The notes beneath the pieces are model-generated. The model saw only the letters and a list, made by a program, of their open reading frames with translations. It did no database searches and was not told where the DNA came from. A stretch of DNA of 64,000 bases, taken from positions 1,472,001 to 1,536,000 of the forward strand of contig OZ244170.1 of NCBI GenBank assembly GCA_965216565.1, given 5' to 3'. This DNA comes from Bythopirellula sp. GTDB taxonomy: Bacteria; Planctomycetota; Planctomycetia; Pirellulales; Lacipirellulaceae. Below are positions 1-64,000 of the stretch, piece after piece; positions within the stretch are counted from its first letter, which is position 1; the number at the start of each line of letters is the position of its first letter. The translations under genes and the position numbers were made by a program.

Positions 1-2131
1 ACCCTTTAGCACTGGCGGCAATTGCTTTGTTAAGTGCTCCGTTCGATCGAAATAGTCGAAAGCAGACGGTTCCAATTACGAAAAGTGAGCTTATCAGGGA
101 TAACCTTCCGAGCGAGTTGATACTTATCTCGTCGTTGCCAATCTCAACACCGACGGCAATCGCCAGTAGCGGTAGCGCCAATAGTTCTAAGGTACGTGCA
201 GCTCGACGAATGGCGGCCAAACCTTTAATGTCCCAGCCAAAGTGGTTTGCACCCAAACCGCCTTGGCGAGAGGCGTGCCTGGCCAGATTCAGCATGGCGT
301 AGGCGGCAGCAAAGAGCATGAGCGCCCAACCAGTGGAAAATGCGAGCGCGCTAGTGCCGCGACTCAATCGCCAGCCCACAAACCCAAAGCAGGTTGGTAT
401 AGGTAGAGCCATAAACATGGTGGCGAGTGATGCCAACACGGTTGGCCGGAACTTGGTAGCAGTTGGCTTCGCGGCTGCTTCTCCTGTTTCTCGCAGAAGC
501 GTGCGGGCACGTGAACGCCCCACCACAAGCGTAGTGGCTAACAGCAGGCCAAATCCCCACCAATGGGCACGTCGTTGAATGTCTCGTGATAGTATCATCC
601 CCAGACTCTTAACTTGTGCTAGGCGGTTAGGAGCGTTACTCCAGAAGTCTTTCGTATGTTGCAGTTCTGGTAGACCAATCGTCGGTGCGCTACGAACCCA
701 GAGTATTTGTTCGGCTATGAAATCAGAGAGTTCTTCAGTTGTTGAAACGACTTCACTCTCGGCGGCATCAAGTTCTTCAATACGGCTCAGGCTGTCACTA
801 GCATTGGCGATCAATTCAGCAAGGATTTCCGTGCGTGCTTCGAAAATCCGACGTAATTCCTTAGCTGCAGCGTCGGACAACTCGATCGACTCATCTGCGA
901 GCTGCTGTTTTGCTTGCTCTACCTGCTCATCACAGTGTAGGCACTCTCGGCGAAGTGATTCCCATTCGTAAACGTCCAATCCTAGTTGCGAAGCTTCGAC
1001 AGGCCGATGACCAAGGCGATCTCGAATTGGTGCGAGAGCCGGAAGCTGATCTTGTTGAGTGCGTAACATCGCCCCAATTGCCGTAGAGTGTTGCCCCGCA
1101 TCCGCACGTTTGGTGACATCGGTCAGACGATTCTTCATCGTTTGTCCTAACTCCTTCGCCTCCGTCAGCCGCGCGGTAAGTTGTTGCAATCGTAACACAA
1201 TTTTCTCGTTTCGATCGGCTAATTGTGCATTAAGAGCTGCAGCAGACTGCACTGCCGGGTGAGCGTTAATTGCAGTCATGCGAGCTGACTGCGCTTGCTT
1301 CTCCGCCTCCTGGCGTTTCGCCTCTGCCACCTGCTCTTTGACCGCTTGATGCTGTGAGACAACAGCTTGCAATTCTCTTTCGGCAGCATCTCTGCGTGCC
1401 AACCAGAGTCGAGAATTGGATTCGTACGTTAGGACTTCTTGTTCAAGCCATTGGTATTCGACCGACAAGTAATCACGGCGAGCCAAGTGATAAAGCTGCT
1501 TTGCTTCCGTTAGTATTGACACGCTCTTTTCGAGAGGTTGTCCGAGTGTGTTTGCCAAGGAATCATACTGCTCTCGATTTTTGGTCAACAGCTCTGGAAG
1601 GACCTTGCGACGTTCGGCCCGACGTTCAATTTCTGCCGTTACTTTCACCACTTTTTCTTTCGCAAGCGAAAGTTGCTGACCTAACGTTGTCAGGTAGTTG
1701 CGAAGTTGGTCGACTGAGGGTACTGCGGGCAGTTGCTGAATATCAACTGCAAGGCCGACGGGCTGCTGCAGCTTCTCAATTTCTGAACTAGAAAGCTCTA
1801 GTTCTTTCTTGAGAGCCTCAGTAGTTGCAGCTAACTTCTCTGCGTCGGCAAGCTTCGTTGCAGTTTTGTCACAAAATTCATTGGCTTCTGCGCGAGTCTC
1901 CTCGGTGCCTTCCTCGGCAATGTCGCAACGCTTCCGTAAGCGCGCTATCGCCTCAGATGAAACTTGATGCAACTCAACTCCAACGACTTCCCCCGAGGTA
2001 GATTCCGCGGCTAGTGCGGTTTGCGCTGCTACGGAATCCGCTGCTTGCACCTCTGCAATTGCTAGCTGACTACTGAGCGATAAAAGCGAGCAAAGGCTGC
2101 ATAATGCCAGTAGGTATCGATTACTTGTCAC
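1..2131 (-). CDS. MscK/MscM-like large mechanosensitive channel (MscS family), 3'-truncated by the window edge
   Basis: Absent from the ORF track because it runs off the edge. Manual translation from GTG 2131 (AAGGAAG upstream) gives a signal peptide (MTSNRYLLALCSLCSLLSLSSQLAIA), a helical region, then LSDFIAEQILWVRSAP in frame near 700, which matches LTNFIDENVLWVRS of the 7626..11117 protein. Only parts were translated. Confidence 0.8.
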   Translation of the reverse strand, partial: MTSNRYLLALCSLCSLLSLSSQLAIAEVQAADSVAAQTALAAESTSGEVVGVELHQVSSEAIARLRKRCDIAEEGTEETRAEANEFCDKTATKLADAEKLAATTEALKKELELSSSEIEKLQQPVGLAVDIQQLPAVPSVDQLRNYLTTLGQQLSLAKEKVVKVTAEIERRAERRKVLPELLTKNREQYDSLANTLGQPLEKSVSILTEAKQLYHLARRDYLSVEYQWLEQEVLTYESNSRLWLARRDAAERELQAVVSQHQAVKEQVAEAKRQEAEKQAQSARMTAINAHPAVQSAAALNAQLADRNEKIVLRLQQLTARLTEAKELGQTMKNRLTDVTKRADAGQHSTAIGAMLRTQQDQLPALAPIRDRLGHRPVEASQLGLDVYEWESLRRECLHCDEQVEQAKQQLADESIELSDAAAKELRRIFEARTEILAELIANASDSLSRIEELDAAESEVVSTTEELSDFIAEQILWVRSAPTIGLPELQHTKDFWSNAPNRLAQVKSLGMILSRDIQRRAHWWGFGLLLATTLVVGRSRARTLLRETGEAAAKPTATKFRPTVLASLATMFMALPIPTCFGFVGWRLSRGTSALAFSTGWALMLFAAAYAMLNLARHASRQGGLGANHFGWDIKGLAAIRRAARTLELLALPLLAIAVGVEIGNDEISINSLGRLSLISSLFVIGTVCFRLFRSNGALNKAIAASAKG

Positions 2132-2295
2132 CAAAAACACCTTCCTTGGGCCGAGTCGCTGAGGAGACCTCGTAACTCTCATCAAATGCTGCAGTACGCT
2201 AGCAGCCAATCACCCTGGTTCCATCCAGGGCAACATGGGAAGATACGGTGAACAGGCCAGGAGGGCTAGAGCAGCTTTGTTCCAGCAGGCTAGCT

Positions 2296-2760
2296 TTAGT
2301 TGCCACCTTCTCCGCCGATATCTTGGGAGAACGCGTCCTGGATAAGCTGACTCTCTTTGTGTAGGTGCGTATCTAGCGACTTCAAAAATGCTGCAAGCTC
2401 GGCACAGAGTTGTTCAAATTCTGCAAGTTTGTCAGGAAGCGTTCTTTCCAACTGGGTAACGATTTGGTGTAGCTTTTCGCGTAGCGTAGCGTGCTCCTTC
2501 TGCAATGCCTCAATCTTACTTGCCAAATGGGGAGCCACTTCTACGGCCATGTCCATATAGCCATCGTGTTCCTCAATCGCGAACATGCGGTCAATTTGCT
2601 GCTGGAACCAACTCGTCAAGAACCGCAGTCCTGAGAGCTTGCGAGTGAACAGCGTTCCTTCAATCGGCCAATCAATCATCGACAATAGTGCTTTACGCGT
2701 GTGTTCTAACGCCTTGTTTTCAATGCGGCACTGCTTCAAAATTCCTTTGTCGTCAACCAT
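2296..2760 (-). CDS. Hemerythrin-like four-helix domain protein
   Basis: Motifs EH..., FAIEEHDGYM, KEHATL, THLHKES; paralog of 23349..23828. Confidence 0.65.
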   Translation of the reverse strand: MVDDKGILKQCRIENKALEHTRKALLSMIDWPIEGTLFTRKLSGLRFLTSWFQQQIDRMFAIEEHDGYMDMAVEVAPHLASKIEALQKEHATLREKLHQIVTQLERTLPDKLAEFEQLCAELAAFLKSLDTHLHKESQLIQDAFSQDIGGEGGN

Positions 2761-2845
2761 TAGTAAAACTCCTAATCAAAAATTCTCGTGTGATATTAGA
2801 TTTCGCTTCTGTATGAAAAAGCAAGCACCTCCAGATTCTGTTAAA

Positions 2846-3298
2846 TCACGCTGCCGGTGGCGTGGCGAGTGGAGCAAGAGCTTTGCGACCGACGATTTCG
2901 CCTCGACATACAATTGCCCCGCAGCAACACATAAACGAACGAAACAACACATCTTCTGTCTGTTCGTAGTCCATTGTCAGCAAACTACCAGCGGCGATAT
3001 TTCGCTCCGCGATAAACAGCCACGAACTGGTATCAAACCAAGAATTAGGATCACAACTATGTAGCACTTTGCCAGCAAAGTAAGGGTCGTCCAAGTGTGT
3101 GTCGGGTCCAATTTGCAACGTGGATTGGGTAATCTCATTAGTAATGACTCCATTCATGCGGAAGAGAATCTCGCCGCGATGAAAGGGGCGTAGAACGCGA
3201 ACGCCTTGTCCACGCTGAGGGTCTACGTCGATCACTTCAAAATCTTCGATTTGCGGTTCCAATGGAACCGGCTTGAGATGCGAAGGGTAAATTCTCAT
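2846..3298 (-). CDS. SET-domain protein with post-SET Cys cluster
   Basis: GQGV...F.RGEIL, LHSCDPN (canonical NHSCxPN), LLTMDY (canonical ELTxDY), post-SET FMCCCGAIVCRG. Confidence 0.85.
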   Translation of the reverse strand: MRIYPSHLKPVPLEPQIEDFEVIDVDPQRGQGVRVLRPFHRGEILFRMNGVITNEITQSTLQIGPDTHLDDPYFAGKVLHSCDPNSWFDTSSWLFIAERNIAAGSLLTMDYEQTEDVLFRSFMCCCGAIVCRGEIVGRKALAPLATPPAA

Positions 3299-3687
3299 TT
3301 CCTATAAATCACCTCCAATTCTATGACTTTGGGTCCGAAGAAAAGCTTCGTCACCCGTTCGACGGTTTCAGTATTAAACGGCTTGCAGCTAAAGACATCC
3401 AAATACATGTCGCGATGCGCGTCGTTTGTATGCAGCATGATGGCACTTGTTTGGATGAGCTGAACGCCAGAGATACCTGTTTCGATGCCTTCGCCAAAAC
3501 GAGCCACAAACGGCAACCCAAAGCTAACCATGTCGATTTCATCCACCATCTTCTGTAAGAAATCAAATAGGACCTCTATCGAAAGCAGTTGATCGTTGCA
3601 GCTACGGGCAGTGACCAGAGCATGTTGCCCATAGTGAGGTTGTCCGTTGTGCTGGATGCGTCGATATTCGGGTAGCGCAGAGGGCAT
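3295..3687 (-). CDS. S-adenosylmethionine decarboxylase family (pyruvoyl-dependent) proenzyme
   Basis: YGQH, GISGVQLIQTSAIMLHT, YLDVFSCKPF; ATG at 3687 after GGAG; ATGA overlap with the SET gene. Confidence 0.8.
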   Translation of the reverse strand: MPSALPEYRRIQHNGQPHYGQHALVTARSCNDQLLSIEVLFDFLQKMVDEIDMVSFGLPFVARFGEGIETGISGVQLIQTSAIMLHTNDAHRDMYLDVFSCKPFNTETVERVTKLFFGPKVIELEVIYRK

Positions 3688-3709
3688 AACATTCTCCAAG
3701 CGAGAAAAA

Positions 3710-3823
3710 CGATTCGAGGAAGAATCGAGAGAGAACCTGAGAGCAGTAACTGCAAGGAAGCAGCCCAGATTGTCAGAGAGAGACCGAACGTTCCGATCAG
3801 CAATCGGAGGCGGTCTTTGTCAG
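3710..3823 (-). promoter_or_regulatory. Tandem structured 5' leader upstream of the AdoMetDC-like gene (candidate cis-regulatory RNA)
   Basis: Two units, each CUGACAA + closing stem + inner hairpin + CUCU; G-U pairs favour the minus (mRNA) strand. Confidence 0.45.
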
Positions 3824-3978
3824 TTCAACTATGATTATATTATGTCGTAACGCAAAGTATTCAAGATGCTTTTTACAGAGATTATCCTTAAGGTAGCTGC
3901 ATGCTATCATGAAATTAGAATGGTTGTAGCAGGACGACACGCTAACCAATAAATTGTCCCTAATTACAAAATTGTTAT

Positions 3979-5160
3979 TTATTCAGGTCGTATCGTTACA
4001 TCATTTTGCAGAGAGTCCGTGATTTGATGTCTAGACGCATTGCTCTGGGAACTGCTCGCTACATCACCATTCGCTGCGGGGCCCGATAGCCATCCACGTC
4101 GCCAGAAGAAACCAATCAAACCCGTAGCCACCGCAACCATCAACGTAAGCGCTAACGGGTAACCAAGCGCCCAGTCCAATTCCGGCATCATTTTGAAGTT
4201 CATTCCGTAGACGCCGGCAATAAAGCTGAGTGGAATGAATATGGTGGCGATAATAGTCAACACTTTCATGACTTCATTCATGCGATTGCTAACCGCTGAA
4301 AGGTAAAACTCGCGTAGGTTGCCGCACATCTCGCGGTAGGTGTCGAGCGAGTCTAATATTTGCACGACGTGGTCGTAGCAATCTCGAAAATAAAGTTGTG
4401 TCTCTTCAGAAACTAGTGAGTGCGAATCACGCATCAGCATCACAAGTTCGTCCCGCAGTGGCCGTATCGCCCGTCGTAACATCATCAGGTCACCACGGAT
4501 TTCGTGAATGTGCTCCATCAGTTGAGGATTGCACTCCGACAAGATGGTTGCATCGAGGTGTTCGAGGCGTTCACCATACTCGTCTACAATTGGAAAATAG
4601 AAATCAACAACGGCGTCGAGTAGGGCGTATACAAGGTAGTCGGAGCCTGAGGTTCGAATGCGACCACGCCCCTTGCGTAGACGCTCTCGCACGGGATCAA
4701 GGCAGTCTCCTTGTCGCTCCTGAAAGGTCAGTACGAAGTTCTTGCCGACGAACATGCTAATTTGCTCCGTCTCCATGATGTCGTTCCACGACATCATTCG
4801 GGCGACGATGAAAAGATGGTCGCCATACTCCTCGACCTTCGCACGTTGATGAACGTTCACTACATCCTCCAAGGCCAGAGTGTGTAGGTCGAATATCTCA
4901 CCGAGCTTCTCAACTTTTCTTGCATCGCCTAATCCAACTACGTCAACCCAAGTGACACCTGAAGAGGCAACGTAATGCCGTAGCTGCTCGAGTTCGTGGA
5001 CTTCCTCTTCCTTGATTATGGCCCGATCGTAGTGCATGATGCGCACCACGGGCTGCGGAGCACCGGGGTGGACTACCACTGAACCTGGAGAACTTCCTGG
5101 AGTCGTCATTCGCTGAACACGGACACTTCGCCGATGTCTGCGTTTACGTTTTTTTACCAT
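3979..5160 (-). CDS. corA: Magnesium/cobalt transporter CorA
   Basis: LHTLALEDV, MNEVMKVLT, YGMNF signature, two C-terminal TM helices. Confidence 0.93.
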   Translation of the reverse strand: MVKKRKRRHRRSVRVQRMTTPGSSPGSVVVHPGAPQPVVRIMHYDRAIIKEEEVHELEQLRHYVASSGVTWVDVVGLGDARKVEKLGEIFDLHTLALEDVVNVHQRAKVEEYGDHLFIVARMMSWNDIMETEQISMFVGKNFVLTFQERQGDCLDPVRERLRKGRGRIRTSGSDYLVYALLDAVVDFYFPIVDEYGERLEHLDATILSECNPQLMEHIHEIRGDLMMLRRAIRPLRDELVMLMRDSHSLVSEETQLYFRDCYDHVVQILDSLDTYREMCGNLREFYLSAVSNRMNEVMKVLTIIATIFIPLSFIAGVYGMNFKMMPELDWALGYPLALTLMVAVATGLIGFFWRRGWLSGPAANGDVASSSQSNASRHQITDSLQNDVTIRPE

Positions 5161-5439
5161 GTGTTAAGTCCATGTGCGACGCGGGAATGTCAGTTCGTTT
5201 CGGATTGTCGGCTGCCAGCGGTATACTAGTCCAGTAAGTACTAATTCTAGTGACTGACCGTCGGATATCCGCGTTTGTTACATTCTAGTTTCTTGACTTA
5301 GTAATTACACCCAAGGGCAAGTTCGCTGCAGCTTCTGCCAGTTAGATGGTGACCGTAGCGTTATAGCTGGGCGTAATCCTAACCAATTACCTTGAATAGA
5401 TTCACGATGCTGAGATCATTCGACTCTGCTATTCCGTTA

Positions 5440-6483
5440 TTACAGCGTACACATGTCGACGTTATCGAAGTTACGCCCATAGTAGTGCATGTATTCGACC
5501 TTCTTTTCTATAGCTTCGATCACCAGGGTCGAAAAGTTGACCTTCTCGAACTGCTGGGCGCTACCTAACCCACCAGGGCTAAATACGTTGATTTCCATTA
5601 ACTTGTTGCCGACGATGTCGAGACCAACTAGGAACATGCCATCTTGTACGAGCTTGGGGCGGACAATCTCTGCAATTTGCAGGTGTGTTGCGGTGATTTC
5701 CGCAGCCGCTTTCGAGCCCCCTGCATGAACGTTGCTACGCATGTCGCCGCCACTCCGCACGCGACGGAAGGCGGCATATTTTTTGCCGATTCGTAGGGGG
5801 CGGCCGTTCATGACAAACAGTCGCATGTCGCCTTCTTCGGCTGCAGGTAAATACTCTTGAGCAATTACGAACCCATCCCGGCTGACCGCGTCGATCATCT
5901 GATTCAAGTTGGGAATATCTGCCTGGCGAATCAGAAACACGCTAGCACCTCCAGAGCCTTGAAGCGGTTTGACCACGATGGTTCCTAGCTCTTGTGCAAA
6001 ATGTTTGATTTCATCACGATCGCGAGTGATTAATGTTTGAGGACGCACGGTTTCTGGAAACAATTGAAAGTACATCTTGCTAGATGCTTTAGCTAAGCCG
6101 TTTGGGTCACTGAGGATGATCACGCCATGCCGCATGGCGACACGGGCGAATTCTGTTGCGGCAGTGCTGGCCCAGGGACGACTGAGATAGTCATCGGAGG
6201 GCACGTTACGTAGAACTAGGACGTCCAATTCATCCGCCGTGATTCGGCGTTTGACTGCCTTTTTGCTTTGCAAATCTGCAGTAAAACTGTCGGAGCTACC
6301 GTACTTTTCTTTGGGAACTGATGTTGCTCGCGCGCGAACCATGTCGTCGGGATCGTAAGCCAAGTCTCCAACACCCATCACCCAAACTTCATGGCCGCGA
6401 TTCACTGCCGCCTGCCCGAGACGCATCGTCGTGAATTTCTTTTCCTCGGTTTGAACGTCGTTGACGATGAATCCTATTCGCAT
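5440..6483 (-). CDS. Glutathione synthetase (GshB)-like ATP-grasp ligase, copy 2 (347 aa)
   Basis: VVKPLQGSGG, QEYLP, GDMRL, RSNVHAGG, GLDIVG, EINVFSPGG; start refined to ATG 6483 after AAGGA. Confidence 0.85.
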   Translation of the reverse strand: MRIGFIVNDVQTEEKKFTTMRLGQAAVNRGHEVWVMGVGDLAYDPDDMVRARATSVPKEKYGSSDSFTADLQSKKAVKRRITADELDVLVLRNVPSDDYLSRPWASTAATEFARVAMRHGVIILSDPNGLAKASSKMYFQLFPETVRPQTLITRDRDEIKHFAQELGTIVVKPLQGSGGASVFLIRQADIPNLNQMIDAVSRDGFVIAQEYLPAAEEGDMRLFVMNGRPLRIGKKYAAFRRVRSGGDMRSNVHAGGSKAAAEITATHLQIAEIVRPKLVQDGMFLVGLDIVGNKLMEINVFSPGGLGSAQQFEKVNFSTLVIEAIEKKVEYMHYYGRNFDNVDMCTL

Positions 6484-6537
6484 GATGTTTTCCTTTATCT
6501 CTAATACCATTTAATCAAGTGATGCGTGCGATAATGG

Positions 6538-7581
6538 CTACAGAGTACACATGTCGACGTTGTCAAAGTTGCGGCCATAGAACTCCATGTAGCCAGCCTT
6601 CCGTTCCAGAGCACCGATCACATATTTGTTGAAGTTGATTTTGGTGAATTTTTGAGCGCTCCCGAGCCCACCAGGACTGAAGACGTTGATCTCCATGAGC
6701 TTGTCTCCCACGATATCCAGACCGACGAGAAACATGCCGTCCTGCACCAATTTCGGCCGTACTATTTCGGCGATTCTGAGATCTTTTTCGGTCACTTCAG
6801 CCGCAGCAAGTTTGCCGCCCGCATGAATGTTGCTACGCATGTCCCCCCCCATGCGAACTCTACGGAATGCGGCATACTTTCCTTTTACTTGGAGAGGGCG
6901 GCCGTTCATGACAAACAACCGCATGTCACCCTCTTCAGCGGCGGGTAGGTATTCCTGGCAGATCACATAGCCATCGCGACTCACAGCGTCGATCATCTGG
7001 TTCAGGTTGGGTATGTCCGACTCTTGTATCAGAAAAACCCCCGTCCCCCCCGAACCTTGGAGAGGTTTCAGGACGCAGCGTCCCTCCGACTTAGCAAAAT
7101 CTCGAATCTCTTCACGATCGCGAGTAATCAACGTTCTCGGACGCACTTCTTCAGGAAACAATTGGAAGTACATCTTCGTCGAGGCTTTTGCCAGACCGTT
7201 GGGGTCATTAACTACGATCACGCCATTGCGCATCGCCACTCGTCCAAATTCAGCGGCTGCAGTTGCAGCCCATGGCCGTTTGAGATAATCGTCTGATGGC
7301 ACGTTGCGGAGCATCAAAACATCGAGTTCGTCGACCGTGACTCGCTTTTTTACACTCTTGGGGCCTTGCAGGTCTCGAAGAAAAGTCTCTTGCGACTTGT
7401 ATTTTGTCTGCGAGACAGTACGTGCTCTCGCTCGTACGAGTTCGTCCGGATCGTAGGCGATGTCACCTACGCCAAAGACGTAGGCCTCGTGCCCTTGGTT
7501 GACCGCTTCGCAGGCGAGCCGCGTCGTGGTGAATCCAGCTTCTTCAGTGGCAATATCGTTGACGATAAATCCTATTTTCAT
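6538..7581 (-). CDS. Glutathione synthetase (GshB)-like ATP-grasp ligase, copy 1 (347 aa)
   Basis: Same ATP-grasp motifs; start refined to ATG 7581 (MKIGFIVND) after AAGGA. Confidence 0.85.
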   Translation of the reverse strand: MKIGFIVNDIATEEAGFTTTRLACEAVNQGHEAYVFGVGDIAYDPDELVRARARTVSQTKYKSQETFLRDLQGPKSVKKRVTVDELDVLMLRNVPSDDYLKRPWAATAAAEFGRVAMRNGVIVVNDPNGLAKASTKMYFQLFPEEVRPRTLITRDREEIRDFAKSEGRCVLKPLQGSGGTGVFLIQESDIPNLNQMIDAVSRDGYVICQEYLPAAEEGDMRLFVMNGRPLQVKGKYAAFRRVRMGGDMRSNIHAGGKLAAAEVTEKDLRIAEIVRPKLVQDGMFLVGLDIVGDKLMEINVFSPGGLGSAQKFTKINFNKYVIGALERKAGYMEFYGRNFDNVDMCTL

Positions 7582-7625
7582 CCAAGCGTTCCTTTGACTG
7601 AGTTTTTCGTATGAGTGATTCTGCG

Positions 7626-10600
7626 TTAGTTCGATGGAGCTGTAGTTTCTCGTCCGTCGGCATTTGTCTGCTGAGGCTGGAACCAAAACTCACGTGAGGC
7701 ACTATTTGCGGCATGAATATGCAAATCCCGTTGTGGGAAAGCGATGGTAATGCCCGCGGCAGCAAACTCGCGTGCAATTGCCGCATTGAGTTCGTGCAGC
7801 CCCTTGAGTCGATCTCCGATGCGTGCGTGATAGACACGCAGAGAAAAAATCAGCGAGCTGTCGCCAAATTGCTGCAAGAGGGCAACTGGCTTGGGTGAAT
7901 TAAGAACTCGCGGATTTTCACTCGCAACTTTAAGTAGCAAGTCACGAACCTGATCAGGGTCGGAGCCATACGCGACTCCAACCTCAATCACACGCCGGTT
8001 GGTCTTGTTCTGCAGAGTCCAGTTCAGCAAGCGACCTGTGGCGAATTCCTTGTTCGGCACCACCAGATCCTTGCGATCCCAGTCGGTAATTGTCGTCGCC
8101 CGCATGCGAATCGATTGCACAACGCCAGTCGTATCACCAATCGTAATCACATCTCCGACGCGCATTGGACGCTCAAAGAGAATGATCAAGCCAGAAATGA
8201 AATTGGCAAAAATTTCCTGCAAGCCGAAACCTAAACCGAGCGACAGAGCGGCGGCCATCCATTGCACTTTGCCCCAACCGATTCCTAAGCACCCGGCTGC
8301 GAAGATGGCAGCAGCAATCCAGAGCGTATAGCGAGCAATGGTCGTGATCGAATTCCGTAGCGAACTATCGAGAGCTAATTGGTCGAGCACCGGCAGCTCG
8401 AACAATCCATCCAGATAACGCGAAGCCATTACAGTGCTGATCACCACAAACATCGCCAGCAACAGGTCACCCAATGTCACAGGTACTAAGGTGGGAACTC
8501 TCACATCAGGCGCGGGCGATTCAGTTCCAAGCGGTGCAGAGGGTTGGCTAGTTATAACTTCTGTTTCCCACAGTGTCGTATTGCTGACGGCATGGAGCGC
8601 AGGAAAGACGTCGCTCCAAATCCACCAGCCTCCCAGCAGCAGCACTAGCACCAGTAGCGAGGTCACTAGAGACTGTATCTTGTCCTCTGGTTTATCCAAC
8701 TGAACAAACCAACCATCTCCCGTGTCAGGTAGCGGAAAAGTTCCCTCGCTGCTCTCCTTTTCACGATTCGACAACGCAGTGGCAGCTCGTTGACGAGCAA
8801 CAGTTTGAATAGCTCGTCGGCGAGCGATCAAACGACTACCATGTAGCAACAACGACCCGACGACGAACAGGCAGGCCATCAGCAGAAATGTTGAGCGTAC
8901 TTCCTGCCCCAAACGTTCCGCCGAGTAGGTGTACCCCACGATCGCAAGAACGCCGAGCGTTAGGTGTGCCCCCACTCCGACGAGGTAGAGAGGCCAACGC
9001 AATCGATGTAGCAGCGTCTTTTCGCTTGGCTTGGCCGCACGATAGAGTATGCCCGAGTTCGGCCTCAACAATTGCTCGCTAAAGAGTGCGACTACCAAGA
9101 CATTCACGACGTAACAAAGTCTGCCCAGTGAGTCCTGCAACCGCACATCGTCCTGGGCATTCAGTGTCGTCATGATAAGAATAAGTGGAAGAACGACGAC
9201 CGCTAACGGAAACAGCGCTCTCCGCATAGCTGCGATACCCGGGGCAGACCAGCCAAGATGTCGGCGGGCAAAGCCTTTACGTCTGCAGAGCCGAATGAGC
9301 ACTGCCAGAGGTAATAAGCATATCGCGACGTTGATCAGACCAATCCCGACTGCTCGTTCATATCCCTCAGAATTTCCAGCGTTGACTAATCGCTGACCTG
9401 CGAAGGCTAAAAACAGCGGCAATGGCACGGCACACAGAGCGACTCGCAGTAGATCACGTAGAATTCGCCAATATCTCGATGGCCTCTGTGCAGACGATTG
9501 AGGCAAACTATGACGAATCGTCATTTGCCAGCCTAGTGTGCGTGCAGAAAGCAACGATATAGCAACCAAACCAAAAGGCAAGGGGTGCTTCGCATAGTCA
9601 GCAGAGATCGTATTCCAAGTTTGTCGGAGAAATCCACCTTGAAAGAAATCTCGTATTCCGTCAAAGGAGGCAGCAACAGAGCTTGACGACATGCTTTCGG
9701 TGCTGCGTACCCAAAGAACGTTTTCGTCAATGAAGTTGGTCAGGCTGCTGATGTCCTGAGCAAGTTGGCGTTGGGCTTCATCAAGGGCTAGTAATTGCTC
9801 AAGATAGACTTTGTAATCCTCTAGGAGCAAATCAACGTAACGTCGCTCCGCGTTTAACAAACGCTCCCAAGTTTTACGAGGATTCTCGCTCGCCTGCTTT
9901 TCGTCTGGCAACTTTCCCTGCGTAATTAGCCGGTTCATCTCATTCTCGACATTGGCTAGGTCAGAGCGTCGATCCTGGAGTTCGAGCAGGGCCAGTTGCG
10001 CCGTTTTCAGTGTTTGCTGACGGAGGTCAATTTCACGCTCATGCTGGTCGATGCGTGGAAGCTCAGACTTTTGCTTACGCATAAGCAAGCCGATGGTCCC
10101 TGTAAGTCCAACTGCCTCGACTTTGCGGCGAATCCTACCTTGTTGTTGATTGAGCTGGGTCGCTGTTGAATTGATCGCTGCCAGTGCATCGTTCGTAGTG
10201 TCAATCTGCTGACGTAATTCTTGGCGACGCTCCACCAATGCCAGATTAGTGCTCGCAAGGTCTGCAAACTGTGGTAAACCGGTGTTTCTATTAGTTTCTT
10301 CTTTGGCCTCAATCAGATGCAGGGCAACTTCGGTTGTTCGTTTGCGATTCAACTCACCCTGTAGCGTCTTGGCGATTTTGTGCAATCGGGCAACGCGGTT
10401 TGCCGCTACGTCTCGCTGCAATGGCAACAAGTCGATCGTTGCCTGATAGGCCTTTAGTTCGATGGCACCCACATCAATTGCCGACTGAGTGGCTCGAATG
10501 CTAGCCTCCAATTGAACTCGTTTTGCAGCCGCCAATTCAGGTGGATCGTTGGTCTTGTCTATTAGCTTGAGGGTTTGTTCGTCCTGCTGTAGCTTCTCAC

Positions 10601-11117
10601 GCAAACTAATGCGTTGCTGAGGAATCTCCTTGCGCCTAGTCGCGCGGTATTTTGGTTCTTTATCAAGGCGTCGCAGGACTTTCTTTGCTTCCGAGAGTTC
10701 GGCTTCCGCTTCAATCAGCTTTTCTTGCAGAATAGAGATAGACACTTCAGAGCCAACTACAGGTAGAGCCGCTTGTGCCAGCTGGCTGAGTTCGTACCTA
10801 GTGCGCCCGACATCTTCTGGGGCAGTTCGCTGCGATGATGCATACTGCTCTGACAAAACAGCTAGCTTGTCTGCCTGCCGCAGATCAGCAATTGCCAATT
10901 CGTAAAGCGTCAGAATCTGCTTTTTTGTCTCTTCAGGTAGAGCTGAGGTAGCTTTTGTAGCTTCTATCTGCGACTGAAGTTTCTCAACAGAGATCGTGTC
11001 TGCCAGCAGAGTTTGCGATGAGCAAAGGCCAATTGCCAAAAACACGGAAGTGGCAAAGCTCAATAATGAGAAGATTGTAGAATACTGGAACGATCTGTTT
11101 TGAAAGATGCTCTTCAT
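7626..11117 (-). CDS. MscK/MscM-like mechanosensitive channel
   Basis: Signal peptide, long coiled-coil, many TM helices, C-terminal MscS core (LGLGFGLQEIFANFISG, VPNKEF, VGVAYGSD, IAFPQRDLH). Confidence 0.92.
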   Translation of the reverse strand: MKSIFQNRSFQYSTIFSLLSFATSVFLAIGLCSSQTLLADTISVEKLQSQIEATKATSALPEETKKQILTLYELAIADLRQADKLAVLSEQYASSQRTAPEDVGRTRYELSQLAQAALPVVGSEVSISILQEKLIEAEAELSEAKKVLRRLDKEPKYRATRRKEIPQQRISLREKLQQDEQTLKLIDKTNDPPELAAAKRVQLEASIRATQSAIDVGAIELKAYQATIDLLPLQRDVAANRVARLHKIAKTLQGELNRKRTTEVALHLIEAKEETNRNTGLPQFADLASTNLALVERRQELRQQIDTTNDALAAINSTATQLNQQQGRIRRKVEAVGLTGTIGLLMRKQKSELPRIDQHEREIDLRQQTLKTAQLALLELQDRRSDLANVENEMNRLITQGKLPDEKQASENPRKTWERLLNAERRYVDLLLEDYKVYLEQLLALDEAQRQLAQDISSLTNFIDENVLWVRSTESMSSSSVAASFDGIRDFFQGGFLRQTWNTISADYAKHPLPFGLVAISLLSARTLGWQMTIRHSLPQSSAQRPSRYWRILRDLLRVALCAVPLPLFLAFAGQRLVNAGNSEGYERAVGIGLINVAICLLPLAVLIRLCRRKGFARRHLGWSAPGIAAMRRALFPLAVVVLPLILIMTTLNAQDDVRLQDSLGRLCYVVNVLVVALFSEQLLRPNSGILYRAAKPSEKTLLHRLRWPLYLVGVGAHLTLGVLAIVGYTYSAERLGQEVRSTFLLMACLFVVGSLLLHGSRLIARRRAIQTVARQRAATALSNREKESSEGTFPLPDTGDGWFVQLDKPEDKIQSLVTSLLVLVLLLGGWWIWSDVFPALHAVSNTTLWETEVITSQPSAPLGTESPAPDVRVPTLVPVTLGDLLLAMFVVISTVMASRYLDGLFELPVLDQLALDSSLRNSITTIARYTLWIAAAIFAAGCLGIGWGKVQWMAAALSLGLGFGLQEIFANFISGLIILFERPMRVGDVITIGDTTGVVQSIRMRATTITDWDRKDLVVPNKEFATGRLLNWTLQNKTNRRVIEVGVAYGSDPDQVRDLLLKVASENPRVLNSPKPVALLQQFGDSSLIFSLRVYHARIGDRLKGLHELNAAIAREFAAAGITIAFPQRDLHIHAANSASREFWFQPQQTNADGRETTAPSN

Positions 11118-11121
11118 CGGA

Positions 11122-13050
11122 TTACCTCACTTCCTTGCGAGATGCCAATTCGGCCAACGAACAAGAGCTTTCCCGCAACACATTGAGGCGTTTCACGGAG
11201 TCACTGGTGAGTAAATGCCTAGGCACAAGCGGTGGAGCATGCAGCACCTTGCGATATTGCAGTTCTCTGACGATTGGCAAATGCTCGTGGGCAATCTTGC
11301 CCACAAACAGCACATTGATGTCTCCATTCTGCTGAAGGTGCTGCAAGACGGTTTGCAAACCTCGCAAATAGACGGCGTCCTTGGTTAGGCCTCCTCCACG
11401 GTAGACGCGCATCACGATGTTGTAAGCTCTGCGTTTCGTGAAGCCGAATTTATTGACGAGTGCACGAAAGGCTTCTACAAAAGTCGCGTGTTCAGTCCTT
11501 AGTCGTACCGCGACAACGCGGCCAGCGAGTTGACGTAAACGAGCATCGCTCAGTCCGCCCACCAAGTACTCGGACAGTACAGCAATGCCTTCCTGAAGTT
11601 CTTCGTAACCCGATAAACCAGCATGCAGTAGCTGAAACGGCTGTGCCTGAGCGTTATAGTACGTCAGTACATGCGTACCCACTTCGTGGGCTAAGAGGGC
11701 TTGGACGCGTGACTGAGATATATCAAGATCCGAGTTGATCAGTAGCGTCCCCCGAGAGACCATCACGCCACTAACTTCTTCGGTCACTTCAGCCCGGCCT
11801 GCAAACTCGGGCCAAGTATTGTGATAGTGACGGAATTCATCGCGTGCCAGTGCTGCAAACTCTTCTGCAGTTACTGAGCCTTTTTTTCTTTCAGAGGCAT
11901 CCCTAGCCACTAAGGAAAGAAGACTCAGTGCCTCACCGTAGAGGTCGTCCTTGACGCCGCCAAATAGCTGCAAGCTCTGGTACAAGAACCTCGGTGTGTC
12001 GCGGTCTTGTAGCATTGTCAGCTGTAGTTCTAGCTCGGCTTGTTTTTCATAAAAGAGTCGCTGTAGTGCAGGATCCTCTACACGCTCGATTGGAATCTTG
12101 AACAGCTCGCGTTTGAGAGCAATGGGGTCCACCGTTTGTGGTCGATAGTGAAATTCGGGGGCTTGCTCAAACTTACTCCGGTGGAATTCATGCCAAGCCT
12201 GCACCGTGTTGACCGGAGTCAGCTGCAGTAGGTAATCGAATTGGTCACTAATTCCCGCCAGACGACGATCAGCGTTCCAGACGGATTTGACAACTGCTTT
12301 GCGACCAAGTGCGTGGAAGTGGGGTGGGCGGTGTGATGTACAGGTACGGGCAAATTCATAAAAAGCTTGGCGCAAGGCCAAACTCACGCTCCGTCTTAAG
12401 GAACGAGCCAATAGGGGATAGTCTTCTTCAGAGCCCGCTGCACGATATACGGGAGGTACTGTCAGCCCCAGGAAGGAGCAATGGAGTTCGCTTGCCCTTT
12501 TTATCGACAACAGCGGCGCAAATTGCGTTGGCCAGGTCTTGCCGTCACGTTGTACCTCGACCTTTACCCCTTGTTTCAGCACCTTGATACGGCGCAAACG
12601 CTTGGCGAGTGCTTCCACTGCTCGGCTGATGGATGCTTGTGAGGATGCATGAATGGCGAATTTCGGTAACACGTCGGGTACTGCCGGATCATTCGCATCC
12701 CCTCCCTCGGGAGCCGCCCATACTTCGACGATTAGCAGTGCACCGAACTCTCTCGCAAGCGCTTCTGTAACACAGTCAACAACAAGAGATATTTCCTTTG
12801 GCGACGCTTCTGCCTCTGTGACGATAAGGTAGGATGCTTCGGCTTTGACGAGGTGCTCAGTCCCCGAATCGGAAGCATCGAGCGGCTGACGATAGATGCA
12901 CAGAAATGGTAACTGCCGATCAATGTGCAGGCGCCCAATTCCGGGCAGCGTACGTCTTACTCGTTGATTCTGCGCAAGGCGTTGAGAGACCACATCGAGG
13001 ATGGATCTAAGGAGTTTTGATCTCTTGATGGGTTCCTTGCTGATGGGCAA
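11122..13050 (-). CDS. QEGLA-motif (DUF1704, MATCAP-like) zinc metallopeptidase
   Basis: AHEVGTH (HExxxH), LQEGIA, RVYRGGGLTKDAVYLRG. Confidence 0.85.
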   Translation of the reverse strand: MPISKEPIKRSKLLRSILDVVSQRLAQNQRVRRTLPGIGRLHIDRQLPFLCIYRQPLDASDSGTEHLVKAEASYLIVTEAEASPKEISLVVDCVTEALAREFGALLIVEVWAAPEGGDANDPAVPDVLPKFAIHASSQASISRAVEALAKRLRRIKVLKQGVKVEVQRDGKTWPTQFAPLLSIKRASELHCSFLGLTVPPVYRAAGSEEDYPLLARSLRRSVSLALRQAFYEFARTCTSHRPPHFHALGRKAVVKSVWNADRRLAGISDQFDYLLQLTPVNTVQAWHEFHRSKFEQAPEFHYRPQTVDPIALKRELFKIPIERVEDPALQRLFYEKQAELELQLTMLQDRDTPRFLYQSLQLFGGVKDDLYGEALSLLSLVARDASERKKGSVTAEEFAALARDEFRHYHNTWPEFAGRAEVTEEVSGVMVSRGTLLINSDLDISQSRVQALLAHEVGTHVLTYYNAQAQPFQLLHAGLSGYEELQEGIAVLSEYLVGGLSDARLRQLAGRVVAVRLRTEHATFVEAFRALVNKFGFTKRRAYNIVMRVYRGGGLTKDAVYLRGLQTVLQHLQQNGDINVLFVGKIAHEHLPIVRELQYRKVLHAPPLVPRHLLTSDSVKRLNVLRESSCSLAELASRKEVR

Positions 13051-13108
13051 AACGATTCCTTTTGTAATGTAGTAAATCAGCAGCCTCTCTCATCGCATTT
13101 TCACGCCC

Positions 13109-13930
13109 CTAGTGAGCAATGAGTTGAAGCTTGTTTACCTCTTCTAAAATCCCAGGTACCGTCGACGCTAAAGCCTTCTGTACTGCTTTCAATAAATGTC
13201 GTTCGGGTTTGCCGCTCCATTCGCACATAAAGAACTTTTTGAATTCAATTGAAATCACACACGCTGCCTCTGGAAAACACTGGTGTGTCCATTCGGCATG
13301 GTGACCACCCATGAATTTTACATTTTCGCGCACATCAAGTCGCCCAGTTGGGAAATCATAGTTGGATAGTTCATACATGAAGCGATAGAGTAATGGACGA
13401 AACCGTGGCTCTGATCGCATCGTGCCCGTACCAATGTTGACTTGTGGGTTCTCAGCCGGATCTGCGAGTGGCCCATTGGGACCGTTCCGACGATGGTTGT
13501 ACGTATGCAGGTCGAAGACAACAAAGGTTCCATGCTCCTCGGCTAACTCCTGGTAGAGCATACCGAGCGCCTCGTAAAACCGATCGTACTGCTTAAGGGA
13601 ACGCTGCGCGATTTCTTCTGGAAGCTCTTCTTTCCAAATTTGTAATCCCCACGCATCTTCTGGTTTTCGATAGACGGCTCGTTCACGAGGACGATTGAGA
13701 TCGACCTCAAACCGAGAGCGCAAGCCAACCACACGTGTTGGCGCGACTTCCGTCCAATCGCCCGTGTAGGGATCTTCTTCACGCCGTCGATCCTCTTTGC
13801 TGATCGCCATCTGCTCATGCACTTCGCTACGTACCTCGTGGCCATGGTGAATAGCGGTCGCAACGATTGGCCCTGCTCCACGATGAAGCTCCCAAATTTG
13901 ATCGGTCACCTGCGTTCTCTGCGTATGCAA
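13109..13930 (-). CDS. N-formylglutamate amidohydrolase family protein
   Basis: AIHHGH, EEDPYT, SRFEVDLNR, FDLHTY. Confidence 0.88.
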   Translation of the reverse strand: MHTQRTQVTDQIWELHRGAGPIVATAIHHGHEVRSEVHEQMAISKEDRRREEDPYTGDWTEVAPTRVVGLRSRFEVDLNRPRERAVYRKPEDAWGLQIWKEELPEEIAQRSLKQYDRFYEALGMLYQELAEEHGTFVVFDLHTYNHRRNGPNGPLADPAENPQVNIGTGTMRSEPRFRPLLYRFMYELSNYDFPTGRLDVRENVKFMGGHHAEWTHQCFPEAACVISIEFKKFFMCEWSGKPERHLLKAVQKALASTVPGILEEVNKLQLIAH

Positions 13931-13998
13931 TGCCTGTTGAAACGAGCACTAGGTTCCTGGCCGCTCAGTGCCAAGTGGCTCTACAACGTTGTTCTAAG

Positions 13999-14013
13999 GC
14001 AAAGGGTGTGCCG
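13999..14013 (-). promoter_or_regulatory. Sigma-54 promoter for the amidohydrolase/ATP-grasp operon
   Basis: CGGCAC-ACCCT-TTGC with exact GG-N10-GC spacing, about 70 nt before the first gene. Confidence 0.65.
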
Positions 14014-14274
14014 GTGACTTTTGATGAGGATCACGGCTCTTATGGTGCAAGCACACTGGGCCGCTCTGACGCTATGCGTTAAGGCGATATCGATTGGAAA
14101 CAGCTAGATTGTGAAGGCCAGACACATGATGTCGCCACAAGTGCCTTGGTTAATAAGTGCCCACGGTGTCCAATAGCTACCCAGGAAGAATCGAGTTTTG
14201 GAGCTGCCCAGGCAAGGTCCGGTTAAGCGTCTACGCTTTTTTCGTATTTCTAAAAGTGTTTTTTTGTTGTCGCT

Positions 14275-14289
14275 TGGCACATTGTTTGC
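14275..14289 (+). promoter_or_regulatory. Sigma-54 promoter
   Basis: TGGCAC-ATTGT-TTGC, consensus match, preceded by a T-rich tract. Confidence 0.75.
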
Positions 14290-14313
14290 CTTTGTTACGT
14301 TAGGCAGTGATTA

Positions 14314-14434
14314 GGGCACTGTCTGTCCGTCACGGTCGCGCGGGTTTCTTCTAGGGTGGGACGCACAATCGAGGAGAACACCTGAGCCTATTGGTGGCTT
14401 GGCTTGCGCGACCGTGACGAATCGTTGTTCGCCC
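14314..14434 (+). ncRNA. Candidate structured RNA or leader
   Basis: 19-bp stem 14328-14346/14401-14419 (14 consecutive Watson-Crick pairs plus a G-U-rich extension on +), enclosing inner hairpins; directly after a sigma-54 promoter. Confidence 0.45.
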
Positions 14435-14471
14435 ACTTTCACTGAAGGAGAGCTATAAGCAAGAAAGAAAT

Positions 14472-14843
14472 ATGTCGACCTACCTACAAATCACGGCCAG
14501 CAACATCACTCAAAAAGCAAAGTTCGAAGACGGCACCCGGCTGCCAATCGAACTGTGGGCAATCTGTGATGAGGGCGAAGAGACTTCATGTTTGGCTGGA
14601 CTGGTGCTCCACCCCAAGACAAAAAAGTTGGTGCGAGCCGATCATTTGCCCGGTTTTCTGTCGTATCACAGTGATCGGCTTGGGTCGGGATTTCATCGGT
14701 TCAGTCGACTGCCCAGTCGGCGAAACGTGGAAAGGCAGCAACCAAAGAACTCCGGTGCTAAATCTGGCAAGGCCGAACGACCACAGGTTAGACAGATTGG
14801 TCAGAAATTAGCCAAGAAAACGTTCCTCTCGCAGTCGGCCTAG
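14472..14843 (+). CDS. Hypothetical protein (globular N-half, basic low-complexity C-half)
   Basis: ATG after a purine-rich RBS; downstream of a sigma-54 promoter. Confidence 0.6.
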   Translation: MSTYLQITASNITQKAKFEDGTRLPIELWAICDEGEETSCLAGLVLHPKTKKLVRADHLPGFLSYHSDRLGSGFHRFSRLPSRRNVERQQPKNSGAKSGKAERPQVRQIGQKLAKKTFLSQSA

Positions 14844-15052
14844 CTTGCGAAAGTAATTGAGAAGCTTACAAAGTGCGACTTCTCATTCCGGCACACAAAC
14901 TGCTCATCATTGATTGCCGTGAGGGTAAAAGTTGCCATGCAGGCTTGGTCTGGGCACTAGGGGTTGGTTGACATTCACGGGATGTTGGCTGACCAGCCCT
15001 CGCGGTACTTTTTGGCATCACGCCGCTTACCCACTTGGAGAGGAGACATGCT

Positions 15053-15274
15053 ATGCTAGCACTTGCGCGGAGGCCTGGAGAATCCATCCACATCGGTGAC
15101 AACATTACCGTGCAAATCGTATCCGTTCGAGGCCAGCGGGTGAAGTTAGCGATTGATGCCCCGCGTGAAATAAGCATCGACCGACACGAAATCTGGCTCC
15201 GAAAATTCGCCGGAACGGTGGTGCTGCCGATAGAGTCAACGAGCGTCGCACCGACGCACTTGAAGCCCCGATGA
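15053..15274 (+). CDS. csrA: Carbon storage regulator CsrA paralog 1
   Basis: MLALARRPGESIHIGDNI...VKLAIDAPREISIDRHEI; GGAGAGGAG RBS. Confidence 0.9.
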   Translation: MLALARRPGESIHIGDNITVQIVSVRGQRVKLAIDAPREISIDRHEIWLRKFAGTVVLPIESTSVAPTHLKPR

Positions 15275-15347
15275 GTCGCAACGAAATTGCGATAGTTGTG
15301 ATGGATAATTCAAAGAATCAACTGAAGTCGCGTTAGAACTTCTCAAT

Positions 15348-17792
15348 ATGCATCTACCCATCGCAGATTTCCCGATTACTACGGAGCGAGACTTCAACTG
15401 GTCTGCCCAGCGTGCTCGTCTGCTTGGCACGCTGGCAAGCCTTCGCCCTAAGGCCCGCAATGCGTTCTCAAAATCAATTGCCGAAGCAGCTCGAGCGATC
15501 ATTCCCAAGCCTTTTCGAGGCAACATCCAGTTCGCCATTGGAGCTAGCCAGCAACAACAGTTCATCGAAGCCACCATCATTGGGCAAGCAACGGACGCTG
15601 GACAGCCAAAAGTAGACAAGCAGGCTCTCGAAAAACTGGTTGACGAAGTGCTAGTCGATTCGAGCAACGCAGATGGCAGCACGATTACGCTGCGAAAACG
15701 ACTCCCTGACAACTGCCCCTTACTAGGCCCGGAAGACGTTACGGAGTGGGGTACTATGCTGGCAACCCGTACCACCGAAGGGGCGTTAGTGCAGGCCCAA
15801 CACCGATTGCGCGAGGTCCTCGCCACATCTAGTTCACCGAGTACAAACACCAGAGATGCACAGGTCCATGAACTGCTGGCATTAGTGGCGAGCACCACGG
15901 ACAATTCAGTCGTCGTGATGGATGCGATCGGGCAGGTGGAATGGGTGAATGATAGCTTTATGCGTATGACCGGATATGAGTTAAACGAAATTCAAGGGCA
16001 ACTGTTTTTTGAGTTATTGATTGGTCCAGAAACCGATCAAAGTTCTGCCAGGGATTTACAGTCGGCGATCAAGCTAGGGCATGGGGTGAGCAAGGATGTG
16101 CTTCGCTATCGTAAAGATGGTAAAACTTATTGGGAATTGTTGAGCCTGACTCCCGTGTTTGATAAGAGTGGTTCAGCCAGTCGATGGGTTTCGATTGGGA
16201 CAGATATTTCCGCCAGGCACGCAGCGGAAGAGGCTCTCGCACAAGCCAAAGCGACCGCCGAAGCGGCCAGCAATGCCAAAAGCGACTTCTTGGCTAATAT
16301 GAGCCACGAAATACGTACGCCCATGAATGCTGTGTTGGGCATGACCGACTTAGCTTTGGGAACAAAGCTCACATCGGAACAGAACGAATATCTTTCTATC
16401 GCCAAAGAATCAGCTCAAGCGTTGATGAGTTTACTGAACGATATTCTTGACCTCTCAAAAATAGAAGCGGGCAAACTCGCGGTTGATCCGGTCCCGTTCG
16501 ATCTGTCCCGGTTAGTCGAAAACACACTCAAACCTTTCGCCAAACAAGCCATCAGCAAAGGCATTCAGTTTCAACATGCCATTTTGGCTGACACGCCCAC
16601 TCACCTTATTGGAGACGCAACTCGAGTCCGGCAGATTCTCATCAATCTGGTTAGCAATGCGGTGAAATTCACGAGTCTGGGGAGCATCGACATCTGTGTG
16701 GAATCACAATGGGAATCTGAAGAAGATGTTTCGCTACATCTTTCCGTCAGCGATACCGGGATTGGCATGCCCAAAGAGACATTGCAGCGGATTTTTGACG
16801 CGTTTACTCAAGCGGATAGCTCCATCACGCGAGAGTATGGCGGTACGGGGCTCGGCTTGACAATCTCCGCTCGACTTGTTGAGCTCATGCGGGGGCGTAT
16901 TTGGGTGCAAAGCCACGAGGGAAATGGTTCGATGTTCCACGTCTCGTTGCCGTTTCAAAAGACAGATGAGCACAATGTAAGATCAACTGCGGGCTCCAAC
17001 GGAATAGTTTCATATCCAGAAGCCAGCCAGCCCTGTCGAGCACTCAACATACTCGTAGCCGATGACAACCAAGCGAATCGTGCCCTGGCCAAAAAGATAC
17101 TCGAAAAGCGCGGACATCAAGTCGCTGTCGTCACCAATGGCAGCGAGGCCTTGGATTACTATCAAGCCCATAATCTGGATGCAGCAATTCTCGATATCCA
17201 AATGCCAGAGCTTGACGGCTTCTCTGTCACAGCCGCCATCCGCCGTGAGGAGTCTACTAAGCAAACTCATTTACCTTTAATCGCCATGACCGCTCATGCC
17301 ATGCCAGGTGATCGGGAGCGTTGTCTCCGTGCTGGCTTAGATGCTTATCTCTCCAAACCCATCAACGCCCGCGAACTTTACACGCTGGTTGAAAGCTTGG
17401 GGCAGACACAGAGGCACACGCAGGTGATCACTCAGGCAGAGACTCTCGTGGAGTCGTCCACGCATCCCTTCGCTGCTGCCTTAGCCCGCTTAGAGGGAGA
17501 TGAAGAACTGCTTCGCGAGCAGATGCAGTTCTTCCTTGATGAAAGTCCAGATTTGATGGACCGAGTGCTGGCTGCGCTGGATGAAGAAAATCAAGAGCAG
17601 GTACGTATCGCCGCCCATCGCCTCAAAGGATTAGCGGGTACCGTGGATGGGGGTGAGTTATGTATGATTGCCAACCGCATTGAGCAGTCAAGCGCAGCGG
17701 GCTCACTGGATGAAGTCACGGCCGTCATCGACGAACTTGCCTCAGCGCTGACGCGACTTATAGACCATGTCAGCGACTATGTGTCGTCATGA
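15348..17792 (+). CDS. Hybrid sensor histidine kinase (degenerate RsbT-like N-domain, PAS/PAC, HisKA, HATPase, REC, Hpt)
   Basis: FLANMSHEIRTPMN, NLVSNAVKF, DTGIG, GGTGLGL, ILDIQMP, AAHRLKG. Confidence 0.93.
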   Translation: MHLPIADFPITTERDFNWSAQRARLLGTLASLRPKARNAFSKSIAEAARAIIPKPFRGNIQFAIGASQQQQFIEATIIGQATDAGQPKVDKQALEKLVDEVLVDSSNADGSTITLRKRLPDNCPLLGPEDVTEWGTMLATRTTEGALVQAQHRLREVLATSSSPSTNTRDAQVHELLALVASTTDNSVVVMDAIGQVEWVNDSFMRMTGYELNEIQGQLFFELLIGPETDQSSARDLQSAIKLGHGVSKDVLRYRKDGKTYWELLSLTPVFDKSGSASRWVSIGTDISARHAAEEALAQAKATAEAASNAKSDFLANMSHEIRTPMNAVLGMTDLALGTKLTSEQNEYLSIAKESAQALMSLLNDILDLSKIEAGKLAVDPVPFDLSRLVENTLKPFAKQAISKGIQFQHAILADTPTHLIGDATRVRQILINLVSNAVKFTSLGSIDICVESQWESEEDVSLHLSVSDTGIGMPKETLQRIFDAFTQADSSITREYGGTGLGLTISARLVELMRGRIWVQSHEGNGSMFHVSLPFQKTDEHNVRSTAGSNGIVSYPEASQPCRALNILVADDNQANRALAKKILEKRGHQVAVVTNGSEALDYYQAHNLDAAILDIQMPELDGFSVTAAIRREESTKQTHLPLIAMTAHAMPGDRERCLRAGLDAYLSKPINARELYTLVESLGQTQRHTQVITQAETLVESSTHPFAAALARLEGDEELLREQMQFFLDESPDLMDRVLAALDEENQEQVRIAAHRLKGLAGTVDGGELCMIANRIEQSSAAGSLDEVTAVIDELASALTRLIDHVSDYVSS

Positions 17793-18029
17793 GATAAGTG
17801 ACTAAGATAGGTCCCTTCTTCAGCCCAACATAGCTCCAGCCAAGTTGATTTATCACGTGGACGGGCGACGCCTCGAATCCTATGCACTTTGCCATCTCGG
17901 CTTCGAGGATGCTTGCGTTTTTGCATCAGACTTTGGGCGCGGCGGGACTTCTCTCCGTTTTGGTTCATTGAGTTTGGTTCTCCTATTCTGTGGTTCAATG
18001 GTTAACCTAAACGCCTTCTCCAACTCGTA

Positions 18030-18356
18030 TTAGCTTTCAAACTCTGCCTCTCGCTGACACCGAATACAGTAGGTCGCGTAAGGTATGGCTCTCAGGCGAG
18101 TTACTGAAATAGCTCGTCCACAGGCCTCGCAATGTCCATAGACGCCCTCCCGATACCTCTCTAAGGCATGATCTAGGGCCAGTAGTTCGCGGAACTCAGA
18201 TTGCAAAATGTTGGCAACGGCTTCCGCTTCACCCGGCTCGTCCTCGTCATCACCATCGAACTCCAGAGAGTTTAATTCGTAAGCTCGCCAGAGTGCAGAC
18301 CGCCTCGCTTGTAGCTGGCTGGCTAGTTTTTCGAGAGTGTGGGTTGCTTTCATCAA
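18030..18356 (-). CDS. TraR/DksA C4-type zinc-finger protein
   Basis: ALERYREGVYGHCEACG...RLRAIPYATYCIRCQ. Confidence 0.88.
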   Translation of the reverse strand: MMKATHTLEKLASQLQARRSALWRAYELNSLEFDGDDEDEPGEAEAVANILQSEFRELLALDHALERYREGVYGHCEACGRAISVTRLRAIPYATYCIRCQREAEFES

Positions 18357-18415
18357 TATGCCGCCTTGTATGATCGCCAGGCTTCAACGTTCAACCGCCC
18401 GACACTAAAGTTGAC

Positions 18416-18431
18416 TGCATTTCTGGTGCCA
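18416..18431 (-). promoter_or_regulatory. Sigma-54 promoter for the TraR/DksA gene
   Basis: TGGCAC-CAGAA-ATGCA with GG-N10-GC spacing. Confidence 0.7.
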
Positions 18432-18647
18432 ATTCTTGTGCAATGGCCCTCGATAGGTACGCCTGCGATACGCGAAATCGTGCATACCTGTGGGTATTTT
18501 GGTAAGCCATGATTGGCTAAGAGAGTACTAGTCGATGAGCAGAACAAAAGCCGCCCAGAGTGCTCAATGACTGATCACCAGACAAGAGTCGATTAGCTCT
18601 ATCGCAAGTCGGCAGCAATTGTCGAGCACTCCAAAGTCTGCGGACTG

Positions 18648-19472
18648 TTAGTTCTCACCACGTCGGTATGCGATCACAGTCAGATCGTCCGGTTTGCAAG
18701 GCAGATTGCCGCTAGAGTCATCCATCCGCTGATGGACTTCACGAACTATCCGCTGCACACCTTGTTGTAACGGCCCTTTGCGAATGTTTTCGACGATTTC
18801 ATCCACGGCCAGATTGTCGAATAGGCCGTCTGTGGCTATCAGTAGAGTATCGAAGCGTGACAGCGTCAGCGTTGGCCCAATCTCTATACGCATGTCTTCG
18901 GCACCGACTACGTTAGAAACTAGATGTCGATCTTCGTGGTGCATGGCATCGTCGTCGTCCAAGACACCCGCTTCAACCGCTTGGCTCACGGGAGCGTGGG
19001 CAACCGTTTGTAGCTTAATTTTTCCTCGCTGGCCAACGACAAGAATCGAAGAATCGCCAACGTGATAAGGGCGAATGACCCCCTCTTGAATTTCAACCAC
19101 AGCGAGAGTCGTGGCAGCGCCAATGCCCAAGGCACGAATTTTTTCGTTCGCGGACTCGATGCCATTGAGAATCGCTGCTCGTAAGACAAGATCATTGTTG
19201 GCATGACTGATCACTTCCTTTTTGATTGCAGTCACGGCAAGCTTCGAGGCTTGTTCGCCCGCTGCACCTCCACCCATGCCATCAGCAACTACCAGCACTC
19301 CGCTACTTTCGGTACTGACCAGCACTGCAGCAGCATCTTCGTTATCAGTTTCCTTATCGGGGCATTTGGAAGAAAAGATGACGGTGATGCCTCTGAGCTG
19401 ATCCAATACCACTGGCTCAGCCATGTTTTGCGTCAAATAAAGAGTGCCGTTTCTCGACATCGACTTGCTCAA
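18648..19472 (-). CDS. PP2C/PPM-family Ser/Thr phosphatase
   Basis: NEDA, VADGMGG, VGDS, ATDGLFD, DDLTV. Confidence 0.9.
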   Translation of the reverse strand: MSKSMSRNGTLYLTQNMAEPVVLDQLRGITVIFSSKCPDKETDNEDAAAVLVSTESSGVLVVADGMGGGAAGEQASKLAVTAIKKEVISHANNDLVLRAAILNGIESANEKIRALGIGAATTLAVVEIQEGVIRPYHVGDSSILVVGQRGKIKLQTVAHAPVSQAVEAGVLDDDDAMHHEDRHLVSNVVGAEDMRIEIGPTLTLSRFDTLLIATDGLFDNLAVDEIVENIRKGPLQQGVQRIVREVHQRMDDSSGNLPCKPDDLTVIAYRRGEN

Positions 19473-19479
19473 TCAAGGG

Positions 19480-20808
19480 TTATTTGCCAATCTTCTTGCC
19501 GCACCAAGGACAAAAACTCCAATACTCGCTTACAACTCCCCAGCCGCATGAATTGCACTTTTCGGTTGAGCCTTCGATCTTCCATTTACGGCCAACCTTG
19601 CGATGGCACCAGGGACAATACCGCATGAACGCCATGAGTCGTCTGTCCTTGCACTTGCCATTGGTGCAACGAGCGATGTATCGCTTGTCGCTATACCGCC
19701 GCGTGCCACTAACCTCGAAACCAGGGCCGAAGCACCAAGGACAATAATGCCAGTCGGATTTCAAACCCCGATGACAACGAGGACAACATAGAGGAAAACT
19801 CGTTTCCTCATCATGCCGCTCGCGGTCATCTCCGCACCATGGACAATGTGTCATCAACTCCGAAACCGATCCGCTGCACTGCGAGCAATGACATTTCGTT
19901 TCGAGCAGCTTGCCAAATTGACGCTGAAACTGTTTCCATTGCACGCTTTTCCAATGGGTTTTCGATTTCAAATCTTTTGTTGCTACTCGGCGGCTAGCAT
20001 TTTTCTTCACTATGCGTTGTTTGATGCGATTAAAGGCAGTCAGCAGAGACGTACCACTCGCATAGCGTTTGCGGGGGTTGAGATCCATCGACTTCTGCAA
20101 AAGTTTAACATAGTCGGAATGACAATAGCTTCTGACTCGTTGAATGCCAGGCGGTGGCCAGTCGAACGGCCATTCGGGCAGGTAACCACCAACCATACGG
20201 TACATAATCAACCCGGCGGAAAAAACGTCCGATCGAAACGATGGCTTGCCCATCGCTTGCTCCGGCGCACAGTACCCGATCGTTCCAGCGCCCGATGCCG
20301 TTAGTGTTCGCCAAGTGACCTTAGCGATGCCAAAATCGGCCAGCATGATCTCACCATCACACAGCAGCAGATTTTCTGGCTTGATGTCGCAGTGTATCAC
20401 CCGCTGCTCGTGGGCAAACGCAATCGCTTCTAGCATCTGCTCGGAGTACTCCAAAGCCGTAGCAATCGAGATCCGCGAGCGCAATCGATCAGCAAGCGTC
20501 TTTTCCCCGAGGGGATATGCCAGTACCAACCGACCATCGATCTGGTCAGCACTTTTGAGCGGAAGAATGCGCGGATGTTGCAGGCGTGCTGCCAGTCGTA
20601 TTTCTTTTCGAAAATCCTCTTCGGTTTCCGCGTCCAGCACACTGCTGTGCGGTATCTTTAGGGCGACTCGCAATCCTTCCAGCGTATCCATTGCTTGGTA
20701 GACTACTGCAAACGCCCCTTCGCCCAGCCGCTTTTCAATGCGGTATTTTCCAAGGCGGGAACCTACTCTCAAAGCATCATTTCGATTCACGGTTTTCAGG
20801 ACTTTCAA
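19480..20808 (-). CDS. Hanks-type Ser/Thr kinase with C-terminal multiple zinc ribbons
   Basis: LGEGAFAVV, VALK, HCDIKPEN, DFG, APE; eight Cys pairs including four CPWC. Confidence 0.92.
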   Translation of the reverse strand: MKVLKTVNRNDALRVGSRLGKYRIEKRLGEGAFAVVYQAMDTLEGLRVALKIPHSSVLDAETEEDFRKEIRLAARLQHPRILPLKSADQIDGRLVLAYPLGEKTLADRLRSRISIATALEYSEQMLEAIAFAHEQRVIHCDIKPENLLLCDGEIMLADFGIAKVTWRTLTASGAGTIGYCAPEQAMGKPSFRSDVFSAGLIMYRMVGGYLPEWPFDWPPPGIQRVRSYCHSDYVKLLQKSMDLNPRKRYASGTSLLTAFNRIKQRIVKKNASRRVATKDLKSKTHWKSVQWKQFQRQFGKLLETKCHCSQCSGSVSELMTHCPWCGDDRERHDEETSFPLCCPRCHRGLKSDWHYCPWCFGPGFEVSGTRRYSDKRYIARCTNGKCKDRRLMAFMRYCPWCHRKVGRKWKIEGSTEKCNSCGWGVVSEYWSFCPWCGKKIGK

Positions 20809-20859
20809 GTGGCAAGAATAAGTTCTCTCTCAGCTAGACGGCTGCATTGTCGTGGTGGA

Positions 20860-22392
20860 TCAATCGTCGGCTGCCTCGACAACGCGGTCAATTTTAAGTC
20901 CAAGCTTCTGAAGTTTTGTGCGGAGTGTCGTACGCGTAATCCCCAATATCTTCGCGGCTTCTTGTTGATTGCCTCCCGTATGAGCTAGTACCATCGCAAT
21001 GATCTTACGCTCAACCTGTTCAATGACTTGATCGTAAACCTTCTCTGCACCGGCATCCAGCAGCTCCTGGACTGATGTCTCGATCGTATCTTGCTGAGTG
21101 GCTGCCGTTTCGGCTGTGGGGTGCTGAGCCCCTGACAACTCCGGCAGAAAATCGGGTAAGAGCACTTGCCCATGGGTCTGCAAAAGTGCTTGACGGACGA
21201 CACCTTGCAATTCACGCACATTCCCAGGCCAGTTATGCTCTGCCAGCAGCCGCATTGACTCGTCGGTAACTGTTGTGACGTTCGTACCTAAGTCTTCGTT
21301 TGCTTGTTGTCGAAAGTAATCTACCAGCTCCGGCAGATCGTCTCCGCGTTCCCGAAGTGGCGGCAACGAGATCGTATAGCCGTTCAGGCGGTAATACAAA
21401 TCGCCACGAAAGCGACCCTCGGCGACCATCTGTTCCAAGTTGCGATTGGTTGCTGCAATCAGTCGCACGTCCGTTTGAATGGTTTCATTACCGCCGACGC
21501 GCTCAAAACGTTGTTCTTGTAATACTCGCAGCAGTTTGCTTTGCAGAATCGGCGACATGTCACCGATTTCGTCCAGGAATAGCGTTCCTCGGTTGCATTG
21601 CTCAAATTTACCAATTCGTTGGCGATCTGCTCCGGTGAACGATCCCTTTTCGTGCCCGAAAAGTTCACTCTCCAGTAAGGCTTCTGGAATCGCTGCGCAA
21701 TTCACTGCTAAAAACTGTTCGCGAGATCGATTGCTGTGTTGGTAAAGTGCACGCGCAATCAATTCCTTACCAGTGCCACTCTCGCCATGAATCAGCACGG
21801 TCACGTTATGGTCAGCTACCATGCCAATCGCTTTGTAAACCTTCTGCATGGCGTCACATCGCCCCACTAGGGAAGTTGCTCCTTTGGTTCCTTCAGAGCT
21901 AACTTCTGGTTTGATTTCTACCGGTTCACACATGAGCCGATAGACCTCAAACGCTCGACCAACCACTCGACGGAGTTCGCGCACATCCAGAGGCTTCATT
22001 AAGTAATCGAGAGCCCCTAGTTTCATCGCCTTAATGGCTGTGTCGCTATCGCCCCAAGCGGTAATCACGATAATCGGAGTGCGAGGATTCTGTTGGCGAA
22101 TTTTTTGAAACACATCTAGCCCAGAACCATCAGGTAGTACCAGGTCAAGAATGACGGCCCCCGGTTCCCTAGCAGAAATCGCCTCCAGTCCCTCGGCAAT
22201 AGTGCCGCACGCTTCGACCTCAAATTCAGTCGATTCGAAGACCCGGCGAAAGAGCTGATGCACAGCCGGTTCGTCGTCAATGACGAGCAAGCGTTGGGAG
22301 GGTGTTGTGCTATTCATAGCGTGGATTGGGGTTTGTGGAGGAGATGGCCAACCCACAGTTTCTCCGTTCAGGTGCTGCCGAGCAAGCGGCAT
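20860..22392 (-). CDS. NtrC-family sigma-54-dependent response regulator (REC-AAA+-HTH)
   Basis: [46 protein letters not shown], Fis-type HTH; real start may be ATG 22317. Confidence 0.93.
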
Positions 22393-22407
22393 CTTTTCTT
22401 TCGGGCT

Positions 22408-22752
22408 CTAGCCTTTACGATTGGGGTGCAAAAGACGCCGGAATTCCTGCTGGATGGAGAAAAGCTTATTTGAAGAAACTTCGTAGTCCTCAAGTCTTTC
22501 GGTGATACCGGTCAAGACCTCGACATCTTCAGGGAGACTACCGGTATCTCTGGGGTATTTTCGAAACAAGGCAGCCAATTCAGTGAACTGATCAACAAGA
22601 TGTCGACGTTGCCTCCCGCTACAAGGCATTCCTTCCTCGCAGCAACAGTCGATCAGGTCATCGAGCTGATAAGCAATCGAGCCTTTGAGCACACGAGCAC
22701 GAGTAGCCGCTGCATCTGAGCTACTGGGTAGAACGGTTCCATTCATAAACAC
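22408..22752 (-). CDS. Hypothetical protein
   Basis: AGGAGG RBS; lies between co-oriented genes. Confidence 0.55.
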   Translation of the reverse strand: MFMNGTVLPSSSDAAATRARVLKGSIAYQLDDLIDCCCEEGMPCSGRQRRHLVDQFTELAALFRKYPRDTGSLPEDVEVLTGITERLEDYEVSSNKLFSIQQEFRRLLHPNRKG

Positions 22753-23221
22753 CTCCTAGTTTTTGACCCGTCGGCGGGACGGTTGGATGTTGATATTGGT
22801 AGTAAGAGCCATAGTTCATATATCGCGAAGGCCTGGACGCCTCTGGGCGAAGTCCGTAGGGACCATAATCGGACTGTGAGCGATAAGGCGTCCAGGTTGG
22901 CTGCGTTGGGTATTTTTTCGCCCGCAGTAGCTGTTTGGAAGCGTCGTACTCCAGCTGGGGGCGTACCCACAGGTAGTAACGCTCCGCATCGTCATTGTCG
23001 AAGGGGTCTCGGCTATCCAGTAGCAAGTAGGGGCTGACATGGGGTGAAGCGAGCCAGGGCCGCGTAGTGTACACATTTTGATAGACGGTCTGACGCGGAT
23101 CATCGGACAACGATTGCCGCGTAGCCTGCCCGAATGCCATCGAACCCACTCGAAGTGCTGCCAAGCTCACAATGAGCCAGAATGCCAACCCTCGCCAGAG
23201 ATCATCGCGTGTGTAAGTCAT
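22721..23221 (-). CDS. Hypothetical secreted or membrane Tyr/Pro-rich protein
   Basis: GGAGG RBS; N-terminal hydrophobic segment; first gene after a sigma-54 promoter. Confidence 0.6.
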   Translation of the reverse strand: MTYTRDDLWRGLAFWLIVSLAALRVGSMAFGQATRQSLSDDPRQTVYQNVYTTRPWLASPHVSPYLLLDSRDPFDNDDAERYYLWVRPQLEYDASKQLLRAKKYPTQPTWTPYRSQSDYGPYGLRPEASRPSRYMNYGSYYQYQHPTVPPTGQKLGGVYEWNRSTQ

Positions 23222-23267
23222 AGCAACCTCCGATCAACAAGGGACCAAAAACAACAGTTACTGAAAG

Positions 23268-23282
23268 GCAAGTAATGTGCCA
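23268..23282 (-). promoter_or_regulatory. Sigma-54 promoter for the operon containing the NtrC-type activator, kinase and phosphatase
   Basis: TGGCAC-ATTAC-TTGC, consensus match. Confidence 0.78.
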
Positions 23283-23302
23283 AAAACCAACGACCTATAT
23301 CG

Positions 23303-23318
23303 TGGCACACCGCTTGCT
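23303..23318 (+). promoter_or_regulatory. Sigma-54 promoter for hemerythrin-like gene and mgtE
   Basis: TGGCAC-ACCGC-TTGCT, consensus match. Confidence 0.78.
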
Positions 23319-23348
23319 CGCTGAAGTCACTTCCATCCTACGGCCCTC

Positions 23349-23828
23349 ATGCTAAAGCAATCAAAAATGACAGATATTCAGGCTATCATCGACCAAAATG
23401 CCATTGAGTCCGGTGCCCTAGGCCTTTTGGCGGATGCGATTCGCTCCGCAACTGTCTGGCCACTGCCTCGGCGGCAGCCTGGCCGAAAAGTGGCCACTGT
23501 GCGCTATCTTTGTCAGGTGTACCGACAAATGTTCGAGCGGGTTCTAGCGATCGAGGGAAACGACGGCTACATGGATGTCGTTAGTGACGCCGATTCTCGC
23601 TTCGAAGAGCGACTCGAGAGATTTCGGCGAGAACATCATGGCTACCGCGCGGCCTGGCAAGAGATCATGCCCCAATTGGACCGAGTCGTGGCGAGCAACG
23701 AGTTCGACTTTGAGCTGATCTGCGAGCAAATCAATTCTCTGCTAACCCAGATCGACCGTCACTTCCAGCGGGAGTCTGAATTAATATCTCAGTCTTCGTT
23801 GCTCGATTTCGGGGATGAAGATGACTGA
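23349..23828 (+). CDS. Hemerythrin-like domain protein (degenerate)
   Basis: LAIEGNDGYMDVV, REHH, RHFQRES; paralog of 2296..2760. Confidence 0.6.
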   Translation: MLKQSKMTDIQAIIDQNAIESGALGLLADAIRSATVWPLPRRQPGRKVATVRYLCQVYRQMFERVLAIEGNDGYMDVVSDADSRFEERLERFRREHHGYRAAWQEIMPQLDRVVASNEFDFELICEQINSLLTQIDRHFQRESELISQSSLLDFGDEDD

Positions 23829-23890
23829 ATTACTCCCAGTCATCTATCTCTACATGGCTTAAGGAACATCAATGAGTGAGGAACGCACCG

Positions 23891-25249
23891 ATGTCTGAAC
23901 CAGCACTGTTACACCAGCTTCCCGAAGTAGTGCGCAATGGCGATCCTGAGCGGCTAGTAGATTATTTGGCTACGCTCGATGCCCGCTCCATGGCCCGCGA
24001 AGTTTGCGAACTCTCAGATGACGACCAGGCAGCGATGCTGACGGCACTAGAGCCTGCCGCAGCCGTGGAAATTCTGGATGACATTCCAGAGGTGGAACGG
24101 ATTGAAGCGGTCAGCAACCTCGCAGCGGACGTAGCGGCTGCCATTATCCATGAGCTGCCAAGTGACGAGCAAGCCGATGTCATTGGTGCTCTGGACGATG
24201 GCGAAGCAGAAGCAATATTGGCGGCGATGGAGCCTGCAGAGGCCGAGCAACTGGCGGAGTTGGTCGCCTATCCGGCTCATACTGCCGGTGGTTTGATGGC
24301 AACCGAAGTGGTAGCGTTTCGAGAGGGAGCTACCGTTGCGCAAGTGCTGCGCCGTCTGCGTCGAGATGCGTCTCGCTTCCGGAGCCTCGACATACAGTAT
24401 GCGTATGTCACCGACGAACTCCGCTCACTAGTTGGCGTGCTCCGGTTTCGTGACTTATTGCTAGCGGATGACAATAGCACCGTGATGGAACTGATGAAAC
24501 GGCATACGCTCTCGGTGCGTGCTGACACGAGTTTGGCAGAACTGCAGGGCTTGTTCGATGGACACTCGTTTCTGGGAGTTCCCGTCATTGATGATAGCGG
24601 GACACTCCTGGGCGTGGTCAGCCGCAGTGCAGTCGATGAGGCAATGCAAGATCAAGTTGCCAGCGACTATCGCCGCTCGCTCGGTTTGGTTCAGGAAGAA
24701 GTTCGCTCCATGCCAGTGCTGCACAGGTCACGTTCACGGTTGGCATGGCTGAGTATCAATATCGTGCTCAACGTGCTAGCGGCGAGTATCATTGCCCTCT
24801 ACCAAGACACGCTTTCGCAAGTCATTGCTTTGGTGGTGTTCTTGCCTATCATCTCCGACATGAGTGGTTGCAGCGGCAATCAAGCCGTGGCGGTCAGCAT
24901 GCGAGAGCTGTCTCTAGGGCTGATTGAGCCCTGGGAGTTGCTGCGTGTGTGGCTTAAAGAAGCTTCCGTAGGTGTATTAAATGGCTTGGCCTTGGGGGGC
25001 CTATTGGGCGTCATTGCATGGGCTTTTGCAGGCAACCTCTGGTTAGGCGCTGTGGTTGGTGTGGCTCTCGCGGCGAACACCTTGATCGCCGTATTGATTG
25101 GTGGTGCCCTTCCGTTAATTCTAAAACAACGTGGAGTAGACCCGGCACTCGCTTCAGGACCAATACTCACAACGGTGACCGATATGGTCGGTTTCTTTCT
25201 CGTGCTCAGCCTGGCAACACTACTTCTTCCCCTGCTGAGCACTTCTTAA
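23891..25249 (+). CDS. mgtE: Magnesium transporter MgtE
   Basis: Acidic MgtE_N, TAGGLM plus CBS pair, GCSGNQA, DPALASGPILTTVTD. Confidence 0.92.
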   Translation: MSEPALLHQLPEVVRNGDPERLVDYLATLDARSMAREVCELSDDDQAAMLTALEPAAAVEILDDIPEVERIEAVSNLAADVAAAIIHELPSDEQADVIGALDDGEAEAILAAMEPAEAEQLAELVAYPAHTAGGLMATEVVAFREGATVAQVLRRLRRDASRFRSLDIQYAYVTDELRSLVGVLRFRDLLLADDNSTVMELMKRHTLSVRADTSLAELQGLFDGHSFLGVPVIDDSGTLLGVVSRSAVDEAMQDQVASDYRRSLGLVQEEVRSMPVLHRSRSRLAWLSINIVLNVLAASIIALYQDTLSQVIALVVFLPIISDMSGCSGNQAVAVSMRELSLGLIEPWELLRVWLKEASVGVLNGLALGGLLGVIAWAFAGNLWLGAVVGVALAANTLIAVLIGGALPLILKQRGVDPALASGPILTTVTDMVGFFLVLSLATLLLPLLSTS

Positions 25250-25465
25250 CCATGTCAATCGTTTACTGAGCACCTATTGTACGCGAACTGCTTTACGATA
25301 TTTCAAGATTCTCGTGACTCTAGTGCTGCGGCGGCTGAAAATGCCCAACAACTGCTTTGGCACATGACTTGTGATCAGTTATCGTTGCTGACGTAGATCC
25401 GCCAGCCAGTGCAAACTAAAGATTTGTGCAAGAGGGTACCGACCACATTCGTGTAGTTTTGCACG

Positions 25466-26476
25466 TTAAGAGGGAGGGTCTTCGGTTGCTTCTTCAATCG
25501 GTGGTGAGACTAAATGTGCCGGGTCGTTGCCCCCAGCAATAATCGAGGCTGCAACGCCAACGAAGAGTATTCCGCCAATAACTGCCAATGAGACAAGATT
25601 TGGAATCGGATAGTGGTGGACTAGCATCATCTTTACCCCAACGTAAGCCAGCAAAAAGACAAGACTCATCTTGAGATAGCGAAACTTGTCCATCATACCG
25701 GCAACTGCAAAGTAGAGTGACCTCAATCCAAGTATGGCAAAGATGTTCGAGGTAAATACGAGAAAGGGGTCACGGGTGATGCTGAATATCGCGGGAATGG
25801 AGTCCAAGGCAAACATCACGTCGGTTGTTTCCACCATGAGTAAAGCCAGAAATGTATGAGTGATGGCTGTCCTACCTTCTGAGTTCTTCGCGAAGAATGA
25901 GCCATCCGTGTGTGGAACCGTTGGATATAGCTTGTGGGCGTACCGAACCAGCCAATTCTTCTCCGGGTTAATGGTCTCATGTCGCGTAATCAACATCTTA
26001 ACGGCGGATGCAAGTAGGATTAATCCGAAGATGTAGGCAGACCAATGGAAGCGTTCGATAACCACTGCCCCAATGGTAATCATCACGCCTCGCATGATGA
26101 CTGCTCCCAAGATTCCCCAGAAAAGTACGCGGTGCTGGTGTTCGCTCGGGATGCGAAAGAATGAGAAAATCATTGCTATCACAAATATGTTGTCTACAGA
26201 TAGCGACTTCTCGACAATATATCCCGTGAAGAACTGAACGGCGGCTTGTTGACCGGTTAAGTCATGCGATTGCAGGTCCGTCCAGCCAAACCAGTTTTGT
26301 CCATAAAGAAAGTAGACAACAACGTTGAAGCAAAGCGAAACAGCCACCCAAATACCGGTCCAAGCGAGAGCCTCGCGGACGGAGATCCGATGGGAATTGC
26401 GATGAAAAACCCCGAGGTCGAGAAAGACCATTGCCAACACGAACACAAGGAACAACACCCACACCAGATTCTGCAT
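25466..26476 (-). CDS. TerC/Alx family membrane protein
   Basis: EKSLSVDNIFV, ETTDVMFALDSIPA, SNIFAILGLRSLYF. Confidence 0.92.
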   Translation of the reverse strand: MQNLVWVLFLVFVLAMVFLDLGVFHRNSHRISVREALAWTGIWVAVSLCFNVVVYFLYGQNWFGWTDLQSHDLTGQQAAVQFFTGYIVEKSLSVDNIFVIAMIFSFFRIPSEHQHRVLFWGILGAVIMRGVMITIGAVVIERFHWSAYIFGLILLASAVKMLITRHETINPEKNWLVRYAHKLYPTVPHTDGSFFAKNSEGRTAITHTFLALLMVETTDVMFALDSIPAIFSITRDPFLVFTSNIFAILGLRSLYFAVAGMMDKFRYLKMSLVFLLAYVGVKMMLVHHYPIPNLVSLAVIGGILFVGVAASIIAGGNDPAHLVSPPIEEATEDPPS

Positions 26477-26686
26477 CGATTATCCTTTATCACCTCAATG
26501 AGGTTCTCGGCCACGTTGTTCACCCGAAAGGTCAACAGACAGGTTTGGGAGAAGGTGACCGCTCCGCAGGTAGCATGCGGCTGACTATGACGATCACATT
26601 CGCACAGTAAACTCAGAATCTATATCAAAGACACATCGATGAATTACTTTTGATGGCAGAATATGCATGAATGTGTAAGGGACAAA

Positions 26687-27502
26687 TCATGATGCGATGC
26701 CATCCGACGTGTTACTCTGCACGAAAAACACAACGATCGTAATATCGTCATGCCCTTCATTGGCGAGCGCTTCCTGGGCCAGCAAATCGACTGCTTGCTG
26801 CGGCTCGTCTACCTGGCCCATGATTTCTAAAATTCTGTCTTCGCCAACGTTGTCTGTCAGCCCGTCGCTAGCGAGCAGATAGCGATCACCGTGATAAACA
26901 TCCAGGACTCGGATTTCCTCTTTGTCAGCTTCAAATGTTTTCATTCCGAGAGCGTTAAAGAGCACGTTTCGCATGTGATGCTTACGGGCCTCTTCCGTCG
27001 TAATCTTTCCGAGGAACAGCATTTGGTCAGGCCAAGTGTCGTCAACTGTCAGCCTCTCAATTGAATTGCCACGCACCAAGTAAGCTCGGCTGTCACCTAC
27101 CCCAGTGACGTATAAATGATGGTCCGCAAGCAGAGCTAAAACGACGGTGGTGCTTGCGCCATGAGACTCAGGGTACTGTGCAGCATAGTCCAGGATCAGA
27201 CAGTTGGCCTGTTCTAAGGCCGCATGTAATTGGTGTTCGATTTCCGTTGGGTCGATTTCTGTGACAGCTTTACTTAACTCATGCGACAAAACTTCTACAG
27301 CAAACAGGCTCGCAAGTTCCCCCGCAGAGTTACCGGCAATACCATCCGCGACAATAAAGAGGTCAGCGTTTGGAGAAACGTACTGCCGATCTTCGTTAGT
27401 ATTACGAGTTGTGCCTTGCAGGGAGCACGCTGACGCAGTAATCAAAAGCCGATCTGCTTGACAGGAATCTCTTAGTTCCAATGGTTCCGATGCAAATCGC
27501 AT
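26687..27502 (-). CDS. PP2C/PPM-family Ser/Thr phosphatase
   Basis: RNTNED, VADG, VGDSRAY, ASDGL, DDITIV. Confidence 0.9.
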   Translation of the reverse strand: MRFASEPLELRDSCQADRLLITASACSLQGTTRNTNEDRQYVSPNADLFIVADGIAGNSAGELASLFAVEVLSHELSKAVTEIDPTEIEHQLHAALEQANCLILDYAAQYPESHGASTTVVLALLADHHLYVTGVGDSRAYLVRGNSIERLTVDDTWPDQMLFLGKITTEEARKHHMRNVLFNALGMKTFEADKEEIRVLDVYHGDRYLLASDGLTDNVGEDRILEIMGQVDEPQQAVDLLAQEALANEGHDDITIVVFFVQSNTSDGIAS

Positions 27503-27579
27503 AAACGACCCTTTCGGTCCAACGATTCAAATCCATCGTCCTAGTAGTCGTGATCCTCATGGAGACGAGACCGCGAGTA

Positions 27580-29154
27580 TTATTTTGGTTTTTCTGCGAT
27601 CAATGCGTCACTGGTCAGCAGCAAAGTAGCTACGCTCAGTGCATTCTCCAGCGCTACCCTGGTGACTTTCATCGGATCGATCACTCCAGCTGCCACTAAA
27701 TCCTCAAACTGATCGGAATATGCGTTGTAGCCAAAGGCCCCTTCGCCTTCTGAAACCTTGCCACAAACCACACCGCCATCGCGACCGGCGTTTTCTGCGA
27801 TCCATTCCAGGGGAGCCTGGCAGGCTTTCTGGACAATGCGAAAACCGACCTGCTCAGCCTGGATCAGGTCATCAGCCGAGCATGCATTGGCAGCTCGAAT
27901 CAGAGCAACGCCACCGCCAGGTAACACCCCCTCTTCCATCGCAGCTCGCGTCGCGTGAATTGCATCGTCGAACCGCATTTTCTTTTCTTTCATCTCACTC
28001 TCAGTCGCAGCTCCGACCTCAATTTTCGCAACACCACCGGTCAGCTTTGCCAGTCGCTCTTCGAGTTTTTCTTTGTCATAGCTGCTCTTGGTTGTCTCGA
28101 TCTCTTTGCGGATCTGTGTACTGCGAGCACTGATGTCTTCGGTTTTTCCAGCTCCTTCGATGATCGTCGTACCATCTTTGTCGATAACAATCTTCTTAGC
28201 ACGACCAAGGTCGGTGAGCTTTACATTTTCCAACTTGGCCCCAAGGCTATCGAACAGGGGCCTCGCGCCGGTAAGGATGGCAAGGTCTTCTAGCATGGCC
28301 TTACGACGGTCGCCAAAACCGGGAGCCTTAACCGCGCAGCACTTCAAGGTTCCACGAAGACAGTTGATTACAAGCGTAGCAAGAGCTTCGCCATCGACGT
28401 CCTCTGCGATAATCAAAAGTGGCTTACTAGCCTTGGCGATTTCTTCCAGGAGCGGAATCAGGTGCTTGGCACTGGAAATTTTTTTCTCGAACACCATGAT
28501 GTAGGCGTCTTCGAATACGCACTCCATTCGCGACTGATCGTTCAAGAAATACGGTGACAAGTACCCCTTGTCGAAACGCATCCCCTCCACCCACTCTACG
28601 CAAGTCTGGAGTGACTTCCCCTCTTCCACAGTAACAACACCATCTTTCCCTACCTTCTCCATCGCTTCGGCTACCACGGTTCCAATCTTCTCATCACCAT
28701 TGGCAGATACGGTTGCGACCTTCATCAAGTCATCGTGTCCGTCGATAGGTTCTGTGAGGCTACGCAGCTTCTCGATGATACCTGCCATTGCCAATTCCAT
28801 CCCTCGTTTCATCGGAAGTGGGGCAACACCGGCAGCAACGGCGCGAAGCCCTTCCGTGAATATCGCGTCCGCTAGCACTGTTGCGGTCGTGGTACCATCA
28901 CCTGCGACGTCGTTCGTTTTTGATGCGACCTCACGAACCATCTGTGCACCAATGTTCTCCAGTGGGTCTTCCAGTTCGATTTCCTTAGCTACAGTCACAC
29001 CATCACGGGTGACCACGGGTGAACCATAGCTTTTCTGTAGAACGACATTGCGGCCTCGAGGACCTAGCGTCGTCCGTACTGCACGAGCAAGTTTACCCAC
29101 GCCACGTTTGATCGCATCGCGGGCTTCGTCATGAAAGACAATCGTTTTCGACAT
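27580..29154 (-). CDS. groEL: Chaperonin GroEL (paralog without GGM tail)
   Basis: [37 protein letters not shown]. Confidence 0.96.
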
Positions 29155-29186
29155 GAGTGAACGCCTTTTCTGTTAAATACCTGTAC

Positions 29187-29513
29187 TTACTCAATCACAG
29201 CTAAAATATCGCTTTCGCGAATGATCAATCGGTCCTCTTCGTCTAATTTGATTTCGTCCCCTGCATATTCGGTAAAGAGCACCTCGTCGCCTGCTTTGAC
29301 TTGCATCGGTCCGCGAGAACCGTCGTCAAGAATCTTGCCATCGCCCACCGCTTCTACAAATCCACGATTGGCTTTCTTTTTTGCATTCTCTGGCAAGACA
29401 ATACCGCCCCTAGTTTGTTCTTCAGCGACGACTCGCTTGATGACCACCCGGTTGTCGAGAGGACGTAGCTTTGTTTTCACTCTAACTGTTTGCGATTTCG
29501 TTGCGGTCGCCAT
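29187..29513 (-). CDS. groES: Co-chaperonin GroES
   Basis: LRPLDNRV, TRGGIVLP, AVGDG, ESDILAV. Confidence 0.95.
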   Translation of the reverse strand: MATATKSQTVRVKTKLRPLDNRVVIKRVVAEEQTRGGIVLPENAKKKANRGFVEAVGDGKILDDGSRGPMQVKAGDEVLFTEYAGDEIKLDEEDRLIIRESDILAVIE

Positions 29514-29560
29514 TGGGGCTCCTCCGGTCGATAGTTGCTGTTAGCTCGAAGAAGTCTTGA

Positions 29561-29576
29561 TGCAATCGATGTGCCA
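29561..29576 (-). promoter_or_regulatory. Sigma-54 promoter for groES-groEL
   Basis: TGGCAC-ATCGA-TTGCA, consensus match, 48 nt before groES. Confidence 0.8.
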
Positions 29577-29747
29577 TAAGATAAAAAGATTGATACCTGG
29601 CGTATTGAAGGCCGGTTTTATGTCGCCATTCAAGCAAGTGGCTGAAGATTGACCACAGCGTCCAATTCTCGATCAGCTCGTTCGCTACGAAGAGAGCGCA
29701 GACTCGCCATGTCGCGAGTTTTTCAAGTTGGGTAGCTGAAGAAAAAG

Positions 29748-29763
29748 TGGCACACAAAATGCA
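29748..29763 (+). promoter_or_regulatory. Sigma-54 promoter for the MGDKG micropeptide
   Basis: TGGCAC-ACAAA-ATGCA with GG-N10-GC spacing. Confidence 0.7.
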
Positions 29764-29850
29764 GTTCGGTAGAGTCAATGCGTGAGCCACCTCTGGCGGG
29801 TAATGACTCGCCAGGTTCACGCGACTCTCCCAGTGCGAAGGAGCACACCA

Positions 29851-29970
29851 ATGGGCGACAAAGGAAAGGGTGCCAAAGTCGATAAAAAATCGTCTTCTGC
29901 CAAGGCACCAAGTGGTAGCAAGGACACCACCAAACCCGAGTCCGGGAAGCCTTCTGGCAAGAAGGCGTAA
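29851..29970 (+). CDS. 39-aa Lys/Ser/Gly-rich micropeptide (MGDKGKGAKVDKK...)
   Basis: AAGGAG 7 nt before ATG; own sigma-54 motif; same N-terminus as 39319..39426. Confidence 0.6.
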   Translation: MGDKGKGAKVDKKSSSAKAPSGSKDTTKPESGKPSGKKA

Positions 29971-30205
29971 GTCTTGCCCCGAATACCGCCGAGCCGTTGC
30001 CATCTCTCGTACGACGGCTCTGGCGGCGGGTCTTATATTTGAAAATCAATCCTTAGGTCAAATTCAGGCTTTATTGCTGGGGTGCTGAAACCTTCCCTTC
30101 TCGTTAAATCGACAGAAGAAGGGGTTGCAGGACAGGAATTTGCAGCTACAGTATTTGTAGCTGCGCAATCATGCCCTGCACCGTCACCTCGCTGAAATCT
30201 CTACC

Positions 30206-30721
30206 ATGTCGAAAGCCACCATTACTCGAGACGAGTTCCTTGAAGACCGGCAGGGTAGGACTTTCACGGATGTTCTGAATGACCCTGAGCAGCCTTTCGA
30301 CGAAGTACTTGAGTTTTTCAGTGATGAAGACCGGCAACGACGCATGGAAGAGTCGGAACTACATCATGAACGTGCCCCACTCGCAGGAGTAGTACGAGAA
30401 CTTGAATCGATTCCAGCCATCGATCTATTTCTCTCAGAAATCCATGCACAGCGAACGCTGCGATTACGGCAAGCAATTGGGGTCTTAGTGCGAATTATCA
30501 TGCACCGCCGTGGCTGGAAGAAAACTGGCAAGAAGGGCTCGCTGGGCGTTCGTGCCACTGCTTCCGAGAATTCACCTTCTTGCAACACCGGTGGCCTGGC
30601 ATTTTGGTTCATCCGAGCGGAACGGTATCAGCTCAGATCAGGAATGCCGTTCCAAACCGCAGCCGAACGATTTCACGAATTACAAGTCACTCAAGCGGAA
30701 CCTGCCGCTGGTGAGCGTTGA
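30206..30721 (+). CDS. Hypothetical protein
   Basis: 171-aa ORF with protein-like composition. Confidence 0.7.
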   Translation: MSKATITRDEFLEDRQGRTFTDVLNDPEQPFDEVLEFFSDEDRQRRMEESELHHERAPLAGVVRELESIPAIDLFLSEIHAQRTLRLRQAIGVLVRIIMHRRGWKKTGKKGSLGVRATASENSPSCNTGGLAFWFIRAERYQLRSGMPFQTAAERFHELQVTQAEPAAGER

Positions 30722-30985
30722 AGCTCACCTTGGACAAACCTCACGTCACGCACTAATCCATCCGCAGTATCGATCAGAGACGAGGGCTTCGCCTGCCGCA
30801 TTCGCGTCGAAGGCGTAGACATCGCAGGTCAGATACTAGCTTGTCTAAGCAAGGCTTTCGTATTCAAGACGAGTGAGCCGATGGAGAAGAGCCGGCATCC
30901 GCCGCAGTGCATCTTCCGGGTGGCGTATGGATCTCAGTTCTCTTATCGCAAGCTAGTCGGGCTCCTCTCTGCGATTCCGGGGTTA

Positions 30986-31084
30986 GGACTGCGGATGGAA
31001 CCACCTAGCACGGAAACGGATTGGAGAGAAACCAGGAATGATTAGCAATTATTCGTGTCACAAGAACGATTTCCCAAGGAGGGA
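30986..31084 (+). promoter_or_regulatory. GGA-rich leader upstream of csrA (putative CsrA-binding array)
   Basis: Nine GGA in 99 nt, several as ANGGA. Confidence 0.5.
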
Positions 31085-31087
31085 GCG

Positions 31088-31321
31088 ATGTTGATACTGA
31101 GCCGAAGGAAACAGGAAAGCATCTGGATTAGCGACGATATTGTCGTGACGGTGCTTGAGATTCAGCGGAACAAAGTGCGCATTGGCATCGATGCTCCGAA
31201 GGAAATCCCTGTTCTGCGTACTGAACTGCAGCACCGTATTTTAGATTCAGCACGACGTGATTCCCGTTCTAGGGTCACCGACGATACGGAAACCGCCTTG
31301 GAAAAAAAGGTGCCGTCATGA
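31088..31321 (+). CDS. csrA: Carbon storage regulator CsrA paralog 2
   Basis: MLILSRRKQESIWI...VRIGIDAPKEIPVLRTEL. Confidence 0.92.
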   Translation: MLILSRRKQESIWISDDIVVTVLEIQRNKVRIGIDAPKEIPVLRTELQHRILDSARRDSRSRVTDDTETALEKKVPS

Positions 31322-31884
31322 CGTTGAGCCAAGTCGTTGTTAGCACACCCAGATACGTCCTGATGGATGGGAGTCGCCGTATTGGGCCCGAAGCGGAGCC
31401 ATTGTGTTTGGGAAATCAGTGCTTGCCGATATATGGATTTTCAGGCAAGGCTCTCTATGACAAGTTTTTGTCGCAAAGTGAACTGGCATTAACGCCTTAT
31501 CCACTGGTTGGAGGCTATCTGCGGAATCAAATTGAATCAGCAGGCGATAGCCTCATGCTTGTGGCAATTGACCCAGCAGGGATCCAGGAGCCTTATTTGC
31601 AAGCGGCAACGATGGCGGCTGTGTTGGAAGCACAGAAAACCAATGCGATGCACGTGACTGCGAATTATCGGCTGGTGTTCGATCAACTAGCGGATGCTTA
31701 CAGAGTGGAAGAAGCTTCAAAATCGAGTAAAGGATCCACCGGCAGAGCCGGTGGCTTTCAGGTGAGAGCCCATAGGGCTCGCTTATTCAATTCAAACGAA
31801 CTTCAAAACCAACAGCAGAAAACTCAGACGGCGGAGCCTAATATCTCTGACCACGTCCAGAGGACGTGGTTTTACCTTCGGTAA
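31318..31884 (+). CDS. Hypothetical protein; C-terminal ~50 aa probably derived from an inserted miniature element
   Basis: ATGA overlap with csrA; 3' part spans three hairpins. Confidence 0.65.
   Translation: MTLSQVVVSTPRYVLMDGSRRIGPEAEPLCLGNQCLPIYGFSGKALYDKFLSQSELALTPYPLVGGYLRNQIESAGDSLMLVAIDPAGIQEPYLQAATMAAVLEAQKTNAMHVTANYRLVFDQLADAYRVEEASKSSKGSTGRAGGFQVRAHRARLFNSNELQNQQQKTQTAEPNISDHVQRTWFYLR
31730..31875. mobile_element. Candidate non-autonomous IS200/IS605-type miniature element
   Basis: Perfect hairpins CCACCGGC-AGA-GCCGGTGG (31736-31754) and ACCACGTCC-AGA-GGACGTGGT (31850-31870), plus GAGCCC-ATA-GGGCTC. Confidence 0.45.
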
Positions 31885-31951
31885 TCAATAGACACCTTCG
31901 ATGACGAGTAGACAGGTGCAGCTGTCAGACTTCACAAAAGGAATCAAGACC

Positions 31952-32149
31952 ATGAATTGGGATCAGATCAAAAGTAACTGGGAGGTAGTGAGTGACGAGA
32001 TCAAGAGAACTTGGGGGAAATTGAGCGAAGCCGATATTGTCGGCATCGCCGGCCAGCGCGATCAGCTCGCGAGTATGCTGGAAGAACGATACGGATACGC
32101 GCCTGTCGTGGCGCAAAACAAGGTCGACGAGTTTGCCCAGAGACTGTAG
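31952..32149 (+). CDS. CsbD-family general stress protein
   Basis: MNWDQIKSNW...WGKLSEAD...GQRDQL...ERYG. Confidence 0.88.
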   Translation: MNWDQIKSNWEVVSDEIKRTWGKLSEADIVGIAGQRDQLASMLEERYGYAPVVAQNKVDEFAQRL

Positions 32150-32270
32150 CGGTAGCTTGTAGCTACCTCATGCTGCTTACTGACGTCGCAAGACTACAAA
32201 CGCGGGCCGCACCTGCAGATCGCTCGCACATCTATCGGTAAAGCAGGTCTTTAAACGATAAGGAGTTCGC

Positions 32271-34040
32271 ATGTTACGCTTGGAAGGGATTCCCATTTCG
32301 CCTGGTTTCGCAAGTGGGACTGCTGTTGTCTATGACTATGAACTCGGGAGACGGATTGAAGTGTTGCACTCCAATTTTTCGCCCGTGGATGTTGAATCTG
32401 AATGGAAACGGCTCGACAGTGCATTAGAACTATCACGTAGGGATTTGCAGCTGCTGGAACAGACTTCGTCAAAGCGACCTAATCTGAGCAAATCGGTGGC
32501 GCTTCTGTCGGCCCATTCGGCGATGACGCACGAAATAGCCGAGCTGGTCAAGCAACACGTTGGCCGAGAACTGGTCAATGCAGAAGAAGCGCTTGATTCG
32601 GTGATCTGCCATTGGGTGGAACGATTGCAACGGCTCGACAACGACTATCTGCGGCAGAGGGAGCAAGACGTCCGGGATGTGGGAAGAAGGATGACAAGGA
32701 ATCTAGCGGGCACTCTGCCGTGGAGCAAAGGCCCCTTGCCACCCGGATCGATCATTGTCGCTCGAGAGCTTTTGCCGTCAGAAGCCATAGAGCTTGCGAA
32801 TTGTGGCGTGGCGGCGATTGTCACTGAACACGGTGGGAAATACAGCCATACCGCCATCCTCGCTAGATCGTTAGATATTCCCGCTGTCACGAGCATTCTC
32901 CACGCGACTTCTGAAATTCATCCTGGAATGAAATTGCTCGTAGATGGCCAGAGTGGAAATGTAACGTTAGCGCCATCCGAGTCCGATGAAGAATCTTTTG
33001 CAGAGCGAAAACAAAACTACGAAATTCTGGTCGCGTCACTGGTCGCTAAAGAGGATGCGCCTTGTACAACTCAGGACGGCATAGAACTCTCGCTACTGGC
33101 CAACATCGGAGTTCCCGAGGAGGTTGAAGCCGTGGCGAAACACGGTTTTGCTGGGGTCGGGTTATTTCGAACAGAGTTTCTCTTTCTTGAATCACTTGAG
33201 CGTCCTAGCGTACAAACACAGGTCGAAATGTATGACAAGATGGCGAAGGGTCTCGATGGTCAACCATTGGTCATTCGCACTTTCGATCTCGGTGGTGACA
33301 AACTGCCGCCGTTTCTCCTGAATGAGGATTTGGAGACGCATCGCAAGCTTCATTTGCGGGGCTTGCGATTCTCACTCGCCGAGCGAGTCCTCCTGGAAGA
33401 GCAACTACAGGCAATTTTACAGGTCGCTCAAACGTCGGACGTACACATCTTGTTTCCCATGGTGATCGGCGGTGATGACTTGGCGCAGGCCCTTGCCGCA
33501 GTCGACCGTGTCGTCAAGAAGTTTGGCTTCCTGCGAACTCCTCCAATCGGGGCAATGATTGAAACGCCAGCAGCACTGTATTCCCTAGACGAGATTCTCG
33601 ATCTTGCGGACTTTGTAGCCATCGGTACGAATGATCTCACCCAATACATGCTTGCCACGGATCGGGAATTGGAAGCAGGCAAGAACGATTGCACTGCTAT
33701 GCACCCGGCTGTCCTTAGAGCAATTAAGCAGGTCGTCTTGGCAGCAGAAAAGCATCAGTGTCCCGTCTGCGTATGCGGTGAAGAGGCCGGAGACGCTGAC
33801 TTCGCGTGTTTGCTTATGGGACTGGGCATCCGCGAATTAAGTCTCAGCCTAGGACGAGGTGTCGTTATCCGTGAGGCTTTGCACGGAATCAAATCGCAGG
33901 AAGCGCGAGAGACCGCAGACCAGGCCCTTCGATGCCAAAACCCAATAGAAGTACGCAAACTGCTCGCTGCTCTGCGCACCAATGTGGCTGAGTCGACTCC
34001 GTCTTTCCTGGATGCCCCGGCTAAGCAAGATGCACAATAA
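32271..34040 (+). CDS. ptsI: PEP-protein phosphotransferase (PTS enzyme I)
   Basis: SHTAILAR (phospho-His), GLFRTEFLF, RTFDLGGDK, MIETP, GTNDLTQY, CGE. Confidence 0.92.
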   Translation: MLRLEGIPISPGFASGTAVVYDYELGRRIEVLHSNFSPVDVESEWKRLDSALELSRRDLQLLEQTSSKRPNLSKSVALLSAHSAMTHEIAELVKQHVGRELVNAEEALDSVICHWVERLQRLDNDYLRQREQDVRDVGRRMTRNLAGTLPWSKGPLPPGSIIVARELLPSEAIELANCGVAAIVTEHGGKYSHTAILARSLDIPAVTSILHATSEIHPGMKLLVDGQSGNVTLAPSESDEESFAERKQNYEILVASLVAKEDAPCTTQDGIELSLLANIGVPEEVEAVAKHGFAGVGLFRTEFLFLESLERPSVQTQVEMYDKMAKGLDGQPLVIRTFDLGGDKLPPFLLNEDLETHRKLHLRGLRFSLAERVLLEEQLQAILQVAQTSDVHILFPMVIGGDDLAQALAAVDRVVKKFGFLRTPPIGAMIETPAALYSLDEILDLADFVAIGTNDLTQYMLATDRELEAGKNDCTAMHPAVLRAIKQVVLAAEKHQCPVCVCGEEAGDADFACLLMGLGIRELSLSLGRGVVIREALHGIKSQEARETADQALRCQNPIEVRKLLAALRTNVAESTPSFLDAPAKQDAQ

Positions 34041-34260
34041 CAAGAAACCCGAACCACTGAATCCTTGTCCGAGGCCAGGAAAGTGTCCTGTCTGTGGCTT
34101 TTCGACGTATTCATTGAACGGTATTCATCCACAGTGTGCCGTCTCACAGGCGGATGAACCGCGACGCCTACGATTGGTTGCTGAAAGAAAGGCGAAAATC
34201 GATCTGGTAAAGAGGGACGTCGGAAGGACGGAAATCATTGAAGGGACTCAACCCCTATGA
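34030..34260 (+). CDS. Small putative zinc-binding protein
   Basis: CPVCG...HPQC; overlaps the ptsI stop. Confidence 0.5.
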   Translation: MHNNKKPEPLNPCPRPGKCPVCGFSTYSLNGIHPQCAVSQADEPRRLRLVAERKAKIDLVKRDVGRTEIIEGTQPL

Positions 34261-34312
34261 CTGGACGATGCAGCGATGTTACTCCTCCCGTTCCCTCGTA
34301 AGAAATCCACAA

Positions 34313-36646
34313 ATGGCCTATTCCCACTTACGTAAAATCGCCTTCGTTGGTGACTATTTGCCGCGCAAATGCGGCATCGCCACGTTTACCCACGATCTCC
34401 GCAGCGCGGTGGCCCAATTCGCCCCGTCCGAATGTATCGTCGTTCCAGTAGATGACTTGGCTGACAGCTACGATTACCCGTCCGAGGTGCGATTCCAGAT
34501 CGCTGAACAAGATCTGGACTCCTATCGACGTGCGGCTGACTTCATCAATTTCAGCGAGATCGACGTAGTTTCACTGCAACATGAATTCGGGATCTATGGG
34601 GGACCTGCAGGAGGTCACATTCTGACGTTCTTACGTGACCTGCGATGTCCGGTGGTAACAACCCTTCACACGGTGCTACCCGAACCGAGCGTTGATCAGC
34701 GGCGTGTGATGGACCAGCTAGTGGAGCTTTCAACACGGCTGGTCGTGATGACCCAACGCAGCAAGTCCATGCTTCAAGAAGTCTACAAAGTTCCAGAACA
34801 CAAGATCGATCACATTGTACATGGTATTCCGGATCGTCCCTTTGCTGATCCTAATTACTATAAGGACCAGTTTGGTGTCGAAGGTAAGTACGTGGGACTA
34901 ACTTTTGGTTTACTTTCCCCCAACAAGGGAATCGAAACCGTCCTAACGGCACTACCGGAGGTCATTCGGGAAGTGCCGAATTTTGTGTATCTCATCCTGG
35001 GAGCAACCCATCCTAGCTTGGTTCGGTCTGAAGGTGAAACGTATCGGATCAGCCTAGAGCGGATGGCCAAGGAATTGGGAATTCAGAAGCACGTCAGCTT
35101 CTACAATCGCTTTGTGGAATTGCGCGAGTTGACCGACTTCATTGGTGCCGCCGACTTGTACATCACACCCTACTTGAACGCCGCCCAGGCTGTCTCTGGG
35201 ACACTGGCCTACTCCTTTGGTTGCGGGCAAGCAGTGATCTCAACGCCCTATTGGCACGCCGAAGAATTGCTGGCCGACGACCGTGGCGTTCTTGTTCCAT
35301 TTGCTGATTCCCCGGCGCTCGCTCGGGAGATGATCGCCCTGCTGGGTGACGATAAGCGCCGTCACGCCATGCGAAAGCGTGCCTATCTCCTCGGGCGAGA
35401 GATGGTTTGGAGTCATGTCGCCGGTTTGTACCTCAAATCCTTCGAGGCCGCACGGCGCAGTCGCAGCCACGTACCGAAACCGCTGGCAGTTCGAACCTTG
35501 GAAGAGCAGCAGCTTATCATGCCGCGTTTGAATCTCGACCACCTGATGCGAATGACCGATTCGACCGGCATCCAGCAACATGCTTGTTATTCAATTCCAA
35601 ACCATCGCGAAGGCTACTGTACCGATGACAATGCCAGGGCATTGATACTGACAGTGCTGTTAGAAGAACTGGGGATGGATTCGCGAGAAGTACATCAGGC
35701 CGCGTCGACGTACGCTGCCTTCCTCAACTATGGATTTGATCCAGAGACTGGACGATTTCGCAACTTCATGAGTTACGACCGGCAATGGTTGGAACGGGAC
35801 GGTTCGGACGATTCGCAAGGTCGGTCGATCTGGGCTCTGGGTACCTGCATCGGTCGATCACATCGGCGTAGTGTTCAGTCCTGGGCGGTTCAATTGTTCG
35901 AAAAGGCGTTGCCTACCTGCGCTGAGACAACTTCCCCGCGTACTTGGGCCCATATACTGATTGGCATCCACGAATACTTACGTCGATTCAGCGGCGACCG
36001 ACTCGTCAATCAAGTACGCGAGGTGCTGACTGACAAACTGATTACATTGTATGAAAACTCGGCAACGGAGGATTGGCCCTGGTTCGAGGACGTGGCATCT
36101 TACAACAATGCCAGGATTTCGCAGGCATTGATTCTCAGCGGACGTTGGAGTTGCAACGAGCGAGCCACTCAAATCGGGCTTCGATCTTTGCGGTGGTTGG
36201 CAGAACAGCAACTGTCACCGTCGGGTCGATTTCGCCCTATCGGGTGCAATGGCTTTTGCCGCCGAGGTGAGCCGGCCGCCGAATATGACCAACAGCCTAT
36301 CGAAGCGCATGCGATGGTGTCTGCTGCGATTGAAGCGTTCGCCGCTACCGACGATAGTTTTTGGTGCGAACAGGCGCATCTTGCATTCGACTGGTTCCTA
36401 GGTCGCAACGATCTTGGGCAATCTATATACGACACCGGCACCGGCGGCTGTCACGATGGTCTGCAAGAGAATCGCGTCAACGAGAACCAAGGTGCCGAAT
36501 CAACCTTGGCGTTCTTACTATCTTTGGCGGAGATGGAACTACTTGAGAACTCCTTCGCGGCATTCAAGTCGAAGCCTACTGAGGCAAGAATTGCCCACGC
36601 GAAGCCAGAGACCCCGAGACTAACGCATGCAGATGGAACTTACTAA
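34313..36646 (+). CDS. GT4 glycosyltransferase fused to a C-terminal six-hairpin glycosidase-like domain
   Basis: PRKCGIATF, QHEFGIYG, FGLLSPNKG; C-terminal YCTDDNARAL, DQQPIE, NQGAESTL. Confidence 0.88.
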   Translation: MAYSHLRKIAFVGDYLPRKCGIATFTHDLRSAVAQFAPSECIVVPVDDLADSYDYPSEVRFQIAEQDLDSYRRAADFINFSEIDVVSLQHEFGIYGGPAGGHILTFLRDLRCPVVTTLHTVLPEPSVDQRRVMDQLVELSTRLVVMTQRSKSMLQEVYKVPEHKIDHIVHGIPDRPFADPNYYKDQFGVEGKYVGLTFGLLSPNKGIETVLTALPEVIREVPNFVYLILGATHPSLVRSEGETYRISLERMAKELGIQKHVSFYNRFVELRELTDFIGAADLYITPYLNAAQAVSGTLAYSFGCGQAVISTPYWHAEELLADDRGVLVPFADSPALAREMIALLGDDKRRHAMRKRAYLLGREMVWSHVAGLYLKSFEAARRSRSHVPKPLAVRTLEEQQLIMPRLNLDHLMRMTDSTGIQQHACYSIPNHREGYCTDDNARALILTVLLEELGMDSREVHQAASTYAAFLNYGFDPETGRFRNFMSYDRQWLERDGSDDSQGRSIWALGTCIGRSHRRSVQSWAVQLFEKALPTCAETTSPRTWAHILIGIHEYLRRFSGDRLVNQVREVLTDKLITLYENSATEDWPWFEDVASYNNARISQALILSGRWSCNERATQIGLRSLRWLAEQQLSPSGRFRPIGCNGFCRRGEPAAEYDQQPIEAHAMVSAAIEAFAATDDSFWCEQAHLAFDWFLGRNDLGQSIYDTGTGGCHDGLQENRVNENQGAESTLAFLLSLAEMELLENSFAAFKSKPTEARIAHAKPETPRLTHADGTY

Positions 36647-38123
36647 GGTCGTAATGTCAAACAACTTCATCAATCTCAGGCGAGCCGGAACGGTCCTCAA
36701 ACCGGACCAGTCACGCGTTCTATTACGACCGTTTAGTCCCGGAGATTCACAGCGAACCAGCAGGATCATCACCCGGATAATGGCCCTCCCGGAAAAACAG
36801 GTTGGCCATCTACTAGATGAAGTTACCGCCGAGTTCTCTCAGCGACACCGGGAAATTCGCCGAATGTTTCTGGAGCGTTTCGAACAGGTCAGACAAGAAC
36901 ATGATCCGGAAGGAGACTTATCCGAAGCAAGAAGACTGTTGATCGGCTCCTACTTCCTCGCCGAATACACTCTCGAATCCGCCGCGCTTTTTAATCCCTC
37001 GATCGTGAGGCACCCGGACCAAGCCGGTTTGCCGCCGGGAGCCCTGCGGTTCATACTCAGCCTGCGCGCAACGGGAGAAGGCCACATCTCTTCGATCACC
37101 TTTCGGACCGGTATCATACACTCAAATAATCAGATCGAAGTACTGGACGCTGCTGGCTACCTCACGGAGCCGCGGCAAATCCCTAACCCGGCCTATGGAA
37201 AGGGCTTGTTCACACGGAAACTTCAAGAGCTGGGATTCAACAGTGAGTTCACAGGCCGGGTCCTAGACAGACTGGGTGATTCGTTCGACATGCAAGAACT
37301 TCGAGCCGCCCTCAATGCTGAATTGGATCAGGAACGTCATTTGCAAGGCGTTTTGCAGGAAGACCAGGACACCGCTCACGGGATCTGGATGCTGGCTCAG
37401 TCCAACTACGAAGTCCAATTTCAGCCCGAACAACAGCTTTCCGAGCGCATTCTGTTTCCAGCCACGCCGTCACAGAGCAACGGCATCGAAGATGCGAGGT
37501 TTGTCCGCTTCCAAAATGATGATGGCAGCTACATCTACTACGCAACTTTCACCGCCTTCGATGGCAAAGTAGTCATGCCCGAGCTGGTGGAAACCGTTGA
37601 TTTCCTTCGTTTCCGCTTCATCACTTTAAATGGGCCAGCAGCGCAAAACAAAGGCATGGCCATGTTCCCTCGAAAAATCAACGGACACTATGCGATGCTC
37701 GCGCGGCAGGACAACGAGAGTATCTATCTCAGCTACTCCGACAACGTCCATTTCTGGAATGAACGCCAAGTGCTGCTCAGGCCGACCTTCTCGTGGGAGC
37801 TAATCCAAATCGGGAATTGTGGGTCACCCATAGAAACCGATGCTGGCTGGCTGGTACTAAGTCACGGTGTTGGCCCATTGCGCAGATACTGTATCGGTGC
37901 GTTCCTGTTGGACCGCGACGATCCGAGCAAGGTTATTGGACGCCTGCGCACACCCCTACTTGAGCCCAACGAGAACGAGCGAAAGGGCTACGTACCGAAC
38001 GTTGTCTACACGTGTGGCGCATTGGTACACAAAAGCGAACTCATCATCCCGTATGGATTGGCTGACCATGCTACAGGTTTTGCAACTGTTCCCGTTGGGG
38101 ACGTTTTGGCAGCGATGGAGTGA
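36627..38123 (+). CDS. GH130-like glycosidase/phosphorylase
   Basis: LFNPSI, GIEDARF, NKGMAMFP, IGNCGSP, GYVPNVVY. Confidence 0.85.
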   Translation: MQMELTKVVMSNNFINLRRAGTVLKPDQSRVLLRPFSPGDSQRTSRIITRIMALPEKQVGHLLDEVTAEFSQRHREIRRMFLERFEQVRQEHDPEGDLSEARRLLIGSYFLAEYTLESAALFNPSIVRHPDQAGLPPGALRFILSLRATGEGHISSITFRTGIIHSNNQIEVLDAAGYLTEPRQIPNPAYGKGLFTRKLQELGFNSEFTGRVLDRLGDSFDMQELRAALNAELDQERHLQGVLQEDQDTAHGIWMLAQSNYEVQFQPEQQLSERILFPATPSQSNGIEDARFVRFQNDDGSYIYYATFTAFDGKVVMPELVETVDFLRFRFITLNGPAAQNKGMAMFPRKINGHYAMLARQDNESIYLSYSDNVHFWNERQVLLRPTFSWELIQIGNCGSPIETDAGWLVLSHGVGPLRRYCIGAFLLDRDDPSKVIGRLRTPLLEPNENERKGYVPNVVYTCGALVHKSELIIPYGLADHATGFATVPVGDVLAAME

Positions 38124-39175
38124 GCGAAGGTTTGCACACCATGACGAAAACGAACAAACGAATCGCAGTGCTCTCACCAGTCGCTTGGCGAACTCCTCCT
38201 CGCCGGTACGGTGCTTGGGAGACTGTCGCCAGCAACATCACAGAAGGCCTCGTCGCCCGTGGTTGGGATGTGACGCTTTTCGCGACAGGGGATTCCCTAA
38301 CCCGCGCCAACCTGCATGCAGTTGTGGACAGGGCATACGAAGAGGATTCGACAGTCGACCCAAAGGTGGCCGAATACCTTCACATCTCCGAAGCATTCGA
38401 ACGAGCTGCTGATTTCGACTTAATCCATAGTCACTACGACTTTATGGCATTGACCTATACGCGACTGATCAGCACGCCTGTCCTGACCACGATCCACGGG
38501 TTCTCCTCGCCGCAAATCATGCAGGTGTATCAGAAGTATTGTGACGGGCACTTCGTTTCCATCAGCGATTCGGATCGAGCGCCCGGGCTTAATTACTTGG
38601 CAACTGTCTACAACGGCATTGATCTCAGTTTGTATCCGCTTCAGCCAGCATGCGGCGACGACCTGATCTTTCTGGGCCGGATTCACCCGGACAAGGGTGT
38701 TCATCTGGCGATCGAGGTTGCTCGCCAGAGTGGTTGGCCACTGCTGATTGCGGGAATTATTCAGGATCAGACCTACTTCGAGGAGCAGGTGAAACCGCAT
38801 CTTGATGACCGGCAGATTCGCTACATCGGACCGGTAGACGTACCAGGTAAAAACAAACTATTTGCGAGTGCGCGTGCACTTCTACATTTGAACACGATCC
38901 CAGAGCGATTCGGGCTTGTTTTGGCAGAGGCAAATGCCGCTGGCGTCCCTGTGATCGCAATGGATCTGGGCTCCTGCCGTGAAGTGATCGAAGACGGGCG
39001 GACTGGCTTTCTGGTAAACAACGTGAACGAAGCGGTACAGGCCCTGCAAAAGCTTTCCGAAATAGACCGCGTTGCCTGTCGCGAACACGTCCAGCAACGT
39101 TTCTCTGTCGACACGATGGTCGATGCGTATGAACGAGTCTATGACAAGATACTTAACCACGAAACAAAGGAATAA
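38120..39175 (+). CDS. GT4 glycosyltransferase
   Basis: PPRRYGAWE, FLGRIHPDKG, ERFGLVLAEA. Confidence 0.9.
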   Translation: MSEGLHTMTKTNKRIAVLSPVAWRTPPRRYGAWETVASNITEGLVARGWDVTLFATGDSLTRANLHAVVDRAYEEDSTVDPKVAEYLHISEAFERAADFDLIHSHYDFMALTYTRLISTPVLTTIHGFSSPQIMQVYQKYCDGHFVSISDSDRAPGLNYLATVYNGIDLSLYPLQPACGDDLIFLGRIHPDKGVHLAIEVARQSGWPLLIAGIIQDQTYFEEQVKPHLDDRQIRYIGPVDVPGKNKLFASARALLHLNTIPERFGLVLAEANAAGVPVIAMDLGSCREVIEDGRTGFLVNNVNEAVQALQKLSEIDRVACREHVQQRFSVDTMVDAYERVYDKILNHETKE

Positions 39176-39318
39176 TCATGGCATACGAAATCGTTAAGCG
39201 ACATTCAGAGTAGGCCATGTCCGACAAAGCAGCCGCCTTCGGGACATTCCAATCAACCAACTGGTATAAGCTATAAAACCGAAGTAGATTTTCATTTCTT
39301 GATCTAGGAGAGACCAAC

Positions 39319-39426
39319 ATGGGAGACAAAGGTAGCAAAGACAAAGGCAAGAAGGAACAACAGAAGAAGGCCCAGCTTAGTCCAAAGGAGAAACGAAAAC
39401 GGCAGAAAGACAAGAAGAACAAGTAG
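39319..39426 (+). CDS. 35-aa Lys-rich micropeptide MGDKGSKDKGKKEQQKKAQLSPKEKRKRQKDKKNK
   Basis: Below the ORF-track cutoff; AGGAG RBS before ATG 39319; TAG ends at 39426. Confidence 0.65.
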   Translation: MGDKGSKDKGKKEQQKKAQLSPKEKRKRQKDKKNK

Positions 39427-40292
39427 TGTTCGTCTGAGCCGACCACCGAATGCAAATTGCCGCAGGGTGGACTTTGTCCAAGCCTGTAGTAGAAACTCGC
39501 GGTCGGCGTTGCATGTGTGACTGCAAATAGCAACTGCTGTCAATTTCAACTATGGGTATCACACCACACATCCCAAAGAGCAACCTCCATGAGTATTCTA
39601 CTCACTTCGCCTTAGACTGAAGTTATCCGGTTGCTGTGTCTTGGCTGCACGAATAGAGAAGTCGGTGCAGTTCTTGGTATTGCCCCTTAAAGGTCGCAAT
39701 TCAAAAATCTGAATCAATGAAAGCTCTTCGTTTTCTGCATCTCTGCAAAACAAGTGAGCTGCAGCATAGACAAAAGCATCTGCAATTGAATTCATGTTTC
39801 AGCCCTGCAAAGTAGAATTGGGACTCCACTGTCCGAAAGTCGTGGGCTATCGCAAGTCTCCGATTCCAGCGTCGGCGATCCCCTCCTCATTTGGATGCGT
39901 TGCCGAAATCGACCATAGCTCCAATAGGTGGTGTCACTTTGAGGCGCGCGGATTCTCCGTAGATTTACCCGAGTCGAGAGGCAAAGATGGTGACATCGCA
40001 CTGACTCCGCTCATCCTGCACTGAGCTTGATTGAAACCCGCATTCACAGTGGATCCAGTTTGCTACCAAATCGCCGAGGTGGAGACGACCGAATGCAGTT
40101 ATCCCAAATTGGCTGACCGCTCTTCGTGCTTTCGATCGCCCCCACCTCAGCAGCGATGATCCTGCAAAAAAAACAGGCTGGACTTCCAGTACTGGAAGGA
40201 TCGATCGTAACCAAGTTCGTCCACTATTCAGGCGAGATTTTGCAGCAAACAATTTACTCGATTTTGCTTACTCACCGAAGGCTAACTGGTTG

Positions 40293-41552
40293 CTATCCGA
40301 CCTCTTTCATCACATCCACCGCCTTCTGCATATCCAGTTCGGCGTAGATTTCTGTTGTGTTGGCAGAGCCGTGGCCGTCTACTGCACGAGCCGCGTCGAT
40401 GCCAAATCTCTTACGAATCTCAGTCGATGCCGTGTGCCGAATGCGGTTGGGCGACCATTTTTCGACACCGGCTCGTACGCTTGCCCGGTGGATCGCCCGC
40501 CGATAGCTTCCAGTGGTGTACTTGTCACCAGCACGAAGCTTAGGCAATGGCTTGCGGTTGGTGCCAGGCCTGTTACCAGCATTCAGTGGCGTCTTGCGAT
40601 TCGCAGCCACCTTGGCACGTCGACGCATCTCAGAAACCGCTGGTGAGAAACAGCATACTTCTGGCTGCGTTGTCTCCAGGTATGGCTTCAGTATTTCCTG
40701 CGCACGAGGACCTATGGCAATGATACGATCCTTCTCAAAGTGTTCAGTCTTGTGCTCGGCCGGCGTGTAAATCCAAATCTCTCCTGTTGTATCGACGTCT
40801 GATGGAGACAGACTGCATATCTCACCAGGACGTGCACTGGTGAGCCGTTGCAAACGCACCATATCGGCAACCACTTCTGGCAGGCAAACGATTGTTGCGT
40901 CGACGACCTTGTCGCAGACAGGCTTGACTCGCTCCGTTTCTCTTGCCCGGGTGCGTCCCTTCTTGAGCCCTGGTAGTGTTTTCAATGAAGCAGGCACCTT
41001 AGGATCTAACACCTCTTGGGAAGCTCCCCAGGTAAACATGCCGCGGATACGGTTGACCTGTTTGTTGATGTATTTGCGAGACCAGTCGAGTTCGTCGATC
41101 ATGGGATCACGGAGCTTGCCTAGGCTTACGGGACCAAAGTCATTGATGAAAGTCAGGCCGTAATGCTTTCTAAGTAGCCGCAGCGCATCATCAATGGCCC
41201 CGGCTTCACGAGTAACTTCGCCGTTTTTCTGATAGTACGCGTGGGTGTGGCGTCGGTAGACCAGAATCAGCTCGGAGAGGGTGATCGGAGCCCGTGCTCG
41301 TCGCTTGGCTTGCAAGCTTTCTACGATGACGCTTTCGGCCAAACTCGAAGATGGCTCGCTGTTGTGGCAAGCAACGTTTCGCTGCTCATGCCGCGCGGTT
41401 TCCCACTGCTTGAGCAGCTCTTGGTACCGTTCGTGACTCTGCTGCGATCCGTAGGGACCGAGGTAGATTTTCGAGCCGAGAAAAGAGACGACTGCTTGAT
41501 TGGTCGATTTGTGCCTGCGATATTGCGGCGGGCGATGAAATAGGCGTGGCAT
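40293..41552 (-). CDS. Tyrosine recombinase/integrase
   Basis: Catalytic set ARPGE, EHKT, NRIRH, GH, EIY; N-terminal YLGPYGS arm; start refined to ATG 41552. Confidence 0.9.
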   Translation of the reverse strand: MPRLFHRPPQYRRHKSTNQAVVSFLGSKIYLGPYGSQQSHERYQELLKQWETARHEQRNVACHNSEPSSSLAESVIVESLQAKRRARAPITLSELILVYRRHTHAYYQKNGEVTREAGAIDDALRLLRKHYGLTFINDFGPVSLGKLRDPMIDELDWSRKYINKQVNRIRGMFTWGASQEVLDPKVPASLKTLPGLKKGRTRARETERVKPVCDKVVDATIVCLPEVVADMVRLQRLTSARPGEICSLSPSDVDTTGEIWIYTPAEHKTEHFEKDRIIAIGPRAQEILKPYLETTQPEVCCFSPAVSEMRRRAKVAANRKTPLNAGNRPGTNRKPLPKLRAGDKYTTGSYRRAIHRASVRAGVEKWSPNRIRHTASTEIRKRFGIDAARAVDGHGSANTTEIYAELDMQKAVDVMKEVG

Positions 41553-41700
41553 TGAGGACTCCCTGCGGGCTGAGAGGGAGTCAAAGGAGGAAGTTTTTGA
41601 AGACTTCCCCCTTAGCATTCCCCCTTTGGCTTCGGCAGAGAGCCGCACCGGCCGAAATGGCCGGGTAGCTAACCCTATACGGGTCAAAGAGTTATGAAAG

Positions 41701-41774
<74 letters not shown>

Positions 41775-42248
41775 TTAGTAGCCCCATATTCTAGTACCCA
41801 ATCCAGGGCCTTGGCAAGTGGGCTTTATCGATCCATTTGGTGATCTGGTTTGGGTATTCACCGGGAACTGTCTCCATCGACCCAATCATCATCAAACTTT
41901 AGAACCATTTTCAGATCTGGGACAAGCCGTGGACTAGTATTGGGTGCAAATAGCTCGACCTTTACATCCGATATAAGATTCTTCGCCAAGTCAGTCATTC
42001 CAGTGCCCTCTGAACCATTGCAAAAGCCGATATTTTCAGTAGTCAATTTGATTTACGGGTGCATGGAAGTTCGGCAGAGGTTAACGATTACTTGCTGGAC
42101 TAGTTCCCCAGGGATAGACTTCACTAGGCGCCTCCGGTGACATTCATGGTTGTCTCTGCATCGGGGATCATGAATTTTTGGGAGGCCCCTCGATTTAGCG
42201 TCGACGTTACGACTGGTGATAGCGTAACGAGGAACGGAGAGCTCAAGT

Positions 42249-43805
42249 ATGCCTGGTTCGGATTCCCCGCTGATTATCGGCGAAGGCCTGGGGGAATTGC
42301 GCACTGCTCCGGTTGGCAACTTAGGTAGCCCGGAGATCTCCGATAGTACGGCTCAAAGTGAGGCATCTAAGAATGTCCCGAATGGTAATTTCGGTAAACA
42401 GAACTCCCTTCCTCCGCTCATTGGCATAAACGATTTGGTGGATGAAGCTCCGCCTTGGCTGATCAGCGCGGGAGTCCATCTTGCATTATTAATTATCCTA
42501 GGCCTTTTGATATTTACGCCTAAGCTGCAAGACGAGCTTACTCTCCGGTTTGGTAGCGAAGCGGCTGAGGATGCACTCACTGGCGACGATTTTGAAATGC
42601 CGCTTGAGATTGAAGAAATGAGCTTGGATGCGGCACTTGCTCCGCAACAAGTTCCAGAGATTGAAGAGGCTGTCAAACTCGATCCCACGTTACTTGCTGG
42701 GCCGTTGGTTTCCGAGGAGATCTCCACGGATGTCGATCCGATCCGGATGGCGCTAACGGGTAGAGAAAAAGGGATGCGCGAGTCCCTGTTGGAGGCCTAT
42801 GGTGGCACGCGAGGGACTCAAAAAGCGGTAATGGAGGGATTGAAGTGGCTCCAGCGAAGACAGGGATCGGATGGCATGTGGAGCCTAACTGGTCCTTACC
42901 CAAACGGAGCCTCCACAGAGAACAAAGAGGCTGCAACCGGACTGGCGTTGATCGCTTTTCAGGGCGCTGGGTACACGCCTGAGGGAGATAGCAAGGGTCC
43001 TTTTACGCGGACGGTTGCGCGAGGCTGGACATCACTGCTCGCTAGTCAAGCCGACAATGGGAACTTCTTTCAGGATGGTCGTGGAACGGGGAGGCTATAT
43101 ACTCACGCAATTTGCACGATTGCGATTTGTGAACTCTATGGAATGACGCGCGAGTCGAAGTATCGAGATGCGGCTCAACGCGCGATAAACTATTGCGTGA
43201 AAACACAAGCTCCCGAAGGGGGCTGGCGGTACACGCCCAATAGAGATAACGATCTGTCCGTGACTGGCTGGTTCGTGATTGCCCTGCAGAGTGCACGCAT
43301 GGCAGGGCTAGACGTGCCTTCAACTACTTTGAGTGGTATACGAGATTACCTCGATATCGTCAGCCGAAATGGCGGCAGCGAGTATGCCTACAGTCATCGC
43401 CATGGGCCTACGTTGAGCATGACGAGCGAAGGACTATTGAGTAGACAATACCTTGGCTGGCGTCACGAAGATCTGCGCCTCCAGCGTGGTGCTGATCTGC
43501 TAATCGAAAACTTGCCTTCTTGGGAAGAGGGCGACCGCGACTGCTATTATTGGTACTACGCAACTCAAGTGTGCCATCATATGGAGAGCCATCATTGGCG
43601 GGTATGGAACGAGCGAATGCGAGAAGTAATCCCAAGCAATCAAATTCTTGAAGGGCGTGAACGCGGTAGCTGGGATCCACGAGGCGATCGCTGGGCCACC
43701 AGCGGAGGTCGCCTCTTCGGCACTTGTTTGTCTATTTATATGCTCGAGGTCTATTACCGGCACTTACCTATCTACCAGCTTGATTTGCTCAGCGGCGGGA
43801 ACTAG
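42249..43805 (+). CDS. Membrane-anchored prenyltransferase/squalene-cyclase repeat protein
   Basis: PWLISAGVH TM helix; QW-like repeats (WLQRRQGSDGMW, QAPEGGWRY); LEVYYRHLP. Confidence 0.8.
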   Translation: MPGSDSPLIIGEGLGELRTAPVGNLGSPEISDSTAQSEASKNVPNGNFGKQNSLPPLIGINDLVDEAPPWLISAGVHLALLIILGLLIFTPKLQDELTLRFGSEAAEDALTGDDFEMPLEIEEMSLDAALAPQQVPEIEEAVKLDPTLLAGPLVSEEISTDVDPIRMALTGREKGMRESLLEAYGGTRGTQKAVMEGLKWLQRRQGSDGMWSLTGPYPNGASTENKEAATGLALIAFQGAGYTPEGDSKGPFTRTVARGWTSLLASQADNGNFFQDGRGTGRLYTHAICTIAICELYGMTRESKYRDAAQRAINYCVKTQAPEGGWRYTPNRDNDLSVTGWFVIALQSARMAGLDVPSTTLSGIRDYLDIVSRNGGSEYAYSHRHGPTLSMTSEGLLSRQYLGWRHEDLRLQRGADLLIENLPSWEEGDRDCYYWYYATQVCHHMESHHWRVWNERMREVIPSNQILEGRERGSWDPRGDRWATSGGRLFGTCLSIYMLEVYYRHLPIYQLDLLSGGN

Positions 43806-43960
43806 GGCGTACTTCGTTCGACCCCAGCCACCCACATTAGGACCCCGCCCCGCATAGTAAACTAGTACCCAAATTAGCCCATCTGGACGAGGATAAACTG
43901 GCGGTGTAAACTGTCGCGTTCAACCGCATGGGGCCGCCATGGTCTGATTGCGGCGACAAC

Positions 43961-44034
43961 GCACCCGTAGCTCAACTGGATAGAGTACCGGTCTACGAAA
44001 CCGGTGGTTGCTGGTTCGAATCCAGCCGGGTGTA
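43961..44034 (+). tRNA. tRNA-Arg(ACG)
   Basis: GCACCCG...CCGGT-CT-ACG-AA-ACCGG...GGTTCGAATCC...CGGGTGT-A. Confidence 0.95.
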
Positions 44035-44133
44035 TTTGACTCAGTTCAATTGCACTTGCAAATCACACGGTAAAGCAAGTTGAACTCTTCAAGTGGGCAG
44101 GCGATGCAACCCACGAGGACTAGAATCTTCCTG

Positions 44134-45549
44134 CTAACCTAGCCGCATGCTTCGCGAGGCGGACAACAAAAGCAGCGTGACGAACATGACGCAGCTTGAA
44201 GGCTCAGGTACTGCACGCACGGAAACAAGAGCTGCTGGATTACTAGCTTGAACTTGCCAGGCGAGAAAATCCAGGCCATCGCTATCGCCGTCCGCTTCCA
44301 TATCCGCGCGGCCATCAATACTGTAGGCAGCCTCCCATAACGCTAGGTCTGCAGATCCTACAATGCCGTCTAAGTTGAAATCCGCAGAAGGCCCAGCCGG
44401 TAGAAATTCGACGTTCCCGTTTTTGAACACTCCGTCCTCCTGATAGACGAACTGCAAATTCTGCGGTGCATTGGGATCGTAGACTGCTCCCAAATCTAAC
44501 CACTCGCCAGGCAACAGTGACGACGAACCAGTAAGCCAGCCTTCGGCTAGGCCGTCTGAGTTGGCCGTGCCAAGCTGTTCCCAGCCATTGCCCGTGCCAA
44601 TGCCAGAAGGAAAGCCTAGGCGCTGCTGCGATTCCAGCATTTGCCAACCCGTATCGTTCAGGGCTGCGGCGTTAGAGGTTATCTCATAGTAGCTCAAGCT
44701 GATTGGATCGTTCCCAAGATTGCGAACTGCTCCCTTCCCGGTACCAGGATCAACTTGTAATACAAGATTCTGAACAATTGTCGCCAAGTCGCTAATTTCG
44801 GTATCAGTCAAGGCGTCGTCGTAAATCCGAAAGTCATCGATGAGACCAATGTAGTCGCCGGCTGGCGAAAATACCGGTGACCGACCGACGTTTAACGTCG
44901 TATTGGTACCGCCTCCCGTGTTGATTCCTGTGCCGGCGGGATTGCCTCCCGTCGGAATGCCGGTCAGTGGTTGGCCATCTAAAAACATCTCTACATCCAG
45001 ATAGTCATTCGCATTGTTTGGAACCCGGATTGCCAAATGATGAAATCCAGCATCGGCTCCCACAAAGTCGAACCCGCTACCCCAGGTGACATTTCCACCG
45101 CTATACCTCAGGCGAATGCCTCCTCCCTCGAGCGAAACGTCAAACGATCTACCGAAAGCGCCTGTGCCGTAGCCGAACATTTTATTTTCCACGCCTACCG
45201 CTTCTTGATTGAACCAAAAGGCGATCGTACGGGCATCAGATCCATTCGGCGCTGTATTTTGAGAAGCTGAGACATTGATGTACGAAGCCCCGTCGTCGTT
45301 GGGAAGCCGGATTGCTTCGCCCAAAACACCAGATATTCCGGTGCCGACCGCGCCAACGATATTTCCACTTAACACTCCATTGGCCAAGTTCTCATAGCTT
45401 GAGCCAGTACGATCAGCGTCATCGAACGTGTAATGCAAAACCAAACTAGCATTGGCAGCGCTCGCAGTGCAGATGGTCCAAAGTAGCAGAGCCGCAGAGT
45501 ATTTAGCTGTAAGTCTCACGCCACACCTCGCTTTCCGCGCGGCGAGCAT
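44134..45549 (-). CDS. LamG-like domain protein with DxDG repeats and PEP-CTERM
   Basis: LHYTFD, RTIAFW, HHLA, IDDFRIYDDAL; ADFNLDG; VPEPSS + TM + basic tail. Confidence 0.8.
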   Translation of the reverse strand: MLAARKARCGVRLTAKYSAALLLWTICTASAANASLVLHYTFDDADRTGSSYENLANGVLSGNIVGAVGTGISGVLGEAIRLPNDDGASYINVSASQNTAPNGSDARTIAFWFNQEAVGVENKMFGYGTGAFGRSFDVSLEGGGIRLRYSGGNVTWGSGFDFVGADAGFHHLAIRVPNNANDYLDVEMFLDGQPLTGIPTGGNPAGTGINTGGGTNTTLNVGRSPVFSPAGDYIGLIDDFRIYDDALTDTEISDLATIVQNLVLQVDPGTGKGAVRNLGNDPISLSYYEITSNAAALNDTGWQMLESQQRLGFPSGIGTGNGWEQLGTANSDGLAEGWLTGSSSLLPGEWLDLGAVYDPNAPQNLQFVYQEDGVFKNGNVEFLPAGPSADFNLDGIVGSADLALWEAAYSIDGRADMEADGDSDGLDFLAWQVQASNPAALVSVRAVPEPSSCVMFVTLLLLSASRSMRLG

Positions 45550-47462
45550 GCCAAGAGGCTGATCGACATCATCACCAAGAGGACTAGCGATTCAGACTCG
45601 GGAACCTGATTGAGCAATGCCTCGAAGGAGCCGCTACCATGCGCCAGCTCGTAGGCAGTCTTGAAGCCTGCGAAGTCGAAACGGTCGACATGTCCATCCA
45701 AATTAAAATCCCCCAGTCCGTAGGCGTCTGCCGCCGTGAGGCTGGATAAATCGTCGAAGAATGAGTTCTTTAACTGCGTCCAGTCCGCGGCATCGATTAT
45801 GCCGCTCATATTGAAATCGCCTTGGTCACCTACCCAAAGTACCGGAGGCAGATCGGTAGCGAGCCCTGTCGCTTTGACGATCGGCATCGAAGGACTCACT
45901 TCGACGAAGTAGCTGTGCAAGGCAGCACTCAGCTCAAAGGCTTTAAGATCATTGATGCCTAGTAGATCCATCGTCTCGCCGATGTCGTTCGACAAATCAT
46001 AAAGTTCGTAAGTCCCTGTCTCGTATTGATAGACCATCTTGAACTGATTATCGCGAATCGCACTCACGTAAGCTCCGCCTTCGAACGTAATCGCTTGCTC
46101 AGCCCCACGCTGATCTTGATTGCTGCGATGAGGCATGTGCCAATATTGGTAGCCTCGATCGACAGTGCCGCCTTCCAGGGCAGCAGCGAAGCTGACACCA
46201 TCGATGTTGTCGTTCATCGGTACTGATGGGTTGCTGTCCAGGCCGGTCAATTCCAAGATAGTGGGCAAAAAGTCGTCACTGGAGACGCGGGAGTTAGAGA
46301 CCGTCCCTTGGGTGATGTTCGCATTGCCAGTCCAACTGGTAATCATTGGTGTTCGTATGCCGCCTTCGTAGACGCTGCCTTTTCCTTCACGCAGAGGCCC
46401 ATTCGCCGTCGGCACGGGATCACCGAGCTCGCCGACGGTCAGGCCACCGTTGTCAGCGGCAAAAATGATGATCGTGTTATCGCGAATACTGTCGGAGTTG
46501 TTTCCATCCCCATCCGGATCATCGAGCCGAGTTAGCACGCGGCCCAAGGCCTTATCCATTTCCTCGACCATCGCCGCGTACGTGGCATTCTCATGTCCCT
46601 TCAAATCGACACCTTGCCCTTGGAGAGTGGCAATTCTGGTGGCGTACTTGCTCGTCACGTCGGCTGGGGCATCGAGCGGCACGTGAACCTGATAGGGAGC
46701 AAAGTGCAGAAAGAAGGGGGTAGAAGTTGCTGCTCGCTGTTCGATGTAATCTTCAGCGAAGTCACCGAGGACGTCGGTTAAATAAGCGTCTGCCGGGTAA
46801 CCAGAAGTGATGCCCGGCATGCCAGACCAGCCACCATCGGAACCGGCAAAGAACCCGTCAGAAACGGGACTGCAGGGACAACCCGCGCCGCCCCCGGCGA
46901 TATTGTAGTCGTATCCGTGCGACGTTGGTCCCGCACCCGCATGCCACTTGCCGATGAAGCCTGTGTGATAATTGCCTGCGGATGAGCCGAGCGACTCGGC
47001 CAGGGTCGTTTCGCTAAGCGGTGTTGCGGAGGTGGAGAGTGGCGACTTGAGAGTGGCACTAGTATTGCCAGAACCTCCATTGCCGCCAGCCAAATAAGTA
47101 AAGTTTGTGCGGGCTGTCGTCTTTCCTGTGATGAGTGACGCACGTGTTGAGGAACAGACCGGAGAGGAGGAGTAGGCTTGTTCAAAAACTACCCCCGATT
47201 GAGCGAGGCTTAACAGGTTCGGCGTCTTAAATACCACGCTTCCCTCGGGATTTAGCGTGGCATCGTATTCCCAATCGGTCCAGCCCATGTCGTCGGTGAA
47301 AAAAAGCACCACATTCGGGCTGCTGCCAAAACAGGCTCCAGTACTCAACAGGCTACTGCACAGAATCACACAGACGCTTATCCAGCGAAGGTCCATCGAA
47401 CAGGTCCGCTGCGAAGACATTTCGCAAATCGGTTGCTTTGCACTACTCACACAGAGACTCAC
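45516..47462 (-). CDS. Arylsulfatase-family sulfatase with PEP-CTERM-like anchor
   Basis: DDMG, CSSTR, GKWH, DNGG, EGGIR; VPESES + TM + basic tail. Confidence 0.9.
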   Translation of the reverse strand: MSLCVSSAKQPICEMSSQRTCSMDLRWISVCVILCSSLLSTGACFGSSPNVVLFFTDDMGWTDWEYDATLNPEGSVVFKTPNLLSLAQSGVVFEQAYSSSPVCSSTRASLITGKTTARTNFTYLAGGNGGSGNTSATLKSPLSTSATPLSETTLAESLGSSAGNYHTGFIGKWHAGAGPTSHGYDYNIAGGGAGCPCSPVSDGFFAGSDGGWSGMPGITSGYPADAYLTDVLGDFAEDYIEQRAATSTPFFLHFAPYQVHVPLDAPADVTSKYATRIATLQGQGVDLKGHENATYAAMVEEMDKALGRVLTRLDDPDGDGNNSDSIRDNTIIIFAADNGGLTVGELGDPVPTANGPLREGKGSVYEGGIRTPMITSWTGNANITQGTVSNSRVSSDDFLPTILELTGLDSNPSVPMNDNIDGVSFAAALEGGTVDRGYQYWHMPHRSNQDQRGAEQAITFEGGAYVSAIRDNQFKMVYQYETGTYELYDLSNDIGETMDLLGINDLKAFELSAALHSYFVEVSPSMPIVKATGLATDLPPVLWVGDQGDFNMSGIIDAADWTQLKNSFFDDLSSLTAADAYGLGDFNLDGHVDRFDFAGFKTAYELAHGSGSFEALLNQVPESESLVLLVMMSISLLACSPRGKRGVA

Positions 47463-47506
47463 CGACTGCTCCCTACAAGTTATCTGTTGGCTACAGGTCT
47501 ATTCAG

Positions 47507-48979
47507 CTACGGGCGTCTTCTTGAACCCAGCGCGACCAGCCCAAGAACTCCCAAGATCGTAGCCGTCGATGGTTCTGGTATTAAAACGTTAATCTCCATT
47601 GCATTGAGATACCCGAAGGTGCCTTCGACGACTGTCATATCTACAAAGATTTGGCCAAATGAATCTGGACGAATTCCTGCAACAGTGATTATCTCATCGT
47701 CGTTTCCATCATAGATACCGTCGGCCCCGATATTGGGACCAGAAGTCTGGAGTGTTTCCGCCTTGCTATTGGCACCGGTCACTAAATATTCCGTTGACCG
47801 TCTAGTCGTTGTGTTGCGTGACCCAAAAAAGCGGAAGTTATAGGTAGAATTTGGATCGAATCCATTTAGCATAAACCCGCCAGGTCGATCGTCGTTTCCA
47901 CCTCCCGGCTGATTGTCAGCACTACTAAAGAAGTAGTCTTGTGTGGCTGAATCAATGGCTAAATCACCGAGTAGATTTGCATCCGGCATCCGCAAACCTC
48001 CCTGAGGCTTGCCATTCGTAGCGAATCCCCCAGTTATCGTCAGATCGATTCCGGTCGATTGACCGGTGTCGTCGACCAGGTTCGCAAGGTGCTCGCCCGC
48101 GTTCACCGCAACGTTTCCTTCGGCCTGATGCCAGTTATTCCAAATATTGCCGTTGCTATCGGGTCCGAGCGTGTGGGTGCCGTCTTGAGGATTACTCGGA
48201 CCAAAGTCAAAGAGTATCCGAGTTCCAGCTAGAGGCGTAGCGGTGTTTGCTACAAATACTTTGTTCGGAGCGATGACTGATTCAATCTGAGGTCGAATGA
48301 TCGACGACCAAAAATCATAGCCTTGTCGGTTCAGATGAATACTGTCAACGAACAAGGAGGTGAATGCTGGGTCGTTGTATGGATTAAGTGTACCGAAAGC
48401 GGCCGGTAGATCGATGAAATGCAGCTTTGCATTATTCGGGTCAGCGGCCATGCTAGCGATGGCATTATTGGCGATGGTCTCGTTTGGTTGATTGGATTGC
48501 CGACCGGGAGTCGGCATGATGCCTAGATAGAATATCTCGACATCAGGTTGCGCTGCGTGAACTGCATTCACAAAGTTCTCGTAGTCGGCAAGCACTTCAG
48601 CTCCTGATTCTCCTGAGTTGATATCGTTCGTGCCTTCCCACACCACGATCGCTGAGGGAGAGTAAGGTAAAACGATATCGTTCACGAATCCATTGAGCTG
48701 TTCGAACTGAGAACCACCAAAGCCCCGTTGGATAACCTTATAGTCGGCGAAGTCGAGAGCCAGTTGTTCCCATCGGCGAATACTCGAACTGCCCGTGAAG
48801 AGGATTGATCCGCAAGACGGATGATCGAGGGCATCTTGGGCGACCCAGCGATTGATGTCTGCTTGAAAAGCTTGTGAATAGGCTACTGGCTCTAAGCAGA
48901 GGATGAATAAGCATAGCGGGAGCCAAAAGCGACACCTTCTAGGTAAGCTGCTAAATAGGCTACTCGACGCGAAACTCAT
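47507..48979 (-). CDS. SGNH/GDSL hydrolase with PEP-CTERM
   Basis: FTGSSS, RGFGGS, GTND, DSIH; IPEPST + TM + RRR. Confidence 0.85.
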   Translation of the reverse strand: MSFASSSLFSSLPRRCRFWLPLCLFILCLEPVAYSQAFQADINRWVAQDALDHPSCGSILFTGSSSIRRWEQLALDFADYKVIQRGFGGSQFEQLNGFVNDIVLPYSPSAIVVWEGTNDINSGESGAEVLADYENFVNAVHAAQPDVEIFYLGIMPTPGRQSNQPNETIANNAIASMAADPNNAKLHFIDLPAAFGTLNPYNDPAFTSLFVDSIHLNRQGYDFWSSIIRPQIESVIAPNKVFVANTATPLAGTRILFDFGPSNPQDGTHTLGPDSNGNIWNNWHQAEGNVAVNAGEHLANLVDDTGQSTGIDLTITGGFATNGKPQGGLRMPDANLLGDLAIDSATQDYFFSSADNQPGGGNDDRPGGFMLNGFDPNSTYNFRFFGSRNTTTRRSTEYLVTGANSKAETLQTSGPNIGADGIYDGNDDEIITVAGIRPDSFGQIFVDMTVVEGTFGYLNAMEINVLIPEPSTATILGVLGLVALGSRRRP

Positions 48980-49144
48980 GGTGTCACTCTCTTGAAATTA
49001 AAGTCCATTTTGTGCATTGAGGCGTAAGGTGTCGCCGAGCAGTCGACCCCGCAACTAGTTTCAGAGCTGATGCAGTCTGCATCTAAGGCTGAGCGAGGTC
49101 GTCCACAAACTGTCGCTCTCTGACATTTCGCGGTTCGCAGACTA

Positions 49145-50188
49145 CTACTTCTTAGCAAGTCGTGCTGCGAGATTTGAGCGGTGTTCTTCGATATTGTCTT
49201 TGCTCACCACTTTGCACGGCAGATAAACGTAACCTGTTCCGCCGAGTGGTACAGAATGTTCGTTGCGATCATGAAGCGTTCGCATCAAGCGGACCGACTC
49301 AAAACCATACTCGTACGTTCCCTGTACTACCGTGGCAAAGATCTGACCGTTGGCAACGCCATCCAGAGTTGCCTCATGTTCGTCAAACGCGACGAGAGTT
49401 ACATCTTCCAGCTTCTCCAGTTCCTTCAGAACTGTGAGACAAGCAGGGATGTTGTAGCCATAGAGGCCAACCATGCAATCGACTTTTGGATGATCCTCCA
49501 AAGCTTGGCGGACGTTCGCCTCGGCCTGTTTGGGATCTTGTCCATCCAGATAAGTCTCAACAACGGTAATATTCGATCCGCTATAAGGCCTTTCAAGCGG
49601 ATAGTCGCTGGCGTCATCCATGAGTTCGCCTTGAACAATTGCGTCGTGAAACCCTCGCAACCGATCCGTCGCATTTTGGCGTTCGACATCACCAATAAAA
49701 ACAATCACATTTCCGCCATCGGGCAGCGCTTCTCGAACTACGTTCCCGCACATCTTGCCGGCGGTGTAGTTGTTGGTTCCTACATAGCAGTGACGTAGTG
49801 ACTGAGGAGCGTCGTTATCGAATGTGATCAGGTGTGTCTTTGTCGCGAGACGACTCAGCAGAAGCGTTTGGTCAATAGGAGCAATCGGGCTGATTGCTAC
49901 ACCGCTCGAACCCTTGGCTTCCACTCGACCCAAGACTTCCGTTTGATCGACAGGCTTGCCTGAGGGAACATGCACTTTTAGATTGATATCAAATTCCTCT
50001 GCCGCGGCCTCCGCTCCAGCGATGACTTGATTCCAAAATAAATCGGGTCCGCCCACAATAAAATCAAAGCGAGGTTGGCTGGTGGAAGACGTTCCATTCG
50101 GACTATCGGCTTGCATATAGCCGCGTCCAACAAATCCGATCGCCACGCCCACAGCCAAGAGCAATACTGTACGGACGACGTTATTCAT
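49145..50188 (-). CDS. Periplasmic sugar-binding protein (RbsB-like)
   Basis: FWNQV, ITFDND, YVGTNNY, VAFD, VVQ. Confidence 0.85.
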   Translation of the reverse strand: MNNVVRTVLLLAVGVAIGFVGRGYMQADSPNGTSSTSQPRFDFIVGGPDLFWNQVIAGAEAAAEEFDINLKVHVPSGKPVDQTEVLGRVEAKGSSGVAISPIAPIDQTLLLSRLATKTHLITFDNDAPQSLRHCYVGTNNYTAGKMCGNVVREALPDGGNVIVFIGDVERQNATDRLRGFHDAIVQGELMDDASDYPLERPYSGSNITVVETYLDGQDPKQAEANVRQALEDHPKVDCMVGLYGYNIPACLTVLKELEKLEDVTLVAFDEHEATLDGVANGQIFATVVQGTYEYGFESVRLMRTLHDRNEHSVPLGGTGYVYLPCKVVSKDNIEEHRSNLAARLAKK

Positions 50189-50206
50189 AGCGTTCTCTCA
50201 CTTTGT

Positions 50207-51709
50207 CTATTGGTTCTTAACTGCCGAGGCATCTGCAATATGCTTGGTATTCGGTTCCGGCATGAGCGCTCCCATGGAGTCTCGCCATGCGGAGAGTTTA
50301 GCCAAGAGTGAATCTCGAAGCTCGCTTTCATGTTCAGAGAGGTTCTGCTGCTCACCAATATCTTCAGCCAGGTTGTAAAGCTCAACTTCCGACTCGCCGT
50401 ACCATTGAATTAGCTTCCAATCCCCATGGCGGATGACTCCACCCGGTCGCCCCCCCTGGTTCCCATAGTGCGGATAGTGCCAGTAGACGGTGTCCCGCTC
50501 GAGTTCGCCACCATTCAAAGCAGGTACGAGACTCACGCCGTCTTGGTGCTGGTTAGGCAGAGTGGATAGACCAGCCAACTCGAGCATCGTTGGATAGTAG
50601 TCTGTGCTCGTGACCACCGCATCAGTCTGGCTACCGGGATCAGTAATCCCGGGTGCGCGCACGATTACCGGGACTCGAATTCCTCCTTCATAGAGCCAGC
50701 CTTTGCCTGCTCGTAGTGGAGTATTACTCGTGGGCCAACCTTGATCTCGGGAGATCCCGCGGTCACCGGTCGACAGTCCGCCATTGTCGGAGGTGAAAAT
50801 CACAATCGTATTGTCCGCCAAACCTTGCTCTTCGAGACTGTCGAGCACTTTGCCGACCGCTTCGTCCATCGCTTCAACCATCGCCGCATAGACAGCATGC
50901 TCTTGAACCTGGCGCACTCGGGTCTCACCGTCAAACTCATAGATTGGCGTATCCGTCTCGCCAAATGGATTACGCTTCCGCTCGTATTTTTGCCGCAGAT
51001 CTTCACGTGCTACCAAAGGCACATGAACAGAGTAAAACGAGAGGCAGGCGAAGAAGGGCTTGTGCTTGTGTGTTTCGATGAATCGAACCGTCTCTGTGGC
51101 GAGTCTGTCCGTCAGGTGTTCACCTGGAGGCCCATCCTTCAAACGTGGATTGTTATAAGGCGGAAAATATTGCTTTCCGCCGAAGGGTCCGCCCTGAGCC
51201 CATCCACCTTGATTGATGTCGAACCCTTGATACTCGGGCCAATATCGGTCTTTCGATCCTAGATGCCACTTGCCGGCAAAAAATGTTGCGTAACCCTGAT
51301 CGTGGAATGCTTCGGCAACAGTGACCTCATCGAGTGGCAAATGATCAACGTATTTGGCTGGCTTGAGCGGTGTGTTGCCTTTGTATTGATTTGGTTGAGG
51401 CGCTCCGATGTGCGCCGTCAGCCCCAGACGCGCTGGATACTTGCCCGAAAAGACGCTAGCCCGTGTTGGCGAACAGACAGGACAAGAAGCATACCCATTC
51501 GAGAAGCTCACGCCCGACTTGGCGAGAGCATCAATTTTGGGTGTTTCGTAAAAAGTGCTTCCATAACAGCCCACATCGCGCCACCCTAAATCATCGACCA
51601 GGATGAACAGAATGTTGGGCGGACTCGTATCGGCCAAGCTAGAGGCGAGTCCAAAGCATGTCGTTAGCAAGAATCCAAGGCATACGAAAAATGATTGTCT
51701 AACTGCCAT
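50207..51709 (-). CDS. Sulfatase
   Basis: DDLG, CSPTR, GKWHLG, SDNGG, EGGIRVP; start refined to ATG 51709. Confidence 0.92.
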   Translation of the reverse strand: MAVRQSFFVCLGFLLTTCFGLASSLADTSPPNILFILVDDLGWRDVGCYGSTFYETPKIDALAKSGVSFSNGYASCPVCSPTRASVFSGKYPARLGLTAHIGAPQPNQYKGNTPLKPAKYVDHLPLDEVTVAEAFHDQGYATFFAGKWHLGSKDRYWPEYQGFDINQGGWAQGGPFGGKQYFPPYNNPRLKDGPPGEHLTDRLATETVRFIETHKHKPFFACLSFYSVHVPLVAREDLRQKYERKRNPFGETDTPIYEFDGETRVRQVQEHAVYAAMVEAMDEAVGKVLDSLEEQGLADNTIVIFTSDNGGLSTGDRGISRDQGWPTSNTPLRAGKGWLYEGGIRVPVIVRAPGITDPGSQTDAVVTSTDYYPTMLELAGLSTLPNQHQDGVSLVPALNGGELERDTVYWHYPHYGNQGGRPGGVIRHGDWKLIQWYGESEVELYNLAEDIGEQQNLSEHESELRDSLLAKLSAWRDSMGALMPEPNTKHIADASAVKNQ

Positions 51710-51751
51710 TCGATTCTGGATTCCAATTCTCTTCTTCAAAAGTACTAAAAG

Positions 51752-51786
51752 ATAAAAGCATCGACCCTCCCGAAGAGGGTCGATGC
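51752..51786 (-). terminator. Intrinsic terminator after the PEP-CTERM pair
   Basis: 12-bp stem GCATCGACCCTC/GAGGGTCGATGC followed by TTTTAT on minus. Confidence 0.7.
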
Positions 51787-51833
51787 CGCGGCCCAACCGC
51801 TGCCCATTAGCGATTGGTCGGGCCACAATTTCT

Positions 51834-52718
51834 CTAACCTCTACGACGCGCTAACAGTGCCACGCTACCGGCAGCCAACAATAGGCAGCTGGTAGGTTCT
51901 GGAATTGCTGAAATTACCAGATTATCTACATAGCGTTGTGCGAAGTTATTACTACTGAAAGCGACAATTCCTGTGTCACGTCCTGGCTTTCCAGAATGTG
52001 CAAAAGTACCGGTTGCCAGAACATTGCCATCCACAGAAACCCGGTAGTCGATGAGATCGCCCGCCGTGTTATAGGCACCTGCCACTTGTGGTGCAATCTG
52101 CAGCAAAACGTCATGTGCAGCCGCCGGATCGAGATAATCGAAGCTGCTTGTTGCTACGTTATCAATAAGTACATTGGCGTTTGCTGCATTTCCGTTAGCA
52201 CCCTGTTGGAAGAGGACCCCCAGCTCGGTCTTGCTAATTGCCGAAGCTCCGCCTAAACCGCCTGCAGTCGCATCGCTACCAACACCCACAGCTAAATAGC
52301 CTCCAGCAGACGCATTGGCGTTAGGATCGGTGTTGCGATCGAATCTGAAAGCCACTGAAAATCCATTGGGGGCATCTGCAGCAGCACTATAGCCGGTGAT
52401 CACGCCGCCGTTGAGCAGATGTCCGTGATTTCCCAGAAGTGCTTCGAACTGATTAAGTCCCACAACTTGTTGGGCACCACCAGTCGGAGTTGGATCGAGC
52501 ACAACGTACGGAGCTGAATTCGAACCGCCTAGGTTGTTGTTGTTTGTTCCCCAATCCGAGTCGCCATTGCCCGCGCCGGCCGGATTTCCATTGCCATCGC
52601 CGCTACCAGTTGTGCGTCCCTCAAAGTCATCGGAAAACAGAACGGTCGCTTGTACCTGCGACGCGGTCAGGGCGGTGGCTACCAAGATAGCAACCGCGAA
52701 ACAGAGATGTCGTTTCAT
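51834..52718 (-). CDS. Secreted PEP-CTERM protein of unknown function
   Basis: Signal peptide; IPEPTS + TM + RRR; paralog of the next gene. Confidence 0.82.
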   Translation of the reverse strand: MKRHLCFAVAILVATALTASQVQATVLFSDDFEGRTTGSGDGNGNPAGAGNGDSDWGTNNNNLGGSNSAPYVVLDPTPTGGAQQVVGLNQFEALLGNHGHLLNGGVITGYSAAADAPNGFSVAFRFDRNTDPNANASAGGYLAVGVGSDATAGGLGGASAISKTELGVLFQQGANGNAANANVLIDNVATSSFDYLDPAAAHDVLLQIAPQVAGAYNTAGDLIDYRVSVDGNVLATGTFAHSGKPGRDTGIVAFSSNNFAQRYVDNLVISAIPEPTSCLLLAAGSVALLARRRG

Positions 52719-52792
52719 TAGACTAATACCTCCCAAAAAACAGGAAAAGAACGTATCGAATACTCGCTGCGTTCAGAAAAAACTCGAAACTA

Positions 52793-53914
52793 CTATTTTC
52801 GTCTACGAAGTCCACATAGGCCAGTTCCAGCCACGAGCAGCATCAATGCGCTCGGCTCCGGCACAGCGCCCAATGATCCAGTCAGCGGTGCACCGCCATA
52901 CTGGGTTTCATAAATAGCCAGATCAGCCTGACCGACAGTTCCGTCGCCATTGGCATCACCATTGCTATTGTCGGTTTGACCAGTGAGGCCAACGTTTTGC
53001 TGGTAAATCAAGAAGTCTAGGCCGGTAACGGTACCATCGCCGTCAAAGTCAGCGTTGTCCTGCTGCACAATCGGCAGCGCGCTCACGACGATGTTATCGA
53101 TGTAGCGATGAACAAATGGAAAGGCCGAGAAAGAGATGTTGCCGAAGAAGTCACCGCCCGAGACGCTGTAGTCTTGGGACACATTGGGGTCCCCATCGAT
53201 GGTGACCGTGACATCAATAGTATCTGAGTCTCCATAAGCTCCGTTTATTTGTGGAACAAGTGTCAGTTCAACAGAATGTCCGATGTTCGGATCGCCATAG
53301 TCCAGCAGCCCTGGCTGACCGCCCGTGTTGGGATCGGTTAGCATGCCGTCCTGATGCACTGAAGTATTTCCCACATTCGATCCAACACTTTGCTGGAAGA
53401 GAAGCGAGAAGTCTGCGTTGTTTGGATTGAATAGACCGCTCGTGCCTGCCGACACATTCGGATCGAGAGAAAATATCGGGTGATTAGGATCCGTACCAAA
53501 ACCAACAGTCACGAAGCCATTTCCTGGAGGTGCGTTGATCGGATGAAAACGATTAAATTCGAATTCGACTTTGAAACCGGATGGCGCTAAGCCAGTCACA
53601 TCCACTGGATAACGGGCTGCCCCATCGCAAAGCACGCCAAAGGAACCGTCAGTCACTTGATTGCATCCACCGGTACGATTGCGACCCACCATCCAGGCGT
53701 TCGAGAGCGTTCCATTAGGTGAACCCCCAACCATGTTGTCGTTAGTGCCCCAATCAGAATTCACTCCATTGGGGTCGGGGCTGGTGGTCGTTACATCACT
53801 GGCCCCCGTTTCCCGATTGAAAGTATCGGAGAACAGCACGGTCTGGGCGCTCGAACTGCTAACGAGCAGGGCAGCAAGTACGAGACTGGTTGAGAAGAGA
53901 GTCATGGTTTTCAT
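52793..53914 (-). CDS. Secreted PEP-CTERM protein with dockerin-like DxDGDG repeats
   Basis: Signal peptide; ADFDGDG and DANGDG; VPEPSA + TM + RRRK. Confidence 0.82.
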   Translation of the reverse strand: MKTMTLFSTSLVLAALLVSSSSAQTVLFSDTFNRETGASDVTTTSPDPNGVNSDWGTNDNMVGGSPNGTLSNAWMVGRNRTGGCNQVTDGSFGVLCDGAARYPVDVTGLAPSGFKVEFEFNRFHPINAPPGNGFVTVGFGTDPNHPIFSLDPNVSAGTSGLFNPNNADFSLLFQQSVGSNVGNTSVHQDGMLTDPNTGGQPGLLDYGDPNIGHSVELTLVPQINGAYGDSDTIDVTVTIDGDPNVSQDYSVSGGDFFGNISFSAFPFVHRYIDNIVVSALPIVQQDNADFDGDGTVTGLDFLIYQQNVGLTGQTDNSNGDANGDGTVGQADLAIYETQYGGAPLTGSLGAVPEPSALMLLVAGTGLCGLRRRK

Positions 53915-54045
53915 CGGATTCATCCTAACTGCAGGTCTACTCACTGAATGGATTGTCATTTGAAAGATGGACATGGATTACAACTGGTTTCTTGAATGTC
54001 TAGGAGTGTATTTAGGCGGTTACCGCTCCTCTAGGGTAGTTGGCT

Positions 54046-55098
54046 CTAGGGTAATTGAACAATTTCTTCACCTTTAATAGTACTGAGACCTTTCCAAACG
54101 ATTAGATCGATATCTTCACTAATAAACTGTGCTGAAGCGTCGCACATTACGATGTTAACCCCGGCGCTATGTTCGCTCCGTGAGCCGAGGTGCATGATGT
54201 TCTCAATCCCGGTGCTATCGCAAGGAAGTTCGAGTTCTGGGAGATGCACGCAAGCCGACTTATCACGTTCTTGAGAATTGGGCGGTAGCTGGGTCGATAC
54301 TTGATAAGTCCCAGCAACGTGATTCCAAATACGGCCTCGACGATCAACGGCCCCTTCTTCAGATGGCGATTGAATAATCTCCATCATAGCGATGCTATTC
54401 GATGTGCCGTCAGTCATCTCGGCTATTCTCGCTCCATACCCAATCCCGAATGCTGCCCAGTAATGTTCGGTAGCTTCTTTGTTTCCAAACGGATTCTCGT
54501 TGGTGCGAGCAGGGCCAAGTGTGCTTTGGTCGAATTGATCGATGAAGTTGAAGCTCCCCCAACAGGTTCCATAACTGCCCTTGTGATCTTGAAAAGTCAT
54601 CGAACCAACTGGGCCCCCTAAAGTGGCCGACATGATCTGCCCTTCACTGCTTGGGCATTGGTAAGTAGGCAGCGGTCCCCGAATTGCTTCAAGTACCCCA
54701 AGCTCCTGCCGATCCCAATCGATAGACCTATCATAAAGGGCAAAGCGGTTGCCCTCTTCTAAATAAGGGAGCATGAACACCACGTTGGGTGTGAAAGGAA
54801 TGAATCCCCTCGCTGTGGGATCGTTGATACTCCTTTGCTTTGTGAGATTATTAGGCCGTCTGTGACCGAGATTGCCCGGTGGAAAACGCTTATTAGCCGA
54901 GTGATAATTTTGCAGCGCCAGCCCGAGTTGGCGGAGGTTATTCGTACACTGGCTACGTCTGGCCGCCTCGCGTGCAGCTTGAACGGCAGGGAGCAGTAAG
55001 GCTACGAGCACGCCAATGATGGCAATTACGACCAACAGTTCAACGAGCGTAAAGCCACGTTTGCCGCGGCAAGCGGGGCTTCGAGGATGTAAATTCAA
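54046..55098 (-). CDS. DUF1559 prepilin-type N-methylation protein
   Basis: [40 protein letters not shown]-x9-D; TTG start after GGAGG. Confidence 0.93.
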
Positions 55099-55696
55099 AA
55101 GAACCTCCAAGTTCTTGCAGGTATAAACGTCTTTAGTCTTTTGTGCAGTGATGCAGTGAGAAGACAAGTTTGGAATGTAGCAACTGCCCCGGTATGTATT
55201 ACTCCGCACCACAATCTGTATCTGTCAGGCAAAATCTGACTAGCGATCTGTTTTCTTCTAGCCCAATTTTCTCGGACCTGGGCATACTCCTTCCCCTTAT
55301 TGATCTAAACACCTGCCATTTAACACTTTTCGTCCGATCACTCGTGCCGAGCATCAGACCTCAAGTTTTGCCGATCCAATACCACTAAAATCACATAAGG
55401 AGTTTTGATATAACACTTTGCATCAACTGATGAAGTCTTCCATAACCGATTCTGCACGCTCACGGAATTTGCTCTGTAACTCGGCCAATAAATCTTCATA
55501 GAGGAATGAAGCACCTGTGGGATACCAGACCTTCCAACAAAACGTTCAATTTCCTTGACAGATGCAGTGGGGCTTTTGGAGTAATTAAACCAGGAGGGAA
55601 TAGCGACGCCAGGAGCAGGAGAGTTTCTCATCCAACTTCCCTGGCTTAGAGACCCGATTCCTTCGTACTCCCCACCTCTGACCTAGGCCTGAGTCT

Positions 55697-56209
55697 ATGG
55701 ACGACGAGTTTGTTATTTCAATGATCAACTGCCAACGAAGGCTGTACGCCTACGTTCTGTCGATCGTGTTCGACAAGGAACGGGCTCGCGAAATTGTCCA
55801 GCAGGCTAATTTGGTCCTTTTGCAAAAGAAATCCGATTATCAGCCAGGAACAAATTTCGGCGCCTGGGCTTGCAAAATTGCTTTCTACGAGGTGCTAGCC
55901 GATCGGCGTCGAAGACAGCGCGATCGTCACTTATTCAACGAGGAAACCCTCGCCCGCGTAGCAACTCAGGCCGAGCGAGCATCGGTCCATGCAGACCAGC
56001 GAATCGAGGCTCTCGAAGGCTGTTTGGAAGAACTTGATTCTGAGCAACGTCAGCTTGTTCGAGATAGATATTCGCCTGGTGGCTCTGTCAGCAGTATTGC
56101 CGAGAGTGCCAACAAGTCTCCCGCGGCCATATCAAGCCTGCTGTATCGAATTCGCTTAGCGCTCGACGAATGCATCGGACGCAAACTCGGAGGGCAGGCG
56201 TTGTCATGA
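55697..56209 (+). CDS. ECF sigma-70 factor (planctomycete/verrucomicrobial type)
   Basis: QRRLYAYV, EIVQQANL, NFGAWACKIA, LYRIRLAL. Confidence 0.9.
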   Translation: MDDEFVISMINCQRRLYAYVLSIVFDKERAREIVQQANLVLLQKKSDYQPGTNFGAWACKIAFYEVLADRRRRQRDRHLFNEETLARVATQAERASVHADQRIEALEGCLEELDSEQRQLVRDRYSPGGSVSSIAESANKSPAAISSLLYRIRLALDECIGRKLGGQALS

Positions 56210-57606
56210 GCAGTCAAGAGCACCGAGAAATCCGCCGCCTGTTGTCGAAGTTTGTCGATGGTGTGGCGACCGAACGAGAAGCCATTAAGCTTGCTGAGGC
56301 ACTGGACTGCGACGAGGCTTTGCAAGAGGCTGTAGTCATTTTCATGCAACGCGAGGCAGCGCTGGATGAATTGCACTGTCGCGATCTGCTAGCCCAGGCG
56401 TTGGAATTGGAAGATATCCAATCGATGTCGCCTGGAGAGACCATTGCCGCGGGGGCAGTTCTTGCCGCCGATAGACAACCGAAGCGTGTGCAGCATTCCA
56501 ACGATGGAGCGGTTTCCGCGATGAAGAATTTTTGTCGCACACTCCAAACTAAGTTGGAAGATCAACCCTTAGTGTGGGCGGTTGCCGCGAGTCTGATGTT
56601 GGCCATCGGGACTTTTTTCCTTTGGCCTAGTTCGCATGCTTCGCTCCTGGCTGTCGATAATGTGCTTTGGTCCAACGGCGAAGACTATCAGAGCGGGGAC
56701 CGGCTTGGCAGTGATTGGATTGAATTCGATTCCGGCTCTATTCAGCTTGCCTTTTCCAGTTCAGCCACAATGAAAATCGAAGGACCTGCACGCTTTCGTG
56801 CTTCAGGGAATGGTTATTGTGAACTCCAATTAGGATCGGCCCTTACTTATGTGCCTAAGGCCGCTCAAGGATTCATAGTCGAGACGCCCCAGATGCGTGT
56901 CGTCGATCTGGGGACCAGTTTTCGAGTGACGGTTGCCGAGAATTCTCACAGTTCGGTGCAGGTACTCGAGGGTGTCGTGGAGGCAGAGGCTAAACAAAGC
57001 GGCGAAGTAAGAGAACTCGTTGCAAGTGATGTCGCAACCGTATTGGAAGACGATTCAGATACCATACGGATAATTAGCTCGAAACGAATCAAGCCAATCA
57101 CATCGAAGCGCATTCGGTTCGAGGACAAACACGTCCCGTCGCTAGGCATCAATGGGCTGAAAGGCAACAACCGATGTTTTGTATTCTTGGAAAGGCACGA
57201 TCTGGCGCTTCCGCATGATCTGGTGGCAAACCAAACTACGACAGGAGTTCATACACAGTTTTCGTATTCAGGCGGCACGATTCCTCTTGGCACAAAGGTG
57301 GATTGCTACTTGATCCACAGTGCCCCTCAGGTCAAACGTCATGTTGTCGAAGGTCAGATAATTTTTCCGGGTAAGATTCTTGGCGTTATCACTAGTTCCG
57401 ACAAGCTAAATGCAACCAACGATCTCTTCGGCTCACCGTGGTCGCTCAAGTGCGGACATCCCGAACGCGGACTGGAGGGAGTCCCGAACGTAAACTCAGA
57501 TCGATTAGAAATCAGTGCGGATCAGCGCACGCTGCGAATGACTATGCGTACCGAGTCTATCGATCAGTTGCGCGTTCTCGTCAGCACCTCGGCCGATTCC
57601 AAATAG
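56206..57606 (+). CDS. FecR-like anti-sigma factor with C-terminal extracytoplasmic domain
   Basis: ATGA overlap with sigma; WAVAASL TM helix; VETP..VVDLGTSF, VLEGVV. Confidence 0.85.
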   Translation: MSSQEHREIRRLLSKFVDGVATEREAIKLAEALDCDEALQEAVVIFMQREAALDELHCRDLLAQALELEDIQSMSPGETIAAGAVLAADRQPKRVQHSNDGAVSAMKNFCRTLQTKLEDQPLVWAVAASLMLAIGTFFLWPSSHASLLAVDNVLWSNGEDYQSGDRLGSDWIEFDSGSIQLAFSSSATMKIEGPARFRASGNGYCELQLGSALTYVPKAAQGFIVETPQMRVVDLGTSFRVTVAENSHSSVQVLEGVVEAEAKQSGEVRELVASDVATVLEDDSDTIRIISSKRIKPITSKRIRFEDKHVPSLGINGLKGNNRCFVFLERHDLALPHDLVANQTTTGVHTQFSYSGGTIPLGTKVDCYLIHSAPQVKRHVVEGQIIFPGKILGVITSSDKLNATNDLFGSPWSLKCGHPERGLEGVPNVNSDRLEISADQRTLRMTMRTESIDQLRVLVSTSADSK

Positions 57607-57618
57607 CCTGAGAAACGT

Positions 57619-59994
57619 CTACTCTGCAGGAGCTGATACTCTAACAGCGTCTACTTGCCAACGACCTTCGGTCACAACAATTACGAGTTCGTCTTCCTCG
57701 TCACGGATCGATTCGAGCCCCTCAATACTGTCAGGCATAACGGGCTCGATTTGTTGTCCATTGATGGACAAGCTGCCCGCGAATTGCTTAGGCACGGAGA
57801 GCTCGGCGGTGGTTGAATTAGGGACGTCGACAGTTAAGCTGAATTTGCTCTCGCTTTGGGTTGCTGTTACACGAACGACTCCCGCCACGGTTGAAACCTC
57901 GGCTTCAACATGCTTCAGCGGGCCCAATTTTGGTCGAACGCCGAAGCTCTTGTATTCAGGCTCTAGCGGAAAGATTCCTGCAGCGTACTTTGAAAGCAGA
58001 ATCAGCGGTCCGCCGCTCCACGCGTGGTTGTAGCTGCCCCCTCCGAATCCCTCGGTGCCAATCCCCCAGCCTTCCCACAGAGTAGTTAAGTCGCTCTCGA
58101 CCATCTTGTGGTAACGCTTGGCCATACGTTGATAGGCATCCTCGTAGAAGCCCATCTCGAACAGTGCCTGGAGAACATATTTTTCCATATAAGGGCTCGC
58201 ATGGGACTGCTCGCGGAGCACATTGCGAATCTGCGAAAACTGATCGGATTTTGCTAAACCACTGACAACCGCCAGCGCCTGGCCTCGATCGTCTGTGGGT
58301 CCCTCGTATTGCGGCGAACGATACTCTTTGCCGTTCCAAAAACGTTTGTTGAACTGCTCTTCGATACTCGCCATACGCGATTGGGCTTCTTGCAGATCAT
58401 CCTCGTGGCCCAATAACTTGGCCATGGATGCCACAGAATCGAGCGCCAGATAATACCAGGCATTGTAAAGCAACGGCATATCTTTGTTCTTGCCCCAGTC
58501 ACCCCACATCCAAGCACCCTTCCTTGGAACCACCAAGCCATCCTCGCCAAGTTGCCAGACGCTCAGCACATAGTTTTGCACTGTGGGGTAGACATGTTCG
58601 ATCGTTTCTCGATCTCCCGTATGAAGGTAGTAGGTCCAAAACCCGTAACGACCGACACTGGCCAACATTTGCATGGGTAGTTCTTTGTCCCAATTGCCTG
58701 CGGGAATAGGCGAAAATAAAGTGCCATCTTCTTTATGCCAGTCGACTAGCTCCAGGATCGCCTTGCGACCGAGTAGGTGGCTGGCGGTATCCATACTGTA
58801 GAACGTTTGCGGGATCTCCAGAGTCACATCTCCCCACCACTGGGCCCGTTCGCGACCTGGACAGTCGAAAAACCCATCGCGCATATTCACATAGAGCGTG
58901 CGATACGACTTATTCCATAGCCGATTCAAAAAAGGATCGTCGCACTCGAACGAGCCTGCCAGATCGCAGTCGTAACCGCTCTCGCGGTAGCCCAACTCGA
59001 TGACCTTCACGCCATCCGGGATCTGATACCGCACCTCATGACCATTCATCCAACCAAGAGACTCATACTCTTGAGTGCCTTGCTTTGTGATGTATTCGGA
59101 CCGGACGTTGGGTTCACTTCCACCACGATAGTTGTCGGTGCGGATTCCAATCAGCTTTCCAGCGGGGGCCTCTACCTTCAAATAGGGCGTAATTTGTGCG
59201 TTGTAAGGGAGTTTTCCAACTAGGACCCTAGTTGTGTTCTCTTCAATTTCCTGCACTTCCTCGTAGGGGCGCACATCCGTTCGTCGCCACTGAGGGATGG
59301 ATCGTTCGACCAATTGGTTCCACGGTGCCTCCGGAGGTGGTCCGAATTCCTCCGCAAAAGCCCAGTCAGAGTCGTTGTGCTCGCTGCTCTGCCAGTCGGC
59401 AATATCTTGGCTGGCATCGAACCTAATATTCGACTCTGGAAGTCGCCAGTTTGGGTGTGGTTTTTCTGTATTTCCGTAGGCTGGATGAAGCTTGGCTTTC
59501 CACGATCGATTACTAAGAAACTGCTTGCCATCACAGTCTGCTTCAAATACTAAACCAAGCTTACCACTATTCTTGTGGGACATTCCCTCCTTGCCGAAGT
59601 GCCACACCAAAATCGCAATCAGATTGTCACCCTCTTGTAGATATTCTTTCAGGTCGACTCGGTCGAAGTAGGTATCTTCCGGGTTCGGTCCTCTCTTCAA
59701 TTGGCCTTCGAAGACGACAAGCTCATCGTTTACCCATAACCAATACTTAGAATCGCAAGCGATTCGCGCGTTTGCTTGCTGGGGTGGCGCGTCCAGCTGA
59801 ATACGGCCCCGAAAGCAACACCATGTATTGGCAGGCGTTCGAGATTCCTCAGTGGCTTCACCGCTAGCCACCACGTTTCGAGGGAGCCCAATCCAGCTTG
59901 CAGACCACGCTGAGTCGGCACTTTCTGCCCATGACGAAGAAAGCACAGCTAAGAATGAGAGAGCCGAAGTTCCTAGGAAAAGTGTGATGTTCAT
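57619..59994 (-). CDS. GH78-like alpha-L-rhamnosidase
   Basis: Signal peptide; DCPGRERAQWWGD, TTLWEGW, SYNHAW. Confidence 0.85.
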   Translation of the reverse strand: MNITLFLGTSALSFLAVLSSSWAESADSAWSASWIGLPRNVVASGEATEESRTPANTWCCFRGRIQLDAPPQQANARIACDSKYWLWVNDELVVFEGQLKRGPNPEDTYFDRVDLKEYLQEGDNLIAILVWHFGKEGMSHKNSGKLGLVFEADCDGKQFLSNRSWKAKLHPAYGNTEKPHPNWRLPESNIRFDASQDIADWQSSEHNDSDWAFAEEFGPPPEAPWNQLVERSIPQWRRTDVRPYEEVQEIEENTTRVLVGKLPYNAQITPYLKVEAPAGKLIGIRTDNYRGGSEPNVRSEYITKQGTQEYESLGWMNGHEVRYQIPDGVKVIELGYRESGYDCDLAGSFECDDPFLNRLWNKSYRTLYVNMRDGFFDCPGRERAQWWGDVTLEIPQTFYSMDTASHLLGRKAILELVDWHKEDGTLFSPIPAGNWDKELPMQMLASVGRYGFWTYYLHTGDRETIEHVYPTVQNYVLSVWQLGEDGLVVPRKGAWMWGDWGKNKDMPLLYNAWYYLALDSVASMAKLLGHEDDLQEAQSRMASIEEQFNKRFWNGKEYRSPQYEGPTDDRGQALAVVSGLAKSDQFSQIRNVLREQSHASPYMEKYVLQALFEMGFYEDAYQRMAKRYHKMVESDLTTLWEGWGIGTEGFGGGSYNHAWSGGPLILLSKYAAGIFPLEPEYKSFGVRPKLGPLKHVEAEVSTVAGVVRVTATQSESKFSLTVDVPNSTTAELSVPKQFAGSLSINGQQIEPVMPDSIEGLESIRDEEDELVIVVTEGRWQVDAVRVSAPAE

Positions 59995-60350
59995 ACACTG
60001 CTTATAGCTCTTCCGAAGCAGATGCGAAAGGAGGTATCAAAACTCGATTCGTAGAGCGAGAGAGCCTGATTCAGACCTATAAACTCACTAATGAGAGGTC
60101 AGAGATTTGACCTTCCCCCATCAACGGTATCAGCGACTCATGACAGAATCTTTTGCTCTTGGCCGAGCTCTCTGAGAGGGCCTTTGGCTGTTCGAGTTCT
60201 GCGCCTTCGCTCTCGGCAAAGTTGTCATAGATCACGCTAAGTATTGAAAGCCCAGGGCGACAGATCGCCGTGGACATAGCACCGAGTACCGGTGCTATAG
60301 CTGGTGGGATGGTGAAAACGGTTAATCTCTATTCAAGAAAAGTAGAATGT

Positions 60351-60384
60351 CCCCTTTTTCGCCTTTTTCGCCCTTTTTCGCCCT
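60351..60384. repeat. Short tandem repeat (C)CCTTTTTCG x3
   Basis: cccctttttcg cctttttcg ccctttttcg ccct. Confidence 0.7.
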
Positions 60385-60448
60385 AGCAATCAGAAACATT
60401 GTTCTAGAGATTGGGCAATAGCAAGAACTACGCTTCCACGAAGTACCA

Positions 60449-61216
60449 CTAAGAGTCGGCATCGCCCGCCAATGGCGCTTCTTCTGAGGGGTAAGCCACT
60501 GGATGGCCTTCGATCTCGTTTAACGCGTTTTGGGCTGCCCGTTGTTCTGATTCTTTCTTGCTACGTCCCCAAGCAGCTGAAAATCGTCGATGAGCTACTT
60601 GGGCGGAAATTTTGAAGCACTTGCTGTGGTCGGGCCCTTTTTCATCGAGCAGCTGATAGATAGGCGTCGTACCGTGTTCGCGTTGGGCGAACTGCTGAAG
60701 TTGCGATTTGTAGTTACCTGCGAAATCTGCCGATGCGGCTAACACGATTTCATCCTTCACATGACGCAAGATGAAATCTCGCGTGGGCTCAATACCGCCG
60801 TCCAAATAGATCGCCGCAATTAAGGATTCGAACACGGCCGCCAGTACCGAACGTGGAATCTCAGGATCTGCCGCCATTCCCTTGCCGAGGAAGAGAAACT
60901 CGTGCAGCTTAATGGACTCGGTAATTCTAGCGCAGGTGTCCCGACTGACGACCACAGATTTCACTTTGGTCATCTCTCCTTCCAGAAATTCAGGGTACTG
61001 GAGGTAGAGCTGCTCGCAAACCACCAAGCCCAAGATGGCATCGCCCAGGAATTCCATCCGCTCGTTGGATGCCAAACGGTGCGAGACTCCAGAGGCGTGC
61101 TTGAGAGCAGCTTCCAGCAATTCAGGATTCGTGAATTGGTAGCCCACACTCTGTTGGCAGAGCCTCAAATCGTCTGGCTCCAGACTACTCTCATCATTTA
61201 CAGACGGATTTGACAT
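60449..61216 (-). CDS. rnc: Ribonuclease III
   Basis: NERMEFLGDA, FESLIAAIYLD, C-terminal dsRBD; start refined to ATG 61216. Confidence 0.95.
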   Translation of the reverse strand: MSNPSVNDESSLEPDDLRLCQQSVGYQFTNPELLEAALKHASGVSHRLASNERMEFLGDAILGLVVCEQLYLQYPEFLEGEMTKVKSVVVSRDTCARITESIKLHEFLFLGKGMAADPEIPRSVLAAVFESLIAAIYLDGGIEPTRDFILRHVKDEIVLAASADFAGNYKSQLQQFAQREHGTTPIYQLLDEKGPDHSKCFKISAQVAHRRFSAAWGRSKKESEQRAAQNALNEIEGHPVAYPSEEAPLAGDADS

Positions 61217-61431
61217 CCAACAACTATTATAAGAAAGAAAAAGATGGGTATCAGCAGTGGCACCGACACACAGAGTGTGCCATAACGGAATTCTTACCGC
61301 ACCATAGTAAGCGGCCCGCGAGAGAGCGTAAAGACTTACGCTGCCACCACTTCCGCATGCCTTTAGGCTAGTCATGATCTAGCAGATTGTCAACGGAAGG
61401 CACAGCTTCCACGACCGACCAGTAGTACGCA

Positions 61432-62814
61432 ATGAACACACTATTTTTACCCGAAATTCGTGAAATGCTCGAAACCAACGATCAAGTTGGTTTAGCTGAG
61501 TTTTGTACTGCTTTGCATCCCGGTCGAACTGCGGAGTACATGGACGGACTCGACCCGCAGGAATCGTGGGCTGTACTGAAATCCACCGATATCGAACACC
61601 GCGTTCAGATCTTTGGATTCCTGGAGGAAGAACGTCAGGTCCAGATTGTCGAATCCAGCGATCCTACGGAGCTCAGCGAGTTAATCGCAGAGATGCCCTC
61701 CGACGACCGAGTCGACTTACTAAACAAGGTAGACCCGCAAATCGTCGAAGCCATGTTGCCGTTGATTCCCACGGAAGAACGGCGCGATATCCTCAGACTG
61801 AGTCAGCACCCTGAGGGAACTGCGGGTGCGGTCATGACCACCGAAGTGGCGGCTATGTCTGAGTCGCTGACAGTGGTTCAGGCATTGGAGGAAATCGGAC
61901 GGCAAACAAAAGACTTAGAGACCATCTACTACATCTACATTGTTGATGAAGAAAATCATCTGCGCGGCTTGGTTTCCGCTCGGGAACTGATGACCCGCCT
62001 TGGCAAACCCGAGACGACACTGGGCACGTTCATGGAGCGCGATCTTGTCACCGTTGAAGTTACGGACGACCAGGAGATTGTTGCTGAAAAGGTCGCCGCT
62101 TTCGACTTTCTAGCAATCCCAGTGGTCGATCACGAGCAACACCTGTTGGGCATCATCACGCACGACGACGTCATCGACGTGCTGATCGAGGAGGCCGAAG
62201 AAGATGCATACCGCGCTGCGGCTGTTGAGCCTCTGCAGGATAGCTATTTGCAAACCGGATTGTTGCAATTGACGTGGAATCGTGGAATTTGGCTGTTTAT
62301 TTTGTTCGCCGCCGCGTTGTTAACAGCCTATGCCTTGAAGACGTATAAAGTTGAAATTGATAAAGTCACTTGGCTCGTGTTCTTTATTCCTCTGATTATG
62401 TCGAGCGGCGGGAATACCGGCGGGCAATCGGCAACGCTGATTATTCGCGCCTTGAGCAACAACGACATCAAGCTCTCCGACGCGAAGCAGGTAATATTCC
62501 GAGAATTGATTACCGGGCTTATCTTGGGCGGATCATTGGCCGTACTCGGCTATCTCGTAGGCCTAGTGATGCTCGAAGGCCCCACTTCTTATGAGCTACT
62601 TGTCGTTCCGATCACTTTATTGATCGTGGTGCTCTTTGGGGCGCTTTGCGGTGCAATTCTCCCCCTCGTGTTTCGCCGCCTGGGAGTCGACGAGGCACTG
62701 ATGAGCACGCCCTTCGTCACGGTTTTAATCGATATCGGTGGAATCGTGATCTACATGTTCGTCGCGACCATGATGATCGAAGAACTAGCGGCTGTTGTCG
62801 ACCAGGCCGGCTAA
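61432..62814 (+). CDS. mgtE: Magnesium transporter MgtE
   Basis: TAGAVM plus CBS pair, GGNTGGQS, MSTPFVTVLID. Confidence 0.93.
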   Translation: MNTLFLPEIREMLETNDQVGLAEFCTALHPGRTAEYMDGLDPQESWAVLKSTDIEHRVQIFGFLEEERQVQIVESSDPTELSELIAEMPSDDRVDLLNKVDPQIVEAMLPLIPTEERRDILRLSQHPEGTAGAVMTTEVAAMSESLTVVQALEEIGRQTKDLETIYYIYIVDEENHLRGLVSARELMTRLGKPETTLGTFMERDLVTVEVTDDQEIVAEKVAAFDFLAIPVVDHEQHLLGIITHDDVIDVLIEEAEEDAYRAAAVEPLQDSYLQTGLLQLTWNRGIWLFILFAAALLTAYALKTYKVEIDKVTWLVFFIPLIMSSGGNTGGQSATLIIRALSNNDIKLSDAKQVIFRELITGLILGGSLAVLGYLVGLVMLEGPTSYELLVVPITLLIVVLFGALCGAILPLVFRRLGVDEALMSTPFVTVLIDIGGIVIYMFVATMMIEELAAVVDQAG

Positions 62815-62835
62815 CTCGGCTGAAGACATCACACG

Positions 62836-63192
62836 TTAGACATTCAAGACAGGTCCGCCAACGTACATTTGCAGCACCTGGCTTTGAACCTTAATCGCTC
62901 GGACAAGTACCCAGATTTGGTCCTGAGTGAACTTCTCGGGGTCCGAATTGGCCAATTCTTCAAGCTCTTGAGTCATCGCAGCGTGTTGGTCGGTGACAGC
63001 CTGCAGTTTCATGCTAATTTCTGTCCACGCCGATTTGAGCTCTTCCGTTTCTGCCAGTTCCTTGAGTTCATCCGAACGGTTCGCTAGTAGCAGGCAGAGC
63101 CGAGCAACATCTTGGGCGGTTGCATCGGGTTGAAGGTCTTGGATCTTTTCAGCCAGTAGGTTGCAATTCATGGTGTCGTCTCTTGAAAGCAT
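62836..63192 (-). CDS. Hypothetical helical protein
   Basis: Coiled-coil-like composition; likely start at MNCNLL (63171). Confidence 0.7.
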   Translation of the reverse strand: MLSRDDTMNCNLLAEKIQDLQPDATAQDVARLCLLLANRSDELKELAETEELKSAWTEISMKLQAVTDQHAAMTQELEELANSDPEKFTQDQIWVLVRAIKVQSQVLQMYVGGPVLNV

Positions 63193-63628
63193 TAGAAAAG
63201 TGAGCCGATTCTGATCGGCAGTGTGGGTTGGCCTCCTGTCGGTCGAACAGAAAATCTGTATCGAACAGAACAGGGGACTAATTAACTGAAGAGCTTTATT
63301 ACTTGACGGGTATCGAGGAGATAAGTGCTGGGTATTGTCTGAGAACTTGCCTCAAATATCCAAACAACTCTAGCTCATGGTTCTCGCCTCGTCGAATCTT
63401 CGATAGACTTAGTGCTGTTTTAAGGGTCTACCGCATTCGATTGAGCTGGCGAGAGAACCTGCGTTATTTCGCTGTGTCTTTAGGAGATATACAGGTTATT
63501 TCACGAATGTGCGCAGATTCGGATTCTGCGGATCGTTTGAACTATCCGGAGAAATCAGAGTTCCGTCCTCGTGTGAGTAGCTAGGTCGTAATCCCCATTA
63601 GAAGAGTATTTGCTGGAGTTAATCTGTC

Positions 63629-64000
63629 ATGCCCAGTCTTGGAGTAAATATCGATCACGTTGCCACAGTTCGTCAGGCACGGTTAACGAACGAGCCCGAT
63701 CCCGTGTGGGCGGCAACTTTGGCGGAGCTTGGCGGGGCAGATGGCATTACCTTGCATCTTCGCGAGGACCGCAGGCATATTCAGGAGCGCGATCTGCATC
63801 TGTTGGGACAAACCGTTGCCGTGAAGCTGAACTTGGAACTCGCCTGCAGCGACGATATCGTCGAGATCGCTTGCGGAGCCCGCCCGTATCAGGCGACTTT
63901 GGTTCCCGAGCGCCGCGAAGAAGTCACTACCGAGGGGGGGCTCGATGTCGCGGGGAATCTGCAGAATATTTCCCAGGCAGTTAAAAAGCTACAGGATGCA
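63629..64000 (+). CDS. pdxJ: Pyridoxine 5'-phosphate synthase, 3'-truncated by the window edge
   Basis: Manual translation [18 protein letters not shown]...[17 protein letters not shown]...[15 protein letters not shown]. Confidence 0.95.

What the first reader, a model, noticed from the sequence alone, without database searches (positions are those of the whole stretch)
2846..3687. Coupled AdoMetDC-like and SET-domain genes with an altered cofactor motif: candidate dcSAM-using modification system
Seen: an AdoMetDC-family gene overlaps (ATGA) a SET-domain gene, and no spermidine synthase occurs in the 64 kb. The SET protein keeps the catalytic-region Tyr (LLTMDY) and the post-SET Cys cluster, but NHSC reads LHSC. 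Known: AdoMetDC makes decarboxylated SAM, usually consumed by SpeE aminopropyltransferase, and the NHS Asn of SET domains contacts the amino-acid end of SAM. Inference: this SET fold may use dcSAM (aminopropyl transfer, or methyl transfer from dcSAM) on a Lys or small amine. Alternatively the decarboxylase makes an amine from Arg/Orn/Lys that the SET enzyme methylates.
Basis: partly seen in the sequence, partly recalled or inferred. Interest (0 to 1): 0.85.

Follow-up and report, generated by a model that had tools for sequence, protein, structure and literature searches.

The report
Methionine methylase plus sulfonium decarboxylase pair
Two overlapping genes most likely methylate methionine and then remove its carboxyl group, using a decarboxylase type not yet linked to that step, which could be an overlooked bacterial route toward the climate-relevant sulfur compound DMSP.

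Summary
On the minus strand a 130-aa AdoMetDC-family gene (3298..3687) overlaps by ATGA a 150-aa SET-domain gene (2846..3298). The SET protein reads LHSC where SET proteins usually read NHSC.

The dcSAM reading does not hold. The SET protein is a close relative of BurB (PDB 9l4t/9l4v: E 7e-33, 48% identity, TM 0.88). BurB is a SET enzyme that S-methylates free L-methionine with ordinary SAM, and it also carries LHSC.

The decarboxylase keeps the three residues needed for pyruvoyl self-processing and catalysis. It lacks the marks of a true AdoMetDC and sits next to a clade that looks like SpeDC ornithine decarboxylases.

The pair is strongly conserved:
- In 51 of 55 informative metagenome loci, SET lies directly downstream of the decarboxylase.
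- The pair occurs in Planctomycetota, Spirochaetota and Chloroflexota genomes.
- Fused SET-decarboxylase proteins exist.
- In Gammaproteobacteria the same SET type is followed by, or fused to, an unrelated PLP decarboxylase.

Best reading (about 0.55): Met -> S-methylmethionine -> DMSP-amine, with a pyruvoyl enzyme in place of the usual decarboxylase. I found no paper on this. This scan reached the same reading before on other DNA (e1-1321779). What happens to the amine afterwards is unknown, and nothing has been tested biochemically.

The parts
3295..3687 (-). AdoMetDC-family (class 1b, pyruvoyl-type) decarboxylase gene. It encodes 130 aa from the ATG at 3687, with stop TGA at 3295..3297. Proposed S-methylmethionine decarboxylase.
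   Evidence: ORF. (PF02675, 53.3 bits). (AF2 model, pLDDT 93.9). (Foldseek top hits are T. maritima AdoMetDC 1vr7/1tlu, TMq 0.76-0.77). (family motif GISGVQLI-x-TSAI-xx-HTND-xx-RD-x-YLDVFSCK).
3445..3447 (-). Codon of Ser81, the predicted self-cleavage and pyruvoyl-forming serine (site T80|S81).
   Evidence: It aligns with S63 of T. maritima AdoMetDC. H86 aligns with H68 and C101 with C83. All three are invariant in 19 of 19 aligned family members. The role of S63/H68/C83 is taken from PMC10407285, section 7.
3295..3298 (-). ATGA overlap: the decarboxylase stop codon overlaps the SET start codon, consistent with translational coupling.
   Evidence: In related loci the distance from the decarboxylase match to the SET match is -1 to 190 bp.
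2846..3298 (-). BurB-type SET-domain methyltransferase gene (150 aa; stop at 2846..2848). Proposed L-methionine S-methyltransferase that makes S-methylmethionine.
   Evidence: PF00856. (PDB 9l4t BurB, E 6.9e-33, 116.8 bits). (AF2 model, pLDDT 93.9). (9l4v, TMq 0.88, 48% identity; the next best hits are histone methyltransferases at TMq 0.66 and 22%).
3053..3064 (-). The LHSC motif (L79-H80-S81-C82), the variant of NHSC that BurB also carries.
   Evidence: H80 and C82 are present in 62 of 62 aligned proteins. Position 79 is Leu in 53 of 62, and is Asn only in the two distant outgroup proteins.
2906..2968 (-). Tyr111 (equivalent to BurB Tyr124) through the post-SET cysteines C124, C126 and C131.
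   Evidence: Y111, C124 and C126 are present in 62 of 62 and C131 in 61 of 62. In BurB, Y124A loses almost all activity (PMC12542666, section 4).

Best explanation
The pair is a two-enzyme module that makes a sulfonium amine.

Step 1 (inferred from homology to a characterised enzyme): the SET protein, a BurB-type methyltransferase, moves the methyl group of ordinary SAM onto the sulfur of free L-methionine. The product is S-methylmethionine (SMM).

Step 2 (inferred from gene coupling, fusions and displacement by an unrelated enzyme): the AdoMetDC-family protein cleaves itself between T80 and S81 to form a pyruvoyl group. It then decarboxylates SMM to 3-dimethylsulfoniopropylamine (DMSP-amine). 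This is the step that BurI carries out in Burkholderia.

The ATGA overlap couples the translation of the two genes. The later fate of the amine is open: other enzymes may oxidise it to DMSP, or it may be used as it is.
For: 1. The SET protein is BurB-like.
- Sequence match to BurB: E 6.9e-33.
- Structure match: 48% identity, TMq 0.88, rmsd 1.9 A to the BurB-SMM-SAM crystal structure.
- BurB residues R42, T73, H93, Y124 and R133 are matched by R29, T60, H80, Y111 and R120 (my mapping).
- BurB methylates Met but not MTHB or MMPA (PMC12542666, section 4).
- A burB knockout lacks SMM, and a burI knockout accumulates it (PMC7496086, passages).

2. The decarboxylase looks catalytically competent but is not a true AdoMetDC.
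- S81, H86 and C101 are invariant, and the fold match is confident.
- TIGR03330 scores 29.7 bits against a cut-off of 75.65.
- E62, W70, P71 and E72 of the T. maritima enzyme are replaced by T, N, D and A.

3. The pairing is conserved.
- The decarboxylase lies directly upstream of SET in Botrimarina, a Brevinematales MAG, a Planctomycetales MAG and an Anaerolineae MAG. The flanking genes differ between them.
- In 51 of 55 informative metagenome loci whose decarboxylase is at least 47% identical, SET lies directly downstream.

4. Fused proteins exist. P0255 and P0311 are single proteins of SET plus this decarboxylase type.

5. An unrelated decarboxylase takes the same place.
- In 3 of the 4 gammaproteobacterial loci examined, a BurB-like SET is directly followed by a PLP fold-III decarboxylase, and none of the 4 holds an AdoMetDC-like gene.
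- P0264, P0282, P0322 and P0289 are fusions of SET with a PLP decarboxylase.
- In a quick SET tree, the proteins closest to BurB and the PLP-linked proteins nest among the decarboxylase-linked ones, next to the window's clade.

6. Chemistry and context.
- The nearest relatives of the decarboxylase are SpeDC-like, and I take those to be ornithine decarboxylases. SMM carries its positive charge about where ornithine carries its side-chain amine, so a switch of substrate is plausible. This last point is inference.
- In Botrimarina, metH follows the pair directly.
Against: - No enzyme assay exists for any member of this decarboxylase clade.
- BurB holds methionine through main-chain atoms only (PMC12542666, section 4), so the substrate cannot be read from side chains. 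BurB H72, S88 and H138 are S59, A75 and C125 here.
- The decarboxylase shares three of the four residues that I infer to be the SpeDC (ornithine decarboxylase) diagnostics (Q76, T80, Y95).
- The window's genome shows no other recognisable ornithine or arginine decarboxylase. Its only PF02784 protein is LysA, and there is no PF01276 or PF01862 match (genome 94% complete). This protein could therefore be the cell's ornithine decarboxylase.
- No aminotransferase, amine oxidase or aldehyde dehydrogenase is conserved next to the pair. Context therefore does not show that DMSP is the end product.
- No SAM or Met riboswitch was found in the window or in 14 related loci.
- metH adjacency was seen in 1 locus only.
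- Four informative loci carry this decarboxylase type without SET (L042, L059, L075, L079).
- Two pair-bearing records are named activated sludge, so the module is not specifically marine.
- The 51-of-55 count includes near-duplicate contigs, and the loci were found with the decarboxylase as query.
Confidence: 0.55

Rival explanations
1. The decarboxylase is an ornithine or arginine decarboxylase of the SpeDC/SpeDA kind. The SET enzyme N-methylates the basic amino acid or the resulting diamine, for example giving N-methylputrescine.
For: - The nearest relatives carry the QLIETS...HF...YLDVFSCK pattern. I take this to be the SpeDC signature described in PMC10407285, section 7.
- The window protein shares Q, T and Y of that pattern.
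- The genome has no other recognisable ODC or ADC, no DS/SpeY and no canonical SpeE. This is the anomaly that PMC10407285 used to find neofunctionalised SpeD homologues.
- SET enzymes classically methylate amines.
Against: - The clade replaces HF-x-E/N with an invariant HTND and adds an invariant R92-D93 and a conserved N-terminal Y-rich segment. It is therefore not a plain SpeDC.
- A housekeeping ODC would have no reason to be welded to a BurB-type enzyme in 51 of 55 loci and in fusions.
- The only characterised member of this SET family S-methylates Met, at 48% identity to the window protein.
- Botrimarina and the Planctomycetales MAG have a second PF02784 decarboxylase as well as the pair.
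Confidence: 0.15
2. The same two enzymes act in the opposite order. The pyruvoyl enzyme decarboxylates methionine to 3-methylthiopropylamine, and the SET enzyme then S-methylates that amine. The product is again DMSP-amine.
For: - The decarboxylase gene comes first in the operon.
- A decarboxylation-first route to DMSP is described for one dinoflagellate (PMC12542666, section 3).
- In what I read, BurB was not reported as tested on 3-methylthiopropylamine.
Against: - BurB binds both the amino and the carboxyl group of Met and makes SMM in vitro.
- A burI knockout accumulates SMM, which shows methylation first in the characterised system (PMC7496086, passages; PMC12542666, section 4).
- The relatives of the decarboxylase act on substrates with a cationic side chain, which methionine lacks.
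Confidence: 0.07
3. The decarboxylase is a true AdoMetDC that makes dcSAM, and the SET fold uses dcSAM, for aminopropyl or methyl transfer, because Asn is replaced by Leu in NHSC.
For: - It is the only AdoMet_dc homologue in the genome.
- In canonical SET domains the Asn binds the amino nitrogen of SAM (PMC1282579, passage on 1O9S Asn296).
- A fused MFS/spermidine-synthase-like protein exists elsewhere in the genome.
Against: - BurB has the same LHSC and binds and uses ordinary SAM (PMC12542666, section 4).
- The Asn is absent in 60 of 62 family members, including those paired with PLP decarboxylases.
- TIGR03330 scores far below its cut-off.
- The Pro that is completely conserved in bona fide AdoMetDCs is missing.
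- The protein groups with SpeDC-like proteins, not with ESH...HT-x-P proteins.
Confidence: 0.04
4. The module follows the same logic, methylate then decarboxylate an amino acid, but acts on a different substrate from Met. An example would be another thioether, seleno or basic amino acid, giving an unknown onium amine.
For: - The BurB-like family is large and varied. It has 264 clusters at E <= 1e-10. Members include proteins with 6-8 SET repeats, fusions with Ddl-like ATP-grasp domains, and an NRPS with a C-terminal SET domain.
- Substrate contacts in BurB are through the main chain only.
Against: At 48% identity and nested beside the closest BurB relatives, conservation of the substrate is the simpler assumption.
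Confidence: 0.1

Closest known systems
BurB (Burkholderia thailandensis), a SET-domain L-methionine S-methyltransferase of the DMSP methylation pathway (PDB 9l4t, 9l4v)
   Same: - Same fold and size.
- 48% identity and TMq 0.88.
- Same LHSC motif, catalytic-site Tyr and post-SET Cys cluster.
- Acts together with a decarboxylase.
   Different: - BurB lies in a polyketide/NRPS virulence-factor cluster with BurI, BurD and BurE (PMC7496086). The window gene is in a bare two-gene module.
- BurB H72, S88 and H138 are S59, A75 and C125 here.
- Reviews describe BurB as confined to Burkholderia or to a narrow range of taxa (PMC9135737 and PMC13360808, passages).
BurI / SMMDC, the SMM decarboxylases of B. 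thailandensis and Streptomyces mobaraensis
   Same: They carry out the reaction proposed here (SMM to DMSP-amine) and partner a Met S-methyltransferase.
   Different: - I recall these as PLP enzymes, but I could not verify this in the texts I read; the Liao and Seebeck 2019 paper is not held.
- The decarboxylases I found beside BurB-like SET genes in Gammaproteobacteria are PLP fold-III proteins. These are unrelated to the pyruvoyl AdoMetDC fold of the window protein.
SpeDC / SpeDA, AdoMetDC homologues neofunctionalised to L-ornithine or L-arginine decarboxylases (PMC10407285)
   Same: - Class 1b AdoMetDC fold.
- The S63, H68 and C83 equivalents are kept.
- The conserved Pro of AdoMetDC is lost.
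- SpeDC-like proteins are the nearest relatives in my quick tree.
   Different: - Invariant HTND in place of HF-x-(E/N), plus R92-D93 and a conserved N-terminal segment.
- Tied to a SET methyltransferase rather than to polyamine genes.
Bona fide class 1b AdoMetDC (SpeD/SpeH; T. maritima 1tlu/1vr7)
   Same: Same fold (TMq 0.76-0.77) and same pyruvoyl chemistry.
   Different: - 18% identity.
- Below the equivalog cut-off.
- No canonical SpeE partner in the genome.

Membership tests
BurB-type SET-domain methionine S-methyltransferase | SET fold with close sequence and structural similarity to BurB | tested here: met
   PF00856 scores 24.9 bits against a cut-off of 22.4. BurB match E 6.9e-33. TMq 0.88 and 48% identity to 9l4v.
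BurB-type SET-domain methionine S-methyltransferase | Active-site Tyr (BurB Y124), SAM-adenine His (H93) and the Zn-binding Cys set | tested here: met
   Y111, H80, C82, C124 and C126 are present in 62 of 62 aligned proteins, and C131 in 61 of 62.
BurB-type SET-domain methionine S-methyltransferase | S-methylation of free L-Met with SAM | not testable with these tools
   Needs an enzyme assay. Met contacts in BurB are through the main chain only (PMC12542666, section 4).
Class 1b AdoMetDC/SpeD superfamily (pyruvoyl enzymes) | Fold, plus the self-processing Ser and the catalytic His and Cys (T. maritima S63, H68, C83) | tested here: met
   PF02675 scores 53.3 bits. S81, H86 and C101 align with these residues and are invariant. 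Foldseek hits 1vr7/1tlu.
Bona fide S-adenosylmethionine decarboxylase | Equivalog-level score, and the conserved Pro after HTW | tested here: not met
   TIGR03330 scores 29.7 bits against a cut-off of 75.65. The motif reads HTND instead of HTWPE.
Bona fide S-adenosylmethionine decarboxylase | A partner aminopropyltransferase (SpeE) in the genome | tested here: inconclusive
   The only match is a 990-aa fused MFS/spermidine-synthase/TPR protein. It scores 123.6 bits on NF037959 and is far below the speE equivalog cut-offs.
SpeDC (AdoMetDC-derived L-ornithine decarboxylase) | Four diagnostic residues: Gln, Thr, Phe, Tyr (PMC10407285, section 7; figure not seen, so the positions are my inference from HF-type sequences) | tested here: inconclusive
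   Q76, T80 and Y95 are present. The inferred Phe position is Thr87, and this is invariant across the clade.
Bacterial DMSP methylation pathway (four enzymes) | DMSP-amine aminotransferase or oxidase and DMSP-aldehyde dehydrogenase linked to the first two genes | tested here: not met
   None lies next to the pair in the window, in the 13 long metagenome loci or in the genome loci L004, L006 and L007. I did not search for them genome-wide.

The most novel reading that the evidence does not exclude
The two genes are a self-sufficient route to DMSP-amine, built around a previously unrecognised pyruvoyl S-methylmethionine decarboxylase. The route is spread across Planctomycetota, Chloroflexota, Spirochaetota and many uncultured bacteria.

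The amine could be used in either of two ways:
- It could be kept as the end product. It is a doubly charged sulfonium analogue of a short diamine, and could stand in for polyamines in a genome where I found no ornithine or arginine decarboxylase.
- It could be oxidised by housekeeping enzymes to DMSP. These lineages would then be unrecognised sources of DMSP and DMS that current marker-gene surveys (dsyB, mmtN, burB of Burkholderia) miss.
Probability: 0.22. Interest if true: 0.8.

Novelty: new variant of a known kind. Interest (0 to 1): 0.62.

Why it matters
Surveys of DMSP production rely on a few marker genes. Recent reviews treat BurB as a Burkholderia oddity (PMC13360808 and PMC9135737, passages).

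If this module works as proposed, three things follow:
- BurB-type enzymes are widespread. The library holds 264 clusters at E <= 1e-10.
- The second pathway step has been filled at least twice by unrelated decarboxylases.
- The AdoMetDC fold has acquired a third new substrate, after arginine and ornithine.

The reading also gives a clean, cheap test: two small soluble proteins and one LC-MS assay.

Tried and rejected
- RNA evidence: no RNA holder is listed for window 2300-4000. I did not lay reads.
- Riboswitches: no Rfam match at E <= 0.1 in window 2200-4100. In 14 related loci only TPP riboswitches and tRNAs were found, all far from the pair.
- Promoter and terminator scan: counts were at the level of shuffled sequence.
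- Phylum sample: among 401 Planctomycetota genomes, only the window's own genome had a close homologue of the decarboxylase. The other 11 genomes had matches of 30-39% identity, of ESH or HF type. I did not search that sample for SET.
- Search for longer proteins with the decarboxylase as query: it gave 1 protein, a methyltransferase-decarboxylase fusion, and no SET fusion. The SET fusions came from the representative search.
- Pseudomonas-type locus L113 (SET 63% identical to P0111): no decarboxylase was recognised among its neighbours.
- Conserved third gene:
  - A GNAT plus CN-hydrolase gene lies near the pair in 5 loci, all of one clade and in mixed orientation.
  - An NNMT-like methyltransferase lies nearby in 2 loci.
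  - A class I methyltransferase lies nearby in 2 loci.
  - I judged all three to be lineage-specific.
- Trees: the careful tree of the decarboxylase did not finish, so a quick tree was used. Of 97 rows, 86 remained after duplicates were dropped; the 105-aa length filter removed none. The SET tree is also a quick tree of 64 rows, and in it the distant outgroups are pulled inside.
- Literature:
  - 'S-methylmethionine decarboxylase' + pyruvoyl gave 0 papers.
  - SET domain + AdoMetDC + S-methylmethionine gave 0 papers.
  - mobaraensis + DMSP + decarboxylase + pyridoxal gave 0 papers.
  - burB + Planctomycetota gave only unrelated word matches among the 10 of 37 papers listed.
  - Liao and Seebeck 2019 is not held.
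  - I did not open the supplements of the BurB and SpeD papers. They may hold alignments that bear on the diagnostic residues.
- Complex prediction was not run, because no claim of binding is made.
Full report
**What is in the window.** On the minus strand, a 130-aa ORF (ATG at 3687, stop at 3295..3297) overlaps by ATGA a 150-aa ORF (3298 down to the stop at 2846..2848).
- The first ORF matches Pfam AdoMet_dc at 53.3 bits (cut-off 25). The second matches SET at 24.9 bits (cut-off 22.4).
- Each is the only member of its family in the 5.2-Mb, single-contig genome.
- The only Spermine_synth match lies about 179 kb outside the window.
- The SET protein reads L79-H80-S81-C82. It keeps Y111 in LLTMDY and the cysteines C124, C126 and C131.

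**What the SET protein is.** A search of solved structures gives one outstanding hit, BurB (9l4t/9l4v), at E 6.9e-33. Histone methyltransferases come next, at E around 1e-3.
- An AlphaFold model (pLDDT 93.9) superposes on the BurB-SMM-SAM crystal structure with TMq 0.88, rmsd 1.9 A and 48% identity. ASH1L and similar proteins reach TMq 0.66 and 22%.
- BurB is a 172-aa SET enzyme of Burkholderia thailandensis. With SAM as donor it S-methylates free L-methionine to S-methylmethionine (SMM). It does not act on MTHB or MMPA (PMC12542666, sections 3 and 4 read; PMC7496086, passages).
- The alignment shows that BurB itself reads L92-H93-S94-C95.
- In my alignment of 62 BurB-like proteins the canonical Asn is absent in 60. 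It is Leu in 53, and Asn appears only in two distant outgroup proteins.
- In classical SET domains that Asn does bind the amino nitrogen of SAM (PMC1282579, passage). Even so, BurB binds ordinary SAM without it.

The step from LHSC to dcSAM use therefore fails.

**What the decarboxylase is.** Its model (pLDDT 93.9) matches the T. maritima and Aquifex class 1b AdoMetDC structures at TMq 0.74-0.77.
- The three residues reported as essential for self-processing and catalysis in T. maritima are S63, H68 and C83 (PMC10407285, section 7). They align with S81, H86 and C101, and these are invariant in 19 of 19 family members. An active pyruvoyl enzyme that cleaves at T80|S81 is expected.
- It is not a typical AdoMetDC. 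The NCBIfam equivalog scores 29.7 bits against a cut-off of 75.65. ESH becomes TSA and HTWPE becomes HTND-A, which loses the Pro that PMC10407285 reports as completely conserved in bona fide enzymes.
- Other homologues from Planctomycetota genomes fall into two types. Two (L014, L020) have the ESH...HT(F/Y)P pattern. Nine (L013, L015-L019, L022-L024) have QLIETS...HF...YLDVFSCK, and one (L021) fits neither.
- Nineteen metagenome loci, L086-L104, have the HF pattern (16 printed or classed); the 9 whose neighbours I scanned look phage-like.
- I take the HF pattern to be the Gln/Thr/Phe/Tyr signature of SpeDC ornithine decarboxylases. I did not see the figure that marks those positions.
- In a quick tree the HF proteins form one clade with 99% support. 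The window's HTND proteins are their nearest neighbours, and the ESH proteins lie outside.

**Is the pairing real?** Yes.
- Searching genomes with the SET protein gave 8 loci. In 4 of them the decarboxylase lies directly upstream, and the flanking genes are unrelated: Botrimarina, a Brevinematales MAG, a Planctomycetales MAG and an Anaerolineae MAG. The other 4 lack it; 2 of those are only partial SET matches.
- Searching metagenomes with the decarboxylase alignment gave 481 relatives, of which the best 80 loci were kept.
  - 58 loci have a decarboxylase at least 47% identical to the window's.
  - 55 of those have at least 300 bp of sequence downstream.
  - 51 of the 55 have SET directly downstream, at a distance of -1 to 190 bp.
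  - The four misses are L042, L059, L075 and L079.
  - Some contigs are near-duplicates, and the sample was seeded with the decarboxylase. The count therefore measures how often this decarboxylase has a SET neighbour, not the reverse.
- Of the 22 loci below 47% identity, only L083 has SET, and there it lies upstream.

**Fusions and displacement by an unrelated enzyme.** A search of 1.84 billion representative proteins found 264 BurB-like clusters at E <= 1e-10. I scanned 25 of the longer hits against Pfam.
- Two (P0255, P0311) are SET plus AdoMet_dc fusions. Their decarboxylase halves carry the HTND or HSND motif.
- Four (P0264, P0282, P0322, P0289) are fusions of SET with a PLP fold-III decarboxylase, in either order.
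- In a sample of 400 gammaproteobacterial genomes, 7 had a BurB-like SET. I examined the 4 best. In 3 of them SET is directly followed by a 455-484-aa PLP fold-III decarboxylase. None of the 4 loci holds an AdoMetDC-like gene.
- Bit scores against BurB are 178.8 for the Pseudomonas-type protein P0111, 139.3 for a PLP-linked SET, 116.8 for the window protein and 102.8 for the Brevinematales SET.
- In a quick SET tree, P0111 and the PLP-linked proteins form a clade with 99% support. That clade sits beside the window's Planctomycete clade and inside the wider decarboxylase-linked group.

One methyltransferase family is thus tied again and again to either of two unrelated amino-acid decarboxylases. 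This is what is expected if the two decarboxylases perform the same step.

**Mechanism proposed.** In Burkholderia the genetics give the order Met -> SMM (BurB) -> DMSP-amine (BurI) -> aldehyde (BurD) -> DMSP (BurE) (PMC7496086, passages). The simplest reading of the window is the first two steps of that pathway, with a pyruvoyl enzyme in BurI's place.
- Shown here: homology, conserved catalytic residues, coupling, fusions and displacement.
- Inferred: the substrates.
- SMM carries a positive charge about where ornithine carries its side-chain amine. A relative of ornithine decarboxylases is therefore a plausible starting point.

**What argues against this reading.**
- No downstream enzyme is conserved beside the pair.
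- metH follows the pair in only one locus.
- No SAM or Met riboswitch was found.
- The window's genome shows no other ornithine or arginine decarboxylase. Its sole PF02784 protein is LysA (355 bits on TIGR01048). There is no PF01276, PF01862 or PF01916 match, and the genome is 94% complete. An ornithine-decarboxylase role therefore cannot be excluded.
- The pair-bearing genomes G401-G404 each have this single AdoMet_dc homologue. Two of them have a second PF02784 protein.

**Novelty.** My word searches found no paper that links a pyruvoyl or AdoMetDC-type enzyme to SMM, or a SET gene to an AdoMetDC gene. Reviews place BurB only in Burkholderia or in a narrow range of taxa.

**Verdict.** The likely function is a two-gene module that makes SMM and then DMSP-amine. 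This is a new variant of a known pathway, worth a simple biochemical test.

Noticed in passing
P0235 (392 aa); L046:5177-5932 and L071:21-626: An NNMT/PNMT/TEMT-family methyltransferase (amine N- or thioether S-methyltransferases) is fused to the N-terminus of an HTND-type decarboxylase in P0235. In L046 and L071 a gene of the same family lies directly upstream of the decarboxylase; SET follows it in L046 and, cut off by the contig end, in L071. This hints at a further methylation step in some lineages.
   Followed up: partly
L034:6886-8439, L041:6972-8618, L039, L035, L048: A fused GNAT acetyltransferase plus carbon-nitrogen hydrolase gene (about 520-610 aa) lies next to the pair in 5 loci of one clade. 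It is on the same strand in 3 loci and on the opposite strand in 2. Its function is unknown, and it could modify the amine product.
   Followed up: partly
L075:5926-6303 and L079:954-1331: An HTND-type decarboxylase (about 50% identical to the window's) occurs without SET. It sits inside a cluster of glycosyltransferase, TupA-like ATP-grasp and MORN-repeat genes. In the tree it is nested among SET-linked relatives, so the enzyme may serve another pathway there.
   Followed up: partly
L004:4599-8438 (Botrimarina): The B12-dependent methionine synthase gene metH follows the decarboxylase-SET pair directly on the same strand. This link to methionine metabolism was seen in this locus only.
   Followed up: partly
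P0285, P0326, P0341, P0369, P0236-P0238: BurB-like SET domains also occur in other architectures: at the C-terminus of a 4765-aa NRPS, as a pair of SET domains behind a D-Ala-D-Ala-ligase-like ATP-grasp domain, and in proteins of 1400 aa and more with 6-8 matched SET stretches.
   Followed up: no
window 2..2209, 5440..7686, 7626..11117, 11122..13930 (all minus strand): The pair sits between two MscK-like mechanosensitive channel genes. Nearby are a tandem pair of glutathione-synthetase-like ATP-grasp genes, a MATCAP/DUF1704 gene and an N-formylglutamate amidohydrolase gene. The setting looks osmotic-stress related, but it is not conserved in other loci.
   Followed up: partly
whole genome G000 (L003, L105): I found no ornithine or arginine decarboxylase (PF02784 other than LysA, PF01276, PF01862) and no deoxyhypusine/homospermidine synthase. 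The only spermidine-synthase-like protein is a 990-aa fusion with MFS and TPR domains. How this organism obtains polyamines is unclear.
   Followed up: partly
window 2296..2760 (minus strand): A 154-aa hemerythrin-like gene lies 85 bp downstream of SET on the same strand. It may belong to the same transcript. It is not found beside the pair in the other loci examined.
   Followed up: no

Follow-up and report, generated by a model that had tools for sequence, protein, structure and literature searches.

The locus

The window analysed here, a stretch of 64,000 nt from contig OZ244170.1 of a Bythopirellula genome, carries on its minus strand two overlapping genes, one for a SpeD-like protein (start at 3687) and one for a SET-domain protein, which are preceded by a structured leader. 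An earlier note, made from the letters of the window, had described this leader as two like units in tandem ahead of an AdoMetDC-SET operon and as a candidate riboswitch. All stems and letters that it drew are present in the sequence, at 3823-3710 on the minus (mRNA) strand. The parts of the leader and the operon, in the order of the mRNA, are as follows:

3837..3865, minus strand: promoter-like site, with a -35-like hexamer at 3865-3860, a 17-nt spacer and a -10-like TAATAT at 3842-3837
3781..3816, minus strand: hairpin 1, with a lower stem containing invariant CCG/CGG, an internal loop, a 6-bp upper stem and a variable loop of 5-6 nt
3765..3780, minus strand: pyrimidine-rich linker, variable, carrying the second CUGACAA, not conserved
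3749..3764, minus strand: hairpin 2, with a 5-bp covarying stem and a 6-nt loop whose YUCY is complementary to GGAG
3737..3748, minus strand: single-stranded tail after hairpin 2, semi-conserved, with a YGC core
3705..3727, minus strand: weak terminator-like hairpin of 6 bp (-5.2 kcal/mol) with a run of five U after it
3694..3697, minus strand: Shine-Dalgarno (SD) sequence GGAG
3687-3685, minus strand: start codon ATG of a called protein of 130 amino acids
3295..3687, minus strand: SpeD-like pyruvoyl decarboxylase of a divergent subfamily (PF02675, Pfam E 4.5e-14)
2846..3298, minus strand: BurB-like SET-domain methyltransferase, whose gene overlaps the stop codon of the decarboxylase
2296-2760, minus strand: hemerythrin-like (HHE) gene after the operon, found at this place only in the source genome and its two nearest relatives

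The leader RNA is about 100 nt long and well bounded. Its transcription would begin near 3830, upstream of the structure, if the promoter-like boxes at 3837..3865 are used; this site was missing from the output of a standard promoter scan. A loose -35/-10 pattern lies upstream of the hairpin in 7 of the 8 homologous leaders of the same type (family A, see below) and in 6 of 6 leaders of another type (family C), and because such boxes precede hairpin 1 in 7/8 family-A leaders, the structure is probably transcribed. Judged by position, it stands between promoter-like boxes and the start of the speD-like gene in all 8 leaders of family A. The same stretch occurs with 0 differences in contigs from 3 of the 4 sequencing runs checked, which do not count as independent since the runs may be the source of the same DNA. 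One run that may be of RNA gave no coverage, which speaks neither for nor against transcription. In the 5.2-Mb genome the leader is a single-copy sequence (blastn and nhmmer), and not the dispersed repeat that, according to the earlier note, would have refuted its reading.

The predicted ensemble gives high pairing probabilities to hairpin 1 (0.90-1.0) and to the small third hairpin (0.93-1.0), which precedes five U and scores as terminator-like, a feature absent from the earlier note. For the second of the two units originally drawn, probabilities are 0.49-0.94 in the inner stem and only 0.39-0.63 in the outer stem. The folding energy by itself is unremarkable and shows no preference for the mRNA strand: its z-score is -1.44 on that strand (19 of 200 shuffles are as good) and -2.01 on the opposite one (9 of 200).

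Distribution of the operon and of its leaders

Decarboxylase matches were found in 29 of 120 genomes of the family. One of them is distant and has no SET gene; in the other 28, source genome included, a SET gene is adjacent. The named records among the matches belong to Lacipirellulaceae and other planctomycetes. An order-wide sample of 401 genomes gave three matches outside the family, all distant, and the phylum-wide search revealed no further close orthologs in 401 sampled genomes. One decarboxylase labelled Sphingomonadales (P0056) is 61% identical to the query and lies near planctomycete sequences, which suggests transfer or misbinning.

The 28 leaders were sorted into family A (8 leaders from three Lacipirellulaceae genera, including the source genome), family B (8, one of which ends at a contig edge), family C (6) and six leaders that fall into no group, one of them containing Ns. 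The two-hairpin motif is thus present in 8 of 28 orthologous leaders and missing from 20. A covariance model built on family A gave 8 strong matches in the 120 family genomes, and these are the training leaders themselves. In the source genome the leader scores 74.3 bits and the second match 22.5 bits. The best match outside the training set (34.7 bits, genome G089) was rejected as a chance match, as it covers hairpin 1 only and lies antisense inside a 302-aa frame. The model found nothing under E 0.39 in 22 loci without the motif and nothing under E 0.07 in 20 loci whose decarboxylases are distant relatives. Five of 401 genomes of the order contain the core pattern, one copy in each and always in the leader of the SpeD-like operon. 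A tighter pattern had 0 matches in viral sequences. With an overly loose pattern in metagenomes, none of the matches listed (at least 120, with full flanks for 80) lies by a decarboxylase or SET gene; such a scan says nothing about the presence of the leader in metagenomes.

In the protein tree, the genomes with family-A leaders occupy two places apart from each other, and leaders of other types lie between or within these; the tree has a weak root branch, and a single origin of family-A leaders is compatible with it. Leaders of families B and C are structured as well and conserved within their own clades, and they differ in sequence. Family B (loci L004, L006-L010, L012 and L013; for example L008:1240-1510) has a conserved leader structure of its own, in which two hairpins precede the SD and, in several genomes, a 12-nt element is doubled; 0 pairs are altered on both sides in 7 aligned leaders. 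Family C (L017, L018, L021-L023 and L035; for example L017:1275-1497) has three conserved hairpins, the last of which is long, leads into a U-rich tail some 35 nt ahead of the start, and could be an attenuator. A family-C hairpin shares with hairpin 1 the CYGCCU start and a 3' bulge, and may be a diverged hairpin 1. A looser descriptor unites hairpin 1 of families A and C, covering 14 of the 28 leaders with 17 matches genome-wide; since it was designed after both families had been viewed, it serves as a lead only.

Conservation of two hairpins at the RNA level

As shown by comparison of the family-A leaders, two different hairpins appear to be kept by selection at the RNA level, and only before the SpeD-like/SET operon. 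They are unlike each other in both sequence and shape. Alignment of orthologous leaders, the check that had been suggested with the original description, gave 94.7% pairing over the 152 cells of the conserved helices (8 sequences), cells that do not count as independent events because there are only 8 sequences, related in three clusters. Compensatory change is seen in 7 of 19 pairs, altered on both sides. The covariation score is 0.423 against 0.255 +/- 0.029 in shuffles, and 0 of 500 shuffles reach it, with the reservation that related sequences can beat such shuffles and that the 8 leaders form three clusters. Slid controls pair at 25-56%. The two helices of hairpin 1 pair in 94.6% and 97.9% of cells, hairpin 2 in 91.7%, with 4 of its 6 pairs changed on both sides. 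The first lower stem, in the register of the earlier note, pairs in 71% of cells.

The direction of the variation can be read from the 10 pairs that are Watson-Crick in the source genome, namely the upper stem of hairpin 1 and the inner four pairs of hairpin 2. On the mRNA strand six of them vary to G·U, whereas variation to A·C is seen in none and to A·A in one, and an imbalance of G·U over A·C of this kind would arise about once in 64 cases if variation were strand-neutral. As G·U variants occur in six pairs and A·C in none, pairing in the transcript is favoured over a DNA palindrome.

Conservation is concentrated in hairpin 1. Across the 7 homologs its identity to the source genome is 0.70-0.88, against 0-0.42 in the flanks, and 20 of the 24 invariant columns of the 8-sequence alignment lie in or beside it. 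The linker at 3765..3780 has identities of 0.14-0.64, the tail at 3737..3748 of 0.55-0.91 with invariant GC. Hairpin 1 contains a 2x5 internal loop, CC opposite AYRUU, in which the unpaired positions CC, A and UU are invariant across saturated distances: at four-fold sites of both genes, identity between the source genome and the 7 others is 0.28-0.36. We regard this invariant internal loop as a candidate binding site.

As a control, the regions upstream of orthologous genes were compared over some 1.3 Mb of sequence from three relatives. In conservation the leader ranks 6th of 78, 3rd of 24 and 6th of 58, with z of 10.9, 21.0 and 5.8 (medians 0.5-0.8), and several of the higher-ranked regions resemble, by eye, missed coding sequence, tRNA or an intron end. 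Two other regions of the source genome in this comparison, upstream of G000:C1 394941 (+) and 3662983 (+), are strongly conserved in a relative and fold into hairpins (z 33 and 14).

From this evidence the leader probably forms a functional RNA structure. The structured leader of the original description stands as a conserved and covarying element at the RNA level; it is not a repeated unit.

The downstream genes and their probable product

Among proteins of solved structure, the best relative of the SET protein is BurB (PDB 9L4T, E 6.9e-33), followed by a histone lysine methyltransferase (E 6e-4). Its match to the family profile has E 2.6e-46, and by sequence it is of BurB type, far above histone SET domains. 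Alignment to 9L4T shows that BurB residues Arg42, Thr73, His93, Tyr124, Val130 and Arg133 are kept, and that His72, Ser88, His138, Arg70, Met132 and Ala44 differ, several of which make contact by main chain; the position of His72 is occupied by Ser in the source genome and by His in 9 of 11 other rows. We infer that the SET gene codes for a methionine S-methyltransferase. BurB is described as converting methionine into S-methylmethionine, which is then decarboxylated to DMSP-amine (PMC12542666), and a 2026 review states that it has been reported only in Burkholderia thailandensis (PMC13360808).

The SpeD-like protein scores 29.5 bits against TIGR03330, the equivalog model of canonical AdoMetDC, below the cut-off of 75.65; such a score is compatible with AdoMetDC activity. 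Ser, His and Cys do not vary at the positions that correspond, by alignment, to the residues of processing and catalysis. S-methylmethionine is SAM in which a methyl replaces the adenosyl group. Since SpeD-fold enzymes are known to switch substrate (PMC10407285) and S-methylmethionine resembles SAM, the SpeD-like gene may be assigned as a putative S-methylmethionine decarboxylase. The operon would then likely yield S-methylmethionine and from it DMSP-amine, rather than spermidine, a reading that follows from the SET gene being a BurB-type homolog.

The source genome (94% complete) contains a single SpeD homolog, and neither a stand-alone spermidine synthase nor a deoxyhypusine synthase homolog was detected in it. 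The sole match to a spermidine-synthase domain is a 990-aa MFS fusion, and the one PLP decarboxylase of the searched family is LysA. A saccharopine-dehydrogenase-like protein adjoins an aldehyde dehydrogenase. The case made in the earlier note for a polyamine or dcSAM as ligand loses force with the BurB homology of the SET gene and with no stand-alone spermidine synthase detected in the genome. The closest phage relative of the decarboxylase (29% identity) is a proven AdoMetDC (PMC9992855), and given this relative and the MFS-fused spermidine-synthase-like protein the operon could also produce dcSAM. Literature searches gave no match for an AdoMetDC-SET operon in the context of bacterial polyamines, and no pyruvoyl S-methylmethionine decarboxylase among the matches listed.

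The two genes travel together beyond the family-A genomes: all 28 close orthologs have SET beside them, as do 5 of the 8 phage loci examined and both loci from a plasmid collection. In marine-type phage contigs (L190:1430-4311, L193:1244-4107, L195:403-3269 and L192:1370-3388) a gene with a ParB N-terminal domain precedes the pair of SpeD-like and BurB-like genes (4 of 4 tested), and a PAPS-reductase/DUF3440 gene comes after the pair in 3 loci; this order suggests that DNA is modified with a sulfonium amine. On a Rhizobium plasmid that also carries phage-like genes, an asparagine-synthase-like gene, a BurB-like gene and a SpeD-like gene stand one after another (L212:2478-4390). In Brevibacillus laterosporus (L211:6-4372) an NRPS with adenylation, carrier and condensation domains ends in a C-terminal BurB-like SET domain, and a SpeD-like gene comes after it, which suggests a peptide capped with DMSP-amine. 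Bleomycin A2 bears a DMSP-amine cap. One decarboxylase relative (P0092) has an N-terminal helix-turn-helix domain, PF12728, possibly an autoregulatory fusion.

Proposed mechanism

We tentatively propose that the leader acts in cis, as an RNA element controlling a two-gene sulfonium operon, a reading which we take as a serious possibility while leaving room for others. The BurB-like SET enzyme would methylate methionine to S-methylmethionine, and the SpeD-like enzyme would decarboxylate it to DMSP-amine. The internal loop of hairpin 1 would bind a partner, either a protein or a metabolite of the pathway (S-methylmethionine, DMSP-amine or SAM). The output would be a shut-off of translation, in which the YUCY loop of hairpin 2 pairs with the GGAG ribosome site across the variable third hairpin, as in pseudoknot-type SAM switches.

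The separate parts of this scheme deserve different confidence. That the leader is a regulatory RNA with a binding partner is quite conceivable, if short of probable, and a protein is about as likely a partner as a metabolite. Pairing of the hairpin 2 loop with the SD in particular is doubtful. The loop reads Y-U-C-Y in 8 of 8 leaders (offset by one in one of them), and within the downstream leader it pairs best with the SD in every case, GGAG itself being present ahead of the start in 8 of 8; the pairing comprises 4-6 bp across 56-76 nt, with a Fisher p of 0.036 that is uncorrected for six segments and derives from related sequences. YUYY also occurs in 18-38% of the other 6-mers of the same leaders, and the SD has competing partners in local pyrimidine tracts. 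Direct binding of a metabolite by the leader is unlikely, and the complete scheme of a riboswitch for S-methylmethionine or DMSP-amine that shuts off translation through a loop-to-SD pseudoknot is improbable. Most validated riboswitch classes are broader than one gene in one family, unlike this leader. Within family A no conserved switching pair was found, the best alternative pairing (p 0.008) owing its score to three related genomes. The GGA strand resembles a CsrA site, a likeness that was set aside since this GGA is paired in the conserved stem.

Other explanations have to be weighed against a regulatory RNA with a partner. The leader might be purely structural and sense nothing, its hairpins protecting the 5' end or fixing the rate of translation or decay, with different sets in use in different clades. 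The structured, clade-conserved leaders of families B and C, which differ in sequence, and the failure to find a conserved switch agree with this, whereas a plain stabiliser would have no need of the invariant unpaired CC, A and UU, and most control upstream regions are without comparable conservation; we consider such a leader possible but somewhat unlikely. Hairpin 1 could also be the trace of a DNA operator, an inverted repeat bound by a transcription factor, with the RNA fold incidental. Its upper stem is in fact a perfect 6-bp inverted repeat in the source genome, strongly conserved in sequence and some 25-55 nt downstream of the -10-like box, but an operator does not account for 6 pairs that deviate to G·U on the mRNA strand, with 0 that deviate to A·C, nor for a second, different palindrome that covaries too. 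The spacing to the -10 box ranges from 20 to 76 nt, blastn and nhmmer revealed no second genomic site, and 15 of the 16 other matches of the looser descriptor fall within reading frames. An operator thus seems improbable. The same grade is deserved by a transcription attenuator, in which the leader would govern the terminator-like hairpin at 3727-3705. This hairpin and its U run stand just ahead of the SD, and a late hairpin followed by a U-rich tail recurs in both of the nearest relatives and among family-C leaders, several of which have one. Against an attenuator, the hairpin is weak and not conserved in sequence; at this position the homologs form another hairpin, mostly without a U run, and in the other two genera none of the five family-A leaders shows more than 4 U among the 8 nt that follow any stable hairpin. 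Neither a conserved terminator nor a conserved antiterminator was found across family-A leaders.

Two further readings are much less probable. The tandem arrangement of the earlier note, two like aptamers of the form CUGACAA-stem-CUCUCU sensing SAM, dcSAM or a polyamine, can be drawn in the source genome, and one relative has ACAA before both hairpins. The shared CUGACAA/CUCUCU linkers are, however, specific to the source genome: GACAA stands twice in its leader and in 0 of 7 homologous leaders. The doubled CUGACAA itself is within chance: when the 114 nt are shuffled, 1377 of 5000 shuffles contain a repeated word of at least 7 letters. The outer stem of the second unit, which would draw on the tail at 3737..3748, pairs in 54% of cells compared with 92-98% for the conserved helices, and a descriptor of the unit has 8 other matches in the genome and is not specific. 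This arrangement is very unlikely. A leader peptide starting from an AUG inside the internal loop is hardly credible: AUG is present at that place in 6 of 8 leaders, but 2 of 8, source genome included, have ACG or AUA, no SD is suitably spaced for it, and both the frame and its length vary among genomes (by eye).

We return to the cis-acting RNA with a partner, which changes what should be looked for. Candidate ligands move from polyamines to methionine-derived sulfonium compounds, and the short RNA comes with a small, testable list of ligands, unlike the list implied by the gene names. If it bound S-methylmethionine, DMSP-amine or DMSP, it would present a new riboswitch class and independent evidence for the product of the operon; titles and abstract openings of the literature matches listed mention no switch for any of these three compounds. 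A sulfonium riboswitch would mean a new ligand class, feedback at the RNA level on sulfonium synthesis in Planctomycetota, and control of an unrecognised bacterial route toward DMSP. If the leader bound a protein, it would point to a hitherto unrecognised regulator of sulfonium synthesis. The narrow distribution holds the expected value of the leader at a moderate level.

Comparison with known systems

An Rfam 15 scan of the window at the gathering threshold gave only two tRNAs. The leader itself had, with E up to 10, three unrelated weak matches and no riboswitch family, two homolog leaders had weak unrelated matches only, and 20 loci had no family match, so that the covariance-model scan proposed with the original description assigns no family to the leader. 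The leader fits neither the SAM-I nor the SAM/SAH model: the SAM-I model RF00162 had no match over the cut-off and none at the leader in 5 genomes, and the SAM/SAH model RF01727, with E up to 10 in 5 genomes (4 with the motif), had 31 weak matches, none of them at the leader. The leader is new relative to Rfam 15; the Rhodopirellula-1 motif (PMC2864571), which is given there without an Rfam number, is outside these scans. Of the features generally expected of a riboswitch, conserved covarying structure (in 8 related sequences) and a place in the 5' leader of a consistent gene are present; as to an expression platform with mutually exclusive pairing, the alternative pairings seen are weak and the terminator is not conserved. 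Two homologous units kept in homologs, the mark of glycine- and glnA-type tandem riboswitches, are not seen.

On the side of the enzymes, BurI is PLP-dependent, whereas the partner of the SET protein in this operon is a pyruvoyl SpeD-fold enzyme, and the operon has no aminotransferase or aldehyde dehydrogenase. The likeness to the BurB/BurI route to DMSP lies in a SET homolog beside a decarboxylase, with most of the named substrate contacts kept (PMC12542666). The SpeD-like protein also recalls SpeDC and SpeDA, neofunctionalised SpeD homologs noted for their anomalous presence without stand-alone SpeE (PMC10407285). Of the diagnostic Gln, Thr, Phe and Tyr of SpeDC, as given in that source, it appears to have Gln, Thr and Tyr and not Phe, its residue positions being deduced.

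Among known RNAs, the SAM/SAH riboswitch RF01727 has a loop that pairs with the Shine-Dalgarno sequence and blocks translation of a downstream SAM-metabolism gene (PMC7367207). By this analogy of working alone, the leader may act like a pseudoknot-type SAM switch. It differs in having no extension of the A13/A14/C15 type, its stem running directly into the 6-nt loop, in an SD that is 56-76 nt off with a hairpin between, and in an extra conserved hairpin upstream. The spermidine riboswitch shares the association with a speD-type gene and offers a model for a polyamine-sensing leader; it is described as a close SAM-I variant that acts via a terminator (PMC10853860), whereas the present leader has no SAM-I match and its terminator is not conserved. 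The leader is therefore outside the SAM-I, spermidine-variant and SAM/SAH switches. A different likeness is offered by SAM-Chlorobi and pan, narrowly distributed structured leaders that were found by comparison and precede the genes of one pathway (PMC2864571). For SAM-Chlorobi, preliminary probing is described as giving no SAM or SAH binding, and for pan, protein binding was proposed (PMC2864571). It is to such narrowly distributed orphan leader motifs, SAM-Chlorobi among them, that the leader of the SpeD-like/SET operon is closest in kind.
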